Assembly: GCA_963663965.2 (NCBI GenBank)
Contig: CAXXFK010000013.1
Span: forward strand, 160,001-224,000
Direction: 5' to 3'
DNA from: Sedimentisphaerales bacterium
Lineage (GTDB): Bacteria > Planctomycetota > Phycisphaerae > Sedimentisphaerales > SM23-30
Length of the DNA stretch: 64,000 nt
In this document: positions 1 through 64,000 of the stretch, in pieces
Position numbering within the stretch: the first letter of the stretch is position 1
How the letters are laid out: every line of letters starts with the position of its first letter
The notes under the pieces: model-generated
Told to the model about the DNA's origin: nothing
The model's database searches: none
Seen by the model: only the letters and a program-made list of their open reading frames with translations
Position numbers and translations under genes: made by a program

Positions 1-1354
1 CGAGCCCCAGGTCGCGGCATTCATTCCGGAGCAATTCAGCGCGGCGCCAGACCGCCCCCAGGGGGATCCCTTGCCTCAGAAATGGTGGGAGTCTTTTGGG
101 GATGCGAGTTTGAATGAACTGATTGAGCGAGCCATGGGAGATAATTTCTCGATCCGATCCGCCTGGGATCGGCTCAGTCAGGCGGAACAGGTGGCGGCGA
201 AGACGGGCGTGCGTCTGCTACCGACGTTGAGTTATTCCGCCGGATATACCCGCAGTCATCAGGAAACCGGGCCACTGGAAATCGATACCGATCGATATTC
301 AGCGGGATTATCCGCTTCGTACGAGCTGGATATCTGGGGTGAAATCCGCAGTGAACGGGAAGCGGCCCGGCTGGATGTATTGGCCACCGAACAGAGTATC
401 GCTTCGGCGGCTATGACCCTCAGCGCCGGGATTGCAAAAATCTGGTATCAACTGGCGGATTCCGCTCAGTTCCTTTCGGTGCTGAATGACCAATTGGAAA
501 CGAATCGCAAAATTCTGGATTTGATAACGTTTCAAGCGCAAAACGGCAAGGCAGGCAGCGCCGATGTCTATCGTCAGCGCCAACTGATTGAGAATACCCA
601 GGGATTGATTGTGCAGGCCCGCCAGCGGGATTTACTATTACAGCATCAGCTGGCTATTCTGATTGGAATAGCCCCAGGAGCGCACTGGCAGGAACGGAGT
701 CATGATTTGCCCGATCCGGGCGTATTGCCGGCCCTGGCCGTGCCGGCGGATATCCTGCAGAACCGGCCGGATGTGCAAACCGCCTGGCTGCAAATCAAGG
801 CGGCCGACTTACGAGTGAATGTGGCACAGGCAGACCGGTATCCCAGTCTGACATTGAGTGCCGGTGTCAGTACCAGTTCGGAAAAGCTGGTCGATCTATT
901 TGATGACTGGCTGGCGACACTGGCCGGGACTATCGCCGGGCCTTTGTTTGACGCGGGATTGCGCCAGATTGAAGTGGAGCGTACCCGGGCGGTCCTGTCG
1001 CAACGGCTGAACGATTATCGCCAGACGCTATTAACGGCGCTGAAAGAAGTAGAGGACGCCCTGGTCAATGAAGATCATCAGCGTAAGTATCTGTTGAGCT
1101 TGCAGGAACAGTTAAAGCTGGCCAACCAGGTTTATGATCGTACCCGGCAGCAGTATCTGGGGGGGCAACTCGATTATATCCGGGTACTGGAGTCGCTGGT
1201 TTCTCAGCAGAATCTGCAAAGGAGTCTGGTTACTGCCAGGCGGCAACTGGTGGAATACCGGGTTGATTTATGCCGTGCGATCGCTTCGGGCTGGCTGGGT
1301 GAGCGGCCGGAAAGCGCCACCATGGTGGCGGAGAGTGAAGCGGCGGATCGTTGA
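1..1354 (+). CDS. Efflux outer membrane factor (NodT/OprM/TolC family), 5'-truncated
   Basis: Frame is open to the window edge. Motifs WWESFGD..L..LI..A, SYELDIWG, 'P..L..RPDV..A', GPLFDAG. Lies upstream of MFP and RND genes. Confidence 0.9.
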   Translation, partial: EPQVAAFIPEQFSAAPDRPQGDPLPQKWWESFGDASLNELIERAMGDNFSIRSAWDRLSQAEQVAAKTGVRLLPTLSYSAGYTRSHQETGPLEIDTDRYSAGLSASYELDIWGEIRSEREAARLDVLATEQSIASAAMTLSAGIAKIWYQLADSAQFLSVLNDQLETNRKILDLITFQAQNGKAGSADVYRQRQLIENTQGLIVQARQRDLLLQHQLAILIGIAPGAHWQERSHDLPDPGVLPALAVPADILQNRPDVQTAWLQIKAADLRVNVAQADRYPSLTLSAGVSTSSEKLVDLFDDWLATLAGTIAGPLFDAGLRQIEVERTRAVLSQRLNDYRQTLLTALKEVEDALVNEDHQRKYLLSLQEQLKLANQVYDRTRQQYLGGQLDYIRVLESLVSQQNLQRSLVTARRQLVEYRVDLCRAIASGWLGERPESATMVAESEAADR

Positions 1355-1432
1355 CAGTCGAAATATCAGAATTATATGTGATCTCATTGTTGATACTAAA
1401 AAATTCAGAAAACTCAAATAGAGATGGCGTAG

Positions 1433-1518
1433 TATGCCCAATGGGTATGAAGATTCCCGATCGCTCGCAAGATAAGTATTTACCCATGTAGAACTTATAT
1501 TGCGGCCCAGCGGGCATT
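1433..1518. repeat. 86-bp structured dispersed repeat, copy 1
   Basis: Ungapped 64/86 match (hand count) to 61879-61964; internal hairpins. Confidence 0.8.
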
Positions 1519-1562
1519 TTTCATTGTAAGCCGTATATTATCCTATTCACGAGGTATGACTC

Positions 1563-2819
1563 ATGAAGAACAAAGGTTCCGTCTTGTATTCGTTGATTAA
1601 GCTGGTTCTGGTAATTGGCATTATTGGAGGATCGGCGCTTTATGCTAAATATTTGTTCGATAACCGTCCCGAGGCGTCGTTGCGAAAACCGCCCCGAGCC
1701 GCCCGGACCGTGACTGTGGTGACCGCAGAACGGGGGGATCACCGGGCAACGATTCATGCCATGGGTACGGTCCTGCCGGCCCGGTCTGTTACTATAACAC
1801 CTGAAGTATCCGGTTTGCTGGAATACCTTAGTGACGATATCATTCCGGGTGGCATTATTCAGGCCGGTCAGGAGTTGGCGAGGATTGATTCGAGGGATTA
1901 TCAAATTGCGTTAAAACAGCGTGAAACCGAGGTTGCGCGCGCGGAAGTGAATATCCGGCTGGAGGAGGGGAATCAGGCGGTTGCCCGACAGGAATATGAA
2001 CTGCTGGGCGAGTCGATCAATAATCAGCAGCAGGAATTGATATTACGAAAGCCGCAACTGGAGCAGGTCCAGGCAGCGCTGGAAGCCGCCAGAATTGCCC
2101 AGGATAAAGCGAAACTCGATCTGAGCCGGTGTATTGTCAAGGCGCCTTTTAACGGGATTGTATCCGCCAAATCAGTAGAATTGGGCGCTCGTGTCGCGCC
2201 GGGCACCGGTTTGCTGACCATGACGGGCACCGATGAATACTGGATTGAAGTCGCCATATTTACCGACAAGCTCTCTTCCATAGGCATTCCGGAAGGTAAT
2301 GGCCGCGATGGTTCTCGTGTTCAGATCTATGATGAGGCCGCCTGGGGACGTGGTGTTTATCGCGAAGGTCGCGTCATTCGTTTGTTACCTGCCCTGGAAG
2401 AGAAAGGCCGCATGGCTCGTCTGCTGATCAGTGTGAAAGATCCACTCGGTCTGAATTCTTCTCAGAAAAAGCAACCGCGATTATTGCTGGATTCTTATGT
2501 CCGTGTTGAGATCGAGGGTAAATTGTTAACTGATGTGATTCCGGTTGACTGGGGCCATGTTCGTAATGGCGGGGATGTCTGGGTGATGAATTCCCAGCGT
2601 GAATTGAATATTAAACCGGTAGAATTTGCTTTTAAGGATAAAAATACTGTTTTTGTCCGCAGCGGGATCGAGCCTGGCGATCAGATTGTCACTACTTTGA
2701 TCGCCGCACCGGTGGAAGGCATGAAACTTCGTCTTGAAACCGATCCATTACCCCAGCTTGAAGGTGGAAAAGCAGGCGAAAAATCTGAGGAAAAACCCAA
2801 AGCACTTGCGGTCCATTAA
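1563..2819 (+). CDS. RND efflux periplasmic adaptor (MFP)
   Basis: N-terminal TM segment; lipoyl-like halves (I.PEVSG, V.AG..LARID, APFNGIV); helical hairpin; between OMF and AcrB-like genes. Confidence 0.9.
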   Translation: MKNKGSVLYSLIKLVLVIGIIGGSALYAKYLFDNRPEASLRKPPRAARTVTVVTAERGDHRATIHAMGTVLPARSVTITPEVSGLLEYLSDDIIPGGIIQAGQELARIDSRDYQIALKQRETEVARAEVNIRLEEGNQAVARQEYELLGESINNQQQELILRKPQLEQVQAALEAARIAQDKAKLDLSRCIVKAPFNGIVSAKSVELGARVAPGTGLLTMTGTDEYWIEVAIFTDKLSSIGIPEGNGRDGSRVQIYDEAAWGRGVYREGRVIRLLPALEEKGRMARLLISVKDPLGLNSSQKKQPRLLLDSYVRVEIEGKLLTDVIPVDWGHVRNGGDVWVMNSQRELNIKPVEFAFKDKNTVFVRSGIEPGDQIVTTLIAAPVEGMKLRLETDPLPQLEGGKAGEKSEEKPKALAVH

Positions 2820-2890
2820 CTGGTATTTCGCGATTAAGTCAATTTTCTAAATTTTAAATCAGCCAACATGTCCGTTTACGGAAAACCATC

Positions 2891-5800
2891 ATGGAACAAA
2901 ACAAATTAAAACCTGAGCTGAATAAGGGTTCGATTGCCTGGATGGCGTCAAATCGGGTGACGCCCAATATCATCATGCTGATTCTGCTGATAGGCGGTTT
3001 ATATTTTGCGGCCAAAATCAAGCAGGAGGTATTTCCCGAATTCAGTCTGGATATGGTCCAGATCATGGTGCCCTACCCGGGGGCCAGTCCGGAAGAAGTG
3101 GAGCAGGGCATTATCCTGGCTATTGAGGAAGGGATCCGCGGACTGGATGGCATTAAAGAAATCTCCGCGGTAGCCAATGAGGGAATGGGTATGGTCACCG
3201 CCGAATTGCTGGAAGGAGTCGATACCCAGCGGGTCTATCAGGATATCAAACAGGAAATTGACCGGATCGTGACTTTCCCGCTGGATGCCGAGGAGCCTGA
3301 GGTCAGTTTAATCATCCGCAAACGCCAGGTGCTACAGATCCAGATCTATGGTGATGTGAGCGAAATGGTTTTGCGTGAGCTGGCCGAACAGGTTCGCGAT
3401 AATCTGCTCAATGATCCGGGGATCACTCAGGTGGAGCTGGATGGCGCGCGCGATTACGAAATCCATGTCCAGATCGACCGGGAAACCCTGAGGCGATATA
3501 ATTTAACCCTGGCGGAAGTTTCTGATCGTATCCGGCAAACCGCGATCGAACTGCCCGGCGGTTATATCGAAACCGCCGGAGGCGATCTGCTGTTACGCAT
3601 GAAGGATCGGCGTGACTGGGCCTATCAGTTTGCACGAATGCCGATAATCACCACCGAGGATGGGACCCTGCTCTATCTGGATGATATCGCGCAGGTTACG
3701 GAAGGTTTCAAAGATGTGGATCAGGCGGCCTGGTTCGACGGTAAACGGGCGATCGGGGTTTCAGTATTTCGAGTGGGTCGCCAGACCCCCATTGGCGTAT
3801 CGAAAGCCGGCCGCAAGGCGATGGAAAGCATTGAGGCGATCCTGCCTGAAGGAGTCAACTGGACAATCAGCGATGATAATTCCGAGATTTACCGTCAGCG
3901 TCTGGAACTCTTGCTGAAAAATGCCGCGATGGGTTTATCGCTGGTCTTTATTCTGCTGGCTCTTTTTCTGGAATTGAAGCTGGCCTTCTGGGTGATGATG
4001 GGGATTCCGATCTCGTTTCTGGGCAGTTTTCTGTTTCTGAACGGGATGGATGTCACGATTAATATGGTCTCGATGTTCGCCTTTATTATCGCGCTGGGTA
4101 TTGTGGTCGATGACGCGATCGTCGTGGGTGAAAATATTTATGAATATCGCAACCGGGGGATGAGTTATCTGGAGGCCTCGATCCGGGGCGCTCGAGATGT
4201 GTCGGGTCCGGTAGTGTTCAGTATTCTGACCAATATTGTCGCGTTTTTGCCGCTTTGTTTTATTCCCGGCATCATGGGTAAAATATGGATTGTGATCCCG
4301 GCGGTGGTGATTACCGTCTTTTCAATTTCACTGATTGAATCGCTGTATATTTTACCGGCGCATCTCAGCCATTATAAAGAGCCCCGGCCCGGTTCCTTAA
4401 ATGAAATGATTCATCGGGCTCAACAGGCGTTCAGCCGGCAATTCGAGCGGTTTATTCGCAATGTCTTTGGTCCATTTCTGGATTTCTGTATCCGTCATCG
4501 TCAGATTACCATGGCAATTGCTTTGGCCACCTTGATATTTTTCGTCAGTTGGGTATTAAGCGGCCGGGTCGGGTTGATCATGATGCCACGCGTGGAGGCG
4601 GACAAGTCGGCCGTTACCGCGGTGTTACCTTATGGCAGTCCGATCAGCCGGGTTGAAGAGGTGGCCCGTTATCTGACACAAGTCGGGGAAGAACTCGTTA
4701 AGGATAACGGAGACGACCGGTTAAGTACGGGTATCTATAGCAGTATTAATGAAAACAAAATCGATATCCAGATGTTCCTGACGGTCCCAAGTGTACGGCC
4801 TTTAACGACGGCCAAAGTGACTGATTTGTGGCGTCAGAAAGCGGGTCAGATTCCGGGTCTGGAATCGATCCGTTTTGAATCCGACCGTGGCGGACCGGGA
4901 TCCGGCGCGGCCATTTCCATTGAACTCAGTCATCGAAATATTGATACGCTGGATCGCGCCAGCGCCGCACTGGCAGACCGGCTGGAAGATTTTCCTAATG
5001 TCAAAGACATCGATGATGGTTATACCCCCGGTAAATCTCAGATTGATTTCAAGATAAAGCCTGAAGGTCAGAGTCTGGGATTAACTTCGAGTTCTATCGC
5101 AAGGCAGGTACGTAACTCTTTTTATGGCGCTGAAGCACTCCGGCAACAGCGCGGTCGGAATGAAATCCGTGTTCGTGTAAAGCTTCCGGATGAGCAGCGC
5201 CAGAGTGAATATGATGTCGAGAATCTTCTGATCCGGACACCTGCCGGGCGCGATGTACCACTCATGCAAGTGGCTGAAGTTACCCGTGGCCGGGCTTATA
5301 CGACGATATCGCGACGCAACAGTCGGCGAACAGTCATGGTGACGGCCAATATCGATCCAATTGAAGATACTGAAAAAGTAAAGGAAAAATTGTCTGATGA
5401 AATATTGCCTGAACTTTTGAGTCATTTTCCAGGATTGACTTACGCCTGGGAAGGACGGCAGGCCGACTTTGGTGAAAGCATGTCATCGCTCAAGATGGGC
5501 TTTGTTCTGGCGATACTGGCGATTTACGCTCTGCTGGCCATCCCTTTTAAGAGTTATTCCCAGCCTCTTATCATTATGGTGGCGATCCCGTTCGGCGTGG
5601 TCGGTGCGATTATTGGTCATATGATCATGGGTTACGCGATCAGTCTTTTGAGTTTGATGGGGATAATCGCTTTGACCGGGGTCGTCGTTAACGATTCACT
5701 GGTTCTGATCGATTGTGCCAATAACTTGCGTCGCGATGAGGGGCTTGGCGCCTTTGACGCTATCCATCAAGCCGGCGTTCGCCGTTTCCGCCCGATTATG

Positions 5801-6073
5801 CTGACAACTCTTACCACGTTTGGTGGATTGGCTCCTATGATTTTTGAGAACTCGCGGCAGGCCAAGTTTCTGATTCCAATGGCGTTGTCGCTGGGGTATG
5901 GAATATTATTTTCCACGGTGATTACCCTGATTGTGGTGCCGTGTCTGTATATTTCGTTGCATGAAACCGGGGTGTTTTTCAAGAAAATTCATGATTGGAT
6001 GCATCCGGCTTCTGAACCGGTTGTTCCTGAAATGGCGTCGACCGGATTTGAGGCGTTAACGGATCCTGATTAA
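2891..6073 (+). CDS. RND efflux permease, AcrB/AcrD/AcrF family
   Basis: 1060 aa; YPGASPEEVE, GIVVDDAIVVGENI, GVVVNDSLVLID, RFRPIMLTTLTT. Confidence 0.95.
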   Translation: MEQNKLKPELNKGSIAWMASNRVTPNIIMLILLIGGLYFAAKIKQEVFPEFSLDMVQIMVPYPGASPEEVEQGIILAIEEGIRGLDGIKEISAVANEGMGMVTAELLEGVDTQRVYQDIKQEIDRIVTFPLDAEEPEVSLIIRKRQVLQIQIYGDVSEMVLRELAEQVRDNLLNDPGITQVELDGARDYEIHVQIDRETLRRYNLTLAEVSDRIRQTAIELPGGYIETAGGDLLLRMKDRRDWAYQFARMPIITTEDGTLLYLDDIAQVTEGFKDVDQAAWFDGKRAIGVSVFRVGRQTPIGVSKAGRKAMESIEAILPEGVNWTISDDNSEIYRQRLELLLKNAAMGLSLVFILLALFLELKLAFWVMMGIPISFLGSFLFLNGMDVTINMVSMFAFIIALGIVVDDAIVVGENIYEYRNRGMSYLEASIRGARDVSGPVVFSILTNIVAFLPLCFIPGIMGKIWIVIPAVVITVFSISLIESLYILPAHLSHYKEPRPGSLNEMIHRAQQAFSRQFERFIRNVFGPFLDFCIRHRQITMAIALATLIFFVSWVLSGRVGLIMMPRVEADKSAVTAVLPYGSPISRVEEVARYLTQVGEELVKDNGDDRLSTGIYSSINENKIDIQMFLTVPSVRPLTTAKVTDLWRQKAGQIPGLESIRFESDRGGPGSGAAISIELSHRNIDTLDRASAALADRLEDFPNVKDIDDGYTPGKSQIDFKIKPEGQSLGLTSSSIARQVRNSFYGAEALRQQRGRNEIRVRVKLPDEQRQSEYDVENLLIRTPAGRDVPLMQVAEVTRGRAYTTISRRNSRRTVMVTANIDPIEDTEKVKEKLSDEILPELLSHFPGLTYAWEGRQADFGESMSSLKMGFVLAILAIYALLAIPFKSYSQPLIIMVAIPFGVVGAIIGHMIMGYAISLLSLMGIIALTGVVVNDSLVLIDCANNLRRDEGLGAFDAIHQAGVRRFRPIMLTTLTTFGGLAPMIFENSRQAKFLIPMALSLGYGILFSTVITLIVVPCLYISLHETGVFFKKIHDWMHPASEPVVPEMASTGFEALTDPD

Positions 6074-6224
6074 TGTCAACTATGACCTCAGGAGAATGTA
6101 ACAAAATCAATCATTAGAAACAGCCGGCAATAGGGAAGTGACCATATTCGTTTAAGTGGTAAAGCATGCCTATGCGAGAGTACCGAGACCCAGATGATCC
6201 CGAATGGATCAGGACGGATATATC

Positions 6225-8114
6225 ATGAAAAGCAGTGGAATGTTGGCCGTATGGATTGTGGTGACCCTGACGATAGCCAGTTGGGGGGCTCGCCAGATGG
6301 AGAATCTGGATCGGGGCTTGATCGCAGTGCAAATGACGGATGGTTCGGTTTTTATCGGATGGCGGATGCTGGGATTGGATCCGGAAGATATAGCTTTTGC
6401 GGTTTATCGTGGCGAGGCCGGGGATGGACAGGGAAAGCTATTAACGGAAATCCCTTTAAAGGGCGCGACTTGTTATGTCGATTCAAGTTCGGAAACAGAC
6501 CAGAGTTATGAGTACTGGGTAAAACCTGTATCGGCCGCAAAAAACTTACCGGTTTCAAAACGGGTTTTAGTCTGGAAGGATAATTATCTGGAGATCCCGA
6601 TCGATCCGATTGAGCGATATTATCCTGGGGATGCGTCAGTGGGTGATCTGGATGGCGATGGCAGGTATGAAATCGTATTGCATCAGGTTTCCGGGGGCAA
6701 GGATAACTCCTTTGGGGGCGTGACCGGTCGACCGGTGCTGGACGCTTATAAACTGGATGGCACCAAACTCTGGCGGATCAACCTGGGCATCAATATCCGG
6801 GAAGGGGAGCATTATACCCAGTTTATGGTGTATGATCTGGATGGCGACGGGCGGGCAGAAGTGGCCTGTAAAACTGCTGATGGAACGATTGACGGTGTTG
6901 GCAAAGTCATCGGTGATCAGGATAAGGACTGGCGGACGCACAAAACGGGTGATCTGACCGATGGGCGGATTCTGGCCGGCCCGGAATATCTGACGATTTT
7001 TGATGGTAAGACAGGGGCGGCATTGAAGACAGTGGACTATATTCCGGGACGGGATCCGATTAATGGCTGGGGTGGTATTGGCGGGAATGGCGGGAATGAC
7101 AGTTATGGCAACCGGTGCGATCGATTTCTGGCCTGTGTGGCATATCTGGATGGGGAGCGTCCCAGTCTGGTGATGTGCCGTGGGGTGTATGGCAGAACGG
7201 TGCTGGCGGCGTGGGACTGGCGGGACGGTGAACTGACCAGCCGCTGGGTGTTCGATTCGGGCATCTCCTATCCGCCGTATCGGGATGTGTCGCCCTATTC
7301 CGGGATGGGTGGTCATTCCCTGTCGGTGGCAGATGTCGATGGGGATGGCCGGGATGAGATTGTCTATCATGCCATGGTGGTGGATGATAATGGCCAGGGA
7401 TTGTATTCGACGGGTTTCCGGCATGGGGATGCCATGCATATCAGCGATATGTATCCGGACCGTCCGGGTCTGGAAGTCTTGACTGTCCATGAAAATGAAG
7501 ATGATACGGTGCGGTTTCAATCGCCGGGCATGGCGATGCGGGACGCAAAGACGGGTGAAGTGATGTGGTCATTGAGTCCGGGTGTGGATGTCAGTCAGGG
7601 GGTGGCGGCTGATATCGATCCGCGTTATCCGGGATTTGAGGTCTGGGGCGGTCCGGGCGGTCTGCGTGGGGAAAGCGGCAACGACCTGGGGCCGGCTCCG
7701 CGGATGTCGGATTTTGTGATCTGGTGGGATGGTGATCCCTTGCGTGAGTTATTAGCCGGGTCCAGTGTTTTCAAGTGGAACTGGGAGGCTGGCCAGTCAG
7801 ACATGCTCTGGTCGGCCGGCAGTAGCGGTCGCGGCCGGTTTCGCTGGATGCGGCCCTGTCTGGTGGCTGATATCCTGGGGGATTGGCGGGAAGAATTGGT
7901 GACCACCGGTCCGGATGGCGGGTCCTTGAGGGTCTATACGACAACCATACCAACAGATATACGGTTGTATACGCTCATGCACGATCCTCAATATCGTTTG
8001 TCGATTGCCTGGCAGAATGTGGTGTACAATAAACCGGCTCATACCAGTTTTTATCTTGGGGATGGGATGAAAGCACCGGTAAAGCCTGATATATTAATGA
8101 CAAAATCTCGATAA
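6225..8114 (+). CDS. Rhamnogalacturonan lyase, PL11 (YesW/YesX-like), secreted
   Basis: Signal peptide; RQMENLDRGLIA; DASVGDLDGDGRYEIV; NIREGEHYTQFMVYDLDGDG; TLMHDPQYRLSIAWQNVVYN. Alternative start at 6204. Confidence 0.92.
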   Translation: MKSSGMLAVWIVVTLTIASWGARQMENLDRGLIAVQMTDGSVFIGWRMLGLDPEDIAFAVYRGEAGDGQGKLLTEIPLKGATCYVDSSSETDQSYEYWVKPVSAAKNLPVSKRVLVWKDNYLEIPIDPIERYYPGDASVGDLDGDGRYEIVLHQVSGGKDNSFGGVTGRPVLDAYKLDGTKLWRINLGINIREGEHYTQFMVYDLDGDGRAEVACKTADGTIDGVGKVIGDQDKDWRTHKTGDLTDGRILAGPEYLTIFDGKTGAALKTVDYIPGRDPINGWGGIGGNGGNDSYGNRCDRFLACVAYLDGERPSLVMCRGVYGRTVLAAWDWRDGELTSRWVFDSGISYPPYRDVSPYSGMGGHSLSVADVDGDGRDEIVYHAMVVDDNGQGLYSTGFRHGDAMHISDMYPDRPGLEVLTVHENEDDTVRFQSPGMAMRDAKTGEVMWSLSPGVDVSQGVAADIDPRYPGFEVWGGPGGLRGESGNDLGPAPRMSDFVIWWDGDPLRELLAGSSVFKWNWEAGQSDMLWSAGSSGRGRFRWMRPCLVADILGDWREELVTTGPDGGSLRVYTTTIPTDIRLYTLMHDPQYRLSIAWQNVVYNKPAHTSFYLGDGMKAPVKPDILMTKSR

Positions 8115-8180
8115 ATATTGTGTTACAAAAGCCTGATTTCCGGGTACTCATGGATAGAACCTTATTTTCTGGAGGCAATT

Positions 8181-9356
8181 ATGCAATATTCAATCAGGTT
8201 TGGCATCGCGTTTTTTTTGATATGTGGGCCCGTTTGTTCGGCGATGAGTCTGACACCGCATCAGATTACGTTGTATGATCAGAGCGCGTCGGATGATATC
8301 CAGGCGATATTTGGTATGACATTGCCGTCGGGTTACGCGATTGCAGATCATGAGGTGGACTTTGTATTGGATGGTGAGTTTATCGCGCGGTCTATTTCAC
8401 TGGATTATTGCGCTATCGATGATAATTTAATGGTGAATTTCGATCGGGATACTGTTCAGACACATCCCGGGACGATATTACTGGCCGGATGCGAAACAAT
8501 CGCGACGGTTAGCGGTTGGTTTGAGATTGAAAATAGCACAGGGGATGTTCAGCGTTTGACGCTTTGGGGGCAGGATTTATTTACGATTCTTTCGTATAAG
8601 ATCCCCATGGAGATTACTCAGTCGAATTCAGCGCCGCCCGGCGACGATGTCTTACTTGGATATGATACGGTGGATCAGGACAAGGATAATTTCTTACTAT
8701 GGGATCGGGGTCAGGGCACTGAGACCTGTTTTGGCCAGACGTTTCGATTGAATCGCGCAGCCCGGTTGGAAAAGATCACGCTAAAACTTCGACCAGACCA
8801 GGTCGACATCAGCGGGCAACCGGTTGAATTATGGCTAGGTTATGGCTATCATCATATCACAGACTCAAGGATTAGCACTTTAATTGCGAATCCAAAAGCC
8901 GATTTACCGGAGGGATTAGATGGCGGCGATCCGGTCTATTTAACTTTTGATTTCGATGATCTCTATTTGAATGCAGAACGGGACTATGCCTTTATGCTGC
9001 GGTTCGCCAGTGGCGGATCAGGGCAAGGGCAGGGTCTGGCGGCCTATGTGTGGGCGATGGGACACTATGTTTATGCGGATGGCGCGGCGTTTATTTACAG
9101 CGGTAACTGGCCGGGTACTTTGTTGAATAACGAGTTGGTATTTTTTGTTCATGGCCGGTTGTTAGAACGTTCGCCATTAATGGGCGACCTGTCGCTGGAT
9201 TACCGGGTCGATCTGGACGATTTGAGGGAATTAGCCTCAAACTGGCTGAACGAATGCGAAGATTGCCGGCAACTGGATATTAATCTGGATGGAATGATCG
9301 ACACAATCGATTTGCGATATCTGGTGCGTAACTGGCTGGCGGAATATGAAAACTAA
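8181..9356 (+). CDS. Secreted hypothetical protein with C-terminal dockerin-like duplicated Ca-binding motif
   Basis: GGAGG RBS before ATG 8181; signal peptide; C-terminal GDLSLDYRVDLDDL..LASNWL / DINLDGMIDTIDL..LVRNWL. Confidence 0.75.
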   Translation: MQYSIRFGIAFFLICGPVCSAMSLTPHQITLYDQSASDDIQAIFGMTLPSGYAIADHEVDFVLDGEFIARSISLDYCAIDDNLMVNFDRDTVQTHPGTILLAGCETIATVSGWFEIENSTGDVQRLTLWGQDLFTILSYKIPMEITQSNSAPPGDDVLLGYDTVDQDKDNFLLWDRGQGTETCFGQTFRLNRAARLEKITLKLRPDQVDISGQPVELWLGYGYHHITDSRISTLIANPKADLPEGLDGGDPVYLTFDFDDLYLNAERDYAFMLRFASGGSGQGQGLAAYVWAMGHYVYADGAAFIYSGNWPGTLLNNELVFFVHGRLLERSPLMGDLSLDYRVDLDDLRELASNWLNECEDCRQLDINLDGMIDTIDLRYLVRNWLAEYEN

Positions 9357-9503
9357 GGGACCGTCAATAAATTAATTGCAGCATTTATTTATTGACAGCC
9401 CCTAACTTGAGCTAGACAAACGAGATACACGACGATTTGATTTTCGGGTCGGATGCCCCTTATAATCTTAGAAACATATGATTATAATAGAAGGAGCCGA
9501 ACG

Positions 9504-9944
9504 ATGATTTTTCATAAACTGGATAAATATCGAGATTTTGGATTGTTGGTTTTGCGGATCGGCATAGGGATTTCGTTTGCTTGTCATGGTTATCCTAAGT
9601 TAACCGGAGGGCCGGAGACGTGGGAAAAAGTGGGCAAGGCGCTGGAATTAATGGGAATTCATTTTGCTCCGACGTTCATGGGGTTGCTGGCAGCCCTGTC
9701 TGAATTTGGGGGCGGCCTCCTGCTGGTAGTAGGCTTATTCGCACGACCGGCGTGCTTTTTTCTGTTATGTACCATGATTGTCGCGACCACGATGCATATA
9801 AAATCGGGTGATTCATTTACCACCTATTCGCATGCCCTGGAAGCGGGGATCCTGTTTTTAAGTCTGATCCTGATCGGTCCGGGCCGATATTCCATCGATC
9901 AGGGGCTCTGGGAAGGCATGCAGCAAAAGCAGGCCGGAAAATAA
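9504..9944 (+). CDS. DoxX family membrane protein
   Basis: LLVLRI..G...HGYPKL, EFGGGLLL..GLFAR, GPGRYSID; AGGAG RBS before ATG 9504. Confidence 0.9.
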   Translation: MIFHKLDKYRDFGLLVLRIGIGISFACHGYPKLTGGPETWEKVGKALELMGIHFAPTFMGLLAALSEFGGGLLLVVGLFARPACFFLLCTMIVATTMHIKSGDSFTTYSHALEAGILFLSLILIGPGRYSIDQGLWEGMQQKQAGK

Positions 9945-9986
9945 CCGGTTATATTTATGCAAAAGCTCATAAGCGGATATCAGCGT

Positions 9987-11304
9987 TTATTCGTGCCGCA
10001 GCGATTCGATCGGATCCATATTGGCGGCACGGTAGGCGGGGTAAAGGCCAAATACGATACCGACAAGCGTACTGATGCCAAAAGCCAGCAACAGGGAGGT
10101 GAAAGTGATTACGGTACGCATCTGGCTAAAGTGTGAGACAAACAGGGGTATCAGCAATCCAACAATAATTCCCAGAATGCCTCCTGAAAGAGTCAGCATG
10201 AGTGTTTCGGAAAGGAACTGGATGACAATATCCCGTTTCATTGCCCCCAATGCCCGGCGTATACCGATTTCACGAGTCCGTTCACTGACAGTAGCGAGCA
10301 TAATATTCATAATACCGATGCCACCGACGAGCAGTGAAATGGCGGCGATCGAACCCAGTACGATGGTAAAGATACGTTGGAAATCGCGCGCGCGCCGCAT
10401 CAGTTCCAACGGTACAATAACTTCGTAATCGTTCTTTTTATGGAAATCGGTTCAGCAGGGTCTGAATACTTCGGTGGGTATCGGGAACCAGGTCGATATT
10501 TTCAACCTGGACGATGATTTCCTGCAATTCGATACGTTCCATGGTCATCCCGCTAGTCGAACTCATCTGCATCGTGGTTTCGCCAAATCGGTTTTTGGCG
10601 GTAGTCAATGGAACATAGATGCCGCCAACATTAGCGCCGGCCGCTTTAGCCGCGCCGCTGGCGTCTTTATTGGTCTCGGGATCGGAGGATTTAGACGATT
10701 TGGATTGTTCGCTTGATGCGATTCCTACCACGCGATAGTAATCGCTACCGATTTTGATATCCTGCCCCATAGGATCGTCAAATCCAAACAGCGGTTGTAT
10801 GACTTTTTCTTCCACGACACAAATTCCCTGTTTGTATTGCATATCGGTGGTGCTAATGAAGCGGCCGAAGCGAGCGCGAACCGTAGAGATATCCGGGTAC
10901 CAGGGTACCGTGCCGATGACTTCAATAGGCACGCGCCGGTTGCGATAGAGCGCCTGCTGAGATAGCCGACGATTGGGCACCAGCACGCGAACGTTGGGTA
11001 TGCCATTTTGAAACCGGTCAGCATCATCGTAGGTTAGCCCGTATTCCTTAAGCATCTGCTGCTGGCCAATAGAAGAGTCGTCCTCTGGTGGCGGAACGGT
11101 TTTGATGATGATATTGCGGCTACCGAGTTGGGCGATTTTTTCCTGGGCGTCGCGACTGGCCCCTTCGCCTATGGCGAGCATGGCAATTACCGAAGAAACC
11201 CCAAAAATAATACCCAGGGCTGTCAGGCTGGAACGCAACCGATGCATCCAGAGACTCTTAATGCCCAGTAATAAGACTCGTTTAATACGAAATAACATCA
11301 GCAT
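9987..11304 (-). CDS. ABC exporter permease (MacB/FtsX family), split by one apparent +1 indel near 10440
   Basis: N-part [20 protein letters not shown]-part [28 protein letters not shown]. Removing one C restores ...[20 protein letters not shown]. Confidence 0.85.
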
Positions 11305-11310
11305 AATTAA

Positions 11311-12039
11311 TTACCGTTTATGGTTAAATTCTTCTTTATCGATGCGGCCATCGAACAGGCGGATCACGCGTTGCGCCCGCGCGGCGATTTGTTCATCGTG
11401 GGTTACGACAATCAAGGTCTTGCCTTCAGCATGCAATCGGTCAAGAATGCTCAAAATATCAGAGCCGCTGGTAGAGTCCAGGTTGCCTGTTGGTTCGTCC
11501 GCCAGAATAATCAACGGATCGTTGGACAGTGCCCGGGCAATCGCCACCCGCTGTTGTTGACCACCACTCAGTTCACTGGGTCGATGTTTGATCCGGTCAC
11601 CCAGTCCAACCAGATTAGCCAGTGCCCGGGCTCGTGCCGAATCGATCTGATGATTGCGAGACTGGTAATACATCGGGATCTCGATATTTTCTACGACATT
11701 TAACTGAGATATCAGGTTAAATGACTGAAATACGAATCCGATCCGAGCACCGCGTATCATTGATAATTGATTGTCATCCAGTGATCGGACACTCTGACCA
11801 CCCAGCAGATAATCACCGGCAGTGGGGCGGTCCAGACATCCAATCATGTTGAGCAAGGTTGATTTGCCCGATCCGCTGGGGCCCATAATAGCGACATATT
11901 CGCCGCTGCCGATTGTTAAATCAATATCCCGCAGGACTTTCAGCTCCATATTCGCGAGGAAATAACTCTTACAGAGTTTTTCCATGACAAGTATGGAACC
12001 GTCGTTGTTGAATTGAAATTTAGTTCGTGATGATCTCAC
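11311..12039 (-). CDS. ABC transporter ATP-binding protein (MacB/LolD type)
   Basis: Walker A GPSGSGKST, LSGGQQQRVAIARAL, ILADEPTGNLD, VTHD. Confidence 0.95.
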   Translation of the reverse strand: MRSSRTKFQFNNDGSILVMEKLCKSYFLANMELKVLRDIDLTIGSGEYVAIMGPSGSGKSTLLNMIGCLDRPTAGDYLLGGQSVRSLDDNQLSMIRGARIGFVFQSFNLISQLNVVENIEIPMYYQSRNHQIDSARARALANLVGLGDRIKHRPSELSGGQQQRVAIARALSNDPLIILADEPTGNLDSTSGSDILSILDRLHAEGKTLIVVTHDEQIAARAQRVIRLFDGRIDKEEFNHKR

Positions 12040-12090
12040 TGGTCTGGCTTTCTCGTCAGAGTAAGGTTTATTGTCGGGAGAAAGAACCGA

Positions 12091-14343
12091 TTAGTTGGTT
12101 GGGGCATTAGCGGGAGGATTGCCCTGGCCGCCAGTTGGGTTATTACCCGATTGTTGGCGGCGCCGTTGTCCCTGCTGGCCGCTGTCCTGGCCACTGCCCT
12201 CAGAATTGCCACGGAAACCGCCACCCTGGCCGCCACCTTCGGTGTTGCCGCGGAATCCTCCGCCCTGACCGCCACTCTGGCCACCACCCGCATTATTCAT
12301 GCGGTCGCGGAATCGCTGGCGCATTTCATCGGTAATTGGTGTCCCGTCGGGTAAGGTTGTGGGCATTTCACCGCTTTGCATCCGTTGACGGAATTGCTGG
12401 CGCATTTCATCAGTGATCGGAGTGCCGTCAGGCATCGTATTACGCGTGCCGCCAAATCCGCCGCGGTTTTGTCTGTTTTCACCAGTACCGTCACCACTGC
12501 CTTGCGGCTGAGCCGACGGGCCGCCACGACCAGGTTGCTGGTCGCCGGCCTGTCCCGGGGTCTGGACCTGGGGTGCCGCCTGATTCGGCGTGGTTTGATC
12601 GTCATCGGAAGATGTTTCTGTTGATTGTCCGGAAACCGACTGGTCCGTTTCGTTAAAGAGTGGCGGATTAAGTAAAATTTCTTCTCCTTCATCCAGACCT
12701 TCCACAATCTGAACGAAGATGTCATTAAACGCTCCCGTAGTCACTTCGCGTTCGACCGGCTGACCTTTTTCCATAACAAACACGACTTTGCGACCTTTGC
12801 GATTGGCGACGACCTGGATCGGCACGGTGATAATATTTTTCAGTTGCTGAACAAAAATTTCCACCTTGCAGGACATGCGGGTTCGAAGGAATTCGTGAGT
12901 GCCGTCGATCATGACCAGCGTTTTATAAACTTTGAGATCAGGATTCATAAACCCACGCTGTTCGTCGGGCAACGGTGCTACACTGATTACCTGGCCGGTT
13001 AACACTTTATCAGGAAATGCATCCATGATGATTCGCGCCGTCTGACCGGGTCGGACTTTATCCACTTCGGTTTCATGCACGCCGATTTCCGCGATCATTG
13101 TGGCAGTATCGGGCATGGAGATTAAAACCTGGCGTTCAAAAACAGATTCTCCAGGAGCGATGATCCCGCTGCCGCCTCCCCGGCCGCGCATGGCTGCCCA
13201 GGCATCGCCGCTGCCACCAGTGCCATAGATGACCAGGCCGGGTGCTTTGGCGCGGATGGTGCATTTGTCGATCAGGCCCTCAATCCATTCGACTGTGCGC
13301 TTTTGAGATTCCAGGCTTTCTTTCGCGCTGAGCAGACGGGCCTGAGCCTGTGAGATTCGCGAACGACACTGGGCAAAAGTCCGATCCAGTTGCCGGCCCG
13401 CTTCGATATAATCACTAAGAAATTGTTCAGCGTTTTTGGGAAAGTCGTATCGTAAAAACAGATCCCAGTTGACCTGGGCATCTTCCAGAGAAAATTGCCG
13501 GTTAACGACGGTTAAACGATCCCGGTCCAGGTCGAGGTTGGATACGTAACTGGCCTTATGCAGTTCTTCGGTTCCGGCCAGGGTAGCCAGAGAGGTTTTA
13601 AGATTGCCTTCAGCCAATATGATATTGTCATTCAAGCGTTTGAGATCCTGACCGGATGAAGAGCCATCCAGCAGGTTGGGGTCTTCTCTCACCATGCTCA
13701 GAAATGGCGCCACATGAGCAGTCAGGTCAACAATGTTATTGGCATCCTCAATCATCTTGTCGGCCAGCGCATTGCCCAGATATTTTTGCAGCGCCAACAG
13801 TGCAAAACGCAATTTAAGCTGGTTGGAGGCGATATCGCTTTCATTTTGCCGTTGTTGGATGTCATAGGCTTCCATGGCGGAGGTCATGGATTCTTCATCG
13901 TTGGCCAGACTGGTTTTTTCGCGTAACAGTTGGTCTTTCAGCGCCGATGAATCCAGTTCAACCAGAATCATGCCGTTATCGACATCTTCCTGAGTAACGT
14001 AGGTGCCGGCGGGAACGATATTGAGGATGGTCAGGCTGCCACCGCGACGTTCCACTTCGCAGGAATAAGTGATTGATTTATTGGCCCGGATACTGCCGCC
14101 TTCGGTGACGGTAATGGCCAGATCGCCGCGCCGGGCAGCCACTGTCCCGCCGGTATCCGCTTCTGAACCGGTCAATTTGGATTGAACGGCCAGCACACCC
14201 AGTCCGGAAGCGATTACAATAATGATTACAATCAGCAGGATTTTACCGTTTGATGAAGGCTTATCTGTCGCTACAGTCGGTTTGGCAATTCCTTGTTGAT
14301 TTCTATTTTCATTTGTTTCTTGAGCGCTCATATTGTCATCCAT
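12091..14343 (-). CDS. MacA/HlyD-like periplasmic adaptor with long helical insert and low-complexity C-terminal tail
   Basis: TM anchor, RGDL..TVTEGG, TIRAKAPGLVIY, beta-barrel, GLDEGEEILL, then a G/Q/R-rich tail. Confidence 0.85.
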   Translation of the reverse strand: MDDNMSAQETNENRNQQGIAKPTVATDKPSSNGKILLIVIIIVIASGLGVLAVQSKLTGSEADTGGTVAARRGDLAITVTEGGSIRANKSITYSCEVERRGGSLTILNIVPAGTYVTQEDVDNGMILVELDSSALKDQLLREKTSLANDEESMTSAMEAYDIQQRQNESDIASNQLKLRFALLALQKYLGNALADKMIEDANNIVDLTAHVAPFLSMVREDPNLLDGSSSGQDLKRLNDNIILAEGNLKTSLATLAGTEELHKASYVSNLDLDRDRLTVVNRQFSLEDAQVNWDLFLRYDFPKNAEQFLSDYIEAGRQLDRTFAQCRSRISQAQARLLSAKESLESQKRTVEWIEGLIDKCTIRAKAPGLVIYGTGGSGDAWAAMRGRGGGSGIIAPGESVFERQVLISMPDTATMIAEIGVHETEVDKVRPGQTARIIMDAFPDKVLTGQVISVAPLPDEQRGFMNPDLKVYKTLVMIDGTHEFLRTRMSCKVEIFVQQLKNIITVPIQVVANRKGRKVVFVMEKGQPVEREVTTGAFNDIFVQIVEGLDEGEEILLNPPLFNETDQSVSGQSTETSSDDDQTTPNQAAPQVQTPGQAGDQQPGRGGPSAQPQGSGDGTGENRQNRGGFGGTRNTMPDGTPITDEMRQQFRQRMQSGEMPTTLPDGTPITDEMRQRFRDRMNNAGGGQSGGQGGGFRGNTEGGGQGGGFRGNSEGSGQDSGQQGQRRRQQSGNNPTGGQGNPPANAPTN

Positions 14344-14365
14344 TTTTGAAGGCGGTTAAAGTAAA

Positions 14366-16084
14366 TTAATTAGTTTTTATCATATCTTGATCATTTTGCT
14401 CTTCAGAGGTGCCGGCCACGATGACCTCTTTCGGTTGATCCGGAATGTGCTGTTCCCACATTCCGTCCGGCCGAACCTGGAGAATACCGACATCGCGGAA
14501 GAAGCTCAGTTTGGCAATTCGGTGATCGACCAAAGCCCCGAGCAAATCATTCTGTGCCCTGACCAGCGAATCTTCAGATTGGAGCAGGAGACGAACGGTG
14601 CCACGGCCATATTTAAGCGAAAGTTTTTCCACCTCGACGCGCTGGCGGGCCAGATCCAGACCGATCTGCTGAATACGGTAGGTATCGGCGGTTTCTGACA
14701 GATTACGATAGGCGTCGCGAACACTCAGTTTAATTCCATCCAGTTCGCTGTCATAACTGCGTTGTTGCTGCTGTACTGAGATTAATGCCTGGCGATAAGC
14801 ATTTCTCTGGGATTTCTGATCAAGAGCTAAATCGGTTTCGAGACCTACCGAATACCGGCCTTTATTCAATCGTAAATCGACAAAATCCGTGCGCGGTTCG
14901 GAATTGACATTGGCGCTACCTACCAGATTGATTTGCGGCCCCAATCCTTCGGCGGCCAGAATCAGTTTTCGTTCCGAGTCATCCAGGCCATCTCGGGTAT
15001 TGGCCAGATCCAATCGCCAGTTCAGCGCCATCAGAATCGCCTCATCTTCCGTAAAGTCGATCGGGGTGATCCCTTCGTTTTCCAGATAGGTCAATTCGTT
15101 TGGATCCAGTCGAATCGGAGTTTCGATCGGCAGAGATAGTTTAATCTTGAAATTATCCAGTGAGGTTTCATAGCTGCGCCGTACGGAAACCAGGCTTTGT
15201 TCGGCGCTCAGCAAACTCTGTTCGGCTTCACCCAGATCATAGGCCGGACGCTGACCGACTTTCACTTCCATACGTAGCTGGTTAGTGGATTCTATCAGCC
15301 GTTGGTAACTGGCTTCCTGGATCATGACCCGGTTTTTTTGTTGAATCACCCGGTAATAGTCACTGATAACCGATACCACAAAATTCTGGCGATAGCGGTT
15401 AAATGACCGGATCTTATACATGACGGTTCGTTCCGCCTGGGTTAGATTTTCCCGGGCGGATTTGCCGGCGCCAGCGCCCAATAGCGGGGCGGCAACTGTC
15501 GCTGTAAGCACTGAACCAAGCGAGGTTTGTGGATCGCCAGTCAAAAAGCGCGCCCAATTTAAAGCCAGGCCAGTCCCAATTTGCAGGCCGTCGCCTACCA
15601 GAAAATCCTGATTGACACCTGTCGAACTGTTAACCGCAGTACTCTCATTGGTTCCCTGTTTACTGTAGGTGGCGTCCACGGTGCCAAACCACTGCATGGC
15701 ATACCGATGTCGGGTTAATGTCAGTCCCAGTACCGAAGAATAAAGCGATTCCTTCTGACTCTGGTATTCGCGGCTATAAAGGGTTGCCAGTTTCACCGCC
15801 TGGGCCAGATTGAGCATGCCTGATTCCGGAACTTGTTTCAGGATTTCTTCCTGGGTAGCGACTTTATCATCGACTTTATAATTGACTAAATAACCATAGT
15901 GATCCTGCCATTTATCTTCAATAATTTTATATACTTCTTTATCCGCCTGCTCTTTATATTGATCACGAGTGCAACCACCCATTCCCAAGATTAATGCGGT
16001 GATACCCAAAGTGATACTACCTCTAATGATTAAAACTCTGAACCAACCGGTGGGAACTTTTTTGCGTTGTCTTTTTAGATTCAT
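14366..16084 (-). CDS. TolC family outer membrane protein (lipoprotein-type)
   Basis: LGMGGC lipobox-like; two OEP-like helical repeats; first gene of the exporter operon. Start placed at ATG 16084 because the upstream ORF extension is AT-rich and looks non-coding. Confidence 0.8.
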   Translation of the reverse strand: MNLKRQRKKVPTGWFRVLIIRGSITLGITALILGMGGCTRDQYKEQADKEVYKIIEDKWQDHYGYLVNYKVDDKVATQEEILKQVPESGMLNLAQAVKLATLYSREYQSQKESLYSSVLGLTLTRHRYAMQWFGTVDATYSKQGTNESTAVNSSTGVNQDFLVGDGLQIGTGLALNWARFLTGDPQTSLGSVLTATVAAPLLGAGAGKSARENLTQAERTVMYKIRSFNRYRQNFVVSVISDYYRVIQQKNRVMIQEASYQRLIESTNQLRMEVKVGQRPAYDLGEAEQSLLSAEQSLVSVRRSYETSLDNFKIKLSLPIETPIRLDPNELTYLENEGITPIDFTEDEAILMALNWRLDLANTRDGLDDSERKLILAAEGLGPQINLVGSANVNSEPRTDFVDLRLNKGRYSVGLETDLALDQKSQRNAYRQALISVQQQQRSYDSELDGIKLSVRDAYRNLSETADTYRIQQIGLDLARQRVEVEKLSLKYGRGTVRLLLQSEDSLVRAQNDLLGALVDHRIAKLSFFRDVGILQVRPDGMWEQHIPDQPKEVIVAGTSEEQNDQDMIKTN

Positions 16085-16614
16085 AGTGCTTTGGTCTGAA
16101 ATAAATGGATAAGTCGATTGTTTCAGGCTACTATTCTTGCCTGGTCTTTTTTTTGATAATCGGTAAAAGATGCAATCAGTATCAAGAAGCAAAATGAGCT
16201 GATAATCTCTTGCTGATGCCATTTTAAACGCAATTTTGGAATTTAGCAGGTGAATTTTTTTATATAAATTTAAAAAAATGTAAAAGTTTTGTAAAGTAAG
16301 GGCCGGCGCCAGAGAAATCTGGTATGAGAAGTGTAAATCGAAGGATTCAGTTAAGAAATTCAAGTTTGTTATTGAACTTGATTCGGAAATTTAAAAGCGA
16401 CCGCAGATAATTTTCTATTTATCCGGCTTGGAAAGAGGAGTTTTTTATATTAATTTTTTAAACAATTGAAGTTTTCATAGAATCCTGGAACAAATAATAT
16501 AAAGAAGAATGAATTTATAGACAGGTTTTCTTGAAAAATAAAGATCAATGTGATGTAGATGATCTAATATAATTTCAAGAAATTCAAAAATTGCATAACA
16601 TGAATTTTGTGGAC

Positions 16615-16651
16615 ATAAAAGGGACCACGATACTTTTCAGTCTCGTGGTCC
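16615..16651 (-). terminator. Probable intrinsic terminator of the response regulator gene
   Basis: Stem GGACCACGA/TCGTGGTCC followed by TTTTAT on the minus strand. Confidence 0.6.
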
Positions 16652-16716
16652 GGGGAGTTAACAGGTAGGGTGGTTTATTCTGTTTCGTTCATTAACCAGA
16701 GTTTGAATCACTGGAT

Positions 16717-17295
16717 TTAGTGCATGACAGACAGCGTTTCATCAATACAATCGACGATTTTTGTTATTTCGAGGGGCCGTTCGATACAATTATCGAAACC
16801 CTGCTGTAGTAAAGCCTGAATTTCTCCTTCGGTCAGGTGACCCGTAACGGCGATGATACGGGTATCCTGTAATTCCGGATTTTGGCGAATAATCGCACTG
16901 ACTTTTTTGATGTCAATATCTTCAATCATAATATCGACTAAAATGATTTGTGGTCGGAACTGCTCGGCAATAAGTCCGGCGTCAAAACCGCCTTCGGCAA
17001 TTTGAGCTTCATAACGGCCATCGTTTTGCATCTGCTGGGCAAGAGTCCGGGCCAGTTCGGGATTCTTGTCGATTATGAGCACTTTGACGAGACCGCCATC
17101 CAGGCCATTGAGCGGGATTCCGTGGGCTTTCATGAAACGGATCAGTTGAGCGACGGGAATCCGCCGATCCTTGCTGCCCGGGATGCGATATCCCCTTAGC
17201 TGGCCGGTGTCGAACCATTTTGAAACCGTGCGGGGCGCCACATTGCAAATTTTGGCAACCTGGCCGGTAGTCAGTACATCTTTAGCCTTATCCAT
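16717..17295 (-). CDS. Response regulator: excisionase/MerR-like HTH plus C-terminal receiver domain
   Basis: LTTGQVAKICNVAPRTVSKWFD.G.L.GYRIPGS; receiver features VLIID, P.IILVDI, IIAVTG. Confidence 0.85.
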   Translation of the reverse strand: MDKAKDVLTTGQVAKICNVAPRTVSKWFDTGQLRGYRIPGSKDRRIPVAQLIRFMKAHGIPLNGLDGGLVKVLIIDKNPELARTLAQQMQNDGRYEAQIAEGGFDAGLIAEQFRPQIILVDIMIEDIDIKKVSAIIRQNPELQDTRIIAVTGHLTEGEIQALLQQGFDNCIERPLEITKIVDCIDETLSVMH

Positions 17296-17373
17296 GATCG
17301 ATTACCATTCGATTACCTGTAGATTCTCTCATCCAAAGCGGATTCCGGCGGCATATCAGACCGCCTCGAAAAG

Positions 17374-17394
17374 CAATTGTATCCTTTACAATTG
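17374..17394. promoter_or_regulatory. 8-5-8 inverted repeat upstream of the response regulator (possible operator)
   Basis: CAATTGTA-tcctt-TACAATTG, about 80 bp before the start codon. Confidence 0.35.
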
Positions 17395-17533
17395 TTAAAT
17401 CGGCATTCATTGTGCTGAGATTCAGATACAAGTATATTATTTTAATAAATATTCCATAGTTTACGGTTTTTGAGTCGGAATAACCGGTCGCCAGGTTTCT
17501 GGCTCGTACACCACAGTAATTGAAACAAGGTTA

Positions 17534-20020
17534 TCAGACCTCTGATTGCCGGATTGAGTTTTGTGGCACCGTGGTTTTTATGGCTTGTTCTATCGCCGAG
17601 CTCCGTTGCCTGATACGCTGTAAGTCATTGGCGGGTCGACTGTGACTGGGCTGTGGGATTTCCATCCGTTTTCGAATGCGTTCGAGTTCCTGCCGAAGCG
17701 ATTTATTGTCCCGAGTCAGAGTAAGAACTTTACGATAAGTATCAACCAGCTCTTGTGAGCGCTGAACCAGAGTTTGTTTTATCGTTACTTTATCGACGTT
17801 GAGAATATTTTCCTGCTGACGATGAACGCCAATGCGGTTTTTCAGTTGCGTATTGGATTGAGTTAAGGATTGACTCTGCCGTCGGTTATCCTGAAGTTCC
17901 TGACGCAGCTGACCCACCAGCTGATTCATGCTGTCAGCGGCCTGATTCCATTCGATTTTTTCCTGTTCGTATTGTTTTTTGATTAAATCGTTCTGCGCGG
18001 CAATTTGTCGGTGCAACTGGATTTCACGATCCAGTTGGCGCCGGATTTCTTCGGTTTGACTCTTCAAATTCTGGATTGCCTGATCCTTTTCTCTGATCTC
18101 GGCATGCTTTTGATTTTTTTCGGATTGATGCGCATTTTGAATTTTGTCGATTTGATCAATCAGTTCCGTTCGCAGAATCTTTTCATGGCGAATCTTTTCT
18201 TCGAGCCAATCCTTTTGCTGTTCCCATTTTCGATGTTCAATTTCAGCATTTTCGGATAAGTTCTTCATGGACTGTTCCAATTCATCATGCTGACGACGAT
18301 AGGAATCGCGAAGCTCATCCAATTCTGACTGCAGCCGGCGATGGGTGGCCTGATGCCGCTGGATTTCGGCTTCGAGATCGCATCGTTCCCGGGTCCATTG
18401 TTCCAGGAGGTGATGATGTTCGACCTGCGTGGCATTCAGGGCATCTTGAGAATCCCCCCAGTTTTTAGTAATTCGTTCAATTTCATTTTTTAGCTGGATT
18501 TCCAATTGATCCATGGCGTATTGCAAGTTGGCCCTGGCCTGTTCGTGAGCATCCCGGGCAGTTTGCATTTTTTCTTCCCAGCCATTTTCCAGTTGCTCGA
18601 TTTTACGAATATGGTCAGCGTTTGCCTGATCCTGATGGGCCTGGAACTCCGTTTCCATATGCTGGCGTAAACCCTGCCATTCTTTTGACCGGCGTTCCAG
18701 TTCATCATAAGCGTGGATCAGGAAAAGTTCAACTTCACGACGTTCATTTTCCAGCTGCCCGATCAGCTGATTGTCCTGCTGGCGCAAGGCCTGCCAGTGT
18801 TCTTCCTTATGTTGAATCTGGATTTGAAGTTGATTGATTTCTTCATCCAATTGATGGTGATTTTCTTTTATGGCCGCAATTTCTGTCAGGCGGTTTTTTT
18901 GTAGTTTGAGTTCCGCTTCCGTTTCTTCCCGTAAGGCAATTTCTTTGCGCAATTTATTATGCAGATCATCCCGAATATGAATCCAGGCATCCTTGCGAGA
19001 CTGGTAATCCTGTTGCAGGGCGGTTAAGGTTGATTCGATTTCAAGACGATGGGTTGTTTCACGCTGACATTTTTCTTCGAGTTCAATACGCTGGGTATTC
19101 CAGTCTTGACGAGCCGTATCAAGTTGTTGGAATGTCTGTTGCAGCGTATTTTCCAATTCTTTGTATTCCGCTTGTTTTTCGCGGAGTTCCTGTTGAAACC
19201 GTTTACGCTGATATTCCCAGTTCCTGAGTTGTTCTTTCAGTTTATCCTGATGCTCACGGAGTTGTGTGTTGGTTTTTTTATGATCAGCCAGAGTCTGTCT
19301 GACTTTTTCAGCCAGTTCGGCCTTTTCGGCTGCCCATCTTTCAACACGCCGGTTGAGCTCATCTTGCAATGAAGCCATCGTTTCATTGAGGGTATCACAG
19401 GTAGCGGATTTTTGCTGTAATTGCACGGCAAGCCGATCATTTTCCTGCCGATAAGATTCCATATCCTGTTTATGTTGTTGTTGAATTTGAATGAGAAGTT
19501 CTTCCGCCTGGCGTCGTTGCTGGCGCGATTGATCCAGCTCAGATAAAATTTGAGCGCGCTCTCGCGCCCATTCATCGATGCGCTGCTGGATTTCCTGTCG
19601 AGAGCGTTCCAGTGATTTTTCAGTTTCACGATGACGTGCAACTTCCTGTTTGAATTCTGCCATAAGCCCCGATTTTTCCGCCGCCCATTTTGCTGTTCTG
19701 TCCTTCATGTTGAATTTCAGTGTTTCAAGAGCTGATTCCGCAGAAAGACGTTCCTGCTGTTCCTGCTCAATAAGTTCTTCCAACTGGCGCCGCCGAACGG
19801 TCCATTCCCGTGAACGTTCATTCAGATTTTGGGTGACCAGGCGGAGTTCTTCTTCTGCTTGCCGGCGATAACTGATCTGCTGAGATAATTCCCGGCTGGC
19901 AGAATCCAGTTCCTGTGATTGTCGAATAATCTGTTGTTGAGATTGACGTTGGGCATCTTGCAGGTGCTTGTATTCGCCCATCATATGATTCATCTCTTCT
20001 GTAATTTCTTGCCATTCCAT
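17534..20020 (-). CDS. Long coiled-coil protein with 39-residue Trp-anchored repeats
   Basis: E/Q/R/K/L-rich with almost no P/G; W/Y spaced exactly 39 aa; GAGG before ATG 20020. Confidence 0.8.
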   Translation of the reverse strand: MEWQEITEEMNHMMGEYKHLQDAQRQSQQQIIRQSQELDSASRELSQQISYRRQAEEELRLVTQNLNERSREWTVRRRQLEELIEQEQQERLSAESALETLKFNMKDRTAKWAAEKSGLMAEFKQEVARHRETEKSLERSRQEIQQRIDEWARERAQILSELDQSRQQRRQAEELLIQIQQQHKQDMESYRQENDRLAVQLQQKSATCDTLNETMASLQDELNRRVERWAAEKAELAEKVRQTLADHKKTNTQLREHQDKLKEQLRNWEYQRKRFQQELREKQAEYKELENTLQQTFQQLDTARQDWNTQRIELEEKCQRETTHRLEIESTLTALQQDYQSRKDAWIHIRDDLHNKLRKEIALREETEAELKLQKNRLTEIAAIKENHHQLDEEINQLQIQIQHKEEHWQALRQQDNQLIGQLENERREVELFLIHAYDELERRSKEWQGLRQHMETEFQAHQDQANADHIRKIEQLENGWEEKMQTARDAHEQARANLQYAMDQLEIQLKNEIERITKNWGDSQDALNATQVEHHHLLEQWTRERCDLEAEIQRHQATHRRLQSELDELRDSYRRQHDELEQSMKNLSENAEIEHRKWEQQKDWLEEKIRHEKILRTELIDQIDKIQNAHQSEKNQKHAEIREKDQAIQNLKSQTEEIRRQLDREIQLHRQIAAQNDLIKKQYEQEKIEWNQAADSMNQLVGQLRQELQDNRRQSQSLTQSNTQLKNRIGVHRQQENILNVDKVTIKQTLVQRSQELVDTYRKVLTLTRDNKSLRQELERIRKRMEIPQPSHSRPANDLQRIRQRSSAIEQAIKTTVPQNSIRQSEV

Positions 20021-20409
20021 AAGGATGCCTCGTAAAAAGAACAAGCTTAGACCTGGTATCACATCCAGGGATTATTGTTCTCATCGTTACAAACCGACTA
20101 ATCCTTAAGGATTACCTTTCTCAACCGATGGAGTCTGTCGAATGATTCAATAAAACGGCGACATTTTGGGCGGCCCTATATGATCGAAATGAATAAATAG
20201 AATGCCAATGCGATTGTTTCCGATACTGATATGACGTTTTTATAGGGTCCCTTGAAGAAATTTGAATCGATTTGAATCTGGTCAGAAAATATTTGTAATT
20301 TATAAAAAAAGCCCCAAAATAAGAACTTAATGAATTATTCGGACGCGCTTAATATTGGTAGCGTCAGGCCGAACAAGGTATTGATTAATGATTGAATGGA
20401 GTCAGAATT

Positions 20410-21558
20410 ATGATTAGATCATTCTTATTGAAGGTAATTTTATTGGCAGTGTTGATCATAACAGGATGTAAAAGTAAGCCAGCTAAAGATTATGGTCATC
20501 AGTTACCACCGGGTCGTGTGGCTTTAGAAAAAATTACTGATCCGGCCAAAATACCTGATTTTACCTGGGCTTGTTCGAATTTAAAGGATCTGGAAATTGC
20601 CATCAATAACAGTCTGGATTATTACAATCATCAATCCAGCCAGGCGTATTTCCCCTATCTGGACATCACCCATGAGCGGGCAGTCGCCAGTTTAAAGGCC
20701 TTTAAAGATTTGTTTCAGATGAACTTAAGCGCCGATGAGTTGAATCGGATTATTCGCGAACGTTTCGATGTGTACCGTTCGGTAGGTTGTGATGGATTAG
20801 GGACTGTCTTGTTTACCGGTTATTATTCACCGATTTTCGATGGATCATTAACGCAGACAGGACTTTATCAGTACCCGCTATATAAGCAACCTCCTGATTT
20901 GATAAAGGGTCCTGATGGGACGATTTTAGCCCCTTATCCACCACGAAGCCAATTAGAGTCATCGGGTAAGTTGAAAGGGTTGGAACTGATCTGGTTGAAA
21001 GATCCATTCGAGGTCTATGTCGCTCATGTGCAAGGATCGGCTTTGATTCGACTGCCCGATGGGAAAATGGTGACAGTGGGTTATGCTGCGAATAACGGGC
21101 AGGATTATAAGAGTATCGGACTTGAGCTGGTCAAAGATGGCAAACTGTCTGCGAAGGAGTTATCCCTGGCGCGAATGATCGAGTATTTTCAACAACACCC
21201 TGGTGACGTGGTGACTTATGTTAACAGAAATCCGCGTTTTGTGTTTTTTCAGTTGGGAGAAGGCCGTCCTCGCGGAAGTTTAAATACTCCGGTCATTCCT
21301 TATCGATCCATTGCTACCGATAAAGCCGTCTATCCCCGGGGTGGTTTGGCTTATATCAAAACGCATCTTCCCACTTTGAATGGTTATCGCATATCTGAAC
21401 AACCATACGGAGGATTTGCGCTGGATCAAGATACCGGGGGAGCCATCCGTGCCCCGGGACGATGTGATGTGTATATGGGTCAAGGGGCGCTCGCCGGTCG
21501 GTTGGCGGGGCATACCTACCGTGAAGGGAATATCTATTATTTATTTGTAAAAGAATGA
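20410..21558 (+). CDS. mltA: Membrane-bound lytic murein transglycosylase A (MltA), lipoprotein
   Basis: IITGC lipobox; LFTGYY.P; HVQGS; NPRFVFF; SIATD; DQDTGGAI..GRCDVYMG (3D domain). Confidence 0.88.
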   Translation: MIRSFLLKVILLAVLIITGCKSKPAKDYGHQLPPGRVALEKITDPAKIPDFTWACSNLKDLEIAINNSLDYYNHQSSQAYFPYLDITHERAVASLKAFKDLFQMNLSADELNRIIRERFDVYRSVGCDGLGTVLFTGYYSPIFDGSLTQTGLYQYPLYKQPPDLIKGPDGTILAPYPPRSQLESSGKLKGLELIWLKDPFEVYVAHVQGSALIRLPDGKMVTVGYAANNGQDYKSIGLELVKDGKLSAKELSLARMIEYFQQHPGDVVTYVNRNPRFVFFQLGEGRPRGSLNTPVIPYRSIATDKAVYPRGGLAYIKTHLPTLNGYRISEQPYGGFALDQDTGGAIRAPGRCDVYMGQGALAGRLAGHTYREGNIYYLFVKE

Positions 21559-21598
21559 TGATTATATAAAGAACCGGGTATTAACCGATAGTAATAAG

Positions 21599-22612
21599 AT
21601 GAGATACCCGATTTTGATAAGTCCTATAATCAGTTGTTTTGTTCTGATATTCGCTTATGTCGGATTGTCGCAATTGTCAGGACAGACTGACAATGGGAAT
21701 CCAGGCATTTTTGCGGTAAAATATCATAACGCAATTGAAGATCCCCTGCATTTGCAGAAATCTCAGGTTTATGATATTTATGGCGAGTTTGCGATGCGCG
21801 GCACTGCGCTGCATGCACCCTCATTGCGTAAGATGTTCAATACGGCGATCCGGCAATTGACGGGACTGTCAGATGAATCGAAAGCATGGCGGCAGTATAT
21901 TGGCGATAATGAGCGGGTTGCGCTGGTGTTCTGTTCGGTAGGCGAAAGAGAGTTGGGCACCAACAGTCAGTTTTGCGGCAGTTTATTACAGACTTTATAT
22001 CGTTGTGACTATCACCCCGAGAATTTTTTAATAGTGGGCTTGAAAGAATTGCCAGATGAGGCAAAGGGGACGATGCCTTATCTTTATGGCTGGCAGGACA
22101 ATCCAGTGGATTTTTATAGTGACAGCGATGATCTGGCCCTCTGGCTCAATCAGGTCGACGCCATTATCGATATTCCAACGATTATGGATGACAATATTTT
22201 TGGGATGCGGGGATGTCTGACCAATTTAAGCTGGCCATTGATCAAATCGCCGGCTCGCTTGTATGTTTCCGGTGGCGATCCATTTATCTGCGATATCTAT
22301 CGTTTGCCTCAGATACGGGGTAAAGTTCGACTGCATATTGCCAATAGTTTACGCATTTTATGTTATGGCGGACCGGAAGTTTTACCGGCTTATATCAAGC
22401 AAACCGGTTCCATTTTGGTGAGTACCGATCCGGTGGCTTTGGACCGGGTCGCGTTGGAATTGATCCGGAGGGAACGCCGGTTAATGCCTTTACCTCGAGG
22501 GGCTGATTTACAGATTGATGCCGGATATCTGGAGACTGCGGAAGCAATGGGTTTAGGGTATCGCGACTTGAATTTTATCGATTATCAACGGATGGCTCAC
22601 GATAAAAAGTGA
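21599..22612 (+). CDS. DUF362-like protein (degenerate), N-terminal signal/TM
   Basis: S.DPVALD and YLETAE.MGLG C-terminal motifs; typical KPN and K.H motifs not seen. Confidence 0.55.
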   Translation: MRYPILISPIISCFVLIFAYVGLSQLSGQTDNGNPGIFAVKYHNAIEDPLHLQKSQVYDIYGEFAMRGTALHAPSLRKMFNTAIRQLTGLSDESKAWRQYIGDNERVALVFCSVGERELGTNSQFCGSLLQTLYRCDYHPENFLIVGLKELPDEAKGTMPYLYGWQDNPVDFYSDSDDLALWLNQVDAIIDIPTIMDDNIFGMRGCLTNLSWPLIKSPARLYVSGGDPFICDIYRLPQIRGKVRLHIANSLRILCYGGPEVLPAYIKQTGSILVSTDPVALDRVALELIRRERRLMPLPRGADLQIDAGYLETAEAMGLGYRDLNFIDYQRMAHDKK

Positions 22613-22652
22613 GTGATAGTCGGTTTGACAGTATTTTTTATCCTGAGGTGAT

Positions 22653-23537
22653 CTATCCCAGAATAGCTTTTTTCATGGCTGAGATATGAGCTGGTCCAGT
22701 GCCACAGCAGCCGCCAATGATGTTGGCTCCGGCCTTGACCAGCAGGGGGGCTTTTTGGGCCATTTGTTCGGGTGTTTCTTTAAAGACGGTTCTGCCATCT
22801 TCCAGAGTGGGCATGCCGGCATTGGGCATGGCCATAATGGGTGTGTCGGGCGCGTTGTCTTTGAGTATCTTGACCATTTCAATGGCGTGGTCCGGCCCGG
22901 TGCCACAATTGACGCCGATAATATCAGCGCCCAGTTCAACCATCGCTCGAGCGAAAACATCGGGACGGATTCCCATCATGGAGGCGTAACCCCCATTGGC
23001 CTGCGGATCAAACGTGAAGCTGGCGATCACTGTCAGGGAGGTGTTGGCTTTAGCCGCTTTGACCCCGGCGGCACATTCTTCCAGGGCCGTCATCGTTTCG
23101 ATAATAACCAGGTCAGCGCCTCCTGCTTCGAGGCCTTTTGCCTGTTCAGCAAAAGCGGCGATGAAGTTTTCTTCGGGTTCAAGTCCCAAAGGCGCCATGA
23201 ATTCGCCAGTTGGACCAATGCTGCCCAGGACGTATTGGGTATCGCCGGCAACTTCCCGGGCAATGCGGGCAGCGGCGGCATTGAGTTCGAAACAGCGTTC
23301 AGCCAGATTGTAATGGCGGAGTTTATAGGGTGACCCACCGAATGTGTTGCATTCGACAATATCACTGCCCGCGGCCCGATACTGACGATGAATATCCATT
23401 ACATCTTCAGCCCTGTCGACGCACCAGAGTTCCGGACATTGGCCTGGTTGGAGGCCTTTGGCTTGAAGAAATGTTCCCATTGCCCCGTCACAGAACAGAA
23501 TTTCACCATTTTTCAAACGCTCGAGAATCGACTGCAT
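22653..23537 (-). CDS. Homocysteine S-methyltransferase domain protein (stand-alone MetH N-terminal-like)
   Basis: DGAMGT, GSIGPTG, IETM, GVNC, PNAGMP, IIGGCCGT zinc ligands. Confidence 0.92.
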   Translation of the reverse strand: MQSILERLKNGEILFCDGAMGTFLQAKGLQPGQCPELWCVDRAEDVMDIHRQYRAAGSDIVECNTFGGSPYKLRHYNLAERCFELNAAAARIAREVAGDTQYVLGSIGPTGEFMAPLGLEPEENFIAAFAEQAKGLEAGGADLVIIETMTALEECAAGVKAAKANTSLTVIASFTFDPQANGGYASMMGIRPDVFARAMVELGADIIGVNCGTGPDHAIEMVKILKDNAPDTPIMAMPNAGMPTLEDGRTVFKETPEQMAQKAPLLVKAGANIIGGCCGTGPAHISAMKKAILG

Positions 23538-23890
23538 GCTTGCTCCTGATATTGGTTTAAGTGTCAGATTTTATCTCAGGCAGTATAACAGTAAAAAGTT
23601 GGTCAATTCAATCATAATGTTTATTTAATGATGGGTCATTCATTTCGTTAACAAAATGATAAAGCAATTCGACAAGTGGGTGAAAAACTGTTTTTTTTAT
23701 CTGGATTTTGAAAAAATCGGACCTATGGGAATGGTATGAAGGTGCTGGTTTATTTCATGATGGAGTCACGAGGTATCGTCCTGCAGATAAATGATGTAAG
23801 TGTTTTAAATAAAGAGAATAACATAGTAAATTGTGATTGCCCATATCATGATAGAGTGTCTGATAAATTAGAAGATATTGGTTTTTTTAT

Positions 23891-23919
23891 TTGCATATAC
23901 GACAATTGTCGTATATATT
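23891..23919 (+). promoter_or_regulatory. sigma70-type promoter overlapped by a perfect 22-bp palindrome (BlaI-type operator)
   Basis: TTGCAT-N17-TATATT; ATATACGACAATTGTCGTATAT at 23895-23916; extra half-site GTCGTA at 23928-23933. Confidence 0.8.
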
Positions 23920-23950
23920 CTAAATGTGTCGTAATATGGAGATATGAATT

Positions 23951-24364
23951 ATGGCGAAAATCTTAAAGAATGAATCGAATAATGAATTAACCGAAGCCGA
24001 ATGGGCAATAATGAAGATTGTCTGGCGGGAAGAACCGTGTACGGCAGGGACGGTGCAGGAGGCGCTGGCCCGGACCAGGGAATGGGCCTATAGTACAGTA
24101 AAGACGACGATGGACCGGATGGTTAATAAAGGATTGCTTGAACTGGAACGCATCCGTAATCTGCAATTGTTCCGGTCGAAAATATCTGAACAAGAGGCGC
24201 GTCGTGGCGAGTTTCGCAAGATGCTTAAGCGGGCGTTTGACGGGGCTTTGACACCTATGATGCAGTTTCTGGTGGAGAATGAGGAGTTTAGTCAAGATGA
24301 TCTGGAGCAGTTGCGGCAATTAACCGAGAAACTGCATCCCGAACGGAGCGAAACAAACAGGTGA
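23951..24364 (+). CDS. BlaI/MecI/CopY family transcriptional repressor
   Basis: LTEAEWAIMKIVW, WAYSTVKTTMDRMVNKGLL, FDGA...M..L; directly upstream of an M56 gene. Confidence 0.93.
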   Translation: MAKILKNESNNELTEAEWAIMKIVWREEPCTAGTVQEALARTREWAYSTVKTTMDRMVNKGLLELERIRNLQLFRSKISEQEARRGEFRKMLKRAFDGALTPMMQFLVENEEFSQDDLEQLRQLTEKLHPERSETNR

Positions 24365-24400
24365 TGATATGGTCTTGTTTAATATTAAGGGGTTTTAGTT

Positions 24401-27400
24401 ATGACTTATTGGATTGACATACTCAATCGGGCCGGCGAATATTTTTGTGAATATTCTCTGGGGATTCTAATCCAGTCCAGTCTGTTAATCGTGGTGTTGC
24501 TGGTGATTGACTGGCTGATCCGCAAACGGGTGCGGGCAGTGGTGCGGTATTGTTTGTGGATGCTGGTGCTGGTTAAGCTGGTGTTGCCACCGACATTGTG
24601 TATGCCGACGGGAATTGGCTACTGGTGGGCGCCTGATCTGATAACCCGACAGACCACGAATAAATCGATTGAGGAGAAATTGGAGGCGATGGAAACCGGT
24701 GAAACCAGCCCTGACACGGTCACAATTCTGCCAGAGCGTACCTATTTCGAAAAGCCTACGGTTATCTGGCCGGATGCGCCGGTTGTTGATAGGGGAGGTG
24801 AAGTGTCGCCGCCCGATCCTGCGGGTAACGTGGATATGCAGGAGGCAGTGCTGGCAGCGCCAACAACAATGGATGGTGACGCATTTCAGGGTGTGCAACC
24901 GGTGGTTCAGACGGTTGGAATTTCGCTCGACTGGCCGGCTGTTTTTATGTTGCTGTGGGTGGTCGGGGTAGTGATCCTGGGTGTTTTGCTGGTCCAGCGT
25001 TTTCTCTTTGTGCGGAGTCTGATCGCACAGAGCCGTCCGGCATATGGGAATGAATTGAATGATTTGATAATCTGCTGCCGGCAGATGGGCATACGACGGC
25101 CGGTAGAATTACGTTTAACGGCCAATATGCTCAGTCCGGCGGCGTGTGGTTTGTGGCATCCGGTGATTTTGATGCCGGACGCATTATTAAAAGATCTGAC
25201 CCAGGATAAGTTGCGTTCAGTGCTGATTCATGAACTGGCACATATCCGGCGCGGTGATTTATGGATTAATTTCGCGCAAACATTATTACAGATCGTGTTT
25301 TTCTATAACCCGCTGCTCTGGCTGGCCAATGGCATCATTCGAGGTATTCGCGAAAAGGCGGTCGATGAAATGGTGTTGACGAAACTGGGGGATCAGGCCG
25401 AGTCTTATAGCCGTACGTTGATCGATATTGCCGAGATCGCGTTTTCGCGGCCGCATTTCAGTTTGCGGCTGGTGGGTGTGGTTGAATCGAAAAGCGCTTT
25501 GAAAGACCGGATCAGGCATATCGTATCTCGCCCATTTCCCCGATCGGCCCGGATCGGATTGATTGGATTGATGAGCGTATGCGCCCTGGCAGTGTTGCTG
25601 ATCCCGATGGCTAAAGGAGAAAAAGAATTCGGTTTCTGGTCCAGGGGAGATTATCGCGTCAGTTTGAAAAACGGAACGACCGTTGAACTGGTTGGTGTTT
25701 GTAAATACCCGGGTGAAAGTGAACAGTGGTGGGGGCCGGATGGAGCGCTTCTGGGGATGGATATCGATATTCAGTTATTCAGCAAGTGGACCTTTGAAGA
25801 ACCTGACTATGGCCTGGTATTCAGAAAAACCGGTGATGCCGAGTTCAATATATTTAATATTAAAGGATCCAGCCAGACAATGAGGATGCTCGGGATCCAA
25901 CCTGAAGAGCTAATTGGTTATCGAATTCCTATCGATGGCCGTTTAAATAAGACCAATGTCATTATTGCCAGTCCAACCGGTCAGTGGCAAACGGCTTATG
26001 CTTCAAGCGCCATTGAAGGATCCAGTAGTGGTAAACTGCATGGCAAGAATATTATTTTCGCAGGAGTAGTGAAAGAAAATGACGGCCTGATCTTTTCGTG
26101 TACGGATGAAGTGGGATATCGAAATGCCACACGGGTGATCGCTATTGATCACAACGGATTTGAACATGTTGGCATCGAATTAACGAATACCGGTATCGAG
26201 GGAATTCGGCAACGCACGGTTCGGTTTGCCAGCTTGGCTGGCGGAGAGGTTGACCGGATTGCGTTTCAGACCAGTCCTTATGAGTATCATACTTTTAAAA
26301 ATGTCGCGTTGCGGCCCAAGCCTGAAGAGTCACGCAAGGCGCTACCGGTGCCCAAAGACGGGCTTTATGAAAATGCTAAAGGCTCTCGCAATCATAAAAT
26401 TAAGATTGGGCCCACCCGGTTTGAGGTTCATACGGTGGCGCGTTATGACCAGAAAGGTAACGCATTAATCAAGAATCCGGATGGTACCGAAAAGCAGGAG
26501 ATTGATCTGTCAACGCCCGATTACTCAGAAAAGGTGAAGTGGATGGATATCGCCCGGATTTATCTGGCGCCGGTAACGGCTCGCTATGATGTGATTGAGT
26601 TGCGGATTTTTGATCACCTGACGCGAGAACTGCTTTCCAGTGAGACCTATCCCGGCCTGGGCTATGCGATTAAGGATTCGGTTGTGACGGTCTGGAGTAT
26701 GGAGAAAAAACTTCCGGAGAGCCTGGATATCTGGATACGCTTGTTACATAATCCTGATGGTCAGGAACGCTTTTCTCTTGAGCCGGCGATAGGCAGTTCT
26801 GTCCGTATTGATGGCAATACGGTTCGGATTCTTGATTATGCTCCAGGGCGTTATAACTGGGCCAATGGTAAACGGACGCAGCATCATTCGGAATGGGACA
26901 GCAGTGTTACTACAATAGCGTTAGATTTTGACCGGTCAGGAAATAAAAACTATCAGATCTGTGCGGTGGGTCAGGATGGAAAGCGCGTCGTGCCGGATTT
27001 TCCACATTTTATCCGTCCGTCAAACGGTATGCAGATAATCGAATTCGGGATAAGGTCTGACCAGATCGACCATTTTGAGATTAGGCCATTTAATGGACGC
27101 GATCGTTTTTACTTTGATGATGTCCGGTTACCGGAACGGATAGGGAAACTGGCGCCGATGGCGGACTGCCCTCCGATTGCGACGTTTCGGCTAGTTGATA
27201 AGAAGGCGTCTTATCTATGCCATGAGGATTTGTACGAGGCGGTTTTAACTGTATTGCCTGGTATTAAAGTGGCCAGTATCCAGTCCAGCGCGTTGGGATT
27301 TGGCACCGCCTATACCACAAAACCTTCCGAGCAGGGTCACAACTCAGTTGCTCTTCAATTGACTGGCGCCGGGATAAAATCGGTTTCTCTGGTGGCACGC

Positions 27401-30400
27401 GATAAGGCTGGTAATAAGATCGATCTGGAACCGAATTATGGACACGGCTCGGCGGTGGGTTCAGCTTTTTGCTGTCATTATATTGAAACAGGAATACCGG
27501 TTGATGACATTCAAATGATTGAGGTCTATGCCGGAGAAGATGCCAGTCCCCGTCCGGTCCGCCAGATAGATAAATTGCAAAATACAGCTGAGTTACAAGC
27601 CAAAGTTGATGATTCCCAGTCCAGTCAAATGGAAGGTGACAGGGATTCCCATCAGATTATTTCCAATCTATTTGACACAAAGATTCCCGATACGGTTACT
27701 AATTTTAAAACCACCGGTTCCAATCCTTTCAGTGATGTCCGAATTCGTTTTGATATCCCGGTTGATGATCTTAAAAAGGTGATGTTACAGTCAGCCCGTT
27801 TTCCGGCGCTGGACGCGTTTCAGCAGGATGATCAATTGGCGGATCATTTGAAAAATGAACCGCTCGTGAAGGATTATCCCTGGTGGATACCCGATGAGCT
27901 GGTCGATAAGGTTTACAGCTGCTGGCAATTTTATCAGGGCGATTACGCCTCATCGATGTACAGTAATATCACTTGTGGTGTCGGGAAATTGAGCGATAGC
28001 ATGGCGCGGGTCTATATCCATAGTTTTTCGGATATGTCAGTTAAGCAAAATCCAGTTAAAAATCAGGGGGTCGAATTGGGTGGATTGCTTTGTCTGCTGC
28101 ATGCCGATCGCTCGGCTTGTCTGGAAGGCCAGGCGCCGGTAATTAAGGTGACGTTGAGAAATACCGGCAAACCGGAAACGCCAATCCGGCCATTAATGGT
28201 GACACCTTCTGCGGAAGGATTTATGTTGAAAATCCAGAAGGATGATGATGTGGATATTCGTGTGCGTCCAAAGAAAGCACCATTGCCCGAAATGCAATTA
28301 TTACCTGATAGTCGAGTTCCTGAGATTGAAATTCCACTGGATAAGAACTGGTATCCACGACAGAAGGATATCGAAGGGGAACAGGATTTGGAACTTACGC
28401 CGGGAAGTTATACTGTGCAAGTGATTGCGCAGGCTCATGGGACTCTGGATAGTCATAAACTGGTGAATTATCAAGTTACCAGTAATCCGGTTGAAATCGA
28501 TATCATTCCGGCTGATACAATCGCGTCCATGGCTTTCCAACACCCATTTCTGTCGGTGACACAACAGGATGTAACCGCGCAACTGCTGGGTATTCGCAAC
28601 TGGAGAACGGGTGAATTCTGGGCGGTGGATGGCACGATGACAGCAGCGCCGTATGGCTATGTGGCCGATTGGAATCCGGCGGAAGATCCGGATTGTGAAG
28701 CCTATGACTGGTATGAATTTGTTGTCAGGCTGGAACGCCCTGCTTATGAAGATTTGGGAGTGATCCGTTGGGATTTTGATCATATGCTCCATTCCAGTTC
28801 GGCTAATTCCAAGCCGTTGTTGTACAAGCAGGATATCCATATCGGCACGGTGAAATTACCTTATGGCACTTCTGAAACGACTTTGAACCTGGGATTGGCC
28901 GTGCGGCCCTGGCAGACAGTGGCTTCCGGCAATCATCTGGGATTTTATTCGGCCGGCGATGATACGATTAATATCAATTACGGGACCCAGTTTGGTTTAA
29001 AACGGGTTCCGCCGGGATCGAATGGCCACGCGATTCTGGTGACTTATACGATCACCGACCGGCAGTTCAGGGCGATCGCTATAGGGAAAGACGGTACGAT
29101 GCACGAATCGGCCTTTCATGGTTCTGGCGGTACAGATTCCATGCGGCAGACGCTGGCGTATTTTGAAGAGTTGAAGGCGCGGGATGTAAGGGAATACCGG
29201 TTTCAAATCAAGCCATTTGATCGCTTTGTTTTTGAGAATATTCCATTGCGTCCGAGTCGTGTGACTGACAAATCCCAAAAAGGTCTGGCGGTTCTTTGTT
29301 ATTACGCCGGCACAAATCCCGGCCATGTCGGTAGTTATTTTCTCGATCTGGCGACAGGTGAGCAATTTAATGCCACCGGAATCTATGGCAATTTGAGCAA
29401 TGCCCGGGATTTCGAAAAGGGCGATCTGATTTATAACCAGGGTAAAATCGCCTGCGTGCGTGAGGCAAAAATCGAGAAGTGGGAGAATGGCACACTCACG
29501 CCGGCTGCCATCTGGCCGGAGTCTTTGATTCGCAACGATCTTAAAGGTTCTGTCGCTTATTATGAACTTGAGCAGGTTCCGGCCGAGTATGTAGTAACGA
29601 CCCGGGAAGGGCGTCGATTCCATATCCAGGTACTGGCGGCGGACCGGCGGATTGCCTGTCTGGAGTTCTGGCCTGATGATACCACGGTTCGTACCAGGGA
29701 TTGGTCCGAATCGGTGGCAAAAATGATTGACGTTGCCGGACGATGGCTCAAGATTAATCGATTTGATGATGCCAAACTGCTGGCTGACCGCCTGGTTGAA
29801 CTGGCGCCAGAAAATCCTGATACTATTTTGCTCAAAGGGATGTGCAGTGTGAATGATCGGGAAGAACTGACCAAACTATATCAACTGGCACTGACGCGAT
29901 ATCAAGCCAGTAATAATCGCATCGGCGAGTATCTTGCTCAAAGGTTATTGGGAAACAGCGAACAAGCTGATCAGTTAATTCGCCACTCCCAGCAGAATCT
30001 CGCATCAGCCGGTTTTGCTGGATTGTCGAGCGAACAGCTTGAATTTTATATCATTAATCAATCAGAACCAAACGAAGAAGTTGCTGCCGACTCCGGTCAG
30101 AACCTGGTTGTCGAGCTACCTGATGGAGGTACGCTCACGCTGGCAGGAGTGGCCAGAGTATCTAAAAACAGCAAGACCTGGTATAGTCCGGATGGCAGGG
30201 GGCGCGTGAGTGAAAAAGATACCCGGCCTAATTATATCCCGCAGCCTGATGGTAATAGCTATGAATACCGCATCCGGTTGGATACCCCGTTTAATAAGCA
30301 GCATAAAACATCCCAGATCCGATGGCTTTACGAACCAGACCCCACATCCATCTATTGTCTGGCGCATAACTGGGCAGAGGGTGTCGATCAATGCGATGTG

Positions 30401-33400
30401 CGACTCCAATATCCAACTGAGATTAAAACGGCGAATATTTCTTTACAACTTTCCAACGGTCCCTGGGCAACAGTTGGTGTCAATCCGCCAGAACCAGGTA
30501 AGGAATTCCAGGAACAGTTTGGGATATTTTCAGTGATCGTATTCAATACGATTGATGAATCTGATGGGGGGATCTCTATAGAGTTGAGGCATCCTTTCCA
30601 GCGTTTGGGGCATCGGCTGGTTGCGTTTGATAAAAGCGGTCAATTACGCATGCCGGGTACCTATCGTGAAAATCAACCCGGCCAGGTTTCGGTACGCTTC
30701 GATGGATTGACACTGGATCGGGTGGAAAAATTTGAGTTTCAGACTCAGGCGTTAACAACGGTCAATTTCGCTGAGGTGGCCTTACAGGATGGGGTGATGA
30801 CTAATCCGAAAGTGACTTTGCGTCAAACCGCGAATGACCCGATGGCTGGCGAGAACGAGATCAGTGGGGTGGTTTATGGACCGATTACGGATGATACGAT
30901 GGATGCCTATTTCAAACGACTGGAAGCCGCGGAATCTCAGGATGAACTGGATCAACTCCACGCCTCTGAACCTCCCAGGGCAGATCGTCCGGCAGTAAGT
31001 ACGCTGGTGCGATTGCAGGGGCAAACCCTGACCCGGCAGACGATTACCCGCCAGATGGCTACGAATGACAAGGGTGAGTATCATTTTTCGGATTTACCTA
31101 TGGGATGGTATCAGGTTTCGGCTGAACAAACGATATCCGGCAATCTCACCGGAGGTAATCGCAAGGCAGTCGCGCAGGGTAATGCTCAGTTTAACCGAAC
31201 GACCCTCAATCGAAGGGTATTACCTTTACATTTACGAGATGATTTTGTGACGGTCAGGGGGCGGGTGACTGACGCGGAAGGGAATCCGATTGCCGGGGCC
31301 AGGGTAGCCGGACAGACAGCGCCGGTAGAAAATAATGGGATCGGTGAGACCGATGAACAGACCCGGGCCTTCGCGCCACAAAACGTTTCAGCCGTTACAA
31401 ATGCTGATGGCATCTATGAGTTGTCTGGGTTGGAACCAGCGAATGTCATTGCTGCGTTACGCTATCTGGTGAATGGGGGGCCGGGCTTTGAACTGGGTCA
31501 TAAATTCTTTTTAGATATGACGGTAATGGCTGGTGAAAAGAACGCCTCCACTCGAGCGACCCGGCGGGTACCACTGGTATCCCAGGTGACTTTGTATTGG
31601 GCCCGGCGCTATCTGGAGGTAGCGAATCGAACCAGCGAAAAACCGGTTGTTGAGAAGCCGGATTTGCCTTATCCGCTTCCCGTCAGTCATGGATACAGGA
31701 TTATTAATATCGATTTTATTTTACCGGAACCGGGTTCCAGCTTGCCGAAGTCCGGCGAATCCCGCACCGTGATGTTGCCTTCCAGTATCAAACAGGCGCT
31801 GGATTTAACATCTGGTCGGTTTGTTGAAGTTCCCATGGAAGCGTTGTCCTCACAAGAGGCCTGTCTGGCATATCTTAAAGAGCGAACTTCGGGTGGCGTT
31901 TTGTTCGATCATGATGGTGACATCTCGCAACTGGGATTTGTTAACATGACGAAGATCAGCCGGAATACCGAAAAACAGGTTGGGATCGACACTATGAAAT
32001 TTGCGTCGAATAATACGCCGCAGGATCTGGTAGTAGCGACCAGTCAAGACTTGAGATTTCAGCTTACTATTATTAAGGCAACTGATGAGGGGTGTCAACT
32101 GGAATACCAGCTTCTCGCTGATGAGGCTGCTGATCCGGCTAAGGTTTGGCCCGAAGCGGTTCCCGATAAGTCTGATGGTCCGGCTGATTTTGAAGCCTAT
32201 TTTCCTGAGAGTGAAGATGGCGCGCAGGCGCTGGAGACGCTGTGGAACGACCGGGAAAAAGATTTGCGTGACGCCGATGAAATTCTGGAGACGGTTCGAA
32301 AGGGATTGCGTGGATACCACGGACAGGGGAATATTATAGGCTGGGTAGGAAACCTGTTTATCTGGGGTAAGACTCCACAGAATGAAAAAGCCATTGAGTT
32401 AATGCTGCACGCATCCGACTCGCCGGATCGCAACCTGTATGGAGACGCGATCTATTTTGGTTTGTCGGTAACCAAAAACAAGACTCCGGCGATCCTGCAG
32501 GCGATGGTGGCGGTTGCCATGAAGACGGAGGATTATAGTGTTACCGGGCGTATCTTATGGGGGTGTGACGGACAAAAAGATAAACTGATGACCTGCCTGG
32601 AACCGTATCAGAATTCGCCGGATCCTGCGGTCAGGGATAAGGCACAGGATGTCAGGGATTATTTTAACGACAGTAAGGCGTTTATGGCCAAGCGTGAACA
32701 GCAACGCATCGAAATACTTAAAAAAGACTATGGCGATAAGCTGGATGATTTTAAACAGACCCTGCTGGAAGGTGATAGCCTATCACGGAAAGACTTGCTT
32801 CAGACATTTAATTCGAAGGGTTTAATGACAATTATCGATACCAGTTTTCTGGATGGATTCCAGGCGTGTCTTACTGATGAAGATCCTTCAGTCCGTTCTC
32901 AAACAGCCCGATTGATTGGCGGGCATTTCGTCTGGAGCGCAGAAACTCAAAATCAACGTGTAATCGATATGATGACTGAGTTGCTTGCCGATCCAGTTCG
33001 TCAGGTGCGTACGGAGGCTGTTTATTTTGGTCTGTCAACGGTGCGCAATCCGGATAAGGATCTGGTTAGTAAACTGTTGGCAACGATCCTGGATGATCGA
33101 GAGGTGAATTATTATGGCCGGGTGATCTGGGGTGTTAAACGGAACAAGCAAGCATGTATAGAAGTTTTACAGGGATGGATGGATCGGGATCGATATGATA
33201 CTGCGCAGCAGGCGGTTAAGGCGTACGAGATTTACGAAGATGTGACTGAACAGCCGTTACCGGAACAATATGCCCAACAGTTTACTGCCCGGAAATCCAA
33301 TGCCCATGAGGGGCTGGTGGCCATGTGTTATTCGCCACAAAAGATTGATATGGATAAAGAAACCCTCAGCCAGATGATTATCGGCAAATTGTCGGAAGCC

Positions 33401-34717
33401 GGATTATTGGATAAGGTGGGGGGGCTTTATATTCTGGAACATCGGGATTCGACCGCGGCATTGTTTACTTGTCAGACGCTTTCGGATCGTAACGCGATTC
33501 GAACTGCTCTTACCAAAGAGTCTTCGTTTCAAGTCGCCGGTTATATTGATGGACTGATTGGTCCGACCGGCAGCGGGTGGCTTTCATCGCTGGATGCATT
33601 CAAAAAAGCGTTTGAAGCCAATCAGATTGCGTTACCGACTCAATCGACGTTATCGTCCAGCAATAAGCCGGGCGATCCGTCTCCCAAACATCCAGATGAG
33701 TTGTCCGGCTGGGTTTGGATATCGAATGGTAACCGTGCTGTTGGAGCGGAAGTGTCTTACGCCACTCGTCAATGTACGGTTTATGTTGGTGATAAAGGCA
33801 AGTTGTCTGCCGGTTTTGGCTCAGGAAGTCATAAGTGTATTATTGCGATAACCGGGGCCAATGGTGAGTACAATCTGGGCAAATGGCCGAATTCTGATTT
33901 TACGTTAATTGTTACGCATGAATCCGGCTGGGCTAAGCTGGATTCCAGCGAACTGACTGGGAATATTGATATCGTTTTGAAACCCTGGGGCCGGATTGAA
34001 GGTGTGCTGGCGCCAGGACGAATGCCCACAGAAGGCAAAATTATCCTGAGTGAATTTCCGAATACCACCTGGCTGGATCATAAAGTGGACTTTAATTATG
34101 AAACGGGGCGTAATTATAATACCGGCCGATTCACCTTCGATTATCTTCCTGCCGGTATGTATGAAATCGGCTATCTGACAGCGACTGGTGATTTTTCATC
34201 CAGTTTAACCTGTCGTACCCCTGTAGAGGTGATTGGCGGCCGAGTCAGTTCCATGACCCTGGGCGGTTCCGGACGTGCCGTTGTGGGGCGATTTGTGCCA
34301 CCGGCCGGTTTTAACGGCACTCTCTACTTTGGCGAAGGAATTCGTACGTTGATCACGGCCAGTCCGCCGGAGCCTAAACCGCAAATCAGTCAGGAACTGT
34401 CTGTACAGGAACAGAATGATTTATATCAGCAATGGCGCCGGTCTCCGGAATTCGAACAATGGCGTCGAAGCTGGCAAAATGAGAAATGGCGTCAGTACGC
34501 CTTTAAAATCGAAAAAGATGGCGCCTTTCGGATCGACGATGTTATTCCCGGTTATTATAGTTTTTATGTCGAATTGAAGGAGCATCTGGCTAATGGACAA
34601 AATGCTAAGGTGCTCGGTGGATTTTACGGTAACATAACTGTACCAGCTGACGAAGATGAGTCCGAATCTCAACCGTTCGATACCGGTGATCTGGTTCTGG
34701 TTGGGACTAATGGCTAA
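24401..34717 (+). CDS. Giant BlaR1/peptidase M56 family signal transducer with repeated extracytoplasmic domains
   Basis: RY.LW.LVLVKL..PP; SPA..G..P.I..P; HELAHIRRGD; NPLLW; RE.AVDE; last TM near aa 400; then about 3000 aa of repeats, HEAT-like and carboxypeptidase-regulatory-like segments. Confidence 0.9.
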   Translation: MTYWIDILNRAGEYFCEYSLGILIQSSLLIVVLLVIDWLIRKRVRAVVRYCLWMLVLVKLVLPPTLCMPTGIGYWWAPDLITRQTTNKSIEEKLEAMETGETSPDTVTILPERTYFEKPTVIWPDAPVVDRGGEVSPPDPAGNVDMQEAVLAAPTTMDGDAFQGVQPVVQTVGISLDWPAVFMLLWVVGVVILGVLLVQRFLFVRSLIAQSRPAYGNELNDLIICCRQMGIRRPVELRLTANMLSPAACGLWHPVILMPDALLKDLTQDKLRSVLIHELAHIRRGDLWINFAQTLLQIVFFYNPLLWLANGIIRGIREKAVDEMVLTKLGDQAESYSRTLIDIAEIAFSRPHFSLRLVGVVESKSALKDRIRHIVSRPFPRSARIGLIGLMSVCALAVLLIPMAKGEKEFGFWSRGDYRVSLKNGTTVELVGVCKYPGESEQWWGPDGALLGMDIDIQLFSKWTFEEPDYGLVFRKTGDAEFNIFNIKGSSQTMRMLGIQPEELIGYRIPIDGRLNKTNVIIASPTGQWQTAYASSAIEGSSSGKLHGKNIIFAGVVKENDGLIFSCTDEVGYRNATRVIAIDHNGFEHVGIELTNTGIEGIRQRTVRFASLAGGEVDRIAFQTSPYEYHTFKNVALRPKPEESRKALPVPKDGLYENAKGSRNHKIKIGPTRFEVHTVARYDQKGNALIKNPDGTEKQEIDLSTPDYSEKVKWMDIARIYLAPVTARYDVIELRIFDHLTRELLSSETYPGLGYAIKDSVVTVWSMEKKLPESLDIWIRLLHNPDGQERFSLEPAIGSSVRIDGNTVRILDYAPGRYNWANGKRTQHHSEWDSSVTTIALDFDRSGNKNYQICAVGQDGKRVVPDFPHFIRPSNGMQIIEFGIRSDQIDHFEIRPFNGRDRFYFDDVRLPERIGKLAPMADCPPIATFRLVDKKASYLCHEDLYEAVLTVLPGIKVASIQSSALGFGTAYTTKPSEQGHNSVALQLTGAGIKSVSLVARDKAGNKIDLEPNYGHGSAVGSAFCCHYIETGIPVDDIQMIEVYAGEDASPRPVRQIDKLQNTAELQAKVDDSQSSQMEGDRDSHQIISNLFDTKIPDTVTNFKTTGSNPFSDVRIRFDIPVDDLKKVMLQSARFPALDAFQQDDQLADHLKNEPLVKDYPWWIPDELVDKVYSCWQFYQGDYASSMYSNITCGVGKLSDSMARVYIHSFSDMSVKQNPVKNQGVELGGLLCLLHADRSACLEGQAPVIKVTLRNTGKPETPIRPLMVTPSAEGFMLKIQKDDDVDIRVRPKKAPLPEMQLLPDSRVPEIEIPLDKNWYPRQKDIEGEQDLELTPGSYTVQVIAQAHGTLDSHKLVNYQVTSNPVEIDIIPADTIASMAFQHPFLSVTQQDVTAQLLGIRNWRTGEFWAVDGTMTAAPYGYVADWNPAEDPDCEAYDWYEFVVRLERPAYEDLGVIRWDFDHMLHSSSANSKPLLYKQDIHIGTVKLPYGTSETTLNLGLAVRPWQTVASGNHLGFYSAGDDTININYGTQFGLKRVPPGSNGHAILVTYTITDRQFRAIAIGKDGTMHESAFHGSGGTDSMRQTLAYFEELKARDVREYRFQIKPFDRFVFENIPLRPSRVTDKSQKGLAVLCYYAGTNPGHVGSYFLDLATGEQFNATGIYGNLSNARDFEKGDLIYNQGKIACVREAKIEKWENGTLTPAAIWPESLIRNDLKGSVAYYELEQVPAEYVVTTREGRRFHIQVLAADRRIACLEFWPDDTTVRTRDWSESVAKMIDVAGRWLKINRFDDAKLLADRLVELAPENPDTILLKGMCSVNDREELTKLYQLALTRYQASNNRIGEYLAQRLLGNSEQADQLIRHSQQNLASAGFAGLSSEQLEFYIINQSEPNEEVAADSGQNLVVELPDGGTLTLAGVARVSKNSKTWYSPDGRGRVSEKDTRPNYIPQPDGNSYEYRIRLDTPFNKQHKTSQIRWLYEPDPTSIYCLAHNWAEGVDQCDVRLQYPTEIKTANISLQLSNGPWATVGVNPPEPGKEFQEQFGIFSVIVFNTIDESDGGISIELRHPFQRLGHRLVAFDKSGQLRMPGTYRENQPGQVSVRFDGLTLDRVEKFEFQTQALTTVNFAEVALQDGVMTNPKVTLRQTANDPMAGENEISGVVYGPITDDTMDAYFKRLEAAESQDELDQLHASEPPRADRPAVSTLVRLQGQTLTRQTITRQMATNDKGEYHFSDLPMGWYQVSAEQTISGNLTGGNRKAVAQGNAQFNRTTLNRRVLPLHLRDDFVTVRGRVTDAEGNPIAGARVAGQTAPVENNGIGETDEQTRAFAPQNVSAVTNADGIYELSGLEPANVIAALRYLVNGGPGFELGHKFFLDMTVMAGEKNASTRATRRVPLVSQVTLYWARRYLEVANRTSEKPVVEKPDLPYPLPVSHGYRIINIDFILPEPGSSLPKSGESRTVMLPSSIKQALDLTSGRFVEVPMEALSSQEACLAYLKERTSGGVLFDHDGDISQLGFVNMTKISRNTEKQVGIDTMKFASNNTPQDLVVATSQDLRFQLTIIKATDEGCQLEYQLLADEAADPAKVWPEAVPDKSDGPADFEAYFPESEDGAQALETLWNDREKDLRDADEILETVRKGLRGYHGQGNIIGWVGNLFIWGKTPQNEKAIELMLHASDSPDRNLYGDAIYFGLSVTKNKTPAILQAMVAVAMKTEDYSVTGRILWGCDGQKDKLMTCLEPYQNSPDPAVRDKAQDVRDYFNDSKAFMAKREQQRIEILKKDYGDKLDDFKQTLLEGDSLSRKDLLQTFNSKGLMTIIDTSFLDGFQACLTDEDPSVRSQTARLIGGHFVWSAETQNQRVIDMMTELLADPVRQVRTEAVYFGLSTVRNPDKDLVSKLLATILDDREVNYYGRVIWGVKRNKQACIEVLQGWMDRDRYDTAQQAVKAYEIYEDVTEQPLPEQYAQQFTARKSNAHEGLVAMCYSPQKIDMDKETLSQMIIGKLSEAGLLDKVGGLYILEHRDSTAALFTCQTLSDRNAIRTALTKESSFQVAGYIDGLIGPTGSGWLSSLDAFKKAFEANQIALPTQSTLSSSNKPGDPSPKHPDELSGWVWISNGNRAVGAEVSYATRQCTVYVGDKGKLSAGFGSGSHKCIIAITGANGEYNLGKWPNSDFTLIVTHESGWAKLDSSELTGNIDIVLKPWGRIEGVLAPGRMPTEGKIILSEFPNTTWLDHKVDFNYETGRNYNTGRFTFDYLPAGMYEIGYLTATGDFSSSLTCRTPVEVIGGRVSSMTLGGSGRAVVGRFVPPAGFNGTLYFGEGIRTLITASPPEPKPQISQELSVQEQNDLYQQWRRSPEFEQWRRSWQNEKWRQYAFKIEKDGAFRIDDVIPGYYSFYVELKEHLANGQNAKVLGGFYGNITVPADEDESESQPFDTGDLVLVGTNG

Positions 34718-34834
34718 CTGCTTAGTTGCCAGTTTGATGAGTCAAACATCCCTGGCATACTTCTAGCCTTACTGGGAGATACAATGTTGGCTCTGCCAAA
34801 ACCTTGGCTGGAGTAGATGCCCAATGGCCTGACA

Positions 34835-36303
34835 TTAATCGGCGTTGAAGGGTTCTTCGTGTACTTCCAGCCCGAAGACATCGTAATGGCGAAAAGCGAT
34901 GGTGGGCTTGTTGTTTTTGCGGGTGATGTGGATGCCCAGGAAACCGCCTTTGACTCGTAAAAAACGATGTTGTGGCCGTTTATCCTCTGGATTCCAGCCT
35001 TCGGCATGACGATCGGAACCGGGGCCGGTGCTGAATTCCCATAAATGGGTATCGTCGAGATGGGTGACATATTGCCAGTGACGGTCGCCATTGACAATAA
35101 ACATTTTGTGTTTATCGATAAAAGCGCGTATTTCATCGCCTTCGTATTTGAAATTTTTATTGGAATAATTATCGTGTTTGTTATCGCGGTCAGGGCCAAG
35201 AATGGGGGTGGGAGTGATCAGGATTTTGAAGGTGGCGTCGGATTCTTGCACAGTTTTGAAAAACCAGGCTTTCTGTTCCGGTCCCCAGATGGTTTTTTCG
35301 GGGCCATCCGGCAAGGTATTGGGACTGCGATAGTTGCGTCCTTCAACGACCCAGAATTGCAGGTCTTTACCCCAGCGGACGGTTTGATAGGTTTTGTCCG
35401 CGGATGGGAACTGTTCCCGGTCGAAAATTTCACAGCCGCGTTCAAACGTAACCGAACCATACGTCTGGCCGGGCCAGCAGTCATCTTTGAGGGTGTCGTG
35501 GTCATCTTTCATGAAATAACAGGTATGATTGGTGTAAAAATCACGCTGGAAGGGCAGGGCAAACAGCCGGTTCCAGGTGAAACGCATCAGGGATTCGGTC
35601 CAGGCGTAGGGATAAGGTTTGTCGTAATATTCCACATCGCCGGTATGGACGAAAAAATCCGGTTTTAAGGCGGCTATGGAAGGGTAAATAAAGTGTCCGT
35701 GGGAATCCGCATCCCGGCGTGGGTAATCGTGACAGGTTACGATGACTGCATTTACATCGCAGGGGGTATCCGGATTGGGGGCCGTTTTGGAATCGCCCCG
35801 TGCATTGGCTGGTAATCGTCGAACTGCCAATTTTGCGGGCTTCCAGAAGTACCTGGTAGCTGGTACCGGGCTTGCAGGTTTGTGAGGGTCCACTGGGTGG
35901 TAAAATCTTTATCATTGTCGACCGCCTGCCAGGGGTATTGGGGCGCGTCTTTGGATTTTCCATCCAGCCAGTAACTCAGGCGAACTTCGCCGGGCATACC
36001 GGGGCAGGCGCCTTCCATGTCTTCAAGTGTCGCGCCTTCAGGCAGTTGCACGGCCAGTTGCCGGGCGGTATCGTTTGATTTGTTGAGTTGTTTAATTTCC
36101 TGTGACGATGGTAGTAAAAATGGTTTGCCATCGACATTCATCTCTGGATGTTTTGTCAGCCTGGTCCAGATTACGATGCTATGCTGATTTGCCCATCCGT
36201 TGTGGATGCCATTGCCAAAACAGGGGCCTTCTTCGGCATGGAGGTTATTAGTAATGAAAATGATACTCCAAAGTGCTAATATCCGTGTGATTTTGTTTTT
36301 CAT
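34835..36303 (-). CDS. Alkaline phosphatase D (PhoD) family, interrupted by two apparent +1 indels (~35875 and ~35787)
   Basis: Signal peptide, IVIWTRL, PDFFVHTGDVEYYD, KDDHD, GRNYRS, WGPEQKAW, GDRHWQY; the protein continues across three frames. Confidence 0.8.
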
Positions 36304-36472
36304 TGCAATGGCTCAACTTCTCTATGTTTAATAATCTTATGGTTTAACCGCATTAAACAATCGGTTCATTCCGTTCTATTTGGTAACGTTTCTGAGTTGT
36401 TTGATATTACCAACTCTATGCCCTGGTAAATCGAAAGTATTTTAACTCATGCTCTAATTAAGGAGAAATGAA

Positions 36473-37936
36473 GTGGATCGACGCTATTTTCTGAAATTAT
36501 CCGCCTGTTCGTTACTTCGGCGGCCATTCCGGCTGTGAGCCGGGCCCAATCGCCCAAAAAGCTCAATATGCTGTTTATTCTGGTGGATGACCTGGGATGG
36601 ACCGACCTGGGGTGTTTTGGCAGTTCGTTCTATGAAACGCCGAATCTGGATAAGTTCTGTACCGAGAGTATGAAATTTACCAACGCGTATGCCGCCTGTC
36701 CGGTTTGTTCGCCGACCCGGGCGAGTATTATGACGGGTAAGTATCCGGCGCGAACGGCTAATACGGACTGGTTTGGCGCGCCGCAAGCCGGAGGACGGCC
36801 AAGAACCACTGGACGCGCAATAAGCCGCTGCTGCCGGCTTCTTATTCGGAGAATATGGCGCTGGAAGAGGTGGACGCTGGCGGAGGGCTTTTAAAGCGGG
36901 TGGGTACTCGGACCTTTTTTGCCGGGAAATGGCATTTGGGTGAGACGGAAGCCTACTGGCCGGAACATCAGGGGTTTGATATCAACAAGGGAGGGCATTT
37001 TAAAGGATCGCCGCCGGGCGGTTTATTTTGCGCCGTGGGATAATCCGCGGCTGGAAAACGGGCCGGATGGAGAGCATCTGCCGGATCGGCTGGCCCGTGA
37101 GACGATTCAGTTTTATTCGTGAAAACCGGGATAAGCCGTTTCTGGCTTACCTGTCGTTTTATTCGGTGCATACACCGCTGCAGAGCCGGGAGGATCTGAA
37201 ACAGAAGTATCTGGATAAGAAGAAACGGCTGGGGCTGAAGGCCGGAATGGAAACCGGAAGGGGATCGGCAGGCGCGGCAGGTGCAGGAGCATGCTGTGTA
37301 CGCGGGGATGGTGGAGGCGATGGATCTGGCAGTGGGGAAGGTGCTGGATTACGATTACGGAGTTGGGGCTGGATGGTCAGACGGCAGTGTTTTTCATGTC
37401 TGACAATGGCGGGCTGTCGACTTCGGAAGGATCGCCCACTTCCAATTTGCCGTTGCGGGCGGGGAAGGGATGGCTGTATGAAGGCGGGATTCGTGAGCCG
37501 ATGATGATCCGGTGGCCGGGAGTGACGAAGCCGGGCAGTGTGTGTGAGGAGCCGGTGATCAGTACCGATTTTTATCCTACGATGCTGGAGATGGCGGGAT
37601 TACCCGGGCGGCCTGATCAGCATGTGGATGGTAAGAGTCTGGCTCCGTTACTACACGGCCGGCGGATGACGCGGGGGGCCGATCTACTGGCATTATCCCC
37701 ATTACGGCAACCAGGGTGGCGCGCCGGGTGCGGCGATACGTGAAGGTGACTGGAAGCTGATCGAATGGTTTGAGGATAATCGGCTGGAACTATATAATTT
37801 GAAAGATGATATTGGCGAACAGTATAACCTGGTATCGGCCAAGCCGCAGCTTGCCGGGAAGCTGCATCGGCAGCTTAAGGCCTGGCAAAAACAGGTTAAC
37901 GCACGTTTCCCAACTAAGAATCCTGATGCCCAATGA
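36473..37936 (+). CDS. Sulfatase (Cys-type) with Tat-like signal; multiple single-base frameshifts
   Basis: MDRRYFLK start after [56 protein letters not shown]. Fragmented ORFs. Confidence 0.8.
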
Positions 37937-38043
37937 CCTTTAGGGACCGGGCGAGCTTGATTTAAGCGTACCTTTTCTGTGCGGATGGAACTCTTTGGTT
38001 CAACCGTAAAGGGATTGTCTGGATTTTGATGGTTGGCGTTAGT

Positions 38044-38883
38044 TTATTTCTTAACCTCCTGGATGGGGATATCGGCCGGGGGTTTGGTGGGGATGCCGAG
38101 GGCGTGGAGGGCTTCTTCGCCGTTCTGCTGGGAGAAGGTGTTGAGGGCTTCGTAGCGATTGCAGGCGTAACTGAAGACCTGGTCGTCAGTTACGCTGTGG
38201 TCTTTCATCAATTCGGGGAGTCGGTCTTTGATGTATTCGGGGGCGAGTTTGGCTTCGCTGGGGTGTGTGGGGATTCTGGGGGGATCGGGGATGTGGACGC
38301 GGGGTAAATCGGGAAATGGGTACTCTGGCGGGTAGGCATTGGGTTCGTTTGGTTTTTGTTGTAATTGCAATTGTTGCAGGAGCTTAAGATTGGCCTGGAA
38401 GGTACGATTGAGGTGGGCTTCGTAGCGGGCCAGGCAGTTGAAGGCGGGGGTTTCGAGGGTGAAGGCGGTACCGACCTCGTTGTGACGTGGGAGATAGATA
38501 CTCGAATGGGCGAAGGGCTGGTCGATGACGGTGTCTTTACGGATTTCTTCGTTGGTGAGGCGGAGTTGGTAGACGCGGGCGTCGATCATTTCGGCTTCGA
38601 TACGGCCGAGTCGTTCGAGACGCCAGGCGGCCGAGACGATCTGGTCGGCGATGTGGCGCTGGAGGTAAGTTGTTGGTTTGAGATCTTGCAGCAGTGCGGC
38701 GCGGAACTCGAGGTAGGTGAGTTCGGATTCGCCGGGGACGATGAGGTGGGCGGGATCCTGGCCGCTGAGGCCGTGTTTGATGGCATTTTTGGATGAGATG
38801 GCCTTGCCTTCGGGGGTTTTGGGGCCGGTGGATTTCTGGGCGTTACGACGGTTGGCTCTGAGTCTTCTTAGGGAAGATGACAT
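38044..38883 (-). CDS. Hypothetical protein with N-terminal ANRRNAQKSTGPKTPEGK...NAIKHGL motif
   Basis: GGAGG RBS; strong C-ending codon bias; STGP.T.EG...KHG motif resembling HGGxSTG-type domains; WRL.R...E helical core; Pro-rich tail. Confidence 0.75.
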   Translation of the reverse strand: MSSSLRRLRANRRNAQKSTGPKTPEGKAISSKNAIKHGLSGQDPAHLIVPGESELTYLEFRAALLQDLKPTTYLQRHIADQIVSAAWRLERLGRIEAEMIDARVYQLRLTNEEIRKDTVIDQPFAHSSIYLPRHNEVGTAFTLETPAFNCLARYEAHLNRTFQANLKLLQQLQLQQKPNEPNAYPPEYPFPDLPRVHIPDPPRIPTHPSEAKLAPEYIKDRLPELMKDHSVTDDQVFSYACNRYEALNTFSQQNGEEALHALGIPTKPPADIPIQEVKK

Positions 38884-38938
38884 GGTAGTACCTCCTGTTT
38901 AGAAATTTAAAGTTTAGAATTTAAAATGCAAAATTGTG

Positions 38939-39588
38939 GTATCCGCCACAAGGCGGATGTTTTTTTTATTTTTCGTTAAGCTCGTTTCGTTGTTGGGGTT
39001 AGGGTGATATTTTTTGTCATTGGCTTTGTTTCGTTTTATGTTGGTATTCGCTGTGCTCATGGTTAGTTTTATCTATCTCTTTTGCGAGATATCCTGGCGG
39101 TACGCCTCTGCGAGGCGTGGATTAATCAAAGTAGCAAGCAGGAAGTAGCAAAGTTTTCCCGCCAATGAATTGGCGGGCTATGCGCTTTTGATCTCTTCGA
39201 GATATTATTTGTATCCGCCTTGAGGCGGATGAGTTTTTATTTTTTGTTAAGCTCATTTCGTTGGTGAGGTTAGGGTTATTATTTTCATCATTGGGTTTCC
39301 CGATAGATCGGGATTTCGCTGCGCTCAACGTTTTGTATTGGTATTCGCTGTGCTCATGGTTAGTTTTATTTTTCGCCTCCGGTGCGAAATCCTGTCGGTA
39401 CGCCTCTGCGAGGCGTGGGTTAAAAATTTCAATTTCATGTTCGTGACCCAGGGTGGCGCTCGTCCTGATGGATCGGGACTCGCTCTGGGCTATTTTATAC
39501 TTGCCCGTTGGGCTGCTTTGGGTATCCGTCCTCCTGAGGCGGACCTGCGGCCTTGAGGCGGATGATGTTTTTATTTTTCGTTAAGCTC
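38939..39588. repeat. Tandem composite repeat: two ~180-210 bp copies (38939-39120, 39211-39418) and a partial third (39522-39588), with REP-like hairpins
   Basis: Shared GTATCCG..GGCGGATG..TTTTTATTTTT.GTTAAGCTC; copies 1 and 2 also share TTGGTATTCGCTGTGCTCATGGTTAGTTTTAT and CGGTACGCCTCTGCGAGGCGTGG. Confidence 0.85.
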
Positions 39589-40024
39589 TATTCAAATTGG
39601 AAATCACAAGGCAAAGAATCCACCCACCAAGCTGCGCTTTGTTACGCTTGAAGGCGCCACGGTCTATGCGCAGAGGGTCTCCGCGGGCGTGGCCGGTTGG
39701 GGCGGGGCACGCCGGGGGTTGGCGGGTGGTTTGGGGCTATTAAGGCGACTTTGGTATTATAGACTGAGTTGCAGTCTGAGTCAAATTAAATATATTATTA
39801 TTATATTATCTAACATATTAATTGTTAATTTGTGTATTTGTTTTTGGTTTATCTTAGATGGAAAATTCGACGGACTTGATCTTAAGAGTTTGTTTTTAAA
39901 GATTTATGTTGATTTCAGGAGTTGTCAATAAAATAATATACTCTGTGATTTATAAAGACCACAATGGCTGATTGCGTGCTATCTCAAATCATTTCCAGAC
40001 AAATTATTATGTAGAAAGTCCTGT

Positions 40025-41439
40025 ATGAATAAAACAGCCTACCAACTCATCGTTTTTTTGATTATTGGACCTGGGTGTCTGGCCAATGGCGCTTTGGCAA
40101 AAATTGAGCCGGCAAAACCCAACATTGTCATTATTGTCGCGGATGACCTGGGGTGGGGAGATGTCGGTTTTCATGGAAGCCAGATAAAAACCCCCAACAT
40201 TGACACACTGGCAGAAACTGGAATCGTTCTGGATCGATTTTATGTCGCCCCGGTTTGCACACCCACCCGGGCCGGATTATTAACCGGTAAATACCCCAAT
40301 CGCTTCGGAGTAAGAGAGGTGGTCATTCCACCTTGGCGCGATTTTGGAATCGCGCCGGAAGAGGTGTTTCTGCCTGAGGAACTGGCCAGGGCGGGTTATA
40401 AGAACCGGGCCATTATCGGCAAATGGCATCTGGGACATTCGAGCAGGAAATACTATCCACTGAACCAGGGATTTACCCATTTTTATGGTCATCTCAACGG
40501 CGCGATCGACTATTTCACGCATGAACGGGAAGGCGAATTGGACTGGCACAACGACTGGGAGAGTTCGTACGACAGGGCTACTCAACCGATCTGCTCGCGG
40601 GTCACGCGGTCCAATGCATTAACGAATATTCCAAAGAGGGGCCGTTTTTCCTGTATGTTGCCTTTAACGCGCCGCACAGCCCATTCCAAGCCAAGGATGA
40701 AGACCTTGAACTTTATGGTTTTGACAAAAGCAAACCGCGCTTTGGCAGAGGCGATACACGAGGGCATGGCAATACCATTCAACAAACCTATTCGGCCATG
40801 GTGACGGCCATGGATCGTGGGGTAGGCGAAATTCGCGAGGCATTAAAAACAAAAGGATTGGATGAAAACACCCTCCTGTTGTTTTTCAGCGATAATGGCG
40901 CCGACACGGAGGGTGGCGGGGGATCGTGCGCGCCATTGAGGGGGCAGAAGTTTTATGAGTTCGAAGGGGGTGTGCGCGTGCCGGCATTAATGTCCTGGCC
41001 GGCACGATTGAAAGGGAGCCGGAAAATCGATCAGGTTACCGGTTTTTGTGGATGTCATGCCGACGATTCTGGAGATGGTCGGCATGAAATCGGAGGTGGC
41101 ATTCGATGGAATCAGTATGGCTGCCGTATTGACCGGCGAGCAGGAAAAAATCGACCGGGAGTTGTATCTTGGACTGGGGGCTGCGGTAACCAATGACTGG
41201 AAATTTATTGAAAAGGGTCATAACAATCGAATCAAGATCCGATGTTGACTTGTTGTTCGAAATCAGTCAAGATCCATCTGAGCATTGGAACCTGATTACC
41301 CAAAACCAGGCAGAAGCAATGGCGCTGAAAGAATTTGTCAGCCAATACGATGCCATTGTGGCCCCCGGCAGTATTGCCGCCTTTTAATGAGGGGAAAGAT
41401 GGTTTTAAGGCGCCGAAAGAATGGAAAGTTGAGAATTAG
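40025..41439 (+). CDS. Arylsulfatase (ARSB-like, Cys-type); several single-base frameshifts
   Basis: Signal peptide; PNIVIIVADDLGWGD; CTPTRAG; GKWHLG; FNAPHSP in an alternate frame; FFSDNG; EGGVRVP. Confidence 0.8.
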
Positions 41440-41445
41440 ATAATC

Positions 41446-41640
41446 TCAGGGCGGTCAAGCCGCAACCAAAGAAGAAATAGTTCACACAAAGCCACTAAGC
41501 CACGAAGATAAACAGCCATTTAGACAGGATAATCCCGATCCCGATGGCTCGGGATTTCGCCTTGCTCAATATCCGGGACTTTCAGCTGATCGACAGGATA
41601 AAAAGCTTGTTAAGAAAACAAAGAAATAATGGATTGTAGT
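41446..41640. repeat. Composite nested-hairpin dispersed repeat, copy 1
   Basis: Core 41511-41589 matches 58066-58144 at 77/79; flanks are also similar. Confidence 0.88.
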
Positions 41641-41728
41641 ACAGAAGAATTGAAATAAAATATAATTCACCGTGGAAGTGGAGGTAGTGGAGAAACAGCC
41701 TGATATTAAAAAATATAACAGCCGTTTT

Positions 41729-42325
41729 AACCGCAGATCCCGATGTACATCGGGGACAGATGAACGCAGATGAAGAAAGGGATCATAATGGGGAAACCTA
41801 AGTAGGAGGCGAGGAACGAACCGGTTGGCGGAGGCGGTGATGTGGATATTGGTGGGGAAAACCTGGGACAGACACCTGTTAAATTAGCGAGATGCGAAAA
41901 AGATAAGTCAGAAACAGGCGACTGTCCCTAGTATTAAGACCAACGCTCCTATCATTAGTACTAGCTCCTGAACTCAACTGATCGAGATAATTTGAAAAAT
42001 TAATAGACTTGGCTTCAAGGTTGATACTGTAGTCATTTCGGAAACCAATGAATAGAGTATGCTTGGGATGCTCGCTATTAGCAGTATACCTGAGGAATGT
42101 CTCATTTTTATCATTAATATAGCCTTTGAGCTTTGAGCGGACTGCATCTTCTTCAATATGGCTTAATTTAATTGTATAGGAATTTGTATTTGTGGATAAC
42201 TCTAGCCCCGGATGTAAATCCGGGGATGAATATTTGCTTTTTGACAGGATTTACAGGATGATCAGGATAAGATGCAAAATCCTGTTAATCCTGTCGGAAA
42301 AAGAAGTCCCGCCGAAGGCGGTTAA
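41729..42325. repeat. Cluster of several small palindromic REP-like elements
   Basis: CCCGATgtacATCGGG (~41739); GGGACAGACACCTGTT...AACAGGCGACTGTCCC (41865-41928); TAGCCCCGGATgtaaATCCGGGG (42203-42225); GACAGGATTTACAGGAT...ATCCTGTTAATCCTGTC (42243-42295); CCGCCgaaGGCGG (~42308). Confidence 0.75.
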
Positions 42326-42495
42326 GTTCTTACCCATCTAACTGGCCGTTACGATAAAACAGGATGTTTTATATCTTGAAATTGGGATTGAATTATGGTA
42401 AAAGGATAAGAGATTGGAGAAAATGCAAAGTGAGGAAACCGGTCATTTTCAGTCGTATGATGTTAATATAGATAAACTTTTTAGGAGTGCTTGCA

Positions 42496-43572
42496 GTGAA
42501 AAAGAGGATTATTGTCTGGTTTGCAGTATTACTGAGTTTTGCTGGTATGGTTCAGGCGGAGTGCCCATCTATGGACATTACCGGCGATTGTAAGGTGAAC
42601 CTGGAAGATTTTGCCGTTATGGCTGCCGGGTGGCTGGAGGACTACCCAATTAAATGAATTCGCTGATCTGACGTTGCAGTGGCTGGAGGAAGAAATCCCC
42701 GACCCGGCGGCGTATGGTCATTTGTCAACATTCCCGGCGGGACGTTTGATATGGGCGATCATTTCAATGAAGGTTGGCCAGATGAACGCCCCGTTCATAC
42801 GGTTACGCTGAGCAGTTTTCAGATGAGCAAGTATGAGATCACGAATGACCAATATCGGGATTATCTCAACGCGGCGTTAGCTGCCAGTCAGATAACAGTA
42901 TTTAATAACCGTGTTTACGCGATAAGTGACACCAGTCATTCCCAGCCTTATTTCGTAACTCATGAAGCAGATTCAGACAGCCAGATAAGCTATAATATCA
43001 GCGGCAGCTTTTACACCCGTAGCAAAAATGGCCGCAATATGGTTAATGACCCGGTGGTGATGGTCAGTTGGTATGGGGCCAAGGTTTTTTGTGACTATTA
43101 CGGCTATAAACTGCCCACCGAGGCCCAGTGGGAATATGCCGCCCGGGGTGGCCAGCAGAATCCCTACTATCGCTTTCCCTGGGGCAATATGATCAATCAC
43201 GACTATGCGAATTATAGAGCTAATGGCAGCGCCTATAGCTATGATACCAGCCCCTACAGCAGTTACACCTTTCATCCCAACTGGAATGATGGTACCGATC
43301 CCTACACTGCCCCAGTGGGCAGCTTCCCAGTTAATGGTTATGGCTTATGTGATATGACCGGCAATGTCATGGAGTGGTGTAGTGACTGGTATAGTTCATC
43401 ATACTATAGTTCCAGTCCATCCACTAATCCAACTGGGCCTATCAGTGGTAGTTATCGCGTGGTTCGCGGCGGCCATTGGGGCTCCTACGCCTACGGCTGT
43501 CGGGTGGCCTACCGGGGTGGCTACCCGGGCCTCTCGAGCGGCTACTACTGCGGGTTTCGGGTGTGTCGTTGA
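42496..43572 (+). CDS. Secreted FGE-sulfatase/SUMF1-like (CLec-fold) protein with N-terminal dockerin-like motif; probable DGR target; apparent indels at ~42645 and ~42715
   Basis: GTG start after AGGAG: MKKRIIVWFAVLLSFAGMVQAECPSMDITGDCKVNLEDFAVMAAGWL; then IPGGTFDMG, MSKYEITN, LPTEAQWEYAARGG, NGYGLCDMTGNVMEWC, RVVRGG.W, GFRV. Confidence 0.85.
43456..43569 (+). other. Putative DGR variable region (VR)
   Basis: Only 8 A in 114 nt, none at codon position 3; non-scaffold codons are nearly all NNC/NNT; located at the CLec C-terminus. Confidence 0.7.
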
Positions 43573-43842
43573 GTGTTTTTTCTCCTGGATTTTCCGTAAC
43601 CCTTTGCCCTGAGCGTAGCGAAGGACCGAAAATTTTTTGAAAAATGAGTAAAAAAGATAGTGAGTCTTTACGTAATTTAATATCAGAGCGATTTTGACCA
43701 GCGCCAAAGAATAAGAAACGAATTTCTGATACGATAGAATTTCAAGCACTCAAAGCAAATGGCTCTGATGATGTAACTGATTTACATATAGCAATTTGCC
43801 AGAAAAAACGTGGGAGAGTTTTGTCTTGATGATGTCTCTTTG

Positions 43843-43871
43843 TTGACACATTTGAGTGAATTTATTACATT
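43843..43871 (+). promoter_or_regulatory. Possible sigma70 promoter of the downstream sulfatase
   Basis: TTGACA-N17-TACATT. Confidence 0.4.
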
Positions 43872-43917
43872 AACAGGGGTGAAACGAGAAACAAACAGAT
43901 AATCAAGGGAAGCACTG

Positions 43918-45490
43918 ATGATGCGAGCAGAATTGAACAGGCGGCTGTTTTTGAAGGCGAGTGGGTTGGGGGTGGTGTCGGTGGTTATGCGGAATGGGGA
44001 TGAGGCGGCAGCGGCCGGGGGAATGGGGGTGCGGGCGGCCCCATGTTTTGATTATTCATGCCGATGAGCATCGCATGGACTGCCTCGGCGCTTACGGCAA
44101 TCAGGATGTCAAAACCCCTCATATCGACGGGCTGGCGGCGGATGGTGAGCGTTTTGTCCACAGCTTTTGCCCGTTCCCGGTTTGCACGCCTTCGCGGTAT
44201 TCCCTGTTGAGCGGGTTGTATGCCCACGAGCACGGCGGCTGGTCGAATCATTGCAGCATAGCGGCTGAGACGGCCACGTTTCCGAAGATTCTGCGGGCGG
44301 GCGGGTATAAAACCAAGGCGATTGGCAAGATGCACTTTACCCCGACTTACCTGGATGTGGGGTTCGATGAGATGGAGCTATCGGAACAGGATGGGCCGGG
44401 CCGATGGGATGATGATTACCACCGTTATCTGATGGCCAGAGACCTGGTGGACTCCAACGACCTGGAAGACCAGCGGTCGGAATTTCGCCGGAAAGCCGGC
44501 GCCCGATATTTCGAGACCTTTGGCGCGATGGAATCGAATCTGTCCGATGAGCATTCCAACACCACCTGGATTGGCGACCGGGTGGCGGAGACGCTGGAGG
44601 GGTGGGATGAGAAACAGCCGAGCCTGCTGATGGCGGGATTTGTCAAGCCGCACCATCCGTTCGATCCGCCGGCGCCCTGGGATACGATGTACGATCCGGA
44701 AAAGCTGGCGCTTCTGCCGGGCTGGACAGAAACCTCTTTCGAACACGACCTTAAATACAGCCGGGGCTATTTCGATAATGCCAGCCTGACGGAACCGGCC
44801 ATGCGGAAGGTGATGGCCTATTATTACGCTACGATTTCGCAGATCGATTTTCAGGTGGGGCGTATGATCAAGATCCTTAAGGATAAGGGGTTGTACGACA
44901 ATACGCTGATTATCTATACCTCGGACCATGGCGACTATATGGGGTATCACCATATGATCCTGAAAGGGAACTACCTCTATGAGGCGCTGGCCAAGGTGCC
45001 GTTGATTATCAAATGGCCGAAAAGCAAGAACGCGGGAACGGTTTCGAGCAAACTGGTTAATAATATCGACCTGGCTCCGACGATCTGTCATCTGGTGCAA
45101 CTGCCGCCGGCCAAGACGATGCGGGGTAAGGATCTGGCCAAGGATCCGGGCCATGACATCATCTTTTGCGAGTCGGGGCCCAACCAGGTGATGGCGAGGA
45201 CACAGAGATACAAGCTGATACTGGCGGGGCCGCGCAACGCCAACCTGTTCTATGATCTTGAGGCCGACCCGCTGGAGCGGAATAATCTATACGACAACCC
45301 GGCATACCAAGACAGGATAGCCGAACTCGAAACAAAATTGAATGACTGGCGTCGCGTGGGGCCATGGCCCGAGCCATCGACGGAAGGCCCGATTATCAAG
45401 GGTGAGAATGTTCCGCCGGCCGACCTGAGCCACCGGGGCGCTATTATCGATTACTACACGCGGAAGATGGCTGAAATGCAGACCAGGTGA
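43918..45490 (+). CDS. Sulfatase (choline/arylsulfatase-like) with Tat signal; apparent indel in the 5' G-run region
   Basis: MMRAELNRRLFLK Tat motif is out of frame with RPHVLIIHADEHR; CTPSRYS; GKMH; KPHHP; SDHGD. Confidence 0.85.
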
Positions 45491-45568
45491 GCGGCGCCAG
45501 GGGAAAAGATTTCACACGAAGCCGCGAAGCCGCTAAAAAAACAGCCAAGGCGGCAGCGCCGGGGCTGG

Positions 45569-46903
45569 TTATTGGGAGTCAGGTTGGGCGTTGACTTCTT
45601 TAATGAATTCCCAGAGGATAGCGACGGACCAGAGGAGCAGGTCCTGGTCGAAGTCGAATTTGGGGTTGTGGTGGCCGCCGGAGGTGGGGGAGCCGATGCA
45701 GAGGAAGCTGGTTTTTCCGCCGTTTTGGCGGACCTGGTCCATCAGGAAGGTGGCATCTTCGCTGCCGGGGACGAGGTAGTCATCGATGATGGCGGATGGG
45801 TCGATTCCGGCCCGGATGATGGCGTTTTTGAGCAGGGGGGTTAACTCGGTTGAGTTCTCGGCGTAGATACATTCGCTGATCTGTTTGAGGCGGTAGCTCA
45901 GGCCGTGCATCCGGGCGGTGTGTTCGATGATGGCGGTGGCTCGTTGGTTGAGATAATCGCAGACGGTGTTGGTCTGGCCTCTTAATTCGAAGTTGAATTC
46001 GGCGTGGCTGGAAATGACATTGGAGGGATTGTCCGAGAAGAATTTGCCGGCGTTGACGCGGGAGAGTCCGGCGCTGTGGCGGGAAATGGCCAGCAGACTG
46101 TTGACGGCCTGGCAGGCGGCCAGCAGGGCGTTTCGGCCATTTTCGGGACAGGCGGCGGCATGAGCGTTGAGGCCTTCGTAGACGACATTAAACCAGCGGG
46201 CAGCGAGGAAGGAGAGCCGGCAGACAACCTGGCGTTGGCCGATGATGCCGAGATGGATGGGGATCAGGTAATCCAATTTTTTGAAGATAGGGAATTTCGC
46301 AAAGAGGTGGCCGCCGGATGGGCCTTCTTCTGAGGGTTGGAATATCAGATGATAGGTTCCTTTGAGCTGCTGTCGATTTTGCTGGATTCGGTTGGCCAGG
46401 CCCAGGCCGATGGTGGTGTGGCCGTCGTGGCCGCAGGCGTGCATGTTGGCGTTCTGGGAGGCGAAGCCATGGGCACAGGGGAGATGGGAGTTGTCCGAGG
46501 ATTCTTTTACAGGCAGGGCGTCGATATCGAAACGGAAACCGACCTGGGGGCCGTGATCGGAACATTTCATACTGGCGATGACGCCGGTGAACCCGCCTTG
46601 CATGGATTCCAGCCAGGGGTTGGGTTTCATTTTTTGAGCGGCGGATTCGTAGCCACCGTCGATTCTGGATTTGTCAATTACGACGAGATCTGAAATGTGG
46701 TCGATATCGGGATAAGCATTTTTATACAGGTCTTTGCCGAATTTCAATTCGAAACCGAGTTTGCTTAAATAATCGCAAATGATGCAGCTGGTGTTGAATT
46801 CGGAAAAGCCCAGTTCGGGATAGCTATGGAATGTTTTTCTTAATTCGATCAGGTGGGCCAATTCGGGGTTTTGTTCGTTGATTTTTGGGATTGAAGTGTT
46901 CAT
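45569..46903 (-). CDS. M20 amidohydrolase (AbgA/hippurate hydrolase-like)
   Basis: H.YPELGF.E, RFDIDAL, MHACGHDGH, FQPSEEG, AHAA..PENGRNAL, GSED, HHNPKFDFD. Confidence 0.9.
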   Translation of the reverse strand: MNTSIPKINEQNPELAHLIELRKTFHSYPELGFSEFNTSCIICDYLSKLGFELKFGKDLYKNAYPDIDHISDLVVIDKSRIDGGYESAAQKMKPNPWLESMQGGFTGVIASMKCSDHGPQVGFRFDIDALPVKESSDNSHLPCAHGFASQNANMHACGHDGHTTIGLGLANRIQQNRQQLKGTYHLIFQPSEEGPSGGHLFAKFPIFKKLDYLIPIHLGIIGQRQVVCRLSFLAARWFNVVYEGLNAHAAACPENGRNALLAACQAVNSLLAISRHSAGLSRVNAGKFFSDNPSNVISSHAEFNFELRGQTNTVCDYLNQRATAIIEHTARMHGLSYRLKQISECIYAENSTELTPLLKNAIIRAGIDPSAIIDDYLVPGSEDATFLMDQVRQNGGKTSFLCIGSPTSGGHHNPKFDFDQDLLLWSVAILWEFIKEVNAQPDSQ

Positions 46904-46971
46904 CGGGGATTTTGAAAGTTATGTTTTGGGTTGTGGATTGATTGGGGCTTGGAGCCCAAATCTGGGAATTT

Positions 46972-47062
46972 CACGGGCAAGATGCCCGCGGTACGTTTGG
47001 GAAAACACGGGCAAGATGCCCGTGGTACGGTTGGGAAAACACGGGCAGGATGCCCGTGCTAC
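46972..47062 (-). repeat. Three tandem REP-like units (34-bp period)
   Basis: CACGGGCA(A/G)GATGCCCG(C/T)G(G/C)TAC at 46972, 47006 and 47040; the minus strand reads GTAG/GTAC plus palindrome; spacers are near-identical. Confidence 0.88.
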
Positions 47063-47066
47063 GGAT

Positions 47067-48746
47067 TTATTTTATCTGGATGCTGGCCCAGTAGGCGGCT
47101 TCGTAGGACCAGCCGGTGGGTTGGTTGAGCAGTTCGAGGTTGATAGTTTTGCCGGCGTATGGGGTCAGGTCGATATCGATGTCCAGCCATCTGTTGTCGG
47201 CGCTGGTATTGCCGATAGTTTGAGTCAGGATGGTTTGTTTATCGATCAGGACCTTCAGTTCCCAGTCGCCGGCGGGGTCGGTGTGGTGGCTGACGGTCAG
47301 ATGAAGTTTGGGGTTGCCTGTTTTGGGGACTTTCAGTTTTCGGGACAGGATGCAGGGGGTGTCTTTATCCAGCGGGTGGGTGAGCAGGACTTTGGATTTT
47401 CCCAGATAGTTTTCGCGTAAACCGGGATTCATATCAAAGCCGCATTGGGCGATTTTCCAGCCGGGGGCGAATTGGGCTAACTGATCGGACAGGTCCAGGC
47501 CGCGCTGGGCGGTAATCAGGGCGGATTCGCCGATCGAGTAGCGGCTGTTGGCGATGGGGCCGGGTTGGCTGGAGATTTGCAGTTGGCCGGGTATAGCTTT
47601 TTTGACGGGGATCAGGAAACAGTCCTGCTCGCCGGTGGGATCGGATTCAACATGGCCGCCCTGGCGGAATACGGCCTGATGGGCGAGTCGTGTGCAAACC
47701 TCGATCAGGCGTGGGTAACTGTAGGGGGTGTGGCTGAATTTGCCTTCGGGATTGAGCGCTTCAACGTATTTGCGGGGCAGATGGTCGAAACCGATGGTGG
47801 TGGCAAGGATCCCGGCGGCGTTGGAGGGGTTGCAGTCGCTGTCCTGGCCGCAACGGGTGGCGATGATAATGGTCTGGTCGAGGTCGCCCCGGCCGTAGAG
47901 CAGGCCCATGACGATATAGGCACCGTTGATCTTGGCGTCAATGTTGAAGCGGCCTGAGCGGTCCGAGCAACTGAACTGGCGGTAATCGGGATTGAGTTGA
48001 TACTTCTGGTTGATGAGTTCCCAGGTTTTGGGCCAGTCGTGGGGGTTTTGCTGATGCCACTGGATGACATCGCGAATGCATTCGGCGTACTGGCTTTCCG
48101 CGGGGATGGCCGCCAGGGCGGTCTGGATGATCTGAGGGATATCGCGCGTGAAGAAGGCTTCGGCGTACATGGCTCCAACAAACTGTCCGCCGTAGAGCCC
48201 GTCGCCGTAATTCATCAGGCGGCCGAACTTTTCGCCCAGTTCGATGACCAGATTGGGCATGCCAGGCGCGATCAGGCCGGAAAAATCGGCTTCGATCTGG
48301 TAATCAATGTCGTCGGCGTGGGAGTTGAAGGCGGGATGGCTGGAATCGGGCGGGGCGATCCCTTTGCGGAGGTTTTCGCGGCCGGCGAGGTTGGCATGCC
48401 AGAGGGGATAGCCGCTGTTGGCGAAATCGATGCCGGCCTGACGGATCGAGACATCGAAGCCGTAGAGTTCCAGGCTGCGTAAAAAGGTCATTTCGACGTA
48501 GATATCATCCTGATGAAACTGGTTGACCATTTCGGGTTTCCAGGCGGGCATGGCTTCGGGTGGGATCATGGTACCGCAATAACGAAACTCGGTGGGCGCG
48601 CCCTGGCCGACGCCAGCCATCTGGCCGATCCAGCCGGCTTTCATCTTGTCGACATACTCGGAGACGGGGAGTTTGCGATATTGGCCCTGGAGCGGGGTGA
48701 TGAAACTTATTGTCAACGCTAAAACTAAAAGTACAAGAAACCTCAT
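47067..48746 (-). CDS. ADP-ribosylglycohydrolase family protein, secreted, with C-terminal beta-rich domain
   Basis: Signal peptide; G.W.GQ..G..G.P.EF; QDDIYVE; IDYQIEAD; GQDSDCNPS. Confidence 0.82.
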   Translation of the reverse strand: MRFLVLLVLALTISFITPLQGQYRKLPVSEYVDKMKAGWIGQMAGVGQGAPTEFRYCGTMIPPEAMPAWKPEMVNQFHQDDIYVEMTFLRSLELYGFDVSIRQAGIDFANSGYPLWHANLAGRENLRKGIAPPDSSHPAFNSHADDIDYQIEADFSGLIAPGMPNLVIELGEKFGRLMNYGDGLYGGQFVGAMYAEAFFTRDIPQIIQTALAAIPAESQYAECIRDVIQWHQQNPHDWPKTWELINQKYQLNPDYRQFSCSDRSGRFNIDAKINGAYIVMGLLYGRGDLDQTIIIATRCGQDSDCNPSNAAGILATTIGFDHLPRKYVEALNPEGKFSHTPYSYPRLIEVCTRLAHQAVFRQGGHVESDPTGEQDCFLIPVKKAIPGQLQISSQPGPIANSRYSIGESALITAQRGLDLSDQLAQFAPGWKIAQCGFDMNPGLRENYLGKSKVLLTHPLDKDTPCILSRKLKVPKTGNPKLHLTVSHHTDPAGDWELKVLIDKQTILTQTIGNTSADNRWLDIDIDLTPYAGKTINLELLNQPTGWSYEAAYWASIQIK

Positions 48747-48912
48747 AATATGCCCTTTCCAACGGGATGAAAGTGTCCTGTTAAGAATTATTGGCTATTT
48801 TTTGTAAGAATTTATCAATCAGAGATTAAACGATAACTTATCCGTCGGCCAGCAATTTTTCATATGGTCTTGCCCGTCTTTGAGGAAAAATTGGTACATC
48901 TGATTCTAACAA

Positions 48913-48940
48913 TTGACATTGCAATGAAAAATGAGATAAT
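48913..48940 (+). promoter_or_regulatory. Probable sigma70 promoter of top6B
   Basis: TTGACA-N16-GATAAT with an extended -10 TG. Confidence 0.45.
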
Positions 48941-49012
48941 ATAGGCTGTTTGGTTAATCAACAGGTGGAATATAGTAAAGTGAATATTACCAGATAGTTA
49001 GAGGATGCCAGG

Positions 49013-50872
49013 ATGGCACGAAAAGTTGTAGACGCGAATCAGATGAATTTTGAATTTGCCGCCGAAGAGGAATCAGGCGAAGCGAAAACAGTCGTAAAAA
49101 GTAAAGCAGGTAAAAAGCCTCAAAAGGGTAGCAAAGGGAACCCGGAAGCCGGAACGATTGAGATCAAGCCGCTCAGCCAGCGGGAGAAGAAGACGGTCAT
49201 TGTCAAACGGAAAACGTCCGGGCGGGCACGTAAATCAGTGGAAACGATTCAGGATGATCAGATCGAGTCCAAAGCGCTTTCCATGGCGGCCAAACAGCGC
49301 GATATCAGTGTGAGCGAGTTTTTTGCCAAGAATCGCCATCTGCTGGGATTCGATAATCCGAGCAAGGCGTTGCTAACCACGATTAAGGAAGCGGTTGATA
49401 ATTCGCTGGATGCCTGTGAAGAGGCCCAGATCCTGCCGGAGATCGAGGTTGGGATCGAACAGCGCGCGGAGAACCGCTATCGGATCTGGGTGCAGGATAA
49501 CGGGCCCGGAATTGTTAAAGAGCAGATCCCTAATATTTTTGGGCGGCTGTTATACGGCAGCAAATTTCACAATCTCAGAATGGCACGCGGTCAGCAGGGG
49601 ATAGGTATTTCGGCGGCGGGCATGTATGGCATGCTGACGACGGGTAAGAATGTCAAGATTAACAGTAAAACCGGCCCGCGCGCCAAGTCGCATCATTATG
49701 AGTTGCGGATCGATACCAAAGCGAACCGGCCGGAGATTATCAATGATGAGGAGATTGAATGGGATGTTCGCAGCGGCACCCGGGTGGAGATGGAGATTGA
49801 AGCGCGTTATCAGCGCGGGCGTCAGAGTGTGGACGAATACCTTTATCAGACGGCCATCGCCAATCCTCATGCGCGTTTTATCTATCGTACGCCTGACAAT
49901 AAAGAGATTATTTATGACCGTTCGATCGAGTCGGCGGTGGTGGTGCCTGAAGCGGTCAAGCCGCATCCTTACGGCGTGGAGTTGGGGATTTTGATCAAGA
50001 TGCTGCAGGATACCCCGGAAAAAACGGTATCCGCATTTTTGACCAACGAGTTTTCGCGGGTCAGTTCCAGGGTTTCGCAGGAGATTCTGGACCAGGCAAA
50101 ATTGTCCGCGCGCAAGCGTCCGAATACTTTCGATCATAACGATGTCGAAAAACTGTATAAATCGATCAATGAAACCAAGATTATGGCGCCCAGCACGAAT
50201 TGTGTGGTGCCGATCGGCGAAGAGGAGCTGCTGCAAGGGTTGCAGCAGGTGGTGAAGGCCGATTTTTATACGGTTTGCACGCGTCCGCCCGCGGTCTATC
50301 GCGGTAATCCGTTTCAGATTGAAGCGGCGCTGGCCTTTGGCAAAGGGACCAATGGCAATAAGACCCCGGAAGAGATGCTGGATGAGGAAGAGAGCCAGGA
50401 TGAGGAAGGCAATGAATTGATGCGGGTCTTGCGTTTTGCCAACCGGGTTCCGTTGCTATATCAGCAGTCGGCCTGCGCGATGTTCAAGTCGATTGTGTCG
50501 ACCAACTGGCGGCAATACGGCCTGTCGCAGAGCCGGGGGGCTTTGCCGGCCGGTCCGGCGACGGTTATTATCCATATCGCTTCGGTGTGGGTGCCGTTTA
50601 CTTCGGAGAGCAAGGAGGCGGTCGCGCATTATCCGGAAATTATCAAAGAGATCAAACTGGCGTTGTCGGAATGCGGCCGACGGTTGGGGCGTTATCTAGC
50701 CGGGGAAAAACGCGCCGTTGAAGAAATTAAAAAACGGGGCTATATCCACAAATACCTGCCCCCGATCGGCGAGGCTTTACGGGATATATTGAAACTGAAC
50801 GACAAGCAGATCAATAAAATCATTGACGATCTGCGTGATGTGCTGGAGGATTCACGGACGCAAAAGGTATAG
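49013..50872 (+). CDS. top6B: DNA topoisomerase VI subunit B
   Basis: ISVSEFFAKNRHLLGF; KEAVDNSLDACEE; DNGPGI; RGQQGIGIS (GHKL); PHPYG; H2TH region; RFANRVPL; VPFTSESKE. Confidence 0.95.
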   Translation: MARKVVDANQMNFEFAAEEESGEAKTVVKSKAGKKPQKGSKGNPEAGTIEIKPLSQREKKTVIVKRKTSGRARKSVETIQDDQIESKALSMAAKQRDISVSEFFAKNRHLLGFDNPSKALLTTIKEAVDNSLDACEEAQILPEIEVGIEQRAENRYRIWVQDNGPGIVKEQIPNIFGRLLYGSKFHNLRMARGQQGIGISAAGMYGMLTTGKNVKINSKTGPRAKSHHYELRIDTKANRPEIINDEEIEWDVRSGTRVEMEIEARYQRGRQSVDEYLYQTAIANPHARFIYRTPDNKEIIYDRSIESAVVVPEAVKPHPYGVELGILIKMLQDTPEKTVSAFLTNEFSRVSSRVSQEILDQAKLSARKRPNTFDHNDVEKLYKSINETKIMAPSTNCVVPIGEEELLQGLQQVVKADFYTVCTRPPAVYRGNPFQIEAALAFGKGTNGNKTPEEMLDEEESQDEEGNELMRVLRFANRVPLLYQQSACAMFKSIVSTNWRQYGLSQSRGALPAGPATVIIHIASVWVPFTSESKEAVAHYPEIIKEIKLALSECGRRLGRYLAGEKRAVEEIKKRGYIHKYLPPIGEALRDILKLNDKQINKIIDDLRDVLEDSRTQKV

Positions 50873-50877
50873 GCGCC

Positions 50878-53800
50878 CTATTGCAATTGGAGAGTGATAT
50901 CCTGTTCGATTATTCCATTTTCAGGCCAGGTATCAACAGGCAATTTGATCCTGGTATGATAACAACTTAACGTATAATACATGCCTTCCGGGATGGGCAT
51001 GATTGTATTAAACCTATATTGGCCGTTTGGATCTGTCAGAGTTTTGTTGCAGTAGATCGAGTAGGCGCCATGTTTGTCTCCAGTCAGATTGATTTCCACT
51101 TTCATTTTATTGAGCGGTTTCCCTTTTGAAGAGCGAGCCACACCCTGTAGTGTCAAGGCCGGTTGGAGTTGCAGAAGCACTTCATCCTGATAACTCTGGT
51201 TCATCAGAAACGTCGCTGCAAGTTTGCGTTTTTCATGGAACACGATCAAATGACAGGGAATATCAATCAAATCCGGGTAAGATTGTGTTTTAGCTAACCT
51301 GGGATCCCAGACAAATTCCACTTTGCCATTTGACCGGGTTGAAACGTATTCATAATCCGCGTTATTAGAAGCGCTGCCCATTGTCAGACTTTGAGAAATG
51401 AAAAATGGCATCTCCGGGACAAATATCATTCGAGCGTCTTCAACCGGTTGGTTGTCAGGATCGACGACGGTTGCTCTTAACCTGGGAATGGATTCCATTT
51501 TTATTTGGATATCGTATTGATTCTGATTTTCGATCGAGATGGTTTCCGGACGTTCCAGCATTCGAAAGGCGAGATATTTTTCTGCACGAATTTGAAGTGG
51601 TCCGACCGGAACAACACACCAGGTCCGGCCATTTCGGTCGGTAGAACGAGAGATATAAGAATTGGAATTGGCCATGGCAATACTATTGAAATAGATGGCA
51701 ATATCCTCAACCGGGAGGTTGGTGGCTGCGTCAACAGCTGAGATATTAACCAGGGCGTTCTGCCCCAGTTGAACCTCATTCAATTGGGGAGGATCCCTTG
51801 GTTTGTCAGCGATAATGTAGATAGATTCATTTCCCGCACGGGCATGCGCGTGTGTCATAAACCCGTTAAGATTGACACCGATATCAATAGTCCCCGCAGA
51901 GAGTTCATCGAAGCGAAATTTTCCGTTTTTATCGGTCACAACAGGCAGGAACTGAGCTTGACGAGGACCTGAGATTGAGATTTCGGCGCCATTAACCAGC
52001 CGACCAGCAACGTCATAGACCGTTCCGGCGATAGATAATGAGGCCTTTTGCAGGATAATATCATTCATGACCACTTCGGCGGCATCCAGCATAATCATAT
52101 TTTTCTGTTGCTGCTTTATCGGATTTTGCTTCTGAATCTGGGGAGGAATATTAGAAGGTATGGAGGTGGGGCGATAAGGCGATTTTGACTGGAATTCCAG
52201 ACGCTCTCTTTTTCCTCCGTATTGATCGGCAACGGCAAACACCGAGTAATAAAAGGGCGGTTTACCCGATCGAGTAAGAAATTCGAATGAATAAGTACCA
52301 TCATTATCCGTGCTGGTCGTTTGGATAATATTTCCGGACGCTTTTGAAGAGAATATGTCGGATGGATTGATTTCCAGAGATACCGTGGCATCAGGAATCG
52401 GATGGCTTTCGGCATCCAGGACCTTTCCAGTCATATTAAACGTTAATCCCATTTTGATGGTTATTTCCAGTCCGGACATGCCCAGGAAGTATTTATTTAA
52501 TGATACCCCGGCCAGTTTTTTATCGGGATAATAAGCCAGCAAACAGGTTGGGACCGAATCATAACTATTCTCTGTACGAAAGGGAGGTAGCATCGCGCGA
52601 AGTTGATCCACGGGCAGTTCCGCGTTTCCCGATGGATCGGTTAGTCCAAGATATTCATTGCCGGGAAACAAAAAAAGTTCCGCATCCGATACGGCCTGAC
52701 CGTTCTGGTCTTCGACGTGAATTAACCAACCCCCAGATCGTTTTTTCTGTTCGACCGGATCAACCGGTTTTTGGGGAGATATCAGAGGGATTAAGAACCG
52801 ATTTCCCTGATTTTCCGCCACTAATAAAGTATCTTTATTGGGTATGACCTGATAAGGCATAAATTGATCTATTTTGAATTGATAGGATCCTGAAGGCAGT
52901 TTAAGTCTGGTTTCGGTATTGGGATTGGAAAAAAGGTGGAAGGTTAATTTTGTTTCTGAATGAACGAGAGAATAGTGAATAGGATTTTTATTTGGAAGTG
53001 GCGATTGGCAGACCAGTTTAATTGTTGTTTCGTACGGTTTTTCTGCATTCAATTCAAGGTAGGTATTTTCATTGTCTGTAACAGTTATTGTTTGGCGATT
53101 GAAAAAGTAATCTGACTGTTTCATATTTGAAATGTCCTGGTTGATTGCATACAAACCAGGCAGACACAACCGTTGAAAGTATCCTTCGCTGTTGGTGATG
53201 GCACAAAAGGACAGGTCAGAGCTCTTTTCATCTTTGAGGCGGAGAAAATTGACGCGAATATCCGCTACACCTTGTCCAGTACCCGGATCGATAATCCGTC
53301 CGGCCAAAGAGGTTGTCAGGCGCCAGATGTTCAGTTCGACATTCTGGTCACCGGTATAAAATCGTGGCGTGTCTGGCAGTGTGGGTTGATAAACCACACG
53401 CGTTTCAATTCCTGATTTAATGAAGCCAGTTTCGTGAGGAGCATAGAGTTTTGTTTTTGAGTAGCTGTAACCTGGCAGAAAGGCGCCATTTTTATCTGTG
53501 ACGCCGAATTCGGCGCTCCATTTGTCAGGCAAACCTTCTATGATGAATCTGCCATTCCAGTCCGTTTGGGTTTGCAAGTGGGGTAAATTCATCAACGCCA
53601 GCGGGATGTTCAGGAGGAGATAATCATCATTGTCCGGCATCAGGACCGCATGGACCGTGATGTCCCTTGCCGGCTGTCCGTCCTGGTCCCTGACTATCCC
53701 TGATAACGAATTGGATTGATGCAAAAGCAGTGCAGACTCGATCGAATTATCCAACTCATAACGCTGACAGAAAGCCATTCCGTAACCCGTTTTGGAGGCA

Positions 53801-54189
53801 ACAATCAAGAAATTGCTGTCACGATAATTATTGCTATCAAGAAGCTGATACGAAATTTCAAATTGACCATCTGGATTTGATTTGCTTTCACCCAATTTTT
53901 GTACCGGCAATCCAATTATTCCCATACTATGGTCGGAACAGTATACTTTTTCCGTTTCCGCCCCAATGGTATAGGAGTTGTTTTGGAAATAATACACTTC
54001 AATCAAGGCATCATTAACCGGTTGTTTATTCCAGTCGACCACATAACCTTTATCAACCGATTCAAATAAAATATCAGATATTATGGGTTCGCGATCCAAT
54101 GGTAAAGGTATTCGCTCAATGGGTTCTGGAATATCCGACAGATGATTGACGCAAAAGATTAAAATAAGATATCGTACCAACTCAACCAT
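50878..54189 (-). CDS. Large hypothetical protein with repeated carboxypeptidase-regulatory-like (G.V.D..G.PV..A.V / TD..G.F) domains
   Basis: About eight repeats, e.g. GIVRDQDGQPA, GKVLDAESHPIPDATV, GTVYDVAGRLVNGAEI, VVDPDNQPVEDA. Confidence 0.7.
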   Translation of the reverse strand: MVELVRYLILIFCVNHLSDIPEPIERIPLPLDREPIISDILFESVDKGYVVDWNKQPVNDALIEVYYFQNNSYTIGAETEKVYCSDHSMGIIGLPVQKLGESKSNPDGQFEISYQLLDSNNYRDSNFLIVASKTGYGMAFCQRYELDNSIESALLLHQSNSLSGIVRDQDGQPARDITVHAVLMPDNDDYLLLNIPLALMNLPHLQTQTDWNGRFIIEGLPDKWSAEFGVTDKNGAFLPGYSYSKTKLYAPHETGFIKSGIETRVVYQPTLPDTPRFYTGDQNVELNIWRLTTSLAGRIIDPGTGQGVADIRVNFLRLKDEKSSDLSFCAITNSEGYFQRLCLPGLYAINQDISNMKQSDYFFNRQTITVTDNENTYLELNAEKPYETTIKLVCQSPLPNKNPIHYSLVHSETKLTFHLFSNPNTETRLKLPSGSYQFKIDQFMPYQVIPNKDTLLVAENQGNRFLIPLISPQKPVDPVEQKKRSGGWLIHVEDQNGQAVSDAELFLFPGNEYLGLTDPSGNAELPVDQLRAMLPPFRTENSYDSVPTCLLAYYPDKKLAGVSLNKYFLGMSGLEITIKMGLTFNMTGKVLDAESHPIPDATVSLEINPSDIFSSKASGNIIQTTSTDNDGTYSFEFLTRSGKPPFYYSVFAVADQYGGKRERLEFQSKSPYRPTSIPSNIPPQIQKQNPIKQQQKNMIMLDAAEVVMNDIILQKASLSIAGTVYDVAGRLVNGAEISISGPRQAQFLPVVTDKNGKFRFDELSAGTIDIGVNLNGFMTHAHARAGNESIYIIADKPRDPPQLNEVQLGQNALVNISAVDAATNLPVEDIAIYFNSIAMANSNSYISRSTDRNGRTWCVVPVGPLQIRAEKYLAFRMLERPETISIENQNQYDIQIKMESIPRLRATVVDPDNQPVEDARMIFVPEMPFFISQSLTMGSASNNADYEYVSTRSNGKVEFVWDPRLAKTQSYPDLIDIPCHLIVFHEKRKLAATFLMNQSYQDEVLLQLQPALTLQGVARSSKGKPLNKMKVEINLTGDKHGAYSIYCNKTLTDPNGQYRFNTIMPIPEGMYYTLSCYHTRIKLPVDTWPENGIIEQDITLQLQ

Positions 54190-54334
54190 AGTGCCCCCTA
54201 ATAAACCGGCATTTAAGACACATTTGAACTGTTCGTTGATTAAGCCAATTAAAAAATTGGCTACTTAAAAAACACAGCTATAAACTTATCAAGATAAATG
54301 AGTTAGGATTATCCAAGATTCGCATCAAATAGAC

Positions 54335-55087
54335 TTACTGCCTCTGGCCAATCGCGCCCAGGATGGGTTTGACGAAATTCGGGATGATTTTTTCGTTCAT
54401 GATCTGTTCGCAATAGAGTTTCTGGCGGTCGTAGGATTGGAGGCAGTCGAATTTATGGGTGGGATCGGGGTACTGGCGGAGAGACAGGTACAGGCTGATC
54501 TGATCGTCGTCTTTGTATTTACCGGTGCGGACCTGGTAGGCGCCGGTGCGGGATTCCAGCGAGATTTTGGCCTGGAGCCGGCAGTCGGGAGTGAGGCTGA
54601 TAATGACGGAGGGATCAAAACCGATGGGCCGGGCTTCGGGATAATCCAGAAGACTGAAGAAGGGGGTATTGCTGAAGAGGGCGTCGGCCAGGATTTCATC
54701 ATGATTGCCTTCGAAGTCGAAATCCATGCCATAAAGGATATCGAGGGAATCGACATCGAGATGATTGACCCCGAGCATATAGGGGACGAGTTCGAGAATC
54801 AGTTTGTGAAGTTCATCAGCTTTTTCAATGGAATCGGGATTGACATACCCGCTGCAGATCCGGTCCTGCTCAATGGTTACCCAACGATAACTACCGGCTT
54901 CGCGGTCTTCATCCAGGCAGAATTCCCCGGTTTCGCGCTGGTAGAAATTATTCATGGTGGGAAACTGGCGTTGGATCCGCTCAAAGAAATGAAGGATCGT
55001 ATCGCGCTCGGAAGGTAATTCCAGCTCGGTATTCAGGTTCATATTGACATAAAAGTCGTCACAGAGCGAACCATATGAGGTTGCCAT
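54335..55087 (-). CDS. Conserved hypothetical protein (Planctomycete-type)
   Basis: 250-aa ORF with strong codon bias and AAAGGA RBS. N-terminus CDDFYVNMNLNTELELP is recalled from Planctomycete hypotheticals; function unknown. Confidence 0.7.
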   Translation of the reverse strand: MATSYGSLCDDFYVNMNLNTELELPSERDTILHFFERIQRQFPTMNNFYQRETGEFCLDEDREAGSYRWVTIEQDRICSGYVNPDSIEKADELHKLILELVPYMLGVNHLDVDSLDILYGMDFDFEGNHDEILADALFSNTPFFSLLDYPEARPIGFDPSVIISLTPDCRLQAKISLESRTGAYQVRTGKYKDDDQISLYLSLRQYPDPTHKFDCLQSYDRQKLYCEQIMNEKIIPNFVKPILGAIGQRQ

Positions 55088-55354
55088 TGAAGATTATCCT
55101 TTCAAAGAGCCGCGGCGGTCCGGATTGGCCGCATACAGACTTTCTCTAACTTTCGTCGGTTCTGGCCGGTCCTTGTAAACATTGCTTATTGTTCGTTATA
55201 AGCACCTGTCTATGCGTACCTTACGGCCGGAATGGATAAGACCTAAGTATCATCCACCATTTTCAGTATATCATAAATGGCAGGAAAATGACAATGATTT
55301 TGCCAGTTTCCGATAATTTTTTACTCTAGGGGATCTTTTTACAGAGCCAAAAAG

Positions 55355-56200
55355 TCAGCCGATGATTCCATTGATCAGGCAAATAAATGTAACTATGGTA
55401 ATAATAACAAGATAAATGGAAAATAATGTCAATTTGGCTTTTCTGACCGCCCAGATGAGGAGTTGGAGCGCCAGGAAGCCAACCAGGCCGCTGACAATCG
55501 TACCGGCCATGGTGGGGCCCCAGGGCAATCCCTGTGGATTGTTGCTGAAAAAATCGATTCCTTCAAGCAAGCTGGCGCCTGCAATCGCCGGGATACCGAT
55601 CAGGAAGCTGAATTCACCCGCCCAGCGCCGGTGAAGCCCCAGCAGAACGGCGGCGCAGATAGTGGAGCCGCTGCGCGAAATGCCGGGGAATAACGCGAAA
55701 CCCTGAGCCAGACCGATGATAATCGCGGCGCCGATCCCAAATTGTTTGATGCCGATGCGACGGCCCCGGTTTTTGTCGGTCAGCCATAAAACAACCGCGG
55801 TAATCAGCCAGCAAATCATGACAATTTGCGGTTTTTCGAAACCCTGGTCGATGACTTTGTCGAGTAATTTGTAAAAAACAAAGGTGGTTAAAATTGCTGT
55901 GAGCGCCAGGATACTGAAACGAATACCGGGAGATGTTTTCCAGGCGTTAACTGGATTGTTGAGCAGAGGCAATCCCCGTATGAGGCTGACAGAATAGCGT
56001 GAAATACTACGGCGGTAGAAAACCAGGACCGCAGCCATGGTACCCAGATGGACGGCCAGGTCAAAAATGATCATGGCTTGAGAATGAGGATCTATGTCCA
56101 TAAAATGTTGAATCATGACCAGATGGCCGGAACTGGATACCGGAAGGAATTCTGTCAGTCCCTGGATCATACCGAGAATAATGGCTTGAATATATGACAT
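55355..56200 (-). CDS. uppP: Undecaprenyl-diphosphate phosphatase
   Basis: QGLTEFLPVSSSGHL; PGISRSGSTI; AGEFSFL..IP. Confidence 0.95.
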   Translation of the reverse strand: MSYIQAIILGMIQGLTEFLPVSSSGHLVMIQHFMDIDPHSQAMIIFDLAVHLGTMAAVLVFYRRSISRYSVSLIRGLPLLNNPVNAWKTSPGIRFSILALTAILTTFVFYKLLDKVIDQGFEKPQIVMICWLITAVVLWLTDKNRGRRIGIKQFGIGAAIIIGLAQGFALFPGISRSGSTICAAVLLGLHRRWAGEFSFLIGIPAIAGASLLEGIDFFSNNPQGLPWGPTMAGTIVSGLVGFLALQLLIWAVRKAKLTLFSIYLVIITIVTFICLINGIIG

Positions 56201-56210
56201 TGATCATCCT

Positions 56211-56726
56211 TTAACGATTAAATCCGGTCATGGCTTGGAGCAAGCCCAATTGCCAGACACATTGGAGCGCCAAAGCCGCATAAACTCCGGCGGCGATGTC
56301 ATCCATTAATACGCCGAAGCTGGATTTAAGGTTGTCGAAATAACAGGCGGGCCAGGGTTTGATAATATCGAAAATCCGGAAAAGTATGAAGCCGGTGGCG
56401 GTGAAGGCCAGGGTTAAGTTGATGGGCCAGTCGGAGCAATTCCACAGCCAGAGAAATGTCAGGGCCTGTCCGGCCACTTCATCACTGACGATCATACCGG
56501 GATCGTCGCCTAATTCGGAGATGGCCCGGGGGCCGAATTGGAGGGTTGCCCAGGATCCCCAGAGGATTAAGAAGAGCAGGGCGGCGATAATCCAGAAAGG
56601 TGGGGTTTTTACGGCAAGCAGAATGACCAGCAGGGCGGCGGTAACCGCAGAACCCCAAGTACCGGGGGCAATGGGTAGCAGGCCAGCGCCGAATGCGGAT
56701 AACATCAGTTTGGGGACAAGTTTCAT
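56211..56726 (-). CDS. pgpA: Phosphatidylglycerophosphatase A
   Basis: APGTWGS; DP..IV.DEVAG; FRIFDIIKPWP; GVLMDDIAAG. Confidence 0.93.
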   Translation of the reverse strand: MKLVPKLMLSAFGAGLLPIAPGTWGSAVTAALLVILLAVKTPPFWIIAALLFLILWGSWATLQFGPRAISELGDDPGMIVSDEVAGQALTFLWLWNCSDWPINLTLAFTATGFILFRIFDIIKPWPACYFDNLKSSFGVLMDDIAAGVYAALALQCVWQLGLLQAMTGFNR

Positions 56727-56799
56727 ATTTACTATTTCGGTAACTGGCTGGAAAAGATGAAGTTATCGATGAGATTATGGCGGAAGGGGAAAAATGCGC

Positions 56800-56833
56800 A
56801 AAAAAAGACCACAAGAAAACGATTCTTGTGGTC
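56800..56833 (-). terminator. Intrinsic terminator of the PEP-CTERM gene
   Basis: 11-bp stem GACCACAAGAA/TTCTTGTGGTC followed by T7 on the minus strand. Confidence 0.8.
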
Positions 56834-56863
56834 CTCATTTTTTCTTACGGTCGCTTTGAAAAC

Positions 56864-57508
56864 TTATTTGCGGCGACGCAGAACGGCCAAACCACTCAGA
56901 GCCATCAGGCTCAGGGTTGCCGGTTCGGGGATGTAATTGTAAGCAACAGTTACATCTGCGGCTGCGTTGGAAGATGCAAACAGAATGATATTGCTTGCAC
57001 CATCATAGGACAGAGAACCCTGCGCCAGCAGAGGCAGTAAGATATCGCCGGTGCCGGTGAACAGAGCTTTGTCAGATGCTGACAGGAGGGTGACAGTTTC
57101 TGACATATTGTCTTCCATGGTATCGAACGTGTGACCAGCAGGAGCACCGAAATCAACTACGCCGTCTTTAGCTTCGACGGAAGCAGTTTCAGTTGCGGAT
57201 ACAACCTGAACCCAGATGTTAGAGTTATCCGGTCTTTTCAGACGCAGAATAGCTTGCAGATCCAGGGTCACAGTGACCGGAGCGTTGCTCATGTTTTCGA
57301 AACCAGCCTGGCCCACAACTTTGCCATCGATTGTAATATCAATGCTTTGCAAAGTGAGGGTACCACCCATGGTGTCGAACTTAGGAATATTGAGCACCGT
57401 GTTCCAGTTCGTTGGAGCCAATCCAACGGAAGCCGTGTAGGAAATCTGAGACGCGCTCGCAATGCCAACCAGGCACAGCAAAGCGACCAAAATACAACTT
57501 CTTTTCAT
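56864..57508 (-). CDS. PEP-CTERM sorting domain protein (choice-of-anchor E-like)
   Basis: GGAGG RBS; signal peptide MKRSCILVALLCLVGIASA; C-terminal IPEPATLSLMALSGLAVLRRRK; PKFD...GTL.S..I motif. Confidence 0.9.
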   Translation of the reverse strand: MKRSCILVALLCLVGIASASQISYTASVGLAPTNWNTVLNIPKFDTMGGTLTLQSIDITIDGKVVGQAGFENMSNAPVTVTLDLQAILRLKRPDNSNIWVQVVSATETASVEAKDGVVDFGAPAGHTFDTMEDNMSETVTLLSASDKALFTGTGDILLPLLAQGSLSYDGASNIILFASSNAAADVTVAYNYIPEPATLSLMALSGLAVLRRRK

Positions 57509-57614
57509 TTTAAATCCTCCGTAAGAAAAATTTTCAGAGTTTGAATCTCCATACAAACAACATTAGTTTGTATATACCAAGGCACTTAGAAAGAAAAAAC
57601 ACTTAACATTCAAT

Positions 57615-57643
57615 ATTGTATAAACAATCAGCAGGCAAGTCAA
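57615..57643 (-). promoter_or_regulatory. Strong sigma70-type promoter of the PEP-CTERM gene
   Basis: TTGACT-N17-TACAAT on the minus strand; 8-bp inverted repeat in the leader (57551-57573). Confidence 0.6.
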
Positions 57644-58009
57644 CAGGATTTTTACAGATATAAATCCACAAAACATTGCCGCAGATCACTTATATAGTGT
57701 CATTATACCTGCAAATGTGTCGGTAATTTAGAAAAAATTTAAAATAATTTAAAAAAAATCAGGATGAATTTGGCATAAAAATGCGTGTAAGTCTTTATTT
57801 AATAATAAAATATGACAAAAAATACTGTTCAGGGTGGCGCTATAGGGCTTGTATCGATCTTAACGGATTATATTCATGAAGCCTGGCGCTGGAAAAATTC
57901 TTTAAATTTAATCATAACAGACTGTTATGATAAAAAAAAGGTTTATCGGATGTCAATTAAGAATCAGCCATGGTCTGATAAATAAGGATTTATTAAATCT
58001 GGAATTAAA

Positions 58010-58260
58010 CCCAGGTCGGTCAAGCTACAGTAAAAGAAGTGATAGTCCACACAAAAAAGAAGGTTAACAGCCACTTAGACAGGAAAATCCCGATCCCGAT
58101 GGCTCGGGATTTCGCCTTGCTCAATATCCGGGACTTTCAGCTGAACAACAGGATGAAACGCATAAGGTAGCGGTTTTATCTTATAAGGTATTATTTTTAA
58201 TATACTTATAAAGTATTAAAATAAAAATCCTGCTAAGAAAACAAAGAGATGATGGATTGT
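58010..58260. repeat. Composite nested-hairpin dispersed repeat, copy 2
   Basis: Matches 41446-41640, with an extra AT-rich stretch before AAGAAAACAAAGA.AT.ATGGATTGT. Confidence 0.85.
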
Positions 58261-58465
58261 CGTATGAAGACCTTTGGGAAACCGCTTTCGATAACATTTA
58301 TATTTTGCAAAGCCTTATGAATATCTGGTTAATTGAAAAGTGAATATTCATATTATTATTGTAACCAGGAAGTGTCAGTTTTTTTCAATCTCATCAAACA
58401 TTTTATGTCGGGGAAGAAATCGGATGCGATTAAATCCTGAAGGGGGCATTCTTGTGGGTTTATAT

Positions 58466-58503
58466 AAAAAAAAAGAGGTCCGTTATAAGCTACGGACCTC
58501 TTT
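58466..58503 (-). terminator. Intrinsic terminator of the tricorn gene
   Basis: Stem AAAGAGGTCCGT/ACGGACCTCTTT with a poly-T run on the minus strand. Confidence 0.8.
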
Positions 58504-58522
58504 GATAATAACCGGGGATAAA

Positions 58523-61500
58523 TTATTTCACAGGATAAGGGGGCAACGGAGGCAGGGTGACTTCTTCAGTTTTAAGTTTTTCCAGAATCACTTCGATTGC
58601 CTTATCCAGTTGCTGGTCATTGCCCTGATATTCCTGCCAGGGATCGTTGTCGACGAAGATATCCGGTTCGACACCGACGCCTTCGATAATATAATTTTTG
58701 CCTTCGATATCGTAGCGTGAATGTTCCGGTTTCATGAGAGAACCGCCATCCAGGAAGGGAAGCGAGCCGCTGATGCCCACAACGCCGCCCCAGGTGGTTT
58801 TGCCGATGACGGGGCCGAGTTTGTGCTGTTTGAAACGGTAGGTGAACAGGTCACCGTCGGAAGCGGAGTATTCATCGCAGAGACAGACCAGCGGTCCGAC
58901 GATCATTTCGCCGGGATTGGGAGTGGGATCGATATTGCGGGCGTAGGTGATCATGGCGATTTCGCGGCGGAGCCGTTCGATCAGCATGGGGGAGACATTG
59001 CCGCCGCCATTGCCGCGGACGTCGATGATCAGTGCTTTCTTACTAAGTTGGGGATAGAAATGTTTGACAAATTCGTTCAGGCCCGGCACACCCATGTCCG
59101 GGACGTGGATATACCCCACCTTACCGTCGGTGGCTTCGCTGACTGTGTCAATATTGGTCTGTACCCATTGGTAGTAATAGAGTTCGCTTTCATCGTCGAT
59201 GGGTTTGACGATGGTTTTGCGGCTGCCGCGCAGGCGGGGCTTATTATTGACGGTCAGTTCGACCTGGCGGCCGGCCTTGTCAATCAGGAGTTCGTAGAGG
59301 TTGGTAACGGTATTGGTTTCGACTCCGTCAATGGCGATAATGTAATCCTGTTCATGGACATCCACGCCGATTTCGGTCAGGGGCGAACGGAGGGGGCGGT
59401 CCCAGTTCTGGCCGGGCAGGATGGCATCGATCTGGAAATAACCTGTGTCATCGCGGCTGATCCGGGCGCCCAGCAATCCCAGTTTGATCCGGGGGGCCTG
59501 GGGATAATCGCCGCCATTGACATAGGCATGGCCGCAGTTGAGTTCGCTGATCATTTCGCCGATGACGTAGGTCAGGTCGCAGCGATGGTTGACAAAGTCG
59601 ACCAACGGGGCGTAGCGTTCGCGCATCCCGGGCCAGTCCACACCGTGCATATTGGGAACATGGAAGAACTCACGTAACTGACGCCAGCTTTCATCATAAA
59701 TCTGGCGCCATTCCGACTGGCGGTCGAGATAGACTGTCATACCGGACAAGTTCAGTGGATTATCGATTTTGGCGGAGCCTCTGGGCAGGTCGATGATCCC
59801 GAAGCTGCCTCTGTTACGCAGCAGCATTTTTTTGCCATTGGCAGAAATGGTGTAGCTGGAAACACTACCCAGTTCGGTTTGTTTCTTCTCTTTGAGATCG
59901 AACATAAACAGCAGGGTCTGGTTATCTTTATAGCCATTGCGGGTATAATAAACGGTGTCCTCCACGCAATCGATGTGGCCGTAGGCTGAGGGTGGGATGG
60001 GCAGGCTGACGGAACGGGCCATAATGCCTTCCCGGTCAATTTTGACGTTAATGGTTTTATCCGCCGGTACGGGTTTGGATTCGGGTTCTTTTTTGTTTTT
60101 GGTATTCTTTTTAGTATCGGTTTTTTTCTTTTTCTTTTCTGCTTTGGGAGCCGGTTTATCTGTGGATTTATCCGTCGCTTCGGTATTTACTGCCGTTTCG
60201 TCGCTTTCATAGGCAAAGGGCGAGGGGGTATCGGCCGCGAGGGTGATGAGATAGACCTTTTCCATGTCGATATAGGCGTGGTTCCATTCGGTCCAGCTGT
60301 AAATGGGATTGAAATCACGATTGGAAGTGAACAGCAGGTATTTGCCATTGCGGCTGAAGACCGGATCTTTGACATCAAACCAGCCGTCAGTGACCGGGAA
60401 AGATTCGCCGTCTTCCAGATTGTAGAGGTAGAGGCGGTTCATTGCCTGCCATTCGGGGTGGACATAGACCACCCAGCGGCTATCGGGCGACCATTCGTAT
60501 TGGCGGATGGCGCCGGTGGAGGTTGAGTCGATTTCGACGATTTCCTTTTGTTCGATATCGATATAGCGGAGCCGCATGCGGCGATCGGACCAGAGCAGTT
60601 TGCGGCTGTCGGGCGACCAGCGTAGAGAGAACAGGTAGGTGTCACCCTCTGAGGTCATTTGTTGTGGTTCACCGGAACCATCCTGAGCAGTGAGGTAGAT
60701 TTCATCTTCACCGGTGGCATCGGAGATCCAGGCGATCCAGCGGCCATCCGGGGACCAGGTACTATTCCGTTCATGGACACCGGGAGTGCCCGTGAGGTTA
60801 CGGACTTCGCCATTTCTGGCCGGGATGGTAAAGACATCGCCGCGCGCTCCCATCAGGGCCCGTTTGCCATCGGGGGCAATATCAAAGTTGGTAATCTGGT
60901 CATCCACGTTAATCAGCTTGTCACGGCCGATACTGAGATCTTCACAGATTTCGATGTCGATTTTTTGAGGTTCGCCATCCGGCAATTCGACACGATAGAG
61001 CCAACCGCCGTTTTCAAAAATGATGGCATCGTTACCCAGAGATGGGAATTTGATATCGAAATCTTGGAAATCGGTCAGTTTCCGGTTTTTTTCTTTTTTG
61101 AGGTCATAAGCGAACAGGTTCATGCGACCGTTGTCACGGTCTGAAATGAAGTAGATGGTATTGTCATGCCACATGGGGAAAATATCCTGGGCAGGATTGT
61201 TGGTGATATTGGTGGTAGTATGATCATTGAAATCGTGGATCCAGATATCATCTGCCATGCCGCCGCGATAGCGTTTCCAGGTGCGGAACTCGCGGAAGAC
61301 ACGATTATAGGCCATCCGGTCGCCTTGAAAGGAGCAGAATCCGCCCACGGGCACTTCGAGCTGGACCGGCAGGCCGCCTTCCAGATCGACAGTGTAAAGA
61401 GAGCCCTTGAAGGAATTAAAAGAGGTCATTCTGGAACGGAACACGACGGATTTGCCATCGGGGGTCCATCCCATAACAATATTGTTAGGTCCCATGCGGT

Positions 61501-61855
61501 CGGAGACATCATCGCGGCCGAGGGTGGCCGTGTAGGTGAGGCGTTTGGGCTGGCCGCCCTGGGCCGGCATGACATAGACTTCGGTATTGCCGTCGTATTG
61601 GGCGGTAAACGCGAGGGTTTCACCATCGGGAGAGAATCGGGCAAACATTTCGTAGCCGATATGGCTGGTCAATCTCCGGGCGACCCCGCCGTCTGACGGG
61701 ACGGTATAGAGATCGCCAGCGTAAGAGAAGACGACCTGATCGTCATGGATGGCGGGAAAACGAAGCAGCCGGGCCTCATCGGCGAGCACTAATGATGTAA
61801 AAATCAATGAGAACAAAACCGAGGTCAAAGTCGTAAATTTCATGTGAAGCTCCAT
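58523..61855 (-). CDS. Tricorn protease homolog (peptidase S41), secreted
   Basis: Signal peptide; WD40/PD40 propeller repeats (FSPDG, WSPD); SELNCGHAY; PDZ; DVRGNGGG; ASDGD; TWGGVVGI; EGVGVEPD. Confidence 0.93.
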   Translation of the reverse strand: MELHMKFTTLTSVLFSLIFTSLVLADEARLLRFPAIHDDQVVFSYAGDLYTVPSDGGVARRLTSHIGYEMFARFSPDGETLAFTAQYDGNTEVYVMPAQGGQPKRLTYTATLGRDDVSDRMGPNNIVMGWTPDGKSVVFRSRMTSFNSFKGSLYTVDLEGGLPVQLEVPVGGFCSFQGDRMAYNRVFREFRTWKRYRGGMADDIWIHDFNDHTTTNITNNPAQDIFPMWHDNTIYFISDRDNGRMNLFAYDLKKEKNRKLTDFQDFDIKFPSLGNDAIIFENGGWLYRVELPDGEPQKIDIEICEDLSIGRDKLINVDDQITNFDIAPDGKRALMGARGDVFTIPARNGEVRNLTGTPGVHERNSTWSPDGRWIAWISDATGEDEIYLTAQDGSGEPQQMTSEGDTYLFSLRWSPDSRKLLWSDRRMRLRYIDIEQKEIVEIDSTSTGAIRQYEWSPDSRWVVYVHPEWQAMNRLYLYNLEDGESFPVTDGWFDVKDPVFSRNGKYLLFTSNRDFNPIYSWTEWNHAYIDMEKVYLITLAADTPSPFAYESDETAVNTEATDKSTDKPAPKAEKKKKKTDTKKNTKNKKEPESKPVPADKTINVKIDREGIMARSVSLPIPPSAYGHIDCVEDTVYYTRNGYKDNQTLLFMFDLKEKKQTELGSVSSYTISANGKKMLLRNRGSFGIIDLPRGSAKIDNPLNLSGMTVYLDRQSEWRQIYDESWRQLREFFHVPNMHGVDWPGMRERYAPLVDFVNHRCDLTYVIGEMISELNCGHAYVNGGDYPQAPRIKLGLLGARISRDDTGYFQIDAILPGQNWDRPLRSPLTEIGVDVHEQDYIIAIDGVETNTVTNLYELLIDKAGRQVELTVNNKPRLRGSRKTIVKPIDDESELYYYQWVQTNIDTVSEATDGKVGYIHVPDMGVPGLNEFVKHFYPQLSKKALIIDVRGNGGGNVSPMLIERLRREIAMITYARNIDPTPNPGEMIVGPLVCLCDEYSASDGDLFTYRFKQHKLGPVIGKTTWGGVVGISGSLPFLDGGSLMKPEHSRYDIEGKNYIIEGVGVEPDIFVDNDPWQEYQGNDQQLDKAIEVILEKLKTEEVTLPPLPPYPVK

Positions 61856-61878
61856 AGATAAACGGTTAGTGAATGAAA

Positions 61879-61964
61879 TATACCCATCGGGTAAGGAAAT
61901 ACCTGATCGCTCGCAAATTAAGTTTTTACTCGTAATAGACTTATTTCACGGCCAAGCGGGCATT
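61879..61964. repeat. 86-bp structured dispersed repeat, copy 2
   Basis: Ungapped match to 1433-1518. Confidence 0.8.
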
Positions 61965-62237
61965 ATCAATCGTTAATGGTATAAGATATGGCCATAGGGA
62001 GTATAATGGAATGATTCTGAGGTTTCCAGTAAAACCCAATGAAAAAATCAACGACGAAATATTACCAAGGGCCATGTTTGTATAAGTTTTGTAAAATTTT
62101 GTTAAAAAAGAAGATATAACGGTAAGAGTATTTGTTTGGCATTGAGGCATGAGGGGGCTGGACAGAGTTATTATTTTAGATTACATTGAATTGAATAGTA
62201 AAAAAAGTACAGCATGTAACATCGAGGAAATATCAAG

Positions 62238-63662
62238 ATGCAAAAAGTTAAAAACCTCTCACTGATAATCCTATTAATGACAGTTTGCGGATTATGGGGA
62301 CAGAATGAATCCGGGCCTTATTCCAGGCGTACCCCGATTGTCGAGGCGTTTGAACGCAACAAGGACGCGGTGGTGAGTATCACCAGCAAGACAGTGACGG
62401 AAGTGCGGGACAGTTTGTTCGATTTCTGGTCGATGGACAATTATCCTTTCAGCCGCAAGATGGTGGTGCCTTCGCTAGGGTCGGGATTTGTGATCAATCG
62501 CAAAGGGTATGTTATCACCAATAACCATGTGATTCAGGGCGCCGATGAGATTACGGTAAATATGGCCGATGGCCAGAAGTATGGCGCGACGGTGGTGGCG
62601 ACGAACAAGACCAGTGACCTGGCGGTGCTGAAGATTGACAGTGACAAGACCTTTCCGGCAGTGCAACTGGGTTATTCCGACGATTTGATGATCGGCGAGA
62701 CAGTGCTGGCGATCGGTAATCCTTATGGATACCAGCATACGCTGACGGATGGGATTATCAGCGCGATCCATCGTGATTTGCAGATGAGTGACGATGTGGT
62801 GATGCCCGATCTGATCCAGATCTCCGCGCCGATCAACCCGGGTAATTCAGGCGGGCCGCTGTTGAATATCAATGGGGAACTGATCGGGATCAATACCGCG
62901 ATTCGCAAGGCGGCCCAGGGAATCGGCTTTGCCATTCCGGTGGACCGGCTACGTCAGAGTATGGGCGATATGCTCAGTGTGGAGAAATTGAGGCGGATTG
63001 ACCTGGGGATGACGGTATGTGATTGCAAGCGACGCAGCGATTATAAAGGGAAGGCGGTTGGTTTGTTTGTCGAAACCATCAAACAGGACAGCGGATCGGC
63101 GCGGGCGGGATTTCGCGTGGGTGACGTCATTACCGGGCTGTCGGGTTTGGATACCCTGACCGAGATTGACTTTTATTTGAATCTGCTGGAGCGTCAGGAG
63201 AATGAGACCCTGGCTTTTGATGTGGATCGAAATGGTCAAAAGGTTCGACTCTCACTGGAATTGATTGTCAAGCCGAAGCCGGATGGCCAGGATCTGGCCC
63301 GCAAAATGTTTGGGTTTAATGTGATTCCGCTGACCGACCAGTTGAAGCGGAGCAAGGGATTGGCCGCGGGAGAGCGGGGTAATGTGCTGGTGAATATGGT
63401 GGATCGTGATTCGCCGGCGGACAACGCGGGAATTGAACAGGGTGATTTAATCGTCGCAATTAACGGAGAGCCGGTGAAAGATGTCGATCAGCTGGGATTA
63501 CTCATGGAGCAGATCCAGCCCGATATGATGGTGAATGTGACCATTTATCGTACCCGAACGAGCCGGTTTGGGTATCAGATCTTCCAATATGACGCCAAGT
63601 TGCGGGCACGGGATCCAGAAAATCCGGCAGCGGGGGCGACTACGCCGCGATTTTCATTATGA
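62238..63662 (+). CDS. HtrA/DegP-like serine protease with two PDZ domains
   Basis: Signal peptide; LGSGFVI, TNNHVI, DLAVLKI, INPGNSGGPL; two PDZ domains. Confidence 0.93.
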   Translation: MQKVKNLSLIILLMTVCGLWGQNESGPYSRRTPIVEAFERNKDAVVSITSKTVTEVRDSLFDFWSMDNYPFSRKMVVPSLGSGFVINRKGYVITNNHVIQGADEITVNMADGQKYGATVVATNKTSDLAVLKIDSDKTFPAVQLGYSDDLMIGETVLAIGNPYGYQHTLTDGIISAIHRDLQMSDDVVMPDLIQISAPINPGNSGGPLLNINGELIGINTAIRKAAQGIGFAIPVDRLRQSMGDMLSVEKLRRIDLGMTVCDCKRRSDYKGKAVGLFVETIKQDSGSARAGFRVGDVITGLSGLDTLTEIDFYLNLLERQENETLAFDVDRNGQKVRLSLELIVKPKPDGQDLARKMFGFNVIPLTDQLKRSKGLAAGERGNVLVNMVDRDSPADNAGIEQGDLIVAINGEPVKDVDQLGLLMEQIQPDMMVNVTIYRTRTSRFGYQIFQYDAKLRARDPENPAAGATTPRFSL

Positions 63663-63674
63663 TGGTGTGTTGGA

Positions 63675-64000
63675 TCAAGGCTGATAGCCCCACCAGGCTG
63701 AGGCGAATTTTTCCAGATTGGCATAGTTATTCTGCCAGGTGGTGTACATGATACCCTCGATGCGCGGGATGTCCGCCAGGGCGGATTGCCAGGCGCGATA
63801 ATCGGTATGCACATCGTTGTCATAATAGGCGGCGAGCATCTGGGTGTGGCCTCGATTTGCGAAAAATTGCAGGCCCGGGCGGCAGATGGCGCCGGTGCCC
63901 CATTTCATAATGATAATATCCGGGGTCAGGCCTTCCCAGGAGTTAGCCAGGGTATTGTTGACGAGATAATATTTGTCATGCGCGTTATGGTTGGGATCGA
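63675..64000 (-). CDS. C-terminal part of a hypothetical protein (possibly a TIM-barrel glycoside hydrolase-like domain), 5'-truncated
   Basis: Frame open to the window edge: DPNHNAHDKYYLVN...SWEGL...AAYYD...GIMYTTW. Confidence 0.55.
   Translation of the reverse strand, partial: DPNHNAHDKYYLVNNTLANSWEGLTPDIIIMKWGTGAICRPGLQFFANRGHTQMLAAYYDNDVHTDYRAWQSALADIPRIEGIMYTTWQNNYANLEKFASAWWGYQP

What the first reader, a model, noticed from the sequence alone, without database searches (positions are those of the whole stretch)
42496..43640. Probable remote DGR target: dockerin-bearing secreted CLec/FGE-fold protein with an adenine-stripped variable region
Seen: the last 38 codons (43456-43569) have only 8 adenines in 114 nt, none at position 3. 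Scaffold residues (RV.RGG.W, CRVA.R, GFRV) use A-free codons. Nearly all intervening codons end in C or T (GGC TCC TAC, TAC GGC, GGT GGC TAC, AGC GGC TAC TAC TGC). The upstream gene body uses A freely. After the stop come a pyrimidine tract, a GC-GTA-GC mini-hairpin and AAAATTTTTT. Established: DGRs mutate template adenines, typically in AAC codons, into a C-terminal VR of CLec-fold proteins, and the FGE-type subclass is a known target. Inference: this is a DGR target served in trans, since no RT, Avd or TR was found in the window. The signal peptide plus dockerin-like N-terminus suggests a hypervariable ligand-binding module docked on a surface complex, located among sulfatases.
Basis: partly seen in the sequence, partly recalled or inferred. 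Interest (0 to 1): 0.85.

Follow-up and report, generated by a model that had tools for sequence, protein, structure and literature searches.

The report
Orphaned DGR target with intact signals
This gene's tip was rewritten by a mutagenic reverse-transcriptase system (a diversity-generating retroelement, DGR) of a kind still complete in related bacteria, but this genome has deleted its own copy of that machinery, so the gene is most likely a frozen leftover, a known state.

Summary
The last 38 codons have 8 A in 114 nt, the only such 3' end among 2,952 long ORFs of the genome. The gene belongs to a real DGR-target family. Two same-family genomes carry complete target-avd-RT-TR cassettes with the same C-terminal scaffold and post-stop IMH, plus remote targets. 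'Served in trans' is not supported. The assembly (94.6% complete) has no DGR RT, Avd or template. None of 12 templates from relatives is cognate (19-40 non-A differences), and low-depth contigs show no variation. The genome's orthologous DGR locus (C1:212 kb) has lost about 1.6 kb (avd, RT, TR); its VR-IMH is joined directly to the template's 3' tail. Best reading: an orphaned, frozen target. A cassette missing from the assembly remains possible, because the VR looks fresh and the C1 relic is not cognate. As assembled the gene is split at 42645-42720, probably by sequencing error. The genome has no cohesin match and the FGE catalytic cysteines are absent. Orphan targets are in print (Treponema), and this scan noted them before on other DNA.

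The parts
42496..42558 (+). Signal-peptide-like N-terminus (21 aa, GTG start)
   Evidence: Sequence, by eye; no predictor was available. Homologues have similar N-termini.
42562..42657 (+). Dockerin-like (EF-hand-type) repeat; frame ends at TGA 42655-42657 as assembled
   Evidence: No Pfam hit for the fragment. The G013 homologue hits Dockerin_1 at E=0.095, below cut-off. My motif is in 64 of 120 homologues.
42645..42720 (+). Linker broken by clustered frameshifts in the assembly (error or real decay, unresolved)
   Evidence: Another frame here resembles the linkers of intact paralogues and homologues. No listed long contig piece covers 42647-42720; X1 contigs differ from the window by single-base indels elsewhere (42303, 44032).
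42721..43572 (+). Non-catalytic FGE-type C-type-lectin-fold domain
   Evidence: PF03781 E=3e-58. Model pLDDT 93; Foldseek hits FGE and TvpA 2y3c. FGE cysteine motif missing.
43450..43569 (+). DGR variable region (VR)
   Evidence: 8 A in the last 114 nt. 12 of 15 codons at family AAC sites end in C, against 34% in the body (p=3e-4). Against the G013 TR, 29 of 39 A sites changed and 19 of 102 non-A sites.
43552..43593 (+). IMH: GC-rich end of VR plus conserved post-stop sequence, VR-type (G) variant
   Evidence: The pattern finds 13 sites in 7 of 261 order genomes, 0 in the reversed control. 2 sites are TRs (C variant), 11 are the G variant.
43594..43607 (+). Pyrimidine tract, about 22-26 nt shorter than in most family targets
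   Evidence: Stop-to-loop distance is 43 nt, against 66-69 nt in other GFRVCR-type targets.
43608..43624 (+). Imperfect hairpin with GTA loop, same type as after the G013 targets
   Evidence: Unique in the genome; same core after the G013, G015 and G153 targets.
43644..43697 (+). 17-codon ORF at the position where avd starts in complete cassettes; possible degraded Avd stub (weak)
   Evidence: Position matches avd starts and stubs in G013, G017 and C30. Sequence likeness is slight and was not scored.

Best explanation
The gene encodes (or encoded) a secreted protein of about 350 aa: signal peptide, dockerin-like repeat and a non-catalytic FGE/C-type-lectin domain whose C-terminal binding surface was written by DGR mutagenic retrohoming. 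In that process an Avd-RT complex copies an AAC-rich template (TR), substitutes at adenines, and the cDNA replaces the VR from the IMH. Shown: VR footprint, IMH and hairpin, and homology to cognate targets of complete cassettes in the same family. Shown: this assembly has no RT, Avd or TR, and its orthologous cassette has lost them. Inferred: the loss happened by recombination between IMH and IMH* (direct repeats), or the gene arrived already orphaned from a related DGR-bearing lineage. Inferred: the VR is now fixed, so the protein is a single-specificity extracellular binder of unknown ligand, provided the linker frameshifts are sequencing errors.
For: VR statistics. Complete cassettes G013:C80 and G017:C15 share the scaffold and IMH; RT and Avd families confirmed. 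The three closest non-self loci are G013's cognate targets (67-69% aa). K/E/Q/M/W fill 50 of 1,635 AAC-type sites in 109 of 120 homologues, against 13.8% in the bodies. No DGR RT among 9 RVT_1 matches, no Avd, no TR. C1 scar: orthologous target (69% aa to G017's) and the same downstream gene, about 1.6 kb missing; the tail after its IMH matches TR tails (62/100, 57/100), not VR tails (30/100, 29/100). A single-contig genome of the order (G042) also holds such a target without a matching TR. Orphan targets are described in T. denticola (PMC4891356, passages).
Against: The VR looks fresh: no third-position A, 21 of 38 codons end in C, IMH and hairpin kept. The C1 relic differs from this VR at 15 of 67 sites fixed in the two family TRs, so it is not shown to have been this gene's template. 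The assembly is 94.6% complete in 42 contigs. Run X1 has depth 2-4 with holes and may be the source sample, so absence of TR and of variants is weak evidence. No near-identical copy exists to test for variation (best non-self hit 70%). The gene is split as assembled.
Confidence: 0.6

Rival explanations
1. Active remote target. A second, cognate avd-RT-TR cassette lies in the unassembled part of the genome or in a subpopulation and still rewrites this VR in trans.
For: Fresh-looking VR and intact cis elements. Remote targets are normal in this family: G013:C132 differs from its TR at 2 of 105 non-A sites. G013 carries two different DGRs. Structural variants with intact RT/TR are reported for Thiohalocapsa (PMC10907252, passages).
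Against: No fragment of a DGR RT or Avd by tblastn at E<=1. Nothing but the gene's own contig was laid on 43419-43721 in three runs at 80% likeness. The four target-like genes of G000 differ from each other at 7-17 of 67 scaffold sites, so they do not share one present template. No cognate TR in the metagenome, genome or viral pattern scans or among 12 TRs of relatives.
Confidence: 0.3
2. Decaying pseudogene: the linker frameshifts are real, so no secreted protein is made, and the target is being lost after its DGR.
For: Stop at 42655 and clustered frame changes; shortened pyrimidine tract.
Against: The 850-nt FGE frame is clean and matched without substitution by X1 contigs over 42721-43140 and 43113-44500. 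The break falls in a coverage hole. X1 contigs show indels against the window elsewhere, including one near the start of the next sulfatase ORF (44032). Neighbouring sulfatase ORFs are also fragmented.
Confidence: 0.07
3. An ordinary FGE-like protein (or sulfatase-activating enzyme) whose A-poor end is chance or amino-acid bias.
For: Best solved-structure hits are FGEs; sulfatases flank it; several other FGE paralogues also have few third-position A.
Against: Its non-coding post-stop sequence matches the TR ends of real DGRs, with the best score of 23 paralogue ends. The FGE cysteine motif is missing. Sulfatases are abundant genome-wide.
Confidence: 0.03

Closest known systems
Treponema denticola DGR: TvpA (PDB 2y3c), its remote targets and its orphan 'leftover' targets
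   Same: Exported FGE-type CLec variable protein, several dispersed targets, targets persisting in genomes without RT and TR (PMC4891356, passages; structure hit).
   Different: The family cassette here uses Avd (target-avd-RT-TR); the N-terminus is a dockerin-like or Ig-like module rather than a lipoprotein anchor; the loss junction is visible at C1.
avd-RT-TR DGRs with remote targets, Architecture B of Wu et al. 2018 (PMC5758913, passages)
   Same: Core order in G013 and G017; AAC-rich TR; IMH/IMH*; 3-nt VR indels (this VR has one codon fewer before the Pro and one more after it).
   Different: No cognate TR is known for this gene, so it fails their criterion for a non-adjacent target.
Degenerate DGR loci of Thiohalocapsa PB-PSB1 (PMC10907252, passages)
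   Same: Targets with missing machinery; some served in trans, some not.
   Different: There the genome keeps complete cassettes and targets are linked to conflict systems; here none is found and the target stands alone.
Formylglycine-generating enzyme (PF03781; PDB 2q17, 6muj)
   Same: Fold, TM-score about 0.7, 33% identity.
   Different: The cysteine-bearing active-site segment is replaced by the VR.

Membership tests
DGR target gene (VR-bearing) | C-terminal VR in a CLec-fold domain | tested here: met
   PF03781, model and TvpA hit
DGR target gene (VR-bearing) | Codon footprint of AAC mutagenesis | tested here: met
   12 of 15 NNC, p=3e-4; most A-poor end of 2,952 ORFs
DGR target gene (VR-bearing) | IMH at the VR 3' end, homologous to IMH* of a TR | tested here: met
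DGR target gene (VR-bearing) | Downstream GC-rich hairpin (7-10 bp stem, GRNA loop in phage DGRs; PMC3240598 passages) | tested here: inconclusive
   Imperfect stem with GTA loop, weak fold, but the same type as after G013's cognate targets
Active remote DGR target | TR in the same genome differing only at adenines | tested here: not met
   assembly 94.6% complete
Active remote DGR target | DGR RT and accessory gene in the genome | tested here: not met
   9 RVT_1 matches, none DGR-like; no Avd
Active remote DGR target | Population variation restricted to TR-adenine positions | tested here: inconclusive
   One contig at depth 4, 0 substitutions; contigs drop rare variants
Catalytic FGE (sulfatase-modifying factor) | Active-site cysteine pair | tested here: not met
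   Alignment to 6muj/2q17; the catalytic role of that segment is recalled knowledge
Cohesin-dockerin surface complex | Dockerin_1 match over cut-off | tested here: not met
   No hit for the fragment; homologue 13.4 bits against cut-off 22.9; the frameshift truncates the query
Cohesin-dockerin surface complex | Cohesin partner in the genome | tested here: not met
   0 PF00963 matches at E<=0.01; a divergent partner would be missed
Secreted protein | Cleavable signal peptide | not testable with these tools
   By eye only

The most novel reading that the evidence does not exclude
In this lineage a DGR diversifies a dispersed repertoire of secreted lectin-fold binders that share a dockerin-like tag with dozens of other secreted proteins. 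The avd-RT-TR engine is then excised precisely at the IMH/IMH* junction, freezing the selected specificities. Recurrent engine gain and IMH-directed loss would act as an off switch. One such junction was seen (G000:C1); a search of 251 order genomes with it found no second one.
Probability: 0.12. Interest if true: 0.6.

Novelty: new member of a known kind. Interest (0 to 1): 0.3.

Why it matters
It documents an avd-RT-TR DGR lineage with dispersed, secreted, dockerin-like-tagged targets in Phycisphaerae/Sedimentisphaerales-type bacteria. My searches found no paper with both 'diversity-generating retroelement' and 'Phycisphaer' and one unrelated paper with the DGR term plus 'dockerin'; large survey supplements, not read, may list them. 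It also shows a readable junction for how a DGR engine is lost. In practice these genes are annotated as FGE although they lack the catalytic segment. None of this changes the known DGR mechanism.

Tried and rejected
Template search in G000 by blastn, an A-tolerant tile scan, an AAC-codon scan and a pattern search: nothing. Avd by two families and DGR RT by tblastn: nothing. Viral contigs with the IMH pattern: 0. Metagenome scan: 4 loci, three with target-like ends and no TR in the part of the output seen, one out of register. Genome scan: 7 loci, one a chance match in an actinomycete. Sequencing runs: no RNA holder listed; X2 and X3 do not cover the VR. Protein search: no relative above 70%, so strain variation could not be tested. 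The tandem hits on G008:C167 looked like VR plus TR but are two target genes. A second excision scar was sought in 251 genomes and not found; only 3 candidates per genome were scored. The single-sequence fold job was never collected; the alignment-based model was used. Link to flanking sulfatases and a cohesin partner: rejected. Paper search gave nothing new; the two papers were seen as listings only.

Full report
Observation. The window is G000:C13:160001-224000 of a 7.24-Mb, 42-contig assembly, 94.6% complete. The last 38 codons (43456-43569) hold 8 A, none at position 3, against 192 A in the preceding 735 nt (p=1.4e-6). Of 2,952 long ORFs with normal overall A content, only this one ends with 8 A or fewer. 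Of 27 PF03781 matches in the genome I examined 24 and left out three partial N-terminal ones; one of the 24 had no GFR end. The window gene has the fewest A, the rest 11-43. Several paralogues also lack third-position A, so that feature alone is not specific.

Gene structure. As assembled, the frame from GTG 42496 stops at 42655-42657 and the FGE frame runs 42679-43572. Between them another frame resembles the linkers of intact paralogues on C30 and of database homologues of 330-370 aa, so the ancestral gene was one ORF. Contigs of run X1 match 42239-42646, 42721-43140 and 43113-44500 without substitutions, leave the break uncovered, and show single-base indels against the window at 42303 and 44032. 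Error in a low-depth spot is therefore likely but not shown. The domain is PF03781, folds confidently (pLDDT 93) like FGE and TvpA, and lacks the cysteine-bearing segment of catalytic FGEs.

It is a DGR-type target. A DNA search of 61 genomes gave matches in 21, several covering the non-coding bases after the stop. G013:C80 and G017:C15 (same family) hold complete cassettes: Avd (NF033474), an RT, and an AAC-rich TR of the same length and scaffold as the window VR, read through by the RT frame. Their targets differ from the TR almost only at adenines (G013: 1 and 2 of 105 non-A sites; G017: 6 of 104). Same-locus pairs overall differ at 1-9 sites among pairs kept at 12 or fewer. An IMH pattern finds 13 sites in 7 of 261 order genomes and none in the reversed control; two are TRs, eleven are target-type, and two of those are in G000. 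At the 15 codons that are AAC in both TRs, the window has NNC in 12 (ungapped; body 34%; p=3e-4), and its post-stop sequence scores highest of 23 paralogue ends. The three closest non-self loci to the window domain are G013's cognate targets (67-69%). In 109 of 120 homologues in register, residues that NNC/NNT cannot encode fill 50 of 1,635 such sites, against 13.8% in the bodies. Named records carrying the same end are mostly Phycisphaerae/Planctomycetota MAGs.

No engine was found. The nine RVT_1 matches in G000 read as group II intron-type (8) or retron-like (1), judged by eye; family DGR RTs hit them at only 24-28%. Two Avd families find nothing and four template searches find nothing. This RT type was found in 4 of 24 other family genomes and 10 of 401 class genomes. 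None of 12 distinct TRs recovered is cognate: 19-40 non-A differences, the best being G013 (29 of 39 A sites and 19 of 102 non-A sites changed, with a one-codon shift around the Pro, output partly cut). Only the gene's own contig was laid over the VR and IMH, at depth 4; X1 may be the source sample, so this is weak.

The genome shows how an engine was lost. At G000:C1:212.0-213.5 kb (minus) lies the orthologue of the G017 cassette target (69% over 345 aa), followed by the same downstream gene family and a second target as in G013. In G017 about 1.8 kb separates target and downstream gene; at C1 about 0.2 kb (ORF coordinates). The C1 target keeps a mutated VR (22 of 38 TR adenines left, against 20 in G017's VR) and a target-type IMH, then continues into the TR's 3' tail: 62 and 57 of 100 identical to the two TR tails, 30 and 29 to the VR tails. 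It was the only target-type IMH site with such a tail among the 12 listed. I infer deletion between IMH and IMH*. Against a simple story: the C1 VR differs from the window VR at 15 of 67 scaffold sites, and the four target-like genes compared differ pairwise at 7-17. Either the loss is old and the window VR has stayed unusually clean, or the gene came from another cassette. G042, a single-contig genome, has a similar target and only a non-matching DGR, so orphans occur without assembly gaps.

Function. Shown: fold, loss of the catalytic segment, VR footprint. Inferred: secretion (signal peptide by eye) and ligand binding through the VR, as for Mtd and TvpA (established knowledge; PMC5758913 passages). 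The dockerin-like tag is common here (54 Dockerin_1 matches; 96 motif hits) with no cohesin match, so its partner is unknown. One species of the order does have a two-cohesin protein (PMC11557425, passages). Sulfatases are abundant genome-wide (81 matches) and the flanks are not conserved.

What is known. All papers were seen as passages only; no supplements were read. T. denticola isolates without RT and TR keep target genes, called leftovers (PMC4891356). Thiohalocapsa has degenerate loci, some served in trans (PMC10907252). Remote targets, avd-RT-TR order and 3-nt indels are catalogued (PMC5758913); hairpin rules are in PMC3240598; PMC8144416 notes that metagenome surveys miss remote targets. 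Earlier notes of this scan describe orphan targets in five other genomes, one in a Sedimentisphaera; my reading was recorded before I saw them. Searches showed no description of DGRs in this class or of an IMH-junction scar, within the library searched.

Verdict. A real DGR target; most likely orphaned (0.6), possibly still served by an unassembled cassette (0.3). New member of a known kind; interest 0.3.

Noticed in passing
G000:C1:212005-213526 (-), locus L069: DGR excision scar: target VR-IMH joined to the TR 3' tail; avd, RT and TR missing relative to G017. A second, frameshifted target lies at C1:207.1-208.2 kb.
   Followed up: yes
G000:C30:311353-312600 and 315944-317038 (L070): Two intact paralogous targets. 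The first has a perfect 8-bp GTA-loop hairpin followed by a short ORF resembling an Avd N-terminus.
   Followed up: partly
G000:C15:150590, C32:104120, C18:27187, C30:20670: Further FGE genes with excess NNC codons at template sites but little or no IMH: probably older DGR relics.
   Followed up: partly
L073 (G042:C1:2053226-2056861): DGR whose target ends in a VR followed by a PEP-CTERM-like tail (motif name recalled, not tested).
   Followed up: no
L025:11575-13038, L026:8520-9920: The RT reading frame continues without a stop through the whole TR in both cassettes.
   Followed up: no
L025/L051 (G013:C80, C78): One genome with two DGRs of different TR, each with several targets; two targets are followed by 9-codon Avd stubs.
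   Followed up: partly
L034:339-4526: A 1,396-aa protein with three tandem FGE domains, each ending in a VR-like segment.
   Followed up: no
L059 (G272:C208): Different architecture: VR, hairpin, then TR directly, upstream of the RT.
   Followed up: no
window 41400-41750: Intergenic repeat elements with about 100 blastn matches across the genome.
   Followed up: no
G000:C2, C6, C21, C25, C28; C42:144541: Five equal-scoring copies of a group II intron-type RT, and a retron-like RT (labels by eye).
   Followed up: no
window 36535-37743, 40025-41196, 43919-45490: Sulfatase genes split across frames, consistent with indel errors in this assembly.
   Followed up: partly
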